A DNA stretch of 63,852 nucleotides from Sminthopsis crassicaudata (taxonomy: Eukaryota). Positions 1-63,852 of this stretch are shown here, piece by piece (the stretch's first letter is position 1; each line of letters starts with the position of its first letter). Under the pieces are notes generated by a model. The model was not told where the DNA came from and did no database searches. It saw nothing but the letters and a program-made list of their open reading frames with translations. Position numbers and translations under genes: made by a program. Location of the stretch: the NCBI RefSeq assembly GCF_048593235.1, contig NC_133619.1, positions 14,150,602-14,214,453 on the forward strand, read 5' to 3'.

Positions 1-52
1 TCTCTACATGTATCTATCCACCTATCTGTCTGTCTGTCTATCTATCTGTCTG

Positions 53-110
<58 letters not shown>

Positions 111-279
111 CTACCTCTGTTTTCTCTCTACATTTGTGTATCTATCCATCTATCTGTCTGTCTATTTATCTCTACCTCTGTTTTCTCTCTCCATCTGTCT
201 ATCTATCCATCTATCTGTCTATCTATCTCTACCACTGTTTTTTCTCTACATCTGTTTATCCACCTATCTGTCTGTCTGC

Positions 280-321
<42 letters not shown>

Positions 322-399
322 CTATCTCTGTTTTCTCCCTACATCTATCTGTCTATCTCTACCACTGTTTTTCTCTACATCTGTTTATCTATCTATCTA

Positions 400-430
<31 letters not shown>

Positions 431-514
431 CTACTACTATTTTCTCTCTACATCTGTCTATCCACCTATCTGTCTGTCTGTCTATCTATCTGTCTGTCTA
501 TTATCTATCTCTAG
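1..514. repeat. Compound (TCTA/TCTG)n microsatellite with an interspersed higher-order unit of about 60 bp
   Basis: TATC/TGTC runs are punctuated about 7 times by variants of ctacc(t/a)ctgttttctctctacatctgt; 1-65 is nearly identical to 445-510. Confidence 0.95.
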
Positions 515-774
515 ATATTTACAGCTTGTTTCCCTTATTAAAATGGACATTCTTTGGAAGAAGGGACTATAGTTTGATTGTTTTTGCTTTTCTTTTTATC
601 TAATTGTCTAATTCTATTTAATATAATTCTATCACTTGGTTAAATATTAAATATTTTCTTGTCTGGTTTCTGGTATTTTATTTGGGCATAGCATTTTGGA
701 CTATGCTTCTGTCTTGGAGGTTGGTTGACCACCTCTAAAATCTTATACAACCATCTACAGACTCAGCCACTCAC

Positions 775-855
775 GTGAACACACAGGCATCCGCTGAGGA
801 AAGAGCTATTGTAGAGATGCTTCAAAGAACTGTTAATTCCATGTGCACTTTCTGC
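775..855 (-). CDS. Candidate coding exon, unidentified (AESAHGINSSLKHLYNSSFLSGCLCVH)
   Basis: Minus strand: acceptor ttatttccag|G, donor CAC|gtgagt, 81 nt, open only in phase 0. No homology recognised. Confidence 0.25.
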
Positions 856-1697
856 CTGGAAATAACACTCGAAGTGTTACATAATTGAAGAAATTATCTC
901 ATCCACTCCAAATGTATTCACTCGGCTACATGAAACAGGCTTCTATTCAATGTCTTGCTTCTAATTCTAAGGCAGGGACAGAAACTGGTTTTTTTTTTGA
1001 CATAGGTATAGATTTCATGGGTCTAGTTAAGCAACTAGCATGTATCCTCTGAAAGGTATCACCACCATATCTCATTTGAGCTCCATCTGTGATTTTTTCA
1101 CTTTTTTTAGTGCCCAGATAATGATAGGTAAATGTTGTTATTCTCCAGACATCTCTGGAGTTTCTAGTGGCCTTTGTTCTTTATGAACAAATGATTGACT
1201 TTGAGCACTTTGTCCACATCCATGATGGGTGGTTGGTATCAGATTCTGAAAATGATGCTGGTCTGGGACTTTCTAATTCCCCCTTTTACATGGACCCTGT
1301 TCATTCACTCCAGAAATACCCTCAGCTCTTATCCCTAGGATGCCCCTGTACCAGACATGCTCATTTACCTCTGGCCCCATTTCCTACATGATCTACTTTT
1401 ATCTCTGACCAATTATTTGGGCTATGCCCACTATTTTCTCTTTCTGAGTTTAGAATGAACCCTTTTTATCTCGAAACATCTTTTATCTTCCACATATATA
1501 TGGATTTCTTCTGGAGCTCTGGCTGAAAGGCACTATAAAAGCTGTAGTTGGAAGAGACTTCAAAGCCCAGGCCATGATTGAAGCCTGAATCTTCTCTACA
1601 GGATCTCATTAAGTGGCCATGTAGTTTCTGCATAAAGGCCTCCAGGGAGGAGGAATTCCTGCCTTCCAAAACCAGCCCATCCCATATTTGGCCAAAT

Positions 1698-1790
1698 CTA
1701 TCGAATTTTTAGGAAGTTGTCATTATCCTCCTTCTCTTCTTCCTCCATCATCTTTTTCATTAGATCTATTATCTCATTGATGTGGGAAGC
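1698..1790 (-). CDS. Candidate terminal coding exon (ASHINEIIDLMKKMMEEEEKEDNDNFLKIR-stop)
   Basis: Acceptor ttttcaacacag|G, phase 0, 30 codons plus TAG; phase-compatible with the 2177-2090 exon. Confidence 0.3.
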   Translation of the reverse strand, partial: ASHINEIIDLMKKMMEEEEKEDNDNFLKIR

Positions 1791-2089
1791 CTGTGTTGAA
1801 AATCCTGTACTCAGCAGTCCCTCTGTGTTTTATGATCTTGGAAAATTACCTGGGGGGCAATTTCTTTTTTGTGCTAAAGCCATTCAGATTTCTTTCTTAG
1901 ATTTCATGTGATTTTTTTTCACATGAAATATTCCTGGACATTCAAAATTGTTTATGAATTAACAAAACACCCAACCTAACATTAGCTTTGGACACCTCTC
2001 TTATTTTGGAGTATTATATTAAGCTCACAGAAATAAGCTTTGAAAAAATCAACCTTTAAAATGTCGTTATCTCCAACCATGAATGGTAC

Positions 2090-2177
2090 CTCAAAAATCT
2101 CAGCAGCCTCGGTAGAGTAAACTAAGGTTTCAGTCATTTTTCTGGCAATCCCCATGGGGCAAGTGGCATCACTGTCC
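2090..2177 (-). CDS. Candidate coding exon (DSDATCPMGIARKMTETLVYSTEAAEIFE)
   Basis: Acceptor ctgtttcctccag|G, donor GAG|gtacca, 88 nt, phase 2 to 0; joins in frame to 3999-3907. Confidence 0.35.
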
Positions 2178-2639
2178 CTGGAGGAAACAGCGGAATTGAC
2201 ACTACCCTAATTCTGCTTGACAACCTGTTAACCTGTGGTTTTCCTCTGATTTTTAACTGATCAATCACTTATTACTGATTGAGTGCCTATGATTTGGGAG
2301 AAGGTGGTGTAGCTTACAAATGGGAGATCTGTTCCATGTTCCCTTCATCATCCAATACTTTTTCTTGTGTTCAGTTGAGGCTCAAGTCAATGCCCTGCCC
2401 TACCTTTAGTTTCAGAATCATGTCCTCCTTCCCAGTAGTTGTGGATGAAGAACATATTATTTATGATGTTTTTTGGACGAGCAAACATTCACCAACTAAA
2501 ATCCAACTTACCATGAACAACTCCTTGAAGTCCACCCAGCCTTGCCATCAGTTCTATTGCCATGCCCTCTGGACCCATTGGGCATTACCTTCTGACCTGT
2601 TTTTGTACCCTGAGGATTTTGGGATTTTGTTTGGTCTCT

Positions 2640-2790
2640 AAAGACTATCCTGTCTTTCCATTCATCTCTGAAACTAAATCCTCTTATATGTGTTGTCTCT
2701 CCTAATTAGAATGTAAGTTCCTTGGTGCATGGACTATGTTGCTTTTAAATCTATATCCTCAGTGTTTGGGTCATGAGAAGCAATAAATGA
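2640..2790 (+). mobile_element. L2 3'-end relic
   Basis: tagaatgtaagttccttggtgcatggactatg...tatatcctcagtg...aataaatg resembles the L2 terminus. Confidence 0.5.
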
Positions 2791-3140
2791 TTTCCCTTTC
2801 CATTACTTTTGAGAAAAAGCCGACAGGGTTTTGTGGTCTAGTTTCCTTTAATGGGTGTAGCAAACCAAGATGAAAATATCCACCATTTTGGTTGGTGTGA
2901 AATCTGCAGAATGTTCTTCTCTTTGTGCCTTTACTTTCCTCATTTGTGAAATGGAGATAATAAAGCTAGGTCTTCCTTCTTCACAGCAGAACTATGGGAA
3001 GAGTCTTTGTAAAATAGCCCTATAAAAATGATGCCATAAGAACTTTTACAACTTATATTTTACTCCTTTTAATATTTATTTTATGTCCCAGTCTTACACC
3101 TCTAATGATTCTCAGGGAGGATTGGACACTTTTTTTTTGA

Positions 3141-3510
3141 GATTTTTTAAATTAAAGCTTTTTATTTACAAAACATATGCATGGTTAATTTTTCAACACT
3201 AACCCTTGCAAAACCTTCTGTTCCAACTTTTCCCCTCCTTCCTCCCACCCCCTCCCCTAGATGGCAGATAGTCCCATACATGGTAAATATGTTAAAATAT
3301 ATGTTAAATCCAATATATGTGTACATATTTATACAGTTATCTTGCTGCACAAGAAAAATCAGATCAAGAAGGTAAAAACTGGGAAAGAAAACAAAATGCA
3401 AGAAAATAACAACAGAGAGAGTGAAGATGCTATGTTGTGGTCCACACGCAGCTTCCATGGTCCTCTCTCTGGGTATAGATGGCTCTCTTCATCACTGAAC
3501 AGTTGGAATG
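3141..3510 (-). mobile_element. Marsupial L1 3' end (5'-truncated)
   Basis: T-rich tail on the left, then the motifs acatatgcatgg, ccctcccctagatggc and cttgctgcacaagaaaaatcagatcaa seen in other L1 ends in this window. Confidence 0.85.
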
Positions 3511-3589
3511 GATTAGACACTTTTAAGAGATCCACAAAAGTGGGGTAATACTTTCAGGAAGCAGAATTATGGGCTATCCTAAAAGAAAC

Positions 3590-3745
3590 CTGAAAAGGAC
3601 CTTAGAGGCCATCAACTCTAATTTCCTCATGTTACAGATGGGGAAACCGAGTCACAGAGAGGTGAAGTGACTTGATTTGATTTGCCCAGGGTCATGCAGC
3701 TGGTGTCTGAAGCAGAATTTGGATCCAGATTTTCCTAACTCTATG
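3590..3745 (-). mobile_element. MIR3-type CORE-SINE
   Basis: ggaccttagaggccatc (L3-like tail) plus the CORE motif tacagatggggaaaccgag...gaagtgact...cccagggtca. Confidence 0.75.
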
Positions 3746-3906
3746 CTGATTTTAAGGGCAGAATAATGTAATAATTTGAATAATTTTGCATGTGTGTGCA
3801 GGTGTGTACGTCTGTAATACAGGGCAAAGTTCTATGACAAATGGGAAGAGGGAGTGAAGAATCATGTTTACCTGCAGATCAAGAGAGAGAAGACTTTCAG
3901 ACTCAC

Positions 3907-3999
3907 CTGTGCTGACTTGAAAAACCTTCTTTGGAACATATTATATCCATGAATAGGTCTCCCATTTCACCCCTATCTTTGGACTGAACTGTGATTTCA
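3907..3999 (-). CDS. Candidate coding exon (EITVQSKDRGEMGDLFMDIICSKEGFSSQH)
   Basis: Acceptor cctttccctatatcag|T, strong donor CAG|gtgagt, 93 nt, open in phase 2 to 2. Confidence 0.35.
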
Positions 4000-4796
4000 C
4001 TGATATAGGGAAAGGCAGCTCCCTCTCTCTATGCAGATCATTGACTCTTTTGTGTCTTGGAGTCTCAGAGAGTTGCTGAAAGCACCAAGAAATGAGATGA
4101 GTGGGCCAAGGTCTCACAGGCCTGATGGGACTTGATCTCAGATCTTCCCAACAAAGCATACTTTTTAGAACTGAGCAGATTGGATTAAGTGCCTGCTATG
4201 TGCGAGGTACTGAGCAAAGTGCTGAGCTCACCTGCCAAGAGTTAGAAGGGGAGAGAAGGTGTGTTGTATGAAAATAACTAGGAAATAAATTAAGATGACG
4301 TGAACACTGAGGAGAATCCCAGGCACGAAGCAAGAGGAACACGAGGAAGGAGCGAGTCTGGCAGAGGCAGTCCTGTGTCGTGGGAAGGGGCAAAATCTGG
4401 ACCTTGACAGATTTTTAGCTCTAGACCTAAGATCCTCTGTTCTTCTGGATAGTGAGAAAACAAGTATTGGTTAAATGCTTGTTCTGGGCCAGGATGGGGC
4501 AAGGCTACAAGGAAAAAAGAAAAATAAGTTGTGCCCTCAGTAGGCTTATATTTTAAGTAAATGGGCCTGGAATTGGACATGAACATTTGTAAAATGTACA
4601 AAGCTTCCTACCATGTCCCATTCCTAGTTGATTAAAGCAGGCAATCATGGCCATTTCTATAAAAAAGCTGACCTTAAGACTCTTGATACAATTCTATAGT
4701 TTGCACTCACCCCATTTGGGCTTCTTTTTTCAGAAACAAGATCTACTGTGTATTATCTGTGGTAAGTTTCTAACCTTAGAAATACCACTCTAGAAC

Positions 4797-4981
4797 TAGG
4801 TTTCTTAACCTATTTTAGGGAAGCCTTGAATTTGGATGAAAATTTCCTTATTTTTATTAACCTCTAACTGAAAATGATCATTTCTTTCCTTTCATTTTTT
4901 TTTTTAATTCTGAGAAGGGATCCATGGGATGCACCAGACTTCCAGAGGTCCCATGACATAAAAATGTTAAAAACCCTTTGT
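4797..4981. mobile_element. Non-autonomous hAT (Charlie-like) relic
   Basis: Ends aggtttcttaacct and tgttaaaaaccct; internal ctgagaagggatccatggg...gtcccatgacataaaaa is shared with copies at 28.4, 30.7, 49.2 and 57.6 kb. Confidence 0.6.
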
Positions 4982-5439
4982 AAGGACATCATCTTTCTGA
5001 ATGGTCTCTTTACATTTGATCCCTTACATTTGAGATGGTTTGAATACATTTTGTGTTTGCTGAGGGCTTTTGCAGAGAACCACTGAATCCTGACCAACCA
5101 ACTGTTTGCAAGTGCCTCTTCCCCTCATCCCCTGAGGAATAATAGGGTAGCAAGAGGGAAGAGGACAATTTATGCTCTTCATTTACAGCCAATTCTTATG
5201 TTATGCAATTTTCCAGCGCAAGGGACATTAAAGGACCAAAATGTGCAATTCTGTAATAAAATACGCTCCCCCGAAGGTAATATTTCACTTTCACACAATA
5301 TTGGCTGCAATGAATAAACCACCAGAAAACTTGTCCAATAAATGCTTCCTTTCCTCCTGAGTACACAGGACTGAAGTTTCCTTTCCTCCATGTTCCTCAG
5401 AGAACCAAAACATAATGGGAAAGACAATCATAGTCAGCT

Positions 5440-5680
5440 AGAGGGTGTCATGGTGGATAGAGCACTGGAGCAGGAGTCAGGAAAGCTGATGTGGCCTGGT
5501 TCAGGCATTTATTATTTGTGTGACCCAGACTTGACCATCCCTCCCTTAATTTCCTCAGCTTTAATTTGGAGATAATAATAGCACTGGTCTCATAGGATCA
5601 TTTTGATGATCAAATGAGATAACATTTATGTAAAATATTTTGCAAACTAGGTGTTATATAAATGATGGTTATTATTATTA
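5440..5680 (+). mobile_element. MIR SINE
   Basis: ggtgtcatggtggatagagcactggagcaggagtcagg, CORE region, and the tail gatcaaatgagataacatttatgtaaa. Confidence 0.8.
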
Positions 5681-6559
5681 TCTTTAAAGACACAATATTA
5701 AATAATTGACAAATGTTTGTTGATAGACAACAACCACCTGGACCCCTTGTATTTATTCCAGTGATTTGTGTTTTATGATCACTACTCTTAAAACCAAGCT
5801 CATGCACTTTCTTCAATTTGGACACTTCCTTCTTTTTTTCTTCACACATCACAAATCAATCCTTATCTCCACATCCACTTTAAAAAATTAAAAAAAATTC
5901 ACAGTCTCATTACCCATAACATCCTCAGGGACAGAACATGCTAGTGTGCATCATGTGAGAAGGTTCCCTAATAAGCAATAATTCCATAAACTCCTTTCCA
6001 ATTTATTTCAACTCTTCCAGGACAGAGTTTTGTGTTCATTGGCAACATTCCCAGTACATACAATTTTTTTTTAAATTGTAGATTTTTTTTTAAAAAAAAT
6101 TGAGAAGGATCACTGAGTGAGGGATGGGAAGAACATTTTATACCCATTAGATTTACACACAGACCTAGTAATTTTCATAATATCTCTATTCATCAAGAGT
6201 TGTTATGAAATAACAACTAGAGCTAACATTCTCCAAGTTCTTTGGTACAGATGGGCCAGTCAGCACAGGGGGATATGTTTTATAAGCATTGTGCTGTTGT
6301 GTGACTCAGATGTGGGAAATTTACCATCATAGAAAAATGGCCACTGTTTTGTGGGGGTAACCAGTTAATAATGTCCACCAAGTTTATAAAATCTTCAGGT
6401 CTCTAGTCTTGTGTCCACCTTTTTTGGGGGGTAGCCAGCTACTAATGTCCATTAATGTCTCCAGATCTCTACTCGAGGAGCTTGGATTCTGAGGAAGGAA
6501 AGAACCTATGAGGTAAACTGAGTCAGTTGCCATGGAGCTCAGTTGTAGGACCAGTGGAA

Positions 6560-6725
6560 GTCACAGAATCATAGGATTTAGAGGTGGAAGGAATCTTAGA
6601 ATCAATCTACTCTACCTCCCTCACTTTCCAGAACTCTGATCTGGAGACTTGCCCAAAGTCACACCAATAGTGAGAAGCAGATTTGGACTTCAAACCAAAG
6701 TTGTCCCAATCCAATGCTCCCTTCA
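6560..6725 (-). mobile_element. MIR3-type SINE
   Basis: tcacagaatcataggatttagaggtggaaggaatcttag tail followed by gacttgcccaaagtcacac. Confidence 0.7.
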
Positions 6726-7139
6726 CTGTATCCAAAATCCTCCAGAAATTCTGGGTTTTTTAGTTTTCAACTTGCAAGACCTGAAGACCCGAATGTCAAG
6801 CTTTAACCTATCTTATTTTTACTAAATTTAGTCCTGAGTCTGGGAGGGCTGAGCTACAGACCCTCATCAAGAGTTCCCTCATCATCAGCAACCTTTGGCA
6901 CAAGAATCTTCACCCTGAAGAGGAAGTCAAAGTTCTAGGGTTTTAGATCCTGGGTATCCTAACTTCTAGTTGATATTATTAATTATTTTATGATCATGAT
7001 GAATCAATCAATCAACCAACTAACCAACAAGCATTTAGGGGATGCACTGAATCAGCAGAAATTTCCAATGTACTTTTGACCATAGAGTCTTAAGAATATG
7101 ATGATGATGATGAGAGTATTTATCATCATAATGAGATTT

Positions 7140-7350
7140 ATCATCACAATAACTGACATTTACAATATGTCATGGTTCTTCCTATTTAAACCTCACAATA
7201 GCTTTGTGAGATAGAGACTACAAATATTATGATCTTCATTTTACAGAGGAAGAAACTGAAGATCAGGGAGATTAAGGGATCTGTCCATGGTCACCTAGTT
7301 AAGGGAGGATTTGAACTCAGGTTTTCCTGGCTCCGGGCCCAACACTGTAC
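7140..7350 (-). mobile_element. MIR SINE
   Basis: cctcacaatagctttgtgag...cattttacagaggaagaaactgaa...ggatttgaactcagg. Confidence 0.7.
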
Positions 7351-7487
7351 TCATAAAATGAGTTCACATTTGTAGTCACTGTAGCTATAAGATGGAAGGA
7401 AAGTCTCTTAGTAATGGTGATTTGGAGAAGGCTTCAGGGAGCAAAGATGAGAGAGGAATGAGGCTAAATTAAAGGGAAAATGTTATG

Positions 7488-7870
7488 AGATCACAGTTTT
7501 AGAACGGAAAAGGGTCCCATAAGCCTTTTAGTCCAACTTCTTGCATTTTATAGATAGGCCAGTAGAGGTGCAGGGGATCTGAAGGACTTCTCTGAGGTCC
7601 CACAGATAGCATGTGACAGACTTCCTTTAAGAATCCATGTGCACTGACTCAAACCCAGAATTTCCTTTTGCTACCCCAAGAGAACACAGACTTAGAACTG
7701 TGTCCTTTGGACCTTGAGATTATTCAATCCAACCCCTTATTTGTATATAAGATCAGGCTGAGCTCTAGAGAAGTTGCTAACTGCTCAAGATTACGTGTCA
7801 AAAACAGGATCTGAACCTAAGGTTTCTGGCTCTAAATCCATCATCCTTTCTCCTGGATTTCCTTGCCTCT
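7488..7870 (-). mobile_element. Two degraded MIR3-type SINEs
   Basis: Two tagtccaac/caatccaacccc...tttta/ttgta CORE-SINE segments. Confidence 0.55.
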
Positions 7871-8518
7871 CTTTGTAATGAGACAGAATTCCTTGCAGAT
7901 TTTATCAGGAAATTTATACAAATTTCAGCCTAATTGGGTTCTAAGAACTTAGATAACACAGCAAGGAAGAAAATTAACAAAACATGTTTTGGGATTAAAG
8001 AGAAGGGATCTAGTCCATCCCTCCAGTTCCCCAGATTCCCAGGCAAATTTGGCTTTCTCTTTTGCCTCTTTCCTCTAGCTTTCTTCTAACTTCCATTGCT
8101 TATTGTCTTGTGGAAATAAAAAAGAATAGAATTTTGGCTCATAGCAAGCCACCTGCAGGAGCTTACAGACCCACCTGGGCTGTGCAGTTCAGGACCTGGA
8201 GAAGGATTTCAGTAGGAGGAGCTCTGGAGCTGTTGTTGGGAACCAGCAGGAGGAGATTCTGCATCAGAACAGAAGGCATTCTCAAGGATGAAACCTCTTG
8301 CAGTGGCAAGTGACCAGCCTTTGCCACTTGCCAAGAGAAAGGATCCTAATACAGGTAAACTCCTGAAAATGACCACGATCTCAGCAGGAAAATACAGGCT
8401 AAGAAATCTCAGAACAATTTGGGGGCTGGCCCTTTCAGCTTCCTGCAAGCACATTCTCTCTGATATGGACAGTGGGTACATAGTATAGTGATGGAGACTT
8501 TCTTTCTTGTTTTTTTTC

Positions 8519-8674
8519 NNNNNNNNNNNNNNNNNNNNNNNNNNNNNNNNNNNNNNNNNNNNNNNNNNNNNNNNNNNNNNNNNNNNNNNNNNNNNNNNNN
8601 NNNNNNNNNNNNNNNNNNNNNNNNNNNNNNNNNNNNNNNNNNNNNNNNNNNNNNNNNNNNNNNNNNNNNNNNNN
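8519..8674. other. Assembly gap (156 N)
   Basis: Run of N. Confidence 1.
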
Positions 8675-9167
8675 AGATTCTGTAGCTAGAGACCCCTCGG
8701 ATTTGGACATAGAAGAAATAAGTGATATAAACATCAACCTCACTGCAGGCAAGAAGGGACCTACACAGGCTTCTTTATTTTCCTTCTTCCTTCTGGCTTT
8801 GGCAGATGCTCGAGTTTCTAGTGGACGTTACCAGATGCTTTGTGTCGAAATAATATTGCAAATCTTGAGTTGTCCTTATTAGTAATGTGGTATTTCACTG
8901 GTTGCTGTGGAACAGATAGATTTACTTATCTATTTCTTATTTATTGAATTGAACTAAATAGAATTCAATGTTTAATTAAATAATGATATATGGAAATTAT
9001 GTATAAAGTATGTTATCAGAGAAATATCTGGTGAATCTGGCTACTGTGTAAGAGAGAGGGGTAGCTTATGGACAACCTATTTAAAATACAGGGATGTCTT
9101 GGAGATATTTTGGATTCAATTCTAGACTATATAATAAAGCAAATATCAAACTAAAACTGAGTCATAT

Positions 9168-9425
9168 TGGGCATCTAGGTGGTACAGCAGATAGAGTTCC
9201 AGACTTAGTGTCAGTAAAACCCATTTTCTTTTGTTGCAATAGGACCTCAAACACTTACTAGCTGCGGAATTCTGGGAAAGCCATTTAATCTGGTTTGTCC
9301 CAGTTCCTCATCTGTAAAATGGGCTTCAGAAGGCAATGCCAAATCATCCTCGTATCTTTGCCAAGAAAACCCCAAATAAGGTCAGGAAGAGTTGGGCTGC
9401 AACTGAAAAATGACTAAGCAATTGA
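9168..9425 (+). mobile_element. Mar1 SINE (CORE plus RTE-like tail)
   Basis: gggcatctaggtggtacagcagatagag head; tail gtatctttgccaagaaaaccccaaat...gagttggg...actgaaaaatgact. Confidence 0.8.
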
Positions 9426-9529
9426 AATGAATTTTTTGCTCCCCTGGTGCATTTAAAAGTTAAGCATCTATCACACTGTGATTTATTTAGTATAACAGTA
9501 TTATATCTTTAAAAGTACATCCTTTAATT

Positions 9530-9664
9530 TTTTTTATTTATAATTTTTTATATGCATGAGTAATTTTTTAAATAATATTATCCCTTGTATTCATTTTTCC
9601 AAATTATCCCCTCCCTCCCTCTATTCCCTCCCCTTGATGACAGGCAATCCCATACATTTTACAT
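9530..9664 (-). mobile_element. Short L1 3' fragment with 16-bp TSD
   Basis: TSD agtacatcctttaatt at 9514-9529 and 9665-9680. Confidence 0.9.
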
Positions 9665-10327
9665 AGTACATCCTTTAATTAAAAATATTTTACTGCTAAA
9701 AATGTTGACATCATCTGTGCCTTCAGCCGGCTGCAACCTTTTGTACTGGCAGAGCGTCTTGTCTTGACGTTGATGGCTGCTGATTGATCAGGGTGGTGGT
9801 TGCTGAAGGCTGGGGTGACAGTGGCCATTTCTTAAAACAAGACAATAAGGAAGTTTGCCACATCAACTTACCTGAAATTTGCCTAATTTCAATATAGTTG
9901 TGTCTCAGGAAATAGGAAAGCCCAAGGAGAGGGAGAGAGAGTGGAGCAGTCAGAACATACAAAATATATCTCAATTGAATTTGTTGTTTTATATGGGCAT
10001 GGTTTGTGGTGTCCCAAAACAATTCCAACGGTAACATCAAAGATTCCTATTCATAGATAGGCAGAATAATAATAATAACCATGATAGACAGAATAATAAT
10101 GAAAAAGACTGAAATATTGTGAAAATTATCAAAATGGGACACAGACACATGATGTGAACACACACTGTTGCAAAAATGGCATTGAGAGAAATTACATGTC
10201 ATTAAAAATTCTTTTTTTTAAATGCAATATCTTCACAGCAAAATGAGATACATTTGTACTCTATTGGTAGACACCTGATGTCCAAAGAAAGCCACCTGCA
10301 TGTTGTATGGACCCACTGGAAAGAATT

Positions 10328-10480
10328 CTTTTTTTTTTTTTTTTTTTCTGAGGCTGGGGTTAAGTGACTTGCCCAGGGTCACACAGCTAGGACGTGTTAA
10401 GTGTCTGAGATCAGATTTGAACTCTGGTCCTCCTGAATTCAAGGCTGGTGCTCTATCTACTGCACCACCTAGCTGCCCCT
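10328..10480 (-). mobile_element. Young WSINE1-type SINE
   Basis: Poly-T tail of about 19 nt; TSD cactggaaagaatt at 10314-10327 and 10481-10494; tRNA-like head. Confidence 0.92.
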
Positions 10481-11139
10481 CACTGGAAAGAATTATAGAA
10501 GATCTTGAACAAATATCGCATAGGGTGACAGATGTAAAGGAGTTGAAATCTCCATTGTTGGAAGGGACACACAGCCTAGAATCTAAGAATTAGAATGGAC
10601 CTTAATTGCAATCTAGTTTAACCCATTCCTATTATGAAATCCTAGGACTATTGAATTTTGGATATTAGGCATTCTTTATCTTGTCAGAAAAAACCTGCAA
10701 TAATAGCTAATGAGAATAATAAAGACTGATACAACACTTTGAGATTTGTAAAGCACCTTACAACTATCAGGTCATTTTATTGTCACAACAATTTTGGGAG
10801 CAGATTGTGGTGCCCCTTTTTACAGATGAGGGAACTGAGGCTATTTTCTGTCCTTAGCACTATAGGTTAAAGACCTGGAAGTGTCAAGAAGTGGTCATTC
10901 TCAATGTACTTTGTTCACTTTTTTGAACAAGATTACTGGACTGGAAAATGAAGGATGTTGTAGAAAAAATTTGCCCAGATTTCAGTTTAGTATTTTATAC
11001 TCTCCCTTGCTAGTCTTGTAAAAGAGATGGAGAGATGTGATCTACACAATTAGGTGTATTTGGAAGCAGTAGAATGGTTGGGGATCAGAGTAATTAGGAA
11101 TAATATGAGGTCTTTGTAGAAAAAGTTGTGGAGTGACTC

Positions 11140-24680: not shown

Positions 24681-24864
24681 TTTCTTAAAACAATCCTCAC
24701 AAGACATGGGATCAAGGCCTCTCCCAGCCCTGGTTGCTCTCCTTTGGAAACTTTCCCGTTCATTAATGACTGAAAGTTGGATGCAATACTCTAGATGAGA
24801 TATAACAAGGGAAGAGACAGCAGAATCAGCACCATCCCATTCTGGCAGCCACAACTTCCCAAGA

Positions 24865-25000
24865 AGAAGTTCAGAAAGTTGCAAGAAGAATTAAACAGCA
24901 AAACTTTACTAGTGGGGAATATCAACCTTGCTCTCTTAGAACAAGATAAATCGAACTACAAAATAAATAAGAAAGAAGCTAAGGAGGTAATTAGAATTCC
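24865..25000 (+). mobile_element. Isolated L1 endonuclease fragment
   Basis: LQEELNSKTLLVGNINLALLEQDKSNYKINKKEAKEV; compare 36080-36200. Confidence 0.8.
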
Positions 25001-26149
25001 AATATAGCCCAAGACTGAATTGGCCTCTTGGGGCTGCTATGTCACACTGATGACCCATACTGAGCTCAAAGTCAATAGTATCAAAGGCACAGAGGGATAG
25101 GGATGGATGAAGACTAAGAAAAGATCATTGACATATATAACCAGGGGCAAAGACTCCTTATTGATGGGTATTGATCACTTGAGGCAGTACATCTGTGGGA
25201 GGGATAGAGTTGGTAGGAGCTTGGGAAAGGAGAGATTTTTTTAGACCTTCTGATTTCCAGCTTTAAAGGGAGAGAAGGCATAAAGTTCTAAGTTATTTTC
25301 AGGGAGAGTTATTAGAAGGGAAAGAAAGACTCTGGGAAGAAACTGACATGTAGAAGAGGAGTTATCTCCATCATGTCCCTGTCTTATACCAGAGGGAATT
25401 TCCCCTTTGGTGAGATTAGGGAATTTTTCTCTTGGTTGAATTGAGCTATCTCTCCCAATAGAAAAGCTCATTCACTCTGTATATCATCTGATATAGTCTC
25501 ATGTGTATATTTTCTCTGATTTCTCTTTGCTATTGGTTTAGATAAGTGAGTTTATTTGCTATTTACCATGTGTAGTTTTTCTGCAACTGTCATTTGGTAA
25601 GAAAGGAGTCAAGTCTCGGATACATAGCTTAGAACACTTCTCTATGAAAAGATATTGGTCAGGAGTGCAGCTTATATCTAAAAGTATTTCTTCTAGGCTT
25701 ATAATATTTAAGGGAAAGATAAATACTCTAGTAGAACATAGTGGCCCAGCCTTGCAGGGACAATTTTCTGCTCCCTCTAAGTCAAGAAGCAGGAAAGGAT
25801 GGATAGAAGAGACTAGAGGTATCTTTTCATGATGTGACCCTTTGAGTCACATCTAGACAGAACCATGTGTTTATTTTGGGGGAAAAAAGTTTTGTTGTTG
25901 TATTTATATGTCTTTCTAGTTTAAGACTCAGATATTTAATGCATTTTGATATTTTTGATGAAATTTCTTTTCCTATTTTTTTTCTCCTGGGTTTTATTAG
26001 CAAAGTTATGAAAAAAATAATTATTTTTCTCTTTTTAAGTCTTACAATATCACTTTGATAAAGCTATGAACTGCTGGAGTTATGTTGATATTGTTGATTC
26101 TCTAAGGTTCTCTAAGTAATCTGTCATATTATCATCAATAAAATAATAA

Positions 26150-26310
26150 TAATACCAACTAGTATTTATTTAATGCCTTAAGGTTTGCAAGGACTCCCTA
26201 TGAATATTATTTCATTTTATCCTCACGATAACTCTGGGAGACAGGTACTATTATTATTTTATTATATAGATAAGAAAGCAGACAGATAGCATTTGAGGAT
26301 TTTGCCTAGA
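26150..26310 (-). mobile_element. MIR SINE
   Basis: taaggtttgcaagg...ttatcctcacgataactctgggagacaggtactattatt. Confidence 0.7.
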
Positions 26311-28334
26311 GTCACATATATCAAACAAGATAATGTATACATGGATACCTTAAAGCTCTCTATAAACATCACTTAGTATGAACATATTTTTATCATGAAG
26401 CTTTTGGTAGAGCAAGCTCACACAGGCACTGAAGAGCATTGCATATTATTATATGATGAGGAATTCTGAAAAGCTTGGAACTTGTGGACTCTTGGGAAGT
26501 TGGACAACTTGTACCCACGTATCCCTGAAGGTCATTTGATTCAGTTAGTAAAAGGAATAAGATTAGTCGTTTTGGTGGAGGAATGACAATATAGCAGAAA
26601 AAAAATGGACCAGCCAGACACAGAAACATTTAGTAACCTTAGTTCCCAGAGAGGAAAAAGCTTTATATTCCATTTATAAATCATGGCATCAAAAGTCCAA
26701 CTCTCAGCCATGATGATTATAAGTTTATTCTTTTTCTTTTTTGCTGAAGATGAGCTGGTCCAGTGTAATCATAACCAAGTCTTAACTAGGGCTAAGTGGC
26801 TAGGACTTTGCCCCAACGTGACTAATATAAAGAGTGCTGAAATCACTTTGGGTTTTTAACCAAAATATACATCTGAGCTTAGTACCAAGTCATCAAGAAA
26901 AAAATTATAATTAAGAGGCTCATATTTTCTGTCTCCATGAACTCTTATTGCCCACCTGGGTTAGCTATACCTTCTCTCTCCCCTGCTCCTGTGCCCTCAT
27001 CCTAAATCCCCTAAAAGCCTCCCTAGTGTCAGACTCAAGGTCTCTTGGTTTTATATATCATTTGATACCGTTGCTGACCCAGGAGGAAAAAATGCTCCTT
27101 ATCACTTTAATCACAGTCACCTGCTGCTCCCCAAGATGACAAACTCATGTTTTATAATTAGTGTCCAGAAGAGGGCATTGGCCGTTCCTAGCATCTCCCT
27201 TTTCAGGGGCTGTGTGTTAGTGACTCTGAATTAGAAGGATGCAAAGGAACATTCTCAGAGAAAGTGCAAAGATTGCTCTTGGCTTTGTCCAGAGGTTAAA
27301 TGGATAGAATGATAGGTCTTAGAATCAGGAAGACTTGGCTCTTGTTTTCTGTGTCATTTAACCTCTACTTGCCTCAATTTCCTCAGCTACAAAATTGGAA
27401 TAATAATAATGGTGTCAGATGGATATAAATCCATGTCATGTGGGTTAATTTTGGGTGGCCAAAGGGCAATGAAAAGATGTATGATTTTTACATATGGAAT
27501 TCATATTATCAGTGATGGCCTGTGTTTGAAAAGTAATATGCTGGAAAGCAAAGATGTCCATGACTCAAAAAGTAAGAGGAAGGAAAATAGATCTCATCCA
27601 GTTGTGGTGCTGGTATCTCTGAAGTGTTCAAGGGTCTGCTCTGTGAAGTCCTCCAGAGTTGGGCAAGCCATCTTTGAAGAGGTTGAGGAAGAAACTGATA
27701 GGGAGCACTTGAAGTGCTCAGTAACTCATGCACAATTTCCTAGGTGTGCCTAGGTTAGATCCAAGAGGGAATATCCCTTCCCGTCCCTGCAAGCAGCTCA
27801 TAGAGCCATCTATTTATGAAATAAGGATGCCATTGATCCATTGATCCATTGATTCACTCCTTCATTCCTCCAGACTAACTTTTAAACAAGTTCCCCAAGG
27901 TGTCACACTCTGCTCCATTTGCCACACATCTGTCATTTAAAAAAGAACACAAATGAGATGTTATTCAGTAGATATTAGAGGCAGCAAAAATTGTTAGATT
28001 AATGTGCTGGGCTTGGAAGTCAGGAAGATGGCCTCCAAGATCCCTTTGAACCTTAAATCTGGGATTCTCAGATTTTATCACACTAGAGAGTGGCTAAGGC
28101 CACACAGTGGGTATCTGAGCCTGGATCAAACAGTCTTCCCAACTTTAAGCCCAATGCTCTATCCATGATGGAATACTCACCCTCTGTCCAGTGAGAAAAG
28201 ATCAGAAAATCAGAGCAAAGGGTACCCAGGCTTTTATTTACTTGGCTCTTAAAACACAGTCCCTGGGGATATTATAAGTGCTTAATAAATGCTCTTCCCC
28301 TAGTTTTGTATTTTAAAACCACCTTTTCCAAATC

Positions 28335-28545
28335 TCTGGAGTAAATGCAAGCATTCAGGTACAAGGGGGTTATTTTGTTTTGTTTTTCTGGACTCCATGA
28401 GTCCAGGTTTGAGTAATGGCATTTTATTAAAATAGGTTTTCTTTGTAATCCCATATATTTTATTTTATACATTTAAGATCATTTTTCTAAAAAGAGATCC
28501 ATCAACTTTTCCAGATTGTCCAAAGGGTCCATAAGGTTAAAGCTT
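28335..28545. mobile_element. Charlie-like hAT relic (same family as 4797)
   Basis: tttgtaatcccatatattttattttatacatttaa...aagggtccataaggttaa. Confidence 0.6.
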
Positions 28546-28654
28546 CTTATATTAGAATGCATGCTTCTTGAGGGCAGGGAGTGCTTTATTTGTGGCTTTG
28601 TACCATATACAGTATCATAATAGGAACTCAATAAACATGTTTGGAATTGAATTC

Positions 28655-28820
28655 AATTGAAGATAATATCTCCAGTCATCTTGATCTATATCTTGCCAAT
28701 GGACACCAATGGCTCTAGAGGGGAAAGTGAGGCAGGTGACCTTGTCCAGCCCTCCCCCACTTCAATTCACTTTCATATCATGACATCACCTCCCTGTTGC
28801 CATGGTCTTCTTGGAGAAAA
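28655..28820 (+). mobile_element. Marsupial RTE-type SINE (WALLSI/RTESINE group)
   Basis: atctccagtcatcttgatctatatcttgcc...aaagtgaggcaggtgac...catcacctccctg. Confidence 0.7.
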
Positions 28821-30018
28821 CAGCTCATGACCCCACAAAGTCTTCTTTACATTCCATTTTTAAGACTTTGAATATTCACCATTCTTTCCTGCAAGAAAAG
28901 GAAACAGACTCATCCTTTCTTTCTTTTTTCTTCCAGGAATTTTTGAATTCTTGTATCTAGTTCTTAAATCTTGGCTATTTATGTTTATTAATGACTTGTA
29001 GAGTTGTTTTGGTGTTACTAATATTGGAGAGAAGAAAGCTGGCATTCAGAGCAAATGATCTTGCTTCCATGGAACAGTAAGTCCTGTTTTTATCTCTGAT
29101 TACTGACTTAGTGATGATACACCATCAAACAGATTTCCAGAAATGCTCAAGCTTTTTCTAATCATGTGAAATTTGGAACTCAAGGCCAAGATATGAAAAA
29201 TGTTATTTCCATTACCATAAAATGGAACTTTAGTAGTTGCTGGTGTGAGGGAATAACAACAGTGATCTTTTATCCAGGACCTAGGAAAAAAAACAGTTGC
29301 CCCTCAGTGGCGAGAAGCAATTTATTATACCCTGGTATAATAAGTTCCTTGAACAATCCTGTCACTTGTGATTAATTCTGTGCACAATGATTAGAAAAGC
29401 ATTTCTACTCTGGGGCAAATCAGACTCTAGCAAATGGGGTGCACATGGCTCATCCAATCGACATTCATTTCAAAGCCGATGTCCCAGAGCTCGCCATAGT
29501 TGGGTAGACGTTCACGTTGGGATGCAAAGCTTAGGATGGCCACAGTGGATTAAGAAGTGACACAGATGTACAAATGCTTTGGAAAACTTTCATAAGGAAA
29601 CCATTTTAATGGCTTCTGAGATCTGAGAATGACGGTGACAAAGCTGTTAGAAAACATCTCAAAATGGTCTCTTTGTCCATTTGAAATATAAATCATCTGT
29701 TTGTTAATATCTAGAAATGCCCACAGATTTACAACAAAGTAACAAACTGTAAGCAAAATTCATCTAATTTTAATATATTTTAGCCCACAAAGTCCAAAGC
29801 ATTTGGGAATATAGGTTTTTAAATCTGATTCTGTACTCATAATCAATCATTCTGCATGCAATGGTAAAGTGGGTGTTAGGCATTGTACTAAACACCAGCA
29901 GCTAATTCCTCACCCTCCCTCAAGTCTATATTGGTTAATATTTACTTTTCATGTACCTATATATGTGTGTGTTTTCTCTACCAATAATACAAGCTCCCTT
30001 CGAGAAAAAGCTATATCT

Positions 30019-30155
30019 AGGGCAGCAAGTGGTACAGTAGATAGAGCACCAGCCCTGAAGTCAGGAGGACCTGAGTTCAAATTTGTCCTCAGACACTTAA
30101 TACTTCCTATCTGTGTGACTCTGGGCAAGTCACTTAGCCCCTATTGCCTTAGCAA
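30019..30155 (+). mobile_element. WSINE1-type SINE
   Basis: gggcagcaagtggtacagtagatagagcaccagccctgaagtcaggaggacctgagttcaaat; A10 tail; degenerate TSD. Confidence 0.9.
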
Positions 30156-30199
30156 AAAAAAAAGACTGTATCATGTTTTTTATTTTTGCTTCTTATCCC

Positions 30200-30365
30200 A
30201 GGGTTTTATGATCTAGAGTGAGGGAGACCTCAGAGGCAATCTACTCTGACCTGGTTAACTTTTTACAGATGAGGAAACTGAGATCCAGAGAAATTTAAAT
30301 AATGTCCAAGGTCAACTAAGTAGAAAGTAGCAGAGGTCAAATTTGAACTCAGGTCCTTTGCCTCT
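30200..30365 (-). mobile_element. MIR3-type SINE
   Basis: gagggagacctcagaggcaatctact...tttacagatgaggaaactgag. Confidence 0.7.
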
Positions 30366-30662
30366 AGTCGGTATTATTACTGTTTACCAAATGAATATCC
30401 TCAAAGAATATCAAATATCCTCCTAGAGGGATGTGACTATACGTGCACTGATTTTGTGCCTAAGACAAGATGTTAGGATTGTGCTTCCTTAGCCTAAAGG
30501 AATGCTGTCTTTGGAAGAGAAGCCATCTTTTCATTTGTTTTCTGGATTTTTTATCTTTGTGAACTGGAGTGGAATTCTGGATCTGCAGATGAATAAAACA
30601 CAAGGGGTAGAGGAAACAGACAAAGTGTTTTCGGAAATGGTGAAGAGTTGAGAGAACTCTTT

Positions 30663-30920
30663 AGATCAGGACTTCTTTAACTCCATGGTGTAAATTTAAG
30701 AAATAGTAATATTATTCAAAAAGAATTGTTTTTATTTGTAGTACTTTAATTTTGCCCCAATCTTTTATAAAAACCTTGTTTTAAGAAAGGTTCCGGGAGG
30801 GAGTGGAGGGAGGGAGGGGATAATTTGGAAAAATGAATAAAAAAATAAAAAAAGAAAAAAAAGAAAGGTTCCATGGCCTTTACTGGGGGTCCATGATTAA
30901 AAAAAGGCGAAGCACCCTGC
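30663..30920. mobile_element. Charlie-like hAT relic carrying a 66-bp L1 micro-insertion
   Basis: Ends caggacttctttaac and ggcgaagcaccctg; insertion at 30795-30860. Confidence 0.6.
30795..30860 (+). mobile_element. 66-bp L1 3'UTR micro-insertion
   Basis: TSD aagaaaggttcc at 30783-30794 and 30861-30872; body matches the reverse complement of 9588-9632. Confidence 0.85.
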
Positions 30921-31379
30921 TTTAGACAAAGGCACCTTGAAGAGATCCACATTTCTCCTAAATTTAAAGGGGAAGATGTAGATTTCTTTGGAATTTCACT
31001 GGTTCAAGAATTACTTGGTTTTATATAGCAATTCTAAGAAATAATTTCTGTGAAAATTACCTTCATGCCTTTGGTGTGAAAAGTAAAACACATTGAGATC
31101 AATGTAGTTTTTCCCGGGGAATTGGCCATCTGAATCAACCCAATTCCCAAAAACATCCATCTTTTTTAAGACAAAGATTCTTTGGTCTCATTCCTGGCTG
31201 GAAGTTTCTTTCTGATTCATTTTCTACTGACTGAACTTATAAAACATCTTGAAACCCATCTACTGCAATCCTACAGATTTTACAGATGAAAAAATGAAGG
31301 CGTAATGAAGTTAATGACTTACCTGAGATCATCTAGTTAGTAATAGAATTGAAACCATGTCTTTTGTTTTCCAGTTGCT

Positions 31380-31800
31380 GTCTCCACTTTGTCTTTTTCC
31401 ACACTCCCCAGCCTATTGTAAACTGACTTCCAATCTTCTCATTCAACTGAAATGGTTCTCTCCAGAGTTACCAATGATCTCCTTATTTCCAGATCTGATT
31501 AGTTTTTCTCAGTTACCTCCTGCATTTTGACTTTGTTGCTCATTCTGTCCCTGCTACTCTCTCCTTTCTGGCTCTTCTCTTTTGTATGACACTCCTTCCC
31601 GTAGCAACTATTGCAATATTTTGGGCATGAGGTGATAAGGGCTGGGGACCATGTCAGAAGAGAGAAGGGGGCATATTGGAGAGGTGCTGCAGAGGTGAAA
31701 TTCACCTTGGCAATAAACTGGATTTAGTGAGATGAGATACGGTGAGGAGTCCAAGACAATTCCAAGGTTGTGAGTCTGAGGGACTGAGAGGATGGTGTCT
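31380..31800. mobile_element. L2 ORF2 relics in opposite orientations (plus 31380-31610, minus 31610-31800)
   Basis: cattcaactgaaatggttctctccagagttaccaatgatctcc (plus strand); ccaaggttgtgagtctgagggactgagaggatggtg (antisense motif). Confidence 0.65.
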
Positions 31801-31889
31801 TCCTCTCAGTTCTGTTCTGGGTCCCGTTTTCGTCTCCCTCTACATTCTGTCTCTTGGTAACTCCAGCAGCTCCATTGAGTTAATATACA

Positions 31890-32687
31890 TAAAATGCTAT
31901 ATAAATAAATGTTAAACTTTGTTATAATTCATAGGTTGGACACACTATGGATGCTGACATCTAGTCCATTTGGATACCAAGTAACCTCCTATGGCCACAG
32001 TTTCCTTATCTTTACATTGGCAGTTACATTGGCTTTATAAACCTTAAAATGCTATATGAATAAATGTTAATCTTTGTCATAATTCGTGGGTCAGACATAG
32101 TATGGATGCTGACATCTACCGTGTTTCCCCGATAATAAGACAATTATTTTTTTTTTTGAACAGAAAAACACCAGAGGGCTTATTTTCAGGGGAAGGCTTA
32201 TTTTAATGAACATTGACAGCAATTTTAATAAACAGATAAATGTGAACAAAAAAAAATGTACCTTTATTCAATAATGATCATGTCATCTTCTTCAACAACA
32301 TCGTCATAAGTGTCCATACCCTGAATTCCGTCCTGGATGTCTTGCGCCTCCATTTCCTTCAGAAGAAGTGGACCCAATCTGTCATGTCCAGCAATATCAC
32401 TTCTGCAGCTCTGATTGGATGCAGCTCCGAGAGCGGCGTGCGCTTCTGGGGGGGGGGGAGTGCATACAGAGGGTACTGTAATGTCGCATGTAGTGCAGGG
32501 GATCACCTTCACTACAGTAGCAATCTCAATAGGGTTTATTTTGGGGGAAAGCTTATTTTAGAGGAATCTTACACAGTAAGGGGAGGGCTTATTTTGGGGA
32601 TAGGTCTTATTATGGGGAAACACAGTAGTTCATATGGATACCAAGTAACCTGACATGGCCACAGTTTCCTTATCTTTACATTGGTAG
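31890..32687. repeat. 155-bp tandem duplication; the second copy is interrupted by a DNA transposon
   Basis: taaaatgctatat starts at 31890 and 32045; homology resumes at 32628. Confidence 0.92.
32119..32625. mobile_element. 507-bp non-autonomous TcMar (Tc2/pogo-like) DNA transposon
   Basis: TIRs CCGTGTTTCCCCGATAATAAGAC (32119-32141) and GTCTTATTATGGGGAAACACAG (32604-32625); TA TSD at 32117-18 and 32626-27; subterminal gggcttatttt repeats. Confidence 0.93.
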
Positions 32688-33689
32688 ATATAATAGTTGC
32701 TCTACAGTGATCTGGGGAACAATTGTTATAATCCTCCAACTACTGCATTGATGTGACCCAGTGTTAGAATAATAAAGGTTTCATAGAGTCATGATTTCAG
32801 AATTAGAAAGAACCTTTCAACCTGCTCCTTTAATACATGAGAGATGGTGCAGCCCAGAGACATGATATGTGCTCATAATCTCAGGGTCAGGAAATAGCAG
32901 AAATGGGCTACAAAACCCAGATGTTCTTACTCCATATTTCACACTCTTTCCACATTGGCACAATGCAGCAGCTCAGCATAGAACCAGTGTGACATACAAG
33001 CAATTTGGGGTTACTTAGGGATGTTCTTGGGCCATGTGGGACATTGTATATGCATAGCAGTGGTGGTGGTTAATAATTTTATGTCTTTCCAGAGACCTTT
33101 GTAAAACCGGCCTCTAAAGACTAACCGAATGGGAGAAAATAATTTGAATATGCTTTTGTCCTTTTGCCCTTTGTTGTTATGAAGACAGGCTGTACTTTAA
33201 CGGGCCCATGTGGCCAAAGATATTAAAAGAACTAAATATAGCTGCTATGTATTGCCAAAATACTCTGTAAGTAAATGTTAGAGATCATTATTTTTTTTCT
33301 CATGGAAAAAAATTTTTAATATCATGGATAGCAAGAAGAAATGGGGGTCCATATAAGAGAGAATCAAAAATGATTCATTTTGAAGAAACTGCATGGTTGG
33401 TATGGCTTTGGGGAGGACTCTTGAATCAGTTAGTCATTCAACAAGCATTTTTTAAGGTTCCAGACACTGTGCTAATTACTACAAGTACAAATTAAATAAA
33501 TGAAACAATCCCTACTGGGAAAAAGCTTACATGCCTTCCTTAAAATATCTACAAGATTCCCTCATTTAGGATCAACTAATTGATCAAAACATTTACTTAG
33601 TTCTTATTATGTGCTAAAAATCGGAGGTACAAAGAAAAAAATACTGCTTTTCCTCAAGGAGATTACATTCTATAAATGGAGAGAACAAG

Positions 33690-33830
33690 GATTTGATTGT
33701 TGTCCTTTGTATTTGAGGATCAAAATGACATCGCTATAGTGATATCAAGCTTCAGTGGGCCTGACTGTGGCTAATCAGACCAATAGGAGCTCAAAAGATT
33801 CTAGCACAGGTGAGACACAAATAATCCAAC
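33690..33830 (-). mobile_element. Marsupial RTE-type SINE fragment
   Basis: gttgtcctttgtatttgaggatcaaaatgacatc...ctgactgtggctaatcagaccaataggagctc. Confidence 0.6.
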
Positions 33831-33944
33831 AAGTAATTAAGTGTATACTAAGTATATGGGATATTGTAGATATAAACAAATTAAATACAAGGTTTATGGA
33901 GGGAGGAGGATGCTGGTGGCTGGGGTAGAGATTAAGAATGGGAT

Positions 33945-36900
33945 TTAGAGAAGATGGCAAAAAGTAGATGGGTCTTTGTCTGGGCTCCTCCCAGCTTCCC
34001 TCAGATCAACAGCAGATCAAGCCTCTGAACTGGTTTTGGAGTGACAGAACCCACAAATATTTGGAGTGTAACAAATTTCCAGAAGATATTTTGGAAGAAC
34101 TTCAGGCTCAATCAGGCAGTAGGAGGTAGGAGAAGAGGAAGTTGCAGGCCAGTGCAGGTGTGGAGCAGCACAGCGTAGTGCAGGGAGAACCAGGACCTCT
34201 GCATTGGGGGAATGTTTTGGAAGGCTTGTTGCCAAAATAAAGCAGCATTGGCTACTCTGCCCTGGTCCAGAAGCTAGTTAATCAGCAGGCTTGCTGTGAG
34301 ACCTCCAATGCCTCCAGAAGGCAAATAGTGAGCCCCTGAACCCCAGCATAATGTGGCATTTGACCACACCCACCCAGCCTGAAGGAAACCCACAGCACAT
34401 GCCCCAGAGGAGCATTAAGCTGCTGTCATCTGTGGGAGAAGCTTGGGAAAATCTTTTCTTTGCCCTAGGAGCAGACTTCAATCTTTAAAAATGAGCCAAA
34501 AAGCAAAAAGAGCTCTAACCATAGATAGTTTTATGGAAACAGAGAAGAACAGACCTCAAATCCTGAACACACTGAAGGCAAAACATCTCCAGATGAAAGC
34601 TCAAAGAGTGATATAAATTGGTCTTCATCTCACAAGCTTTTCTTGGAAGAATTAAAAAAGATATTAAAAGAAAATTAGAAGAAAAGTGGGGAAAGGAAAT
34701 GAGAGTTTTGGAAAAGGAAACACAGAAATCATCTGAAGGAAAACACTTCTTAAAGAATAGTTTTGACAAAATGGGAAATGAAATCAACTCCTTGAAAAAC
34801 AATTTCTGAAATGTAAAAAAAAAATCAAATGAACTCATTTTAAAATTCAATTAGCCAAATGTAAAAGGACATACAAAAGCTAACTGAAGAAAATAATTCA
34901 CTAAACATAAGAATTGAACAAATGGAAACAAATAGCTCAATGAGATATCAAGAATCAAACAAAACAAAAAATAATAGAAGAAAATGTAAAATCCTCATTG
35001 GGAAAACAACTGACCTGGAAAATAGATTCAGGACAGACAATCTAAGAATTCCTGGAGTCCCTGAAAACCACAAAGATGTAAAGAGCCTACACAACATATA
35101 AATTATCAAGGAAAATTACTCTGATGTTCTAGACCAGAGGGGAAAATAGATATTAAAAGAATCTACCAATCACCTCTTGAAAGCGATCCAAAAATGAAAA
35201 CTCCAAGAAATATTCTAGCTAATTCCAGAATTATTAGATCAAGATGAAAATACTACAACTGGACAGAAAGAAACAATTCAAATATCAAGAAGCCACAATC
35301 AGGATTATCCAGGACCTAGCAGTTTCCACTTTAAAGGCTCAAAGGGCCTGGAATATGATAATCTGGAGCACAAAGGAACTTGGACTTCAGCCAAGAATCA
35401 ACAATCCAGCAAAACTGAGTATTATCTGTCAGGGTAAAGGATGGAATGTTTTGAATATTTCAATGAAATAGGTGAATTTAATTTATTTTTGATGAAAAGA
35501 TCAGAGCTGAACAGAAAATTTGATCTTCAAATACAGAATTCAAAAGAAGGATAAAAAGAAAAAAAGGAAGAAAGAAGTATGTTTTTTAAAAGCTAAAATG
35601 CTTACATGCTTATATGGAAAGATGACATGTTTAACTGTTGAGAACTATATATTTTTAGAGATAAACTTAGAAGGTATAGGACAATTTGACTTTACTGTGA
35701 TGATATAAAAAAGAAGCTACAAATGCAAAAGGGATTGTACTGGAAGAAGATGGAAGAAGAGGTAAAATAGGATAAATAACATCACATGAAGAGGCAAAAA
35801 AGATATATTACAGTTGAGGGAAAGAAGGGGATGAGCACTGTTAATCTCATTGAATTTGGCTCAAAGAGATAAAAAAAAAATAAAAGTAAAAATACAGAGT
35901 AAAGATAATAGGCTAGAGCAGAATCCTGCTCTCAGATCAAATAAAAGCAAAAAATAGGTGTAATTAAAAGAGATAAGGAAGGAAACTAAATCTTGCTAAA
36001 GGGTACCAAAATAATGAAGTAATATCAATACTAAACATCTATGCACTAAGTGGCATAGCATCCAAGTTCCTAGAGAAGAAGTTAAGAGAGACATAAGAAG
36101 AAACAGACAGCAAAACTATCTTAGTGAGGGATTTCAACCTTGCTCTATCAGAACTAAATCAAACCACAAGATATATAAGAAAGAAATTAAAGGAGTAAAT
36201 AGAATTTTAGAAAAGTTAGGTATGATAGACTTTTGTAGAAAATTGAAGGAGATAGAAAGGAATATACTTTTTTTCCAGTGGTACATGGAACCTACATTAA
36301 AAACTGACCATGTATTAGGGCATAAAAATCTCAAAATCAAATGCAGAAAAGCAGAAATAGCAAGTACATCTTTTTCAGATTGTGATGTAATAAAAATTGT
36401 ATGTAATAAAGGGGCAGGGAAATAGACCAAATATTAATTGGAAACTAAATTCTCTAATCCTGAGGAATGAGTGGGTGAAATAATAAATCATAAAAACAAT
36501 TGGTAATTTCATCCAAGAAAATGACAATAATGAGACAATACACCAAAATTTACTAAATGCAGCCAAGGCAGTTCTTAGGGGAAGTTTTATATTTCTAGAT
36601 ACTTACTTGCATAAAATAGAGGGAAAAAATCAATGAATTTGGCATGCAACTGAAAAAGAGCAAATTAAAAACTCGCAATTAAATACCATATTTGATATTT
36701 GGCAAATAAAAGGAGAGATGAATAAAACTTAAAATAAGAAAACTATTGAATTAATAAACAAAGCTAAGAATTGGTTTTTAAGGGAAAAAACAACAAAATA
36801 GAAAAATCTTTAGTTAACTTGATTAGAAAAAGGAAAGAAAATCAAATTATTAATATCAAAAATGAAAAGGGTGAATTTTCAACCAACAAAAAGAAAATTA

Positions 36901-38199
36901 GAGCAATAACTAGGAGCTATTTTGCCTAACTGTATGCCAATAAATCTGATAATCTAAGTGAAACACATGAATATTTACAAAAATATAGATTGCCCATATT
37001 AATAGAGGAGGAAATAAATTACTTGAATAGGCCCATTTTAGAAAAAGAAATTGAACAATCTATTAATCAGCTCCCTGAGCAAAAATCTCCAGAGCCAAAT
37101 GGATTTGCATGTGAATTTTACCAAACATTTAAAGAACAATTAATTTCAATACTATGCAAACTATTTGGAAAAATAAGGAAAGGAGTCTTACCAAATTCTT
37201 TTTATGACATGATATGGTTCCAATACCTAAACCAGGTAGGGTCAAAACAGAGAAAGAAAATTACAAACCAATTTCCCTAATGAATGTTGATGCAAAAATC
37301 TTAAATAAAATATTGGCAAAGAGATTACAGTAAGTTGTCACTAGGATAATACACCATGACCAAGCAGGATTTATATCAGGAATTCAGGACTGGTTCAATA
37401 TTAGGAAATCATCAGCATTTCTATGTTACCAATAAAGTCCAGCAGCAAGTGATACAAAGAGAAATTTCACTTAAAATTACTATAGATAATATTTGGGAGT
37501 CTACTTACTAAGTCAAAGTTAGGAACTATATGTTCAAAACTACAAAACACTTTCCATACAAATAAAGTTAGATTTAAACAATTGGAAGAATACCAAGTGT
37601 TCATGGATAGGCCTAACTAATATAATAAAAATGACAATTCTACCTAAATTAATCTACATAGTACCATGCCAATAAAACACTCAAAATTATTTTAGAGAGC
37701 TAGAAAAAATAATAACAAAATTCATCTGGAAGAACAAAAAGTCAAGAACTTCAAAGGAATTAATGGGGAAAAAAAGCAAATGAAGGTGGCCTAGCTGTGC
37801 CAGACTTATTATAAAGTAGTGGTTATAAATTGATCAGCGGGATAGGTTAAGTTCACAAGACACAATAGTCAATGACTACAATAACCTAGTGTTTGATAAA
37901 CCCCAAAACCCCACTTTCTGGAATAAGAATTCACCATTGGACAAAAATTTCTGGGAAAATTGGAAATCAGCATGGCAGAAACTAGGCACTGATTCACACC
38001 TAACACCCTATACCAAGATAAGGTTGAAATGGGTTCATGATTTAGATGTAAAAAGTGATGCTAAGGGCAGCTATGTGGCCCAGTGAATAGAGCGCCAGCC
38101 CTGAATTCAAAAGGACCTGAGTGCAAATGTGACCTCAGATACTTAACACTTCTTAGCTGTATGATTGAGTAAGTCACTTAACTCCCAACAGCTTTAGCA

Positions 38200-38230
<31 letters not shown>

Positions 38231-38860
38231 CAAAACAAAACAAAACAAAAACAAGCAAACAAACAAAAACCAAAAAAAAGAGTGATGCTATAAGCAAATT
38301 AGAAGAACAAAGGATACCTCTCAGATCTGTAGAGAAGGAAAGAATTTGTGGCCAAAGAGGAAGTAGAGTATATTATGTTAGGCAAAATGGATAATATGAA
38401 GTTAAAAAGTTTTTGTACAAACAATACCAATGCAAACAGGAGTGAAGTGAGTAGAACCAAGAGATCATTGTACATAGCAATATGCTTATCAGAATTGATC
38501 AGCAGCAAGGTGATTCAGATCAGTTCCAATGTTCTTGTGATGAAGAGAGCCTTCTGCACCCAGAGAGAGGACTGTGGGAGCTGAATGTGGATAACAACAT
38601 AGCATTTTCACTCTTTCTGTTGTTCTTTGTTTGCTTTCCTTATTTTCCCCATTTTGATCTGATTTTTCTTGTGCAGCATGATACATGTGTAAATATGTAT
38701 AAAAGAATTGCAGATATTTAACATATATTGAATTACATGCTATCTAGGAAAGGGAGTGAGGGAAGGGAGAAAAATTTGGAACATAAGATTTTGCAAGGGT
38801 GAATGTTGAAAATTATCTATGCATAATTTTAAAAATAAAAAAAACTTTAATTAAAAAAAA
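33945..38860 (+). mobile_element. Degraded, internally deleted L1 (5'UTR, ORF1 from about 34491, partial EN and RT, C-terminus, 3'UTR, A tail)
   Basis: aagatggc start; ORF1 peptides KRKLEEKWGKEMRVLE and IRIIQDLAVSTLK; EN peptide KTDHVLGHK; RT peptide [20 protein letters not shown]; many stops and frameshifts; large parts of ORF2 missing. Confidence 0.95.
38064..38280 (+). mobile_element. WSINE1-type SINE inside L1 ORF2 with a (CAAAA)n tail
   Basis: TSD agtgatgcta at 38054-38063 and 38281-38290. Confidence 0.9.
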
Positions 38861-39625
38861 GAATAGAATTTAGAATTAGGAGAGATCTTAGAATCCTACA
38901 ACATAGGATGCTAGAGGTAAAAGGGATCAAAGAAATGTTGCAGCCCAAACTACTTGAGGAAACTAAGGCTGATATAATAAAGTGATTTGACAAAGATCAT
39001 GTCAGTAATCAAAGACAGAGCTAGGAATCAATCAGGTCCTCTGACTCTAGAAGAGTGAACCACATATTGAACTATGTTCTACTTCATCACAGAAAGTTGA
39101 CATTTTCATCCTTGCCCAAATACCTGGACTATTGGCTCATTTTACATCTGGTGTGCCGAAGTACAGTTCTGGCTCCTTAGACTCTATGGGATCCAATGAT
39201 CTCTCTTTTGTCTGCCATCTGTGCTACATGATCCACCCCTCATTTTGGCATATGATAGATGGATTCAGTCCCATCTTGCACTCCTGACCTCTCATATGTA
39301 AATCTATCATTTATTCCAGGGACCCTCTAATGTCTCCTGGTTTCTCGTGTCTACATAACACCTTCTAAAAAGTTGATCAAACAGTCTGATTTGCGTAAAG
39401 GATTAGTCAAACAAATGTTTTTGTTAAATATATTGGTCAAATACATCAAGGTTGGTTAATTGGTATAATTCCCACAAAGACACAATCTTATATAGAAAAT
39501 AATTATGTAAAACTAAACTCTAGTGTAGTCAGAACTCTAATCCTAGTCACTGACTCAGATGTATGCTGATGGAGAGGAAGTAAACTCCAAAACATTAATT
39601 CAAGGATGAAACAAGACTTACTCAC

Positions 39626-39676
39626 CACTCAGTTTCCTACTGATGTTACATGTACTAAGCTGTAAATACCGGTGAC
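39626..39676 (-). other. Candidate 51-nt exon
   Basis: Acceptor tttttttccag|G and donor GTG|gtgagtaagt; phase 0 hits a stop, phase 1 is open. Confidence 0.3.
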
Positions 39677-40514
39677 CTGGAAAAAAACCATTGGTACCCT
39701 GAGGGGGCACAGATGGATCATGCTCACATGGTTTCCCTTTCAGGTAGAGTCCAAGATGAAAACATGATATAGCCACACTACTTTCTTATGCAAAGGTTTT
39801 TGTGCATCGCAAGGATGCAGGATCTGGAGAAGCCAACTTTTTTTTTTTTTTTAAGGTGACCAGCCCTGCCCATTTTCTCATCCTGTTTGATTACTTGGCT
39901 TTCCTTTTCTCCCTTACCTTGGAGCAATAACCCTATTTCTTTTCTTCCTTTGATTGTATATTCTAAATGTAATCATAGACTCAGTGAACTTGTCAAGACT
40001 TATAAAACCAAAAGGGATCTTTTTTTACTTTAGTAAAAAAGAAATAAAAATACCTCCTAATATGAATCATGAATATGAATAGTGATAAAGTCATGTAGAT
40101 AGGATATATAGGAAGTAATGCAGGGTATTGGAAGAAGCTTTGTATTTTGCTTCAGGGAGGCCCGTATTCAAGTACTGTGGGGCCATGGCCAAGGCATGTA
40201 TGCCCTGAGTCTCAGTTTCTCCCATCTGTAAAATGTGTATTATACTAATACTACTAATCTCACAAAATTGTTGAGGGATCAAAAGAGATTTTATATGTGA
40301 AGTGCTTGGCAAACCTTAAAACACAATAGGAATGTCAGTTCTAATTAGTTGTTAGTTAATAAGCATTTATTAAGGGCCTGCTATGTTCCAGGAACTGTTC
40401 TAAGCACTAGGGATACAAGAAAGGACAAAGACAGTCCCTACCCATAAAAAGCACACAATTTAATGGGAGAATCAAAAAAGAAACAAATATGGACAAATAA
40501 TCTATAGGTCAGAG

Positions 40515-41065
40515 TGTTAGGTTCTTACTAAGTGCTAAATTAGTACTTAATAATTCTCTAGCTCAGAATTCACACCTTTAGTTCAAACCTTTAAGGGAGT
40601 TTTCACCTTGAAGGAATACTTTAAAGAAGCAAGTTCATTGGTTGAAGGAGTTCCCACAAGCCCCTGCAGTACCCACAAGCCCATTCTCTGGGAGGATAAA
40701 AAGAGGCAACATTGAGTCTGAAGAATAGTCTAGACTGGGACATTGAGTTTCCACGGCAGTCTGGAAGGAGAGAATCAGTCAAGATTGGGATAAGAACAAG
40801 AGCTGGAGGAGATTCAGAACCAGGATTCAGGAAGAAGAAGAGGATTGGAGATTCTACCTTCGCTCTGGCTGGAGGCTCCAGAAGCCTCCCAAGAAACCTG
40901 CTCACAGAGAAAAGGATTCATACAGAGAGAAGGATTTTACAGAAAAGAGACCTCCTCCCAGAGAAAGATTACAATGGAGAGACGATAGGACATTACAATT
41001 TGGCACCCAGCTTGGGGCAAGGACTTATTCTGAGCCCATCAGAGGAGCTAGCCTGGACCTTCACA
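40515..41065 (+). mobile_element. ERV LTR insertion (class II-like) that includes a PBS and short leader
   Basis: TG at 40515, CA at 41064-65, 6-bp TSD TCAGAG at 40509-14 and 41066-71; internal CA at 40996-97 followed by a PBS. Confidence 0.85.
41001..41018 (+). promoter_or_regulatory. Primer-binding site, tRNA-Lys(CUU)-type
   Basis: TGGCACCCAGCTTGGGGC versus canonical TGGCGCCCAACGTGGGGC (15/18), 3 nt after an LTR-like ACA end. Confidence 0.8.
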
Positions 41066-41955
41066 TCAGAGAAATAGGAAATTAATAGACAGATGACCCT
41101 GGAATTAAAAGGAATTTGGAAAGACTTCTTTTGGAAGTTGAAATTTTATTTGAGGTTTTAAGGAAATCAGAAGTGGAGATGAGGAGGGAGAACTTTCCAA
41201 GCATGGGGTTCAGTCAAAAAAAAGTGTCTGGAAGTGAGAGGGAGTGTCTTGTTCAAAGAACAACAAAAATACCAATATCACTGGATCAAAGTGTGTTTGT
41301 GTGTTTTTGGAGGAGGGAGAGGTTAGGAAAGTCTCTGATGTCAAATAGAGGATTTTGTAGTTGATCCTGAAGATGATAGAAACTGGAACTGATAGAAAAC
41401 AAGCTTCCATACTTCCAACTGGAGTATGGCAGTGACATGATGTGACATGGGTTTGAGAAAAATCACTTTGACAGATGAATGGAGGATAGAATGGAATAGG
41501 AAGAGACTTGTCACAGGCAGATCCCCAGTAGTCTATTGTGTGAAGTGATGATAATTATGGAATGAGCTGTCCTTTAAATCTCCTTTAGAAAAATGGTACA
41601 AACTATCACAGTCTTACTATGTCATTTGACTAATAAGATGATCTTTCATGAGGTTTTTCAAGACTCAGAAAAGATAGTATATGAAAGCACTTATGAAAAA
41701 ATTACTCATAGGAAGTCTAGTGCTAAAGTGCTTATATTCACAGCCATCTATAGAATTTCATAGAATAATAGAATTACACAGTTGGAGCAAGTCTTAGCAG
41801 TTATCTAGTTCAACTATTAAGCTAAGTTTGTGTCTTCTAAAGCAATCCTAAACATCTTTTGACTGGACACCCAGTAACGGGCAACTTACTATCCTTAAAG
41901 AAAGCTCATTCCATTTGGGGACAACTTATGTTATATAAAATGAAATGAAATATTT

Positions 41956-42287
41956 TTTTATTTTGTTTTTTATTAATTTTTATAATTATAACATTTTCGT
42001 TGACAGTACATATGCATAGGTAATTTTTTTTTTTTACAACATTATCCTTTGTACTCCCTTCTGTTCCAAATTTTTCCCCTCCTTCCCTCCACCCCCTCCC
42101 GTAGATGGCAGGCATTCCCATACATATTAAATATCTTATAGTATATCCTAGGTACAATATATATGTGCAGAACCGAGTTTTGTTGTTGTTGTTGTTGCAA
42201 AGGAAGACTTGCATTCCAAAGGAAAAATAATCTGGGAAGAAAAACAAAACAAAACAAAACAAAAAACAATGCTCACAGTTTACACTC
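41956..42287 (-). mobile_element. Young L1 3' end with 14-bp TSD
   Basis: TSD gaaatgaaatattt at 41942-41955 and 42288-42301; same subfamily as 50790-50990. Confidence 0.92.
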
Positions 42288-42901
42288 GAAATGAAATATT
42301 TATAAAATATTTTAACACAATACTTGACATATAGTATTTAGTTCAATAAACATTTATTAAGTGCCTACTATGTACCAGGCAACGTACAGTCTTTTCACTC
42401 AAGGAAATTGCATTCCAGTAGGGGGAAGACATTTTACCAAAGTCCAATATCAAAAACTAAATCAATTAAAATGATGATGAGAACACAGTAAAAAACCCCC
42501 AATAATAAATAATAATATAAATAAATGTAATAATATTAATAATTATATTATATATAAATTATAACATATAATATAAATACATATAAATTAAAATAAATTT
42601 AAAAATAAAGTAAGCATTTAATAAATGCTTATTTTCTCCCTCCTTCATATGGCCCCACAGAGGGACTCTGTTGTCTAAAGACCAGCTTAATTTAGTATGC
42701 AAATACCTCTTACCAAAAGGGTAGCTTCAGAGGATGCATTAGTTTTGAAATATGGTGATTACTTAAATCAATTGCTGAAAAAAACTCTTCAGTTCTATGT
42801 GACTCCCTTCAACTTCTGCAGTGACAGTGATTCAATAGCATAAGGATCAGAGCAGGCTAAAAATCAGAAAATCTGTTTACTACCTCGAAGTACCAATTTA
42901 C

Positions 42902-43053
42902 CCATTGGTGCTCTTGACATACAATCTTTTTCCAGTGATCAATGATGGCCCGTGCTTCTGGAGGAACGAAATCACGTTGGTTTTCAAAGTCTTGCCACAA
43001 ATGAAAGTGGAAGAGTAGAAGTTTCCGCCCCATGGAAAAATGGTTCCCAGGTT
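42902..43053 (-). CDS. Candidate coding exon (PGNHFSMGRKLLLFHFHLWQDFENQRDFVPPEARAIIDHWKKIVCQEHQW)
   Basis: Acceptor cccttttgtctttctgaaaag|A, donor TGG|gtaaat, 152 nt with 50 open codons; three of four CpGs fall in Arg codons. Not recognised. Confidence 0.4.
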
Positions 43054-44009
43054 CTTTTCAGAAAGACAAAAGGGATGCAAGAACTGGCTTCATCAAGCAC
43101 CCAAAGGTCATTAGATCCATCATTCTGTGAGGTACTTGACTCATCTTGGCCAGCACTGCTCACACTGAGCACAATCTCCCCTTAAATGGAGAAGAGAGAT
43201 TTATAAGCCAGCTTTCAAGCCCCACTGGTTAAGACTTGAGAAAGATGTGGGTCATTTTTCAAATGGTTTTGTGTTGAATATCTTTAATTTGGATCACTGG
43301 CACATAGTTGTTTGTGCAATCTAAATGTGACAAATGAACAATATGTTTCTAGAGGAGATCCAAATGAATGCTCAAGCTATGAACCTGCTGCTGACATCAA
43401 CAAGGCTGTGGGGAAATGTCAGTACTATTTATTATAGTTGTATCACATAAGACCTTGGGTTAGGGGTAGAGAGAAATTCAATTAAGATTGCTTAAACTTC
43501 AATAGCAATAAGAGGAAGGTAAACATAGACTGTGGTTTACATTTTACAAATCAAAAGATCAAGGAACGGGAGTTCTAACTAGATATGCTTGTAGCAAAGG
43601 CAAGCATAACCCTCTTAGCTTGAATCTTCCTAGAATTATGGCGTGCCCAAGGCATGAAGCATGGCATTCAATATAAACAATATGGTGCTATAAAATGGCA
43701 TTTATTTGAATAGGTTTTATTTGCTCAAAATCATTTTAAGTGGTTCTATTTTAAAATCTTTTGATTGATGAGGGAGAGAAAAATTATTTCTTATTCCAGA
43801 TAATAGGTAAAGATATGAAATCCTAAACAGCAAATTTGTTTTTCTACATGGCAACCATCTCTTCTTAAATGTAGTTTCCTGTTACTTCAGATACCTTCTA
43901 TTAAGTTCTTAAGTAAAATTGTCTGCTGGGTTTAACAGTAAAGAAAAGAAGTTTGTGTTGAGTGCCATTTCGCCTCTTATCAGCTCCTTTCTGTCAAATA
44001 ATCATAATC

Positions 44010-44230
44010 ATAATAATACAATACCTATTTATTTGGTGTTTAAACTTTGCAAAATACCTTGTATAATTGTCTTCTTTAATTCTCAAAACATATCACAAGG
44101 TAGATATTATTATTCTTCCCATTTCATAGATGAGGAAGATGAGATTCTGAGAAGTTAAAATAGCTTGCAGTTGGTCCCAGATCTTCTTGATTCCAGATCC
44201 AGTGTTCCAATCCATCACCATATTACTTCT
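44010..44230 (-). mobile_element. MIR SINE
   Basis: taaactttgcaaaatacc...cccatttcatagatgaggaagatgag. Confidence 0.7.
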
Positions 44231-45663
44231 TCCCTGATCCGGAAGCTTATTTCTGCTCTGTGCTGGTTGCCAATAATTACTGATACAGTTTTAATGGCTA
44301 ATTAAGGAGTAATTAAGAAGCAAGAGGCTGCATTTATAAAAAAGGAATTTTAAAAACTGTATACTTTCAAGAGCCCAGAGGAATAAGTTCAAAGGGAAAT
44401 GACAATGTGGTGATTTGGGGGGGGGGATTAAGGATTTTGCCTGTTGTTCCTCCAAACATACAATATTAGTAGTCATCTACAATGTTTCCATCAAACTGGC
44501 CAGCTATGATAGTGGGGAAGTCTAAAGAGAGGCACCTGGATGAACAAAGGATCTCCTGCTTCTTGGAATCTTTTTCAGTCTAGGAGACTTCTATGTCTGA
44601 AGGTGGAGCCACATATTTTGGTTGGATTGTTGACTATGAAGAGGAGACTCAGAGTGTTGAGTTCTTACTGTGCTGGATGCCAGGATTAGCAGTTCAAGCT
44701 TTGTGAATGAAGTTTTCCACTCCCAATAGTGGAGGAGAGAAGTCTCAAGATCTACTAAGTTTGGGCCAACATTTTTAATAGAACTATGAGGATCCTCATT
44801 TGGTCAACCAATTCCAGATCCCATACCAATGATCACAAACATGTAAACACACACACACACACATAATACACACTATGCATCCCAGTTATTCAATCCAACT
44901 CAGCAAATATTTATTAAATGCCTACTATAGCATATATTATATGTAATACTGTACATATATACAATATATAGTATGCAATATATAATATTATAATTAATAT
45001 AATATAATTAATATTATATGACATGATATAATACAATATAAGATAAGATATAATATTAGATATAATATAGATATAATAGCAAGTGCTAGGACACAAATAT
45101 ATCCCTGCTCTCCAGGAGCTTACATTGTCCTTGGAGGAATCCAACATGTACTTCACCAGTAAATACAAAGTATCTGCATGTTACTTTCTAAAAGAGACTG
45201 GTAAAAAGGTGGTAACAGTGAGATCCAGGGGCTTTCCAGAGACAGATATGAATTGTATTTGATTCTAAACTCATGATAATTTCTAAGGGGATTCAAAAGG
45301 TCTAACTATTCAGTCAACAAGTCTTTAATGAGAACCTACTATGTACAAGTCACTGAGAATACATAGACAAAAAAGATCCTGCCCTCAGAGAGTTTACATT
45401 TTATGAAAAATCTAAATATCTTTTTGAATCCAACAAGCAAGATACTCACTAAGTCTACTCACATTCATTACCACCCAGGGATTGCAAGAATTAAGATTCT
45501 CCAGATTTTCTCTTTCTCCATCTGCTACAAATTGTCACCTCAAGGCACAGTTGTGACAATGACTTTTCCCTCAGTCATATTTCTTATGCAAGATGTCTGG
45601 TTGTTGTGATTGATTGTATGCCGAGAGGCAGTGTGATAAAATGTCAAATTTAGGATCAGAGTG

Positions 45664-45920
45664 AGCTGGATGGTTCAGTGGGTAGAACCCTGGGTTTGGA
45701 GTCAGGAAATCCTGAATTTCAGGCCAGCCTCAGATACTTACTAAGTATGTGAGCCTGGGAAAATCACTTAACCTCTTTTTTTCTGTAAAACGGGGATAAT
45801 AATAAATAACATCTACCTCACAAGGTTGTTTTGAGGATCAAATAAAATAATATTTGTTTAAAAAAAAGCATATAACACAGCTTGGCACATAATAGATGCT
45901 ATCTAAATGCTTATTCCTTT
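45664..45920 (+). mobile_element. MIR-family SINE nested in an older MIR3
   Basis: gctggatggttcagtgggtagaaccctgggtttggagtcagg...cagcttggcacataatagatgct...atgcttattcc. Confidence 0.8.
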
Positions 45921-47014
45921 CCATTAGAGGATCTGGATTTAAATTTCAGTTCTGCTATTTCCTACCTATGTGACATTGGACAAGTCATTTCCCTTTAAGG
46001 GCTGGAAAATTAAAGAAGCTTGGGTAGTTAATCCCTTCAGTTCAAGAAGGCTATTTTATGCCATGGTTTTAGTATCAGGAGTTCAGAGCTTGATGAATTT
46101 GCAGTTTATGTGGAATTCTTGCTGCAATCTCACTTCTGTCTTTGCTGCCTTCTGAGTGGATACCTGCTTGCTCTGCAGCAGCAGCAGCAGCAGTTACACA
46201 GAAATGCAACGTTTGCATGCAAGGAATAATTGCTGGCCACAGTCCAAGACCCTGGTGCTGTTTTGCCAGCACCCCTTCCCCCAAGGCGTTGGGAGCTGTC
46301 ATTTAGCACCACCTGGTCCTCATGAAATGTGCTTCATCCAGACAGTGCTGTTGTTCAAAGCCTTGTCTTGTTGCTGGAGAAAACTGTTTGTGGATGGAGG
46401 CAGTGTGAGATTTATGGGATGCCAGATTCTTTAAAGGTGGAAGGTACCTTAGGGATGGACTAGTCCTATTTCCTCCTCCCTCATTTACAAGCCTCGGCTT
46501 GGTTTGTTTAAGTCACACAATTGGTCAGTGACAAATCCTGGACCAGGAGCTGTATGAGGAAGGACATGCTGGTGAGACTTCTTGTCTCCTGATGCTCAGT
46601 ATTTCCATCCCACCCCAGGGCTCTGTGTTGATTCCAACACATCTAACCAACATTTATTAAATATTTACATTATGCAAAATACTGAGAATACAATGACAAA
46701 AAATTGCACCTTGAATTCCAAGGGACTGATACCAACCTTTTTTTGTTTTGTTTTTAAAGAACACAGCCCTGGATTAATCAACAAACACTCATTAAGCAGT
46801 TTTTTTTTGCAAAGCACTTTGCTCAGGGCTAGGGATACAGGTACAATAAAGATCATCCCAACTCACTTTGCTCCACCAGGTGAAACAAGAGCTTATACAG
46901 CATTCCCCAAATACTATTAGAGAGACAAAATCCTGAACAAGTATATAGAGAAGAAATATGAATAGAGAGAAGGTAGTTACAGAGAGAGAGCTCTAGCAGT
47001 TGGGAGGAACTGAA

Positions 47015-47235
47015 AGGGTTTTTAGCCTATGATGGGTTCATGAATCCCCAGAAGGCAGGCTGCTGAAGCTTGTGCACCCCTTCACAGAATCATATTTTTA
47101 AATAACTGAAGGAAATACTGTTTTAGTTAATGAAAGCAAAGATGTAATTACTTCCTTCCCCACCTCCACTCCCATTCAACTTCACAGAGCTCTTGAAATC
47201 AGTCCAGGGATTCTAGAGGCCAGGTTAAGAATCTT
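47015..47235. mobile_element. hAT-Charlie-like relic
   Basis: agggtttttagcct...ccccttcacagaatcatatttttaaataact...ccaggttaagaatc. Confidence 0.55.
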
Positions 47236-47239
47236 TAAT

Positions 47240-47640
47240 AACAGCAAGATTATAGGATGATCAATTCTGATGGACTCTCTTCAACAGTGAGGTGATTCAG
47301 ACCAGTTCTAATGATGGAGAGAGCCATCTGCACCCCCAGAGAGAGAATTGTGGGAACTGAGTACGGATCACAACATTGTATTTTCACTTTTTTGGTTGTT
47401 CTTTGCTTCCATTTTGTTTTCTTTCTCATTTTAAAAAAAAATTTTTGATCTGATTTTACTTGTGCAGCAGACTAATTGTAGAAATATGTATAGAAAAATT
47501 GCACGTTTAGCATATATTGGATTACTTGCCTTCTAGGGGGAAGGGAGGGACAAAAAATTTGGAACACAAGGGTTTACAAGGATGAATGTTGAAAATTATC
47601 TATGCATATGTTTGGAAAATAAAAAGTTTTAATAAAAAAG
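47240..47640 (+). mobile_element. L1 3' end
   Basis: tgatcaattctgatgg...gagagccatctgcac...gaatgttgaaaattatctatgcatatg. Confidence 0.85.
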
Positions 47641-47819
47641 TTTTAAAAAACCCTTGATGGAGGAGTTAGAGCTGTGCTTTGAAGAAAAGAGGTATTCTAT
47701 GAGATTCTTGTGCAAGAAAATGTGGGAGGTACAGATTTTTTTTAAAAGGAGAAGCTTGCTTATTCCTGAAAAACTATCACATTAGAGGATAAAAACTTTG
47801 GCCTTTTGTTGTAAATGTA

Positions 47820-48070
47820 TTTTAGTGATATAGTATCAACAAGATCTGGGGGAGTTTTGGAGTCAGGAATTCCTGATTTCAAATCTAACTTCAGACACTT
47901 ATTAGATGTGTGACCCTGACAAGTCTCGTAAATTCTGTCTACCTCAGTTTCTTCATCTGAAAATGTGTATAAAAATAGTAATAACTCTTTAGGCATGTTG
48001 CAAAGATCAGATGAGATAACATATGTAAAGTGCTTTGAGAACTTTAAAATGTCACATGCTCAACTAATAT
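47820..48070 (+). mobile_element. MIR SINE
   Basis: ttttggagtcagg...ctcagtttcttcatctgaaaatg...gagataacatatgtaaagtgctttg. Confidence 0.75.
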
Positions 48071-49199
48071 TATTTTTTAAAATTGGACTAAGCTATTAGA
48101 CATCTTTTGTTCTTTCCCAGTTCAAAGGTTATTCTTTTAGGCAGGTCAATAGAAGGCATATAGTAACTGAGTAGCTCAGCTTTCTCTTTATTATATTATC
48201 TTCCTATCCAATCCAACAGTGGTCCTATTTTCTCTCTGATTTTCCTTTTCACTAATACAGCTTTAAAAATATTCTTGTTGCCTCAGCTTTCCTCAACATC
48301 TAGTACTCATTGTAAACTAAAGCAATCTTGACACTTTAGTGCCAAACCGTGAATTTTGTTATTCATTTTCTGCTATCTGCCCTTGCTTTTGCCTTCTGAA
48401 TAAATGTTGCTAAAATCAACATTAGTTGGAAAGTTCTGTGTGTATCAACATTTTAAAAAGATAATTCCTCTTTTACTCTACATTGGTATAGTTCCAGCCT
48501 TTGGAACAAACTAGGTAATTTTTTTTAATGCACAGAAGAAAACAGAAGAAGCCAGAAAGAATCACAGAAAGCTCATAAGAAATCTTTAAAAGTTTCATGT
48601 TGAATGTATCATGTATTTTAAAAGAAAAACAGACTATACATAATAGAGATCCAAAGTGTCATATGCAACCCTCTTTGTTGGTCATTTTCTAAATATATAT
48701 GCACACACACATATAGAAATTCCCATTTCATTTGGGGTTTATTAAGTGTAAAATAATAAAAGATACATTTTAAATACCAAAAAAATTGGGGGTAAGGATA
48801 TATTGAGATTTTAATTTTAAAGAATCTAGCAAGAACTCTTTTCTAGCTATCAGCAGTGAATGAGTAGGCAATGGCTATAAAATGATAGGAGTTTGGTCAA
48901 CTGAGGTGGAAGCAATTTGAGGAAGGTTAAAGTCATAGCAATTGCCAGCACTGATGGCTGTATGATTCTTTTGGGTTTGCCAAGTGTTTGCTTTATATCT
49001 TGTCATTTAGTTCTTATAAAGCATCTATGAGTTATGGGGAGCTCCCTATATCAATATAATCCCAATTCTCATTCCTATACCGAAGAGATCTATAAGGCAT
49101 ACAATTCTTATTATCCCTCATTTATACATGGGGAAATACATATATATATATATACATACTAATGCATATATATATATATGCACACACACATATATATAT

Positions 49200-49340
49200 A
49201 ATACATGAATAACTGTCTTTCAATATTGTTGGCTCTTTTTAAAAAATCCTATATATTTTGTTTAAATATTTAAAAACATGATTCTGAAAAAGGGTCCAGA
49301 CTGCCTAAGGGATCTATGGCACAAAACCAAAAGAATAAGC
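49200..49340. mobile_element. Charlie-like hAT relic (same family as 4797)
   Basis: atttaaaaacatgattctgaaaaagggtccagactgcctaagggatctatggcacaa. Confidence 0.55.
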
Positions 49341-50034
49341 ACCCCAGTCAAAGTGGTGATGAACTAGATTCTTACATAAAATTATCTCTTTGAATTTGCT
49401 TATCAAGTCACATGTTCAAAAACTACAGTGAAATTTTTTTTCTGAAGACAAAGGAAATATCTCCTGAGTTCAGGAAATTATGTTAAAGTAATATAGGAAG
49501 GAAAAGAGAGCTAGCTGCAGAAAAAAAAAAAAAAACAACATATTGTTCTATTTTTTTTTTCAAATCTCATTTCCACGTGTTCTTTAAACATATATTTCTA
49601 GGTAGAGCTCCAAGAGGGAACTCTGCATTTCCATAAGCATGCATTTTGAGATTAGATCGTCTATGAAATTTAGGCCAGCTAGCTACATTTAATCCTGCCT
49701 TGGGAGATTTGTCAAGTTTAGTAGCTCTAATTATTTCTTGAGTGACTGTCAACATGCCTGTTAGTCAAAGCTGGTTAAAGCTTTATAGCTGGTTTTTAAA
49801 ATGGGATCTTTGGCAGAACCTGCAAGGAAGAAGCCTGAGTCCTGAACCTCTCTCATATTCCTTTGACCTCTCCAAGTTCATTTAAAATGCCTTTTCCTCG
49901 TCTGTGGATTATGGTAGAGCCATTTGATTAGGCTGTGATGAGCAGTAAATTTTGAAGGAAGAGTGTTGCATTTTTTTTTTTTTTTTTGCAATTGTATTCA
50001 TCTAGTGCAATTCCTGGCAAGAATTTTGATGCTT

Positions 50035-50175
50035 GGGGGCAGCTAGATGGCACAGTGGAGAGAGCACCAGCCCTGAAGTCAGGAGGACCTGAGTTCAAAT
50101 CTGGTCTCAGACACTTAACACTTCCTAGTTGTGTGACCCTGGGCAAGTCACTTAACCCCAGCCTGGGGGGGGGGG
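50035..50175 (+). mobile_element. Young WSINE1-type SINE with a poly-G tail
   Basis: TSD aagaattttgatgctt at 50019-50034 and 50176-50191; A box tggcacagtgg and B box gagttcaaatc; G11 tail. Confidence 0.93.
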
Positions 50176-50789
50176 AAGAATTTTGATGCTTAGTGCTTAT
50201 TATATACTTTTTAAAAACAGATTTAAATTGTCAGCCTCTCCTCCAATAAAATATTTAGCTGATATTCTAGCAAATTATGGTTTAGAAAATGTCAGCTCAT
50301 TTGGTCTTCAAAGGGAATCCTGAGAGATAGATGAGAGATAGATGATGACCAGTATTACGGTCCCCTATTTTGCAGATATGGGGACTGCTAGAAAAGCGTA
50401 CCCTAGCAATGCGTGATCTCTACTCAATTCTGTTTCTCTGCCACGAGGCTTGATGTTAGCAAATGTGGGTCTGAAAATGGTGCTTTCCTTCTGCCTCTTA
50501 TCTTCAACTCATTTGCCAGGTGAGGAAGAATACTTGCTCAGTGCAGACTTGATCAACTAACGATTGGATTCCTTTATTAATTTATTATTTGAGTGATTCA
50601 GGTTTTGTAGCTTGGAGAGAAGCACGGGGGTCATCTCTGTCACTGAAAGCAAAGTACAGTTAAAAGCAATGGGAATCTGTCTAGATTAGTGTTTCTTTCC
50701 TGCCTCAAAATCCAGCTGTTTTCCCAGAATTATGCACATGGTTTAGAAACTCTCCCTCACTTGACATGTTTATCCATACATGCACATAT

Positions 50790-50990
50790 ATTTGATATAT
50801 ATACATACATCTAGGATATACTATAACATACTTAATATGTATGGGACTGCCTGCCATCTAGGGGAGGGGGTGGAGGGAAGGAGGGGAAAATTCAGAACAG
50901 AAGGGAGTATAAGGGATAATGTTGTAAAAGAAAATTACTTATGCATATGTAGTGTCAAAAATGTTATAATTATAAAATTAATAAAATATA
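50790..50990 (+). mobile_element. Young L1 3' end
   Basis: gactgcctgccatctaggggagggggtggagggaagg...agggataatgttgtaaaa...tatgcatatgt. Confidence 0.88.
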
Positions 50991-52949
50991 TATATACATA
51001 TGAATATGTATATACATATGGATAAATATATATTTAAATATATATAAATACATATAATATATATATATGTATATATTTATCCATATGTATATATATGGAA
51101 AATCTAGACAATTGTAGAGGTTCTTTTAATAGGTTCAATTCAACACATATAACACACTAAAGTGCCAACTCTACAATTTAGGCAACGAATTAGGCCCCAT
51201 GAATACAAAGCCAGAAAGAAACTTACATTCTTTGAAAGGGAGCAAGAAAACTATGTATAGAGACAAGAATCAGAGCTGCAATTTCCCCAAGATAGGGTAA
51301 CGACATTTCTTCTTCCACTGCCCTGCTACCTTTAGTATATAAGAAAGAGTCTTAAAGCAGTTTTCAGCTTTAAAAGCTTTAAAGATTTGGGGAACACTAT
51401 TTATGCAGAATACAAAATCATTTCAGCAATGAATGAAGACAGATGATTATGGATTGGGAAAAAAGGGTTTATTTTATATCAGAGGCACTGGCTAACCTGC
51501 ATATTCAAGGGAAAAGGAGATGGCAAGAATAAGTGAAGAATCAGAGCATTCCACTGAGAAAATCCAGTCTATGCAAAACTGCAGAGCATAGGGATGGGGT
51601 AGGGACCAGCAAAGAGGCTCATTATGAAAGGTCGATTTCTGAAGAAGAAAACCCATGGCCTGTTTCTGCCATTCTGAATCACGATCGATTTCCAGCATCC
51701 ATCTGGTCTTAACGTAGGCACACATGCATGATGGGCAGAAGACCCAAAAGACACGTTTGTTCCCCAACGCCACTTGTTTTACAAGGTTCCCTGTACTTGT
51801 AGCAGCCTAACAAGACAGACTCATCAATTAGGTGCTTCCATTTTGTGTTCTGTAGCATAACAAATGTTAAATGACTTAAGGTTCCTTCCCAAGACATTCT
51901 GTAATTAAACTCTAAGATAATGAGAATGAGAATGAATCGGAGGAACAAAGCTAACATGGTGAGGAGCCGCCAGGAAGAGAAACACCTCTTGTACATAGAG
52001 GGAAAAGCCTCTCCAAATGACAAGGTGATGGTTTTTATGATTATGAAGGGGAATCACATCTGGCACAAAAGCAACAATCTTAATCCAGGATTTAAGCAGT
52101 TGGACACAGCCTGGAAACACAGAAAATGCCATTAGCTCTTTCTCCCTTTCAATCAGGGATGCTGACAAGCTTCGGTTTATGGAGTTTGTGGCACTTGTCA
52201 TTTCCTGTGGGAAATGACTGGGCCTTTCCTCTGCAGTACTGTGGCTGAGCCAGTGGTCTGGCCATTTGCCAATATATTTATTATGGCAGGTTCATCCCCT
52301 CCTGTTGATGGAGCTTTTCAGTTCTTGGCTAAGTAAGACACCTGAGACTCAGTGCTGATGGCCAATTGGAGCTGGTGATCTCAGGCACTTGCTTCTTTTC
52401 CTACCTTTCAATGCTGGGCTTGGACCTAGAAGAAGACACGTAGCTGTTAATTGAACTGGGGTAATTAGAAAAGGGACCTGATTCAGCTTACTTTCACCAA
52501 AGGTGATTGTCTACCCTTAGGGGGAAGCCCTACAATTTGATTTACTTCAATCTGCATTTGTTGATCTTCCACTAAGTACCTGGCTAGGGGTACAAAGACA
52601 AATACTGCCCTCAAGGAATTTAGAATCTCAAGGGGAAGACAATACACTAAAGAAAATGTGTGAGTTATGAATGGCGTCTTCATTCTTCACAAAATAATCC
52701 ATTTCTCCTGTACTTTCTTAGTCTAGTTCTGTGACGTGAGGGGACATGAAGGGGATTTACAGAATAATGGTGAAATGAACTAGTGTGGTGCAGAATGGAT
52801 TCAGAGCCAATAGCCTGTCTTTGAATGCTAGATCTGCCTTTTACTAGCTTTGTGACTTTGGATAAGTGACTTTTGTCTCTCTGATTCTCTTTCCTTATCT
52901 ATAATCTAAAGAGAAAATATTTGATGATCCCTAATCCCTCTCAATTTGT

Positions 52950-53150
52950 GTCAGGAAGACCTGAGTTCAAATCTATCTTCAGATATTTACTAAGCACATG
53001 ATCTGAGTCAAGTCACTTAACTTGTTTACCTTAGTTTCTTTAACTGTAAAATGGAAATAATCACAGTGCCTATCTTCCAGATTTGTGATGATTTGTAAAT
53101 ATTTGTAAAACACTTAGGCACAAGATAGGCATTATATAAATGCTTATTTC
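52950..53150 (+). mobile_element. MIR SINE
   Basis: tcaggaagacctgagttcaaatc...ttagtttctttaactgtaaaatgg. Confidence 0.75.
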
Positions 53151-56100
53151 TTTTTCTCCTCTTTATACGGCTTTGCAAAAGTGGTCCCCAGTGCCTGGAC
53201 TGCACCACTGCTTCAATTCTCTTTCTTTGATCTCCTTTGCTTCCATCAAAAGTCTGCTTAAGCAACAACTTCTATCTGTAGTCTTTCCTGATCTTTTCAT
53301 GCTGGTGTCTGTCTACTCCTATATTTCCATAAGCAAAATGTTTATTTGGTACAGATATGTTTATGGCTCCCTGAGGGCAGAGTTTTCCCACTTTTTTTCT
53401 TGTATCTTCAGTGCCTAACACAGTTAAATTATTTAATTGATTCAATTTCATCATTACCAATTATGTCTATTTCATTTTTGTAGATGATAAGTCATTCTAG
53501 CTTCCAATATTTGGCTGATGGCTCAGATGTGGCCCCCTGATCCTAGAGTATGGGCAGCTGACATTTTTAGCCAACTTTTTTTATGGTGTTCATCAGTGTC
53601 CATAATTTGCATGCTTCTCCACTAGCAGCAAAGGTACAATGGATCTCTCTCTGATAGAAAATCACCCTAAAGGGGAAGGGTTCTAGTGCTGAATGTTACC
53701 AGGACAGACAGAGACAAAAGAGCTGCAGATAGGTGGGACCAACCTCTGGAAAAAGAAAAAAGTCTGGATGGCTTGGTTGGAAGAATGGCGAACATCATCA
53801 GTTAAATCTCCTGGAGAACCATCAGCTTTGGATGTGAAGATTCCAACTGTCTGAGATCTGTGGATTACTTAGAGAAGGTTCATCATTTCTGAAGGGTAGA
53901 TCATTCAGCTGGGTTCCCTGTCCCTCTTAGCAGCTCTACTCCTGAAGCCAGGGCTAACTCTTGATTTAGAGTTTATTCTGACTTGAAACTTGACCACTTC
54001 AGCCTTCTGTTCGCTGAATACTATGCCTCTTATCAGGTGATTATCTCTACTTCAAGCTGTCACAAGCTGATGAGCAGGGAGGAAAGAGAGAGAGGGAACC
54101 ACTCCCAACCAGGGGAAGAACAGTTTCTTTTCAACAGTTGGGGACTTTTTCCATCATGGATTCTTTTCTCTACAGCTTGAGCTCATACTCATCAGACCCC
54201 TCTCCTGTTTTGCCTTACTCCCTAGAGGGGAAAGAACTGCCATTGGTATAGCTCATCCTTAGGCCATTGCTAGCTACTCTGTAATGTCAGCAAGTTTAAC
54301 TGGAGAACTTCATGGACTTTAAAATTGTTTACAAAAGGATAACAAAAGTAGACCCTTCTTTGAGTCTCCTTTAAGATTTTTAACATCATTTTCTCCTTTG
54401 CTTTCTCATTACACTTAGTCATTGCATCAACTGGATTAAGTTTGGGGGAAAAACGAAAGAAACAAGCATTTATTGAAGGCCTACTATAATATCAGGCCCT
54501 ATGCTAAGGTATTACAGATCTTATCTCATTGATTCTCATAACAGCCTTGGAAAGTTATGATCCCTGTTTTACAGCTGAGGTAATTGAGGCAGGCAAAAAT
54601 TAAATCACTTGCCTAGGGTCACACAGTTATTTCTTGACTCCAGGCTCACCACTACCCACTAGACTTCCTAGCTGATGTAGAAGGTCATCCATGAATCTAA
54701 ATCGATTCCCCTTACCCCTAGAAAACTCCCCCATGCTACTTATATGGGTATATGTATAAGTGTACACTGAAAAGTTTAGGCCATAACTCAAATTTTATAT
54801 AAACCAGATCTAGAGGATAAAAGGTACAATTTACTTTCTGATAAATGTGCTATTTGATCTAAAGATGAGAAGGCTAAAAGGTGCTCTAATAATCTTCAAG
54901 GAAATGAAAAATCTAGATGGAGGCTGATGTCCAGCTGTTTTCCTTTTCTTTGAAGAGGGAACAGGATTAATTTGAATGAATAATTTCTTTAGAATATTTT
55001 GACGGGAAGGCACTTTGTCCTTCCATGTAACCCTGCCAAGATGGTTCTTCTGAAAATATCTCAGAGAGAGATGGGCTGGATGGCATTTTAAGGATGGACA
55101 TTGGGGAAAGGAATAGGGCCATATGCTCCTTCTGAAGGCCTTTGCCAACAATTGTATGCTAGCCCATCTTCCTGATGGCCTGTTCTTACCAGGACTTGGA
55201 CACCAGTCAAGTTCCCCCTCTCAAAGGCAATATGGATGAGATATAGTCCATATACCCCCAAGTTACCATTTTATCCACTAGATAGTAGATGTCCTACCTT
55301 GTGCTATGTTTGCGGAGCTCAGCCATTTCTCATAAAAATCTGTTTGCAGTTCTATTTGGACTTACTCAGTAGACTCTACTTGCACTCGGTGGAAGGGTTT
55401 TGAAATATTTGCTATTTAGGCACAAAGATTTGTCATGGGAAATGTGACCTTTCATTTGGTTCTATTTTCTTAACTAATCCTTAAAGCAGATGGAATATTA
55501 GTTGCTGAGAGCCCAGGCAGATTGTGACATTGTTCCTATTCCAGTTAGAAAGTTACTTGGATGGTGTGATTCTCCACACCCAGCTTCTCATGGCTCTTCC
55601 CTTTCTCTCCTTGTTCTCTATCCCAAATCGACTTTTTAATTCAAATTGCTAAATATCTTTGAGGTTTTTTAAAGTTATTTTTCTATTAGATTACCAAACC
55701 TACAAAGGAAAGAGAAATTATCATTTTAAATGCTGAATCCCTAGATAATAGAAAAAATGCAAACAGTGATCTTTGTGATACTGAAAGAAAATGAAGATTA
55801 ATTATCAGGCTTCCTTCATTTTCACTCTTTTGGTGACATGTGTACCCCTTCCTTCCCTCCATTTCTTTTAGCTTAGATTTATGGAAGGTACAACTCATTA
55901 ACAGGCGATGCCTTTCAGCAGAATGTCCTATATATCTCTGCAAGGCTATATATAGGTTGCTTTTCATGGTTCCAACAAACCACTTTCATTCTAACTCCCC
56001 AATCTAAAATTGCTGACACAGAACCATCCATTATCTATGAGGATGGCTGTGAGCTAGACCATTATTTACAGTTAGGGACCATTAATGTTATTAGGTAAAT

Positions 56101-56499
56101 GTGACTTGAAAATAGAAGCATCTCGTTGGTCTATGAGGGATGAAGGGATGACAGTATTTTACAAAAATAAATTTGAGGCAATTAGATAAACTCATGATGT
56201 TGGTTTATAGAACTGTTGGAAGCCTTCAATCATTCAAATTTTAAAAGAAAAGACAAAATTTTAGCAGGGTATGTCTAACTCTCTAGCAAAAGACTTTTGT
56301 TTTTGAAATTAAGCATTTGAGTAGTCTCAGTAGCATGTAGTGATCACACTGGTAAAACTGTCTTGGCTAATGGGTTAAACTAGATTGAGGGTAACCAACA
56401 AATCTCAAATCTGTCAGTGAGGTAGAGGATGTCTATTCCAATCATATGAAGACTCTTCTCCCCATAGCCCCAGTGGAATAGGTGGATAAATACAAATTA

Positions 56500-56760
56500 T
56501 TCCAATGGCTGTGAAACAGGGGCTGTGTAGCCCTTAGAGTTTGGTCACGCATTGAAAAGGCTGGGGTCACCCACTGCATCTTGGGTAATCACCAATCATC
56601 TTGACTTTTTGTTTGCCACTTGACTCTGAAACAGAGAGTGAATCTCATAACTGTGTGCACCTCTGTCTCACTTAAACCTAATTCACAAGCAAGTCAAGTC
56701 ATTACCCCGTAAGATCATTCATCCTCTTTGAAAAAGAACCTCGAACAACAGCAGAAACAA
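56500..56760 (+). mobile_element. Marsupial RTE-type SINE
   Basis: ggggtcacccactgcatcttggg...ctcacttaaacctaattcac...cctcgaacaacagc. Confidence 0.65.
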
Positions 56761-57599
56761 TGACATAAAGCTTCCCCTCCTTAATCCTTGAAGTCCTAAA
56801 ACCAGAGTTTTACTTTAGCTTCTTTCTTTATTAATTAAGTGACACTGGACAAGCCACTTGACCCTATTAAACAGGATTAAGTCAGCCTCGGTATCTGTAA
56901 GATGGAGATGACATTTGCCCCATCTGACAAGGTTGTTGTGAAAATCAAATGGGAAAATATATTCCGAAAACATTTAGCAAGTGATAAGATAATGATGTGA
57001 AAACACAACATAAAAAACAATATAACATTTGGAAAGGATTTTAAAAGAAATCTAAACCATTATCACTTTTCTAACATAGAAAATATAAGAGGAAAATGAG
57101 ACTTGTGGGAAATATATTTTCCCAAAGCCCCTGCAGAGCACAGTAGATGAAAATGAAGACCAAATTTAGATTGGGAAGTAGCATTTGTAACAAAAAGATG
57201 ATACCTGAATTTGGATTCTGATGGGAGGGTAGCATTTATCTTTCCTATCCTATGTACCTGTGGTTGTTATCGTTGTTGTTAGGTTTGATTGTTTTATTTC
57301 TCTACTGGTTTATAATCTTAGACTGATAAAGCAGCTTGGGGAAGGGATCGGAGAGAATTCATAACCTGAATTCACTGGAATTTTGAACAATTGCAGTTTG
57401 GAAAATGTGCAGTGAATATGTGCTTTTATTCTGATCTCAATATTATCTTGCATGCTATTTTAAGTAAATGCCCCATTTACATTGCTTGGATATTGTATGA
57501 TTAAGTCAATGTGATTTCATCCCTATGGGTATCTGATCCACCACCTGTGAGTGAGAACATTCAAAAGGATCCTAACCTGGTACCATCAACTTGCTTAAT

Positions 57600-57750
57600 T
57601 TTTCTTATAACTATATTCCAATATAATTAGTTTCCTTTGTAATTTTTTTTGCATTTTATTTTATGTCTTTAAAAACATTTTATTCCTGAGGAGTTGCTAG
57701 GCTTGCCAAATGATTAGAAGGGTTTATGATACAAAAAGGCTTAAAACCCT
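57600..57750. mobile_element. Charlie-like hAT relic (same family as 4797)
   Basis: caatataattagtttcctttgtaat...gatacaaaaaggcttaaaaccctg. Confidence 0.55.
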
Positions 57751-57978
57751 GTTCAAACATTTAACACATAAAATTTAGCAGTTATGTGACCAAAGAATCC
57801 ATCACTCCATGGTGCAATGGATATCTTATCTGGGACAACCTACCTGCAGTAGAGAGAATGTTGGAGTAGGAAGATCTGAATTTGACCTGCTTCTGATATT
57901 TTACATTTGTGAAAACATAGAAATAATCATTGTATTTTTTTTGGACTTGTTTCCTTGCCTCCTACAGTGTCTATTATT

Positions 57979-58109
57979 ACTTTTGTATGTGAGGCAATTG
58001 GGGTTAAGTGATTTGCCTAGGTCATATAATATTAAGTGTCTGAGGCTGGATTTGAACTCAGATCCTCTTGACTTCAGTGCTAGTATGCTACCCACTGTCC
58101 CTTCAGTAC
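57979..58109 (-). mobile_element. WSINE1-type SINE nested in a MIR
   Basis: gaggcaattggggttaagtgatttgcctagg...gatttgaactcag; possible TSD ctattatt at 57971 and 58110. Confidence 0.8.
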
Positions 58110-58983
58110 CTATTATTGTGAACATGCTTAATAAACAACACTTGGTGATTTATTGTCCAAGGACTAGTCATTTATCCTCTTAGCCTTAGTTTTGACATCT
58201 GTAAAATTATAATAGCATTCCTCTCATATCAAGATCAAATAAGATAATATAAGTGAAACACTGAAACTCTTACTGCAATAAATCAATGCTATTATTATTG
58301 TTGTTGCTGCTGCTATTATTCTTTTAAGCATGACTCCATCACTTGCTTATTTTTTTTTAACAGTTTGGTTAGATCTGCCAGATTTTTCACTTAAATGGTA
58401 TTTGGGAACCCAGAGTCACCTCCTCACCAGAATGGATGATAAGAGAAATATGTCCTACCAGTGTCAAATTAAAAAAAGCTTTTTTTTTTTTGCAGCAATC
58501 CTATACTTATTTTTATTTTGAATGCAAAATCAATCGGTGATTTTCTAGTAATCTCACCACTCTTGCTGCTGATAGATTTCACTTTCCTATTCTCAATAAA
58601 CCTAGATTCTTTATTTTTACTATTTTTAAAACAGAAAGCTAGGTTTTTGTCTGTCATAGCTGAAATGTCTTGTCTGGTTCTCTCTTGGCAGAAAAGATCT
58701 TTAGAATTGTACACTGGAACATCTCCTGTTGGTAGCAGTTCAATCAGATCAGTCAGGATTTTCTTGCTAGCAAAGGTCAGTCTGACAACATTGAATGGAG
58801 GGACATGAGGGCTCATCTTGAATGTTATAACTTCCTGCATAAAAGACCAAAGGCATCTTTATTCATAGTAGGAAATTCCCACTGACATCAGTGAAAGATC
58901 ATTGCTTGCCATAGTCAATCTTTTTACTGCTTAGCTTTAGTCTGTGAGATGAAAACAGCAGCCAATCCAAATGAAGAACTTAC

Positions 58984-59040
58984 CTTAGCTATTTGAGGAC
59001 TGTGGCAAAGCTCCAAACAGTAGAATCTGCTAAAGAATCT
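58984..59040 (-). other. Candidate 57-nt exon (RFFSRFYCLELCHSPQIAK)
   Basis: Acceptor ttcttgactcag|A, consensus donor AAG|gtaagt, open in phase 0. Confidence 0.25.
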
Positions 59041-59979
59041 CTGAGTCAAGAATTTTTTAAAAAATTCCTACTTGGGAGAGATGTAGTATAAGTCACTGGA
59101 TTTCTGTTCTCTTCCAACTTTCCCAGAATACCCTTATTTGGTTGTGCTTTTCAAATATCCTTATATCTTTGAAAACTGGGGGGTTCATTTTTTCTGGTTC
59201 TAACATTATTCCTTCTGTGGAGTCCAAGTCTGCCTCAATGTAATTTTTACCCATTAGGAAACTGATCTGCTACCTTGGAATCCAATTCAGTAAGTTGGTT
59301 GTGCTTCATGACATCCCATCTCAAAGCATTTATTTAAAGCATCACAAATCAGCAAATCAATCTATGAAAGAAATTTCACAGGAGAATATCTGGGTGGAAG
59401 ATAACAATTAACTTCATTTTGAGGGTCAAATAAACATATTCTTAATCTTTCAATCCTCAGAGAAAACAGTTTTAATGACAAATAATAGCAATGACAACTC
59501 ATGTTTCTAGGATGCTTTAAGGATTACAGTACTTATTATTCATGATGGACCTTTGATATAAACTGGATAATAAGCACTGTTATTCCTACTATACAAATAA
59601 GGAAAGTGAGACCCAGAAAGGTGATTTGTTTGTCCAAGGTCATAAAACTAGTGAATCATGGGATCGGACTTGACAAGAGGTCCAGCACCTTGTCCTATCA
59701 ACTATTTTGCCATCTCTCAAAGAAAGATTCTAGATTCCCAGCCCCCAGTTACTGGCTGCTTTTCCTATTTGAAACAGGTCAAGCTTATAGATTTTCCTAT
59801 AGGATTCCCATTCCAGCTCAAGGGTGTTACCCTATTTCCCTACACAGACCATAAAGAGCTACTAATTAACATAAAAACAAAATCCTTTTAAAGTCAGAGG
59901 AGTTGATTATGCAGATTTGCTATTGAAATAGCTTCCTCGTCTCTAGTCATTCACCTCACCAAGCCATGTTCTGGAATTT

Positions 59980-60134
59980 CAGTGTTCCTCAAACTTTTTA
60001 AATAGGGGGCCAGTTCACTATCCCTCAGACTGTTGGAGGGCCAGACTAAAGTAAAAACAAAAGCTCACCCTCTGTCTCCGCCCCTCAGCCCATTTGCTGC
60101 ATCTGGCCCGAGGGCCATAGTTTGAGAACCCCTA
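59980..60134. mobile_element. OC1 (OposCharlie1)-like hAT MITE
   Basis: Left end cagtgttcctcaaactttttaaatagggggccagttcactatccctcagactgttggagggcc; right end tggcccgagggccatagtttgagaacccct. TSD not clean. Confidence 0.75.
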
Positions 60135-60139
60135 TATCT

Positions 60140-60690
60140 GGATAGTTGCCAAATTATGGTTCCTAAAATGCCGGTCTGATCCTGATCCTCCCTTATTCAA
60201 GAAGCTTAAATAGCTCCCTATTGCCTCTAGAATCAATACAGTCTTTTGCTTAGCATTTAAAGTCCTTAGAAATTTGGCTCCAGCTTAGCCTTCCAGAAGG
60301 GCTATACTTTATTCTTCCTCACCCACTCTAAGTTTTAGCCAAACTGGCCTGCTTTCAGTCACCCATCCACAACATTTCATTTTCAGTTCCTTTGCCTCTG
60401 AACAATTCATTCTTCTTGCCTAGAATGTTCTCTTTTCTCATTTTGGCTTCTTGGAACCCCTATCTCCTTTTAAGGCTCAGCCAACTTGCCATTTTGTGGG
60501 CGAGATCTTGCCCCAGTCCACCAGCCTCCCTTTTAATGTTTTTCTATGAATTTTGAATTTATCTTGTGATCACATGGCTTTTCTCAGTAAACTATAAAGT
60601 CTACAAGGACAGGAACAATCTCATTTGGGTTTTTATATCCCTAGCATCTACCACAGGGCTTGGTACATGGTCGACATTTAATAAATGTTT
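60140..60690 (+). mobile_element. L2 3' region
   Basis: ctccctattgcctctagaatcaa...gcatttaaagtcc...cagggcttggtacatgg...taataaatgtt. Confidence 0.8.
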
Positions 60691-61007
60691 CTGGAATCGA
60701 AGAGAATTGGGGTCAACTAAGTAGGTTAGAGATGCCTTTGAATATAGGAAAAGGTTGCACAACGATGTGGCTCATAGACAAAATGTGCTTTACATGCATA
60801 TATAATATATGTAGATATAGACATAAACAATATCCATATGATCATGTGTTCAAACTCATCTAACTAGGCTAGAAAATGTGAATATGCTTTTACTTGGATG
60901 GGAACCTACAAATATAAATTCCTGAGATCTTAATGAAGTAGTATATCCAATAAACATGAGATAATTAACTCAGCTACATTTTAATTCACATTTTCAAGAA
61001 TTTATTG

Positions 61008-61210
61008 CAGTAGTTCTCAAAATGTTGTCTGGAGATTTCTGAGGGTCCCCAAGACCCTTTGAGGGGATCCAACAGCTCAAAACTATTTCTGTAATACTAA
61101 GACTTTTTAACTTCTAATGTGGTAAGTATTCAAAGATAGATATAAAAACTCTTTGGAGTCCTGGATAATTTTTTAAAGTGTTCAGGGCCCCAAGGTTTGA
61201 GAAGTGCAGC
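61008..61210. mobile_element. Charlie1-like non-autonomous hAT
   Basis: cagtagttctcaaaatg...gtccccaagaccctttgagggg...caaaactattt; right end tttgagaagtg. Confidence 0.7.
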
Positions 61211-61824
61211 TGTATAGGATAATGCGAATGTGTACATGTTGTCCCTTCCAAGAGAATGCAAATTGCTTGAGGGTAGGTTTGAGTTTATTTTTAGTTTTGT
61301 ATCCCCAGTGCTTACCATGGTGCCAGGTACATAGTGAACACTCAATAATTTCTGGTTGAATGACTGACCATCTCCTCAGCTGTATCCTAAGCCTGAGATT
61401 GGGATGGTAGCATTTATTTCTGTATTTCCAGTGCCTAGCAAAGTTCTTCATACACGCTTACACAAATGCTTATTGATGATGATGACTTTAAAATCTGGCT
61501 GGTGAACAAAGCAAACCCATGTGAGATGATTCAAAAACCACTACACAGCAGGAACAGCATGGGAAAAACTAGTGCATAATACTCTTTAATGCATATCTTG
61601 AAAAATATAATTAAAATAAGATATCAAAACAATAAACCAGTCACCAAAGGCTGAGAGATTTCTCATCATGACTTTTCCTTAGCATTTTACATTTTGTAGA
61701 AGAGAGAGCTTAAATTGGAAGAGATCTACAAAGGTTTGACATCTGGCCATTTTTATTTTTTAAGTAAATGGAAGAAAAATACCCTAAAGAGATATATCTC
61801 TAGATGTCAGGGGGCAAAGAAGGA

Positions 61825-62760
61825 TACTTCTTTTTTCTTTTCAAAATTTATGCATAGTTTTTAACATTCACCTTGCAGAACCTTGTGTTCCAATTTTTTT
61901 CTCTCTCCTTTTCCCCCACTCCTTCCCTTAGACACAAATAATCCAATATATATTAAACATATGCAATTTTCCTATATGTATTTCCACAATTATCCTGCTG
62001 CATAAGAAAAATCAGATCAAAGAGAAAAAAAGGAGAAAGAAAACAAAATGCAAGCAAGCAACAACAAAAAGGTGAAAATACTATGTTGTGGTCCACACTC
62101 AGTTCCCACAGGCTTCTCTCTGGGTGCAGATAGCCCTCTCCATCACAAGCCCATGGGAAGTTGTTACACCCCTATGGACTTCTAACATAGTAGCTCCCCT
62201 TAGAGCTACTCTTAATGTCCGTCCCTTGATGGCACGGCTAGGCCACACTTACCCATCTTCGGGCACCAACCCGGATCCCACAGAGACAGACCACCAAGAG
62301 GTAGGGGTGAAGCGAAAGAGAACTTTATTCTGAGATAGCACATATTTATACCCCACTGATGATATGAGGAAAGGGGGAAGTCCTTTAGGAACCTGGAATA
62401 ATGGGATTGGCCCGAGAAGAAGAAGGGAGGCTTGCTAGGCTTTGAGAGCACTAAGGAGGGAGGCTTGGTACCTGGAATCAGACACCGCCTCATGGGGCTG
62501 TGGCCCATCACCACGTAGGACTCGCCTGAGCCTCCTAACCTCTCATCCCTCAGGTCCTCCCACATGCCTTGAACTGCATTCCTTACTTCTACAGGCTTTT
62601 TAACCCTTACAGGAAGTAGCTTGAATCACCTCATTATTAAAGAGAAAAATGTCCATCAGAATTGATCATCACATAATCTTGTTGTTACTGTGTACAACAG
62701 TTACTATCTTGGTTCTATTCATTTCACTTAGTAACAGTTCTTATAAATCTCTCCAGGCCC
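61825..62760 (-). mobile_element. L1 3' end split by a solo LTR
   Basis: L1 sequence ...catcacaagcccatgggaagt resumes as agcttgaatcacctcatt...gtccatcagaattgatcatc after 62617. Confidence 0.85.
62162..62611 (-). mobile_element. Young 450-bp solo LTR (class II/betaretrovirus-like)
   Basis: TG...CA ends; TSD GGAAGT at 62156-61 and 62612-17; minus-strand TATAAATA near 62345 and AATAAA near 62328; 9 CpGs. Confidence 0.9.
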
Positions 62761-63171
62761 AAGAAGATACTTCTGGTATATAAATTTTTCTTTTTGTTTT
62801 ACCCTAAATCTTCAATTCAACATAATCTTGTTATAATGAAAATGACAAAATGTAAGAGAACAGCAAAATATCAGTAATGGCTATTAGTTTTGGAAGTACT
62901 AATTCCATCTGCAGAAAATCAATAAGCTCTCTGCATCCCAAACTCTTTTCTGAACTCATTTTCCCCATCTTGGCTCAAAGCAAAATTTTAAAACTTCAAG
63001 TAACCTGGATTTCATAGATGTGGGAACTTCTTTTGATGCTGGAAATCTCCACTCCTTAATACACAGTCTTCATGACCTACTCTGGCCCGAATATAACTCC
63101 CTGTTAAGTTCCATTTGGATAGATAGTGCAAACTTAGTTTGATTTCTTCAAAAAAAAGACATGCAACCTCA

Positions 63172-63181
63172 CTATATATAC

Positions 63182-63242
<61 letters not shown>
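63172..63242. repeat. (TA)n microsatellite
   Basis: Long near-perfect TA run. Confidence 0.98.
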
Positions 63243-63243
<1 letters not shown>

Positions 63244-63852
63244 TCAGAAGCTTCACAGTTTGGTGACACAGACTTTAGGAATATGAGGCCAGATTGTACC
63301 ATGTTAAGATATTGCAATAAGACTTTAATGGAGGGGGAAAGAACCTCAATCAATCAGAGACATCCATAGACACAAAATGTTTAACTTGACTAAAAGTCAT
63401 TAAACATGTAAACATTTTACAACATTTATAGCCATTAAAAATGATGGTTGGAGCTCAATCAATCAAATCAACAGGAATTTACAAGACACCTGCAGTGTTT
63501 AAGCTTTGTGCTATATGCCAAGGATATAAGAATAAAACATATGTATTGATTGGTGGACTTATTTGATGTCTGCATACTAGGATTCTGAAGAGAAGGACCT
63601 GTGTTGTGGATTGAAGTTCCAATTCTTATTAATGGCTTGTCCTTAACTTTAGGTGCTGAGTCTGTGTCTAAGAAAGAGAGAAATTTGTATTAAAAATTCT
63701 TTCAGAATTTTCTCATTGGAATGTTCTGTGTCCCCAGACAACCTGATCTGGGTCAAAGAAAGAGGAGGTGGTATGGGGAGTGGGAAAAATGTTAGATTTG
63801 GAGTTGGGGACTTGAGTTTTAGGATTACCTCTATATTTCTATTAGTTCTGTG

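Follow-up and report, generated by a model that had tools for sequence, protein, structure and literature searches.

A probable long-form solo LTR from a family of betaretrovirus-like ERVs with tandem lysine tRNA primer binding sites

The insertion in the window

The window analyzed here is a 63,852-nt stretch of the Sminthopsis crassicaudata genome, and all elements of the insertion described below lie on its + strand. Re-reading of the sequence identified an inserted unit of 551 nt, extending from the TG at 40515 to a second CA dinucleotide, with the 6-bp target site duplication (TSD) TCAGAG on its left (40509..40514) and right (41066..41071) sides. The probability of an exact TCAGAG 6-mer occurring by chance at a given place is 2e-4. 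The LTR body, from TG to the first CA (40515..40997), equals the short-form LTR of a family of relatives 75-93% identical to it, many of which stop at the first CA with a TSD of their own. A GATAAAA motif (40695..40701), assigned by motif scoring and presumably acting as a TATA-like box, was the sole one of the three scored motifs in 52/68 family LTRs.

The first CA (CA1, 40996..40997) is the right integration end of short-form copies, as judged from the TSDs of relatives. It is separated by ATT from a primer binding site (PBS1, 41001..41018) matching the complement of the tRNA-Lys(CUU) 3’ end at 15/18 positions, as scored by eye against the complement of a tRNA-Lys(CTT) gene of the same genome (L277) plus CCA. 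A 47-nt spacer (41019..41065) leads from PBS1 to the second end and, by comparison with relatives, constitutes the U5 end of long-form LTRs. The second CA (CA2, 41064..41065) is the integration end of the window copy; in proviral relatives it is followed by 2-4 nt and a second primer binding site (PBS2) for tRNA-Lys(UUU). The 6-mer behind CA1 is ATTTGG, which does not match TCAGAG.

The insertion interrupts an L2-like host repeat (40300..41500), which we take to be L2 from its motifs. An independent copy of this repeat (L275) aligned to each flank, and the gap between the two alignments was 68 nt, as compared to 69 nt expected if the flanks were contiguous, indicating a clean insertion without loss of host DNA. 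There were zero N bases between 40000 and 41500, an Rfam scan of 39000-43000 returned just two weak matches far under gathering scores, and no further copy of the ERV family was present in the window.

A TG...CA unit bounded by TSDs, with host flanks intact, is what characterizes a solo LTR. A standard solo LTR has no PBS inside, however, and here PBS1 falls within the TSD-bounded unit. The first-pass annotation had described the same order of elements (TSD, TG...CA, ATT, a lysine PBS, 47 nt, CA, TSD), and this proved exact, with the host repeat contiguous across the flanks.

The family and its two integration ends

The genome searched comprised 3.24 Gb in 8 contigs, with sampling mainly from contig C1 and by exact-match patterns. 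An exact 24-mer from the LTR start occurred at no fewer than 5,673 places genome-wide (the start motif sometimes recurs within one LTR), and an exact 24-mer from the spacer at no fewer than 2,328. The ERV family comprises thousands of copies. Among 30 spacer loci fetched, some of them segmental duplicates, a TSD lay behind CA2 in 15 and a second PBS came next in 7, an eighth such call being spurious and left out. Taken together with the 2,328 spacer places, the 15 of 30 suggest that long solos likely number ~1,000 or more. The relative frequency of the two forms was estimated from 47 LTR starts at C1 4-17 Mb, which yielded 18 short solos whose TSD lies at CA1, representing 15 distinct insertions, along with 5 long solos; the first 30 LTR-start loci were excluded because they lie inside the duplicated contig end. 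Short ends prevail by ~3:1 among solos and by a higher ratio among proviruses. As a separate observation, insertions at G000:C1 0.8-5.7 Mb (L066-L095, L187-L190) repeat with identical flanks and represent segmental duplications near the contig end.

The family has a tRNA-Lys primer, 6-bp TSDs, TG...CA ends and a polypurine tract ahead of the 3’ LTR, all of them features of class II ERVs. Seven of eight ORFs from the gag-pro-pol region behind the PBS (L100, L124, L129, L138, L141, L149) matched the Gag_p10, Gag_p24, aspartyl protease, RT, RNase H and integrase Pfam families, and the L149 ORF matched none of these. The best PDB match of the RT was 7sr6 (E 3.8e-65), presumably the HERV-K RT, as compared to about 1e-33 for HIV RTs; a search of viral contigs found no relative of the RT. 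By primer, TSDs and gene content the family is class II, or betaretrovirus-like, and the window unit is its solo LTR. Pfam content, tRNA match and TSDs thereby bear out an assignment that had first been made from the primer and the TSD length. Many copies are ~3 kb, and gag-type frames are the only ones seen there. Paired LTRs of TSD-verified elements are ~87-98% identical, which marks the copies as old and differing in age. Two distinct Gag N-termini (L100, L115, L117 as opposed to L119, L138, L149) were seen behind the same type of LTR and dual-PBS leader.

The class II ERVs of dasyurid marsupials, the MEBrv clades (PMC11334065), are like the window family in having a lysine PBS, 6-bp TSDs, Gag_p10/p24, protease, RT with thumb, RNase H, integrase and abundant solos. 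The LTR lengths of the window family overlap the 373-469 nt given in PMC11334065 for MEBrv. The terms ‘primer binding’, ‘PBS’ and ‘tRNA’ have 0 occurrences in the main text of that paper.

The proviral 5’ end of the family consists of U5 ending in CA1, PBS1 (tRNA-Lys CUU), a spacer of 47-67 nt, CA2, PBS2 (tRNA-Lys UUU), leader and gag. A near-perfect Lys(UUU) PBS was found directly behind the spacer at 112 exact places. A spacer-plus-leader pattern, specifying neither PBS, identified 279 junctions; 60 were fetched from the 100 matches listed (59 from C1 and one from C2 chosen for its odd PBS2), and 58 of these 60 contained both PBSs. A second PBS behind the 5’ LTR, which the first-pass annotation had asked for in full-length copies, is thus present. 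The 47 nt that it had called leader are the spacer between two PBSs and not a packaging leader.

TSDs were used to locate the integration ends. Among 27 distinct non-proviral LTRs containing PBS1 and spacer, a TSD (≤1 mismatch) lay behind CA2 in 22 (17 exact) and behind CA1 in 0, while a cross-pair control gave 8/702 matches. Of the 60 junction elements, 29 had a polypurine tract and a 3’ LTR within 9 kb, and the remaining 31 had no 3’ LTR in reach. Nineteen of the 29 were short-ended with a TSD at CA1 (16 exact), and L120 was long-ended with an exact TSD at CA2. The script used for these calls tested each element with several possible 5’ starts, thereby raising the number of chance matches; its calls for L101 and L144 were discarded on inspection by eye. 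Further exact-TSD cases were L031 (short) and L256 (long), and L120 and L256 are the only 2 proviruses verified to have two long LTRs.

A search for 3’ LTRs at 91-95% identity to L120 scored 40 places, with 34 short and 6 long, L120 counting among the 6. Rechecking 30 of these loci confirmed 6 long and 23 short and left 1 unclassified. Fifteen short-ended 3’ LTR elements were followed upstream: 5 retained the 5’ junction, with both PBSs in 5/5, 4 had lost it, and in 6 there was no 5’ LTR within 10 kb. Among the 5 long 3’ LTRs besides L120, 3 had no 5’ LTR in 10 kb.

These results demonstrate that CA1 and CA2 are both genuine integration ends. It had been suggested that the PBS-bearing unit is a family-wide feature, and the 22/27 PBS1-and-spacer solos ending at CA2 agree with this. 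The related proposal that PBS and leader were absorbed into an extended U5 holds for long solos, which carry the PBS, and fails as a description of all copies, with 15 short as compared to 5 long solo insertions. TSDs lie behind CA2 in 22 of the 27 PBS-bearing solos but behind CA1 in short solos and 19 proviruses, and both LTRs are long in 2 proviruses. CA2 is a regular end placed 2-4 nt ahead of PBS2, rather than the cryptic end first envisaged.

Primer tRNA copies and spacer pairing

Copies of the primer tRNAs joined to family LTRs were collected with patterns for each tRNA. The Lys(UUU) pattern gave 29 matches, comprising 8 tRNA genes that lack CCA and 21 copies that bear it, and all 21 of the latter sit at CA2, behind the spacer end (9 placed by script; 12 reassigned by eye, 11 of them with a shorter spacer variant and 1 a chimera). 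A PBS lay upstream of the Lys(UUU) copy in 20/21, the one in L287 being Lys(UUU)-like. The Lys(CUU) pattern gave 46 CCA-bearing matches; of 30 fetched, 27 were at CA1 (25 scored and 2 by eye), 1 was at CA2 and 2 were outside the family. The most plausible reading of these tRNA-LTR chimeras is that plus-strand synthesis continued into the primer while it was still attached, which places each tRNA at its own site, CUU at CA1 and UUU at CA2.

The copies differ in length. Lys(CUU) copies extend to tRNA positions 1-14 in 24/30, and Lys(UUU) copies end at positions 37-48 in 19/21. tRNA-Lys(UUU) has a bulky modification near position 37, which fits the stop observed there. Passages of a study of HIV-1 (PMC8599865) describe plus-strand synthesis that can pass m1A58 (position 58) into the primer tRNA; compared to that read-through, the products seen here have become fixed germ-line sequences that record the tRNA used at each site. 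Behind PBS2, the short-ended L110 and L111 have a scar resembling Lys(UUU), which points to PBS2 priming in an ancestor.

Error forms were also present. Eleven matches were obtained, 9 of them spacer-deleted forms with a single PBS1 and 2 with PBS2 rewritten to Lys(CUU), and one CA1-Lys(UUU)-leader form was found. Single-PBS deletions and a rewritten PBS2 are errors to be expected where two similar PBSs lie in tandem. Near-whole or whole CCA-bearing tRNA-Lys(CUU) copies joined to LTR ends were seen at L276, L278-L283 and L313-L342. ARAGORN calls several of these LTR-fused copies tRNA genes, and tRNA gene counts in the genome may therefore be inflated by ERV by-products. In L294, L315 and L320 the spacer is replaced by a full tRNA-Lys(CUU) copy that rejoins the element at the tRNA-5’-end box just before CA2/PBS2; these forms likely arose by strand transfer via homology to the tRNA 5’ end.

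This box lies at 41045..41056 in the window copy, where an energy computation predicts pairing with nt 1-12 of tRNA-Lys(CUU) at -21.5 kcal/mol, a value equally low in 3/1000 shuffles. Across 58 spacers the pairing with the tRNA-Lys(CUU) 5’ end had a z of -3.3, taken from related copies and as the best of 20 windows. An overlapping stretch of the window copy (41051..41063) is predicted to pair with nt 41-55 of tRNA-Lys(UUU) at -23.2 kcal/mol (2/1000 shuffles); family-wide this pairing is weaker, with z of -1.9 for nt 41-54 and -2.5 for nt 46-59. Pairing of the spacer with the tRNA-Lys(CUU) 5’ end may aid priming, or it may be incidental. The spacer was also considered as a decayed copy of a whole tRNA, a possibility that went unsupported: the Lys(CUU) windows at nt 1-14 and, weakly, nt 31-44 were the only ones to beat shuffles.

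Proposed alternative priming and competing explanations

Judged from sequence, the window unit is very probably a long-form solo LTR of a dual-PBS betaretrovirus-like ERV family, likely derived from reverse transcription primed at PBS2. Copying likely started at either primer site, such that one RNA with two alternative primers gave two LTR lengths; this would explain both the short LTRs and the long LTRs with a PBS inside. By analogy with standard retroviral reverse transcription, the position at which the primer starts would set the right end of the DNA. Priming by tRNA-Lys(CUU) at PBS1 would yield a short LTR and leave spacer and PBS2 in the leader, whereas priming by tRNA-Lys(UUU) at PBS2 would copy PBS1 and spacer into both LTRs. 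Integrase would then join the DNA at CA1 or CA2 with a 6-bp TSD. Provided that polyadenylation occurs upstream of CA1, short- and long-LTR proviruses would give identical RNA, since the 5’ sequence is the same in both, and the choice of primer would be renewed every cycle. Recombination between the LTRs of a PBS2-primed provirus would leave a TSD-bounded solo containing PBS1, as in the window copy.

The main reason for caution about this dual-primer reading is the sequence of PBS1 itself. Priming at PBS1 should recopy PBS1 from the tRNA, and a tRNA-corrected PBS1 was therefore predicted in short-ended proviruses. This prediction failed: 17/19 TSD-verified short-ended proviruses retain a PBS1 with a 1-2-nt insertion (p=0.0007 vs 50%, the copies being related and non-independent), which speaks against dual priming. 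A tRNA gene or read-through copy containing the insertion variant gave 0 matches, as compared to 69 for the plain T-arm motif, which speaks against the insertion having been copied from a variant tRNA. To explain its retention, repair would have to be strongly biased toward the strand templated by RNA. That just 2 two-LTR long proviruses could be verified likewise weighs against dual priming.

The same observation favors a different explanation, in which PBS2 is the normal site, PBS1 priming is an occasional error and short ends arise by another route, for example from co-packaged single-PBS templates or by trimming of the long end to CA1. Single-PBS relatives do exist. They are scarce, however, with 9 and 1 exact matches against 279 spacer-bearing junctions (the patterns differ in stringency), and trimming meets the difficulty that we know of no integrase that cuts ~70 nt inside a DNA end. 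Short ends are moreover the majority, and Lys(CUU) read-through copies at CA1 match or exceed Lys(UUU) copies at CA2 in frequency. We consider this explanation unlikely.

A tree was built from LTR bodies only, using 45 solos with exact TSDs (18 long, 27 short). Dropped from the 68 solos called automatically were 21 with a 1-mismatch TSD, L077 (a 5’ LTR) and L341 (a chimera). End type switches 12 times on the tree, as compared to 14.3 times for shuffled labels, and at least 6 of the switches are forced by starred branches. Monophyly of the long solos was rejected (AU test, p 1.4e-9), and the row closest to the window copy belongs to a short solo. One starred clade consists of 4 long solos. End type does not track with subfamily; long and short copies are intermixed.

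This bears on the possibility that PBS and leader were absorbed into U5 once, in a separate lineage of long LTRs. Long solos are family-wide and TSD-bounded, and the clade of 4 would fit such a lineage, but the tree contains no clade of the long copies and the same spacer and PBS2 occur in short-ended proviruses, leaving a single absorption very improbable. It is no more credible that long solos are minimal non-autonomous elements copying themselves via the internal PBS, as had also been proposed, even though they contain a PBS and related gag-only proviruses of ~3 kb are common. A lone LTR has neither the downstream polypurine tract nor the second repeat needed for strand transfer. TRIM-like elements have two terminal repeats around a PBS and polypurine tract and form a lineage of their own; the long solos have a single LTR and no separate lineage on the tree. 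A one-off event has nothing in its favor beyond this single locus. Whether taken as the use of a cryptic CA in integration or as a 5’ LTR truncated by deletion next to a chance 6-bp match, such an event can be dismissed with near certainty given the identical end in 22/27 solos, the contiguous host flanks and PBS2 behind CA2 at 112 exact places.

Retroviruses are assumed to initiate at a single site that fixes a single LTR end. In the window family, two sites appear to have been used on a large scale in a natural germ line. Voronin and Pathak (2004) reportedly placed two PBSs on one RNA in engineered HIV-1 vectors, with initiation at both according to the title. Those vectors are artificial, whereas the window family is natural and has two different lysine tRNAs, each with its own CA end, and its tandem PBS persists in several subfamilies and through thousands of insertions in the germ line. 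Ty1 and Ty3 have an extended or bipartite PBS with pairings between U5 and tRNA arms; these extra tRNA-pairing boxes resemble the boxes in the spacer, although Ty1 and Ty3 are understood to have one initiation site and one LTR length. Drosophila Gypsy is a natural retroelement with two tRNA-Lys2 sites, at the 5’ and 3’ ends of its genome, of which only the 5’ site is needed for cDNA synthesis (PMC1635307). It shares two tRNA-binding sites with the window family but has no second LTR length. PMC12220202 describes a different phenomenon.

No precedent for a natural tandem-PBS ERV with two LTR lengths was found in the literature searched, which mostly excluded subscription journals, and Repbase/Dfam may already hold both lengths. 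A natural dual-PBS ERV of this kind appears new and is well supported at the level of sequence, while two-PBS initiation itself is known from engineering. One RNA giving rise to two LTR lengths would break assumptions made in LTR-end annotation, provirus dating and subfamily splitting. The family also provides a large fossil record in which to study primer choice, errors of strand transfer, mismatch repair at the PBS and stops at tRNA modifications.

More tentatively, the tandem PBS could be a selected two-primer switch by which the lineage hedges between two lysine tRNAs, with the spacer anchoring other parts of the primers and supplying the second integrase end, the arrangement being kept though single-site deletions arise readily. 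We regard such selection as conceivable but rather doubtful. If true, its by-product would be ~1,000 PBS-bearing solo LTRs that are possible targets of PBS-targeting repressors or tRNA fragments. Many solo LTRs of the family do retain PBS-Lys, a motif that silencing zinc-finger proteins of mouse and human bind (PMC8931336).

Several unusual forms were seen among the copies. In L040, L041, L049, L118, L148, L150, L151, L154, L155 and L257 the spacer is tandemly duplicated, which creates a third CA end that no PBS follows. In L041, L046, L052, L054 and L059 the LTR and PBS2 are followed by unrelated sequence and the leader is absent; these are possibly integrated strong-stop DNA. Finally, L204, L208 and L214 (G000:C1 10.4-13.6 Mb), and similarly L093 and L144, are elements of ~290-580 nt with the left (U3) end of the LTR inverted at both termini and exact 6-bp TSDs. 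These inverted-U3 elements are integrated DNA with two U3 ends.
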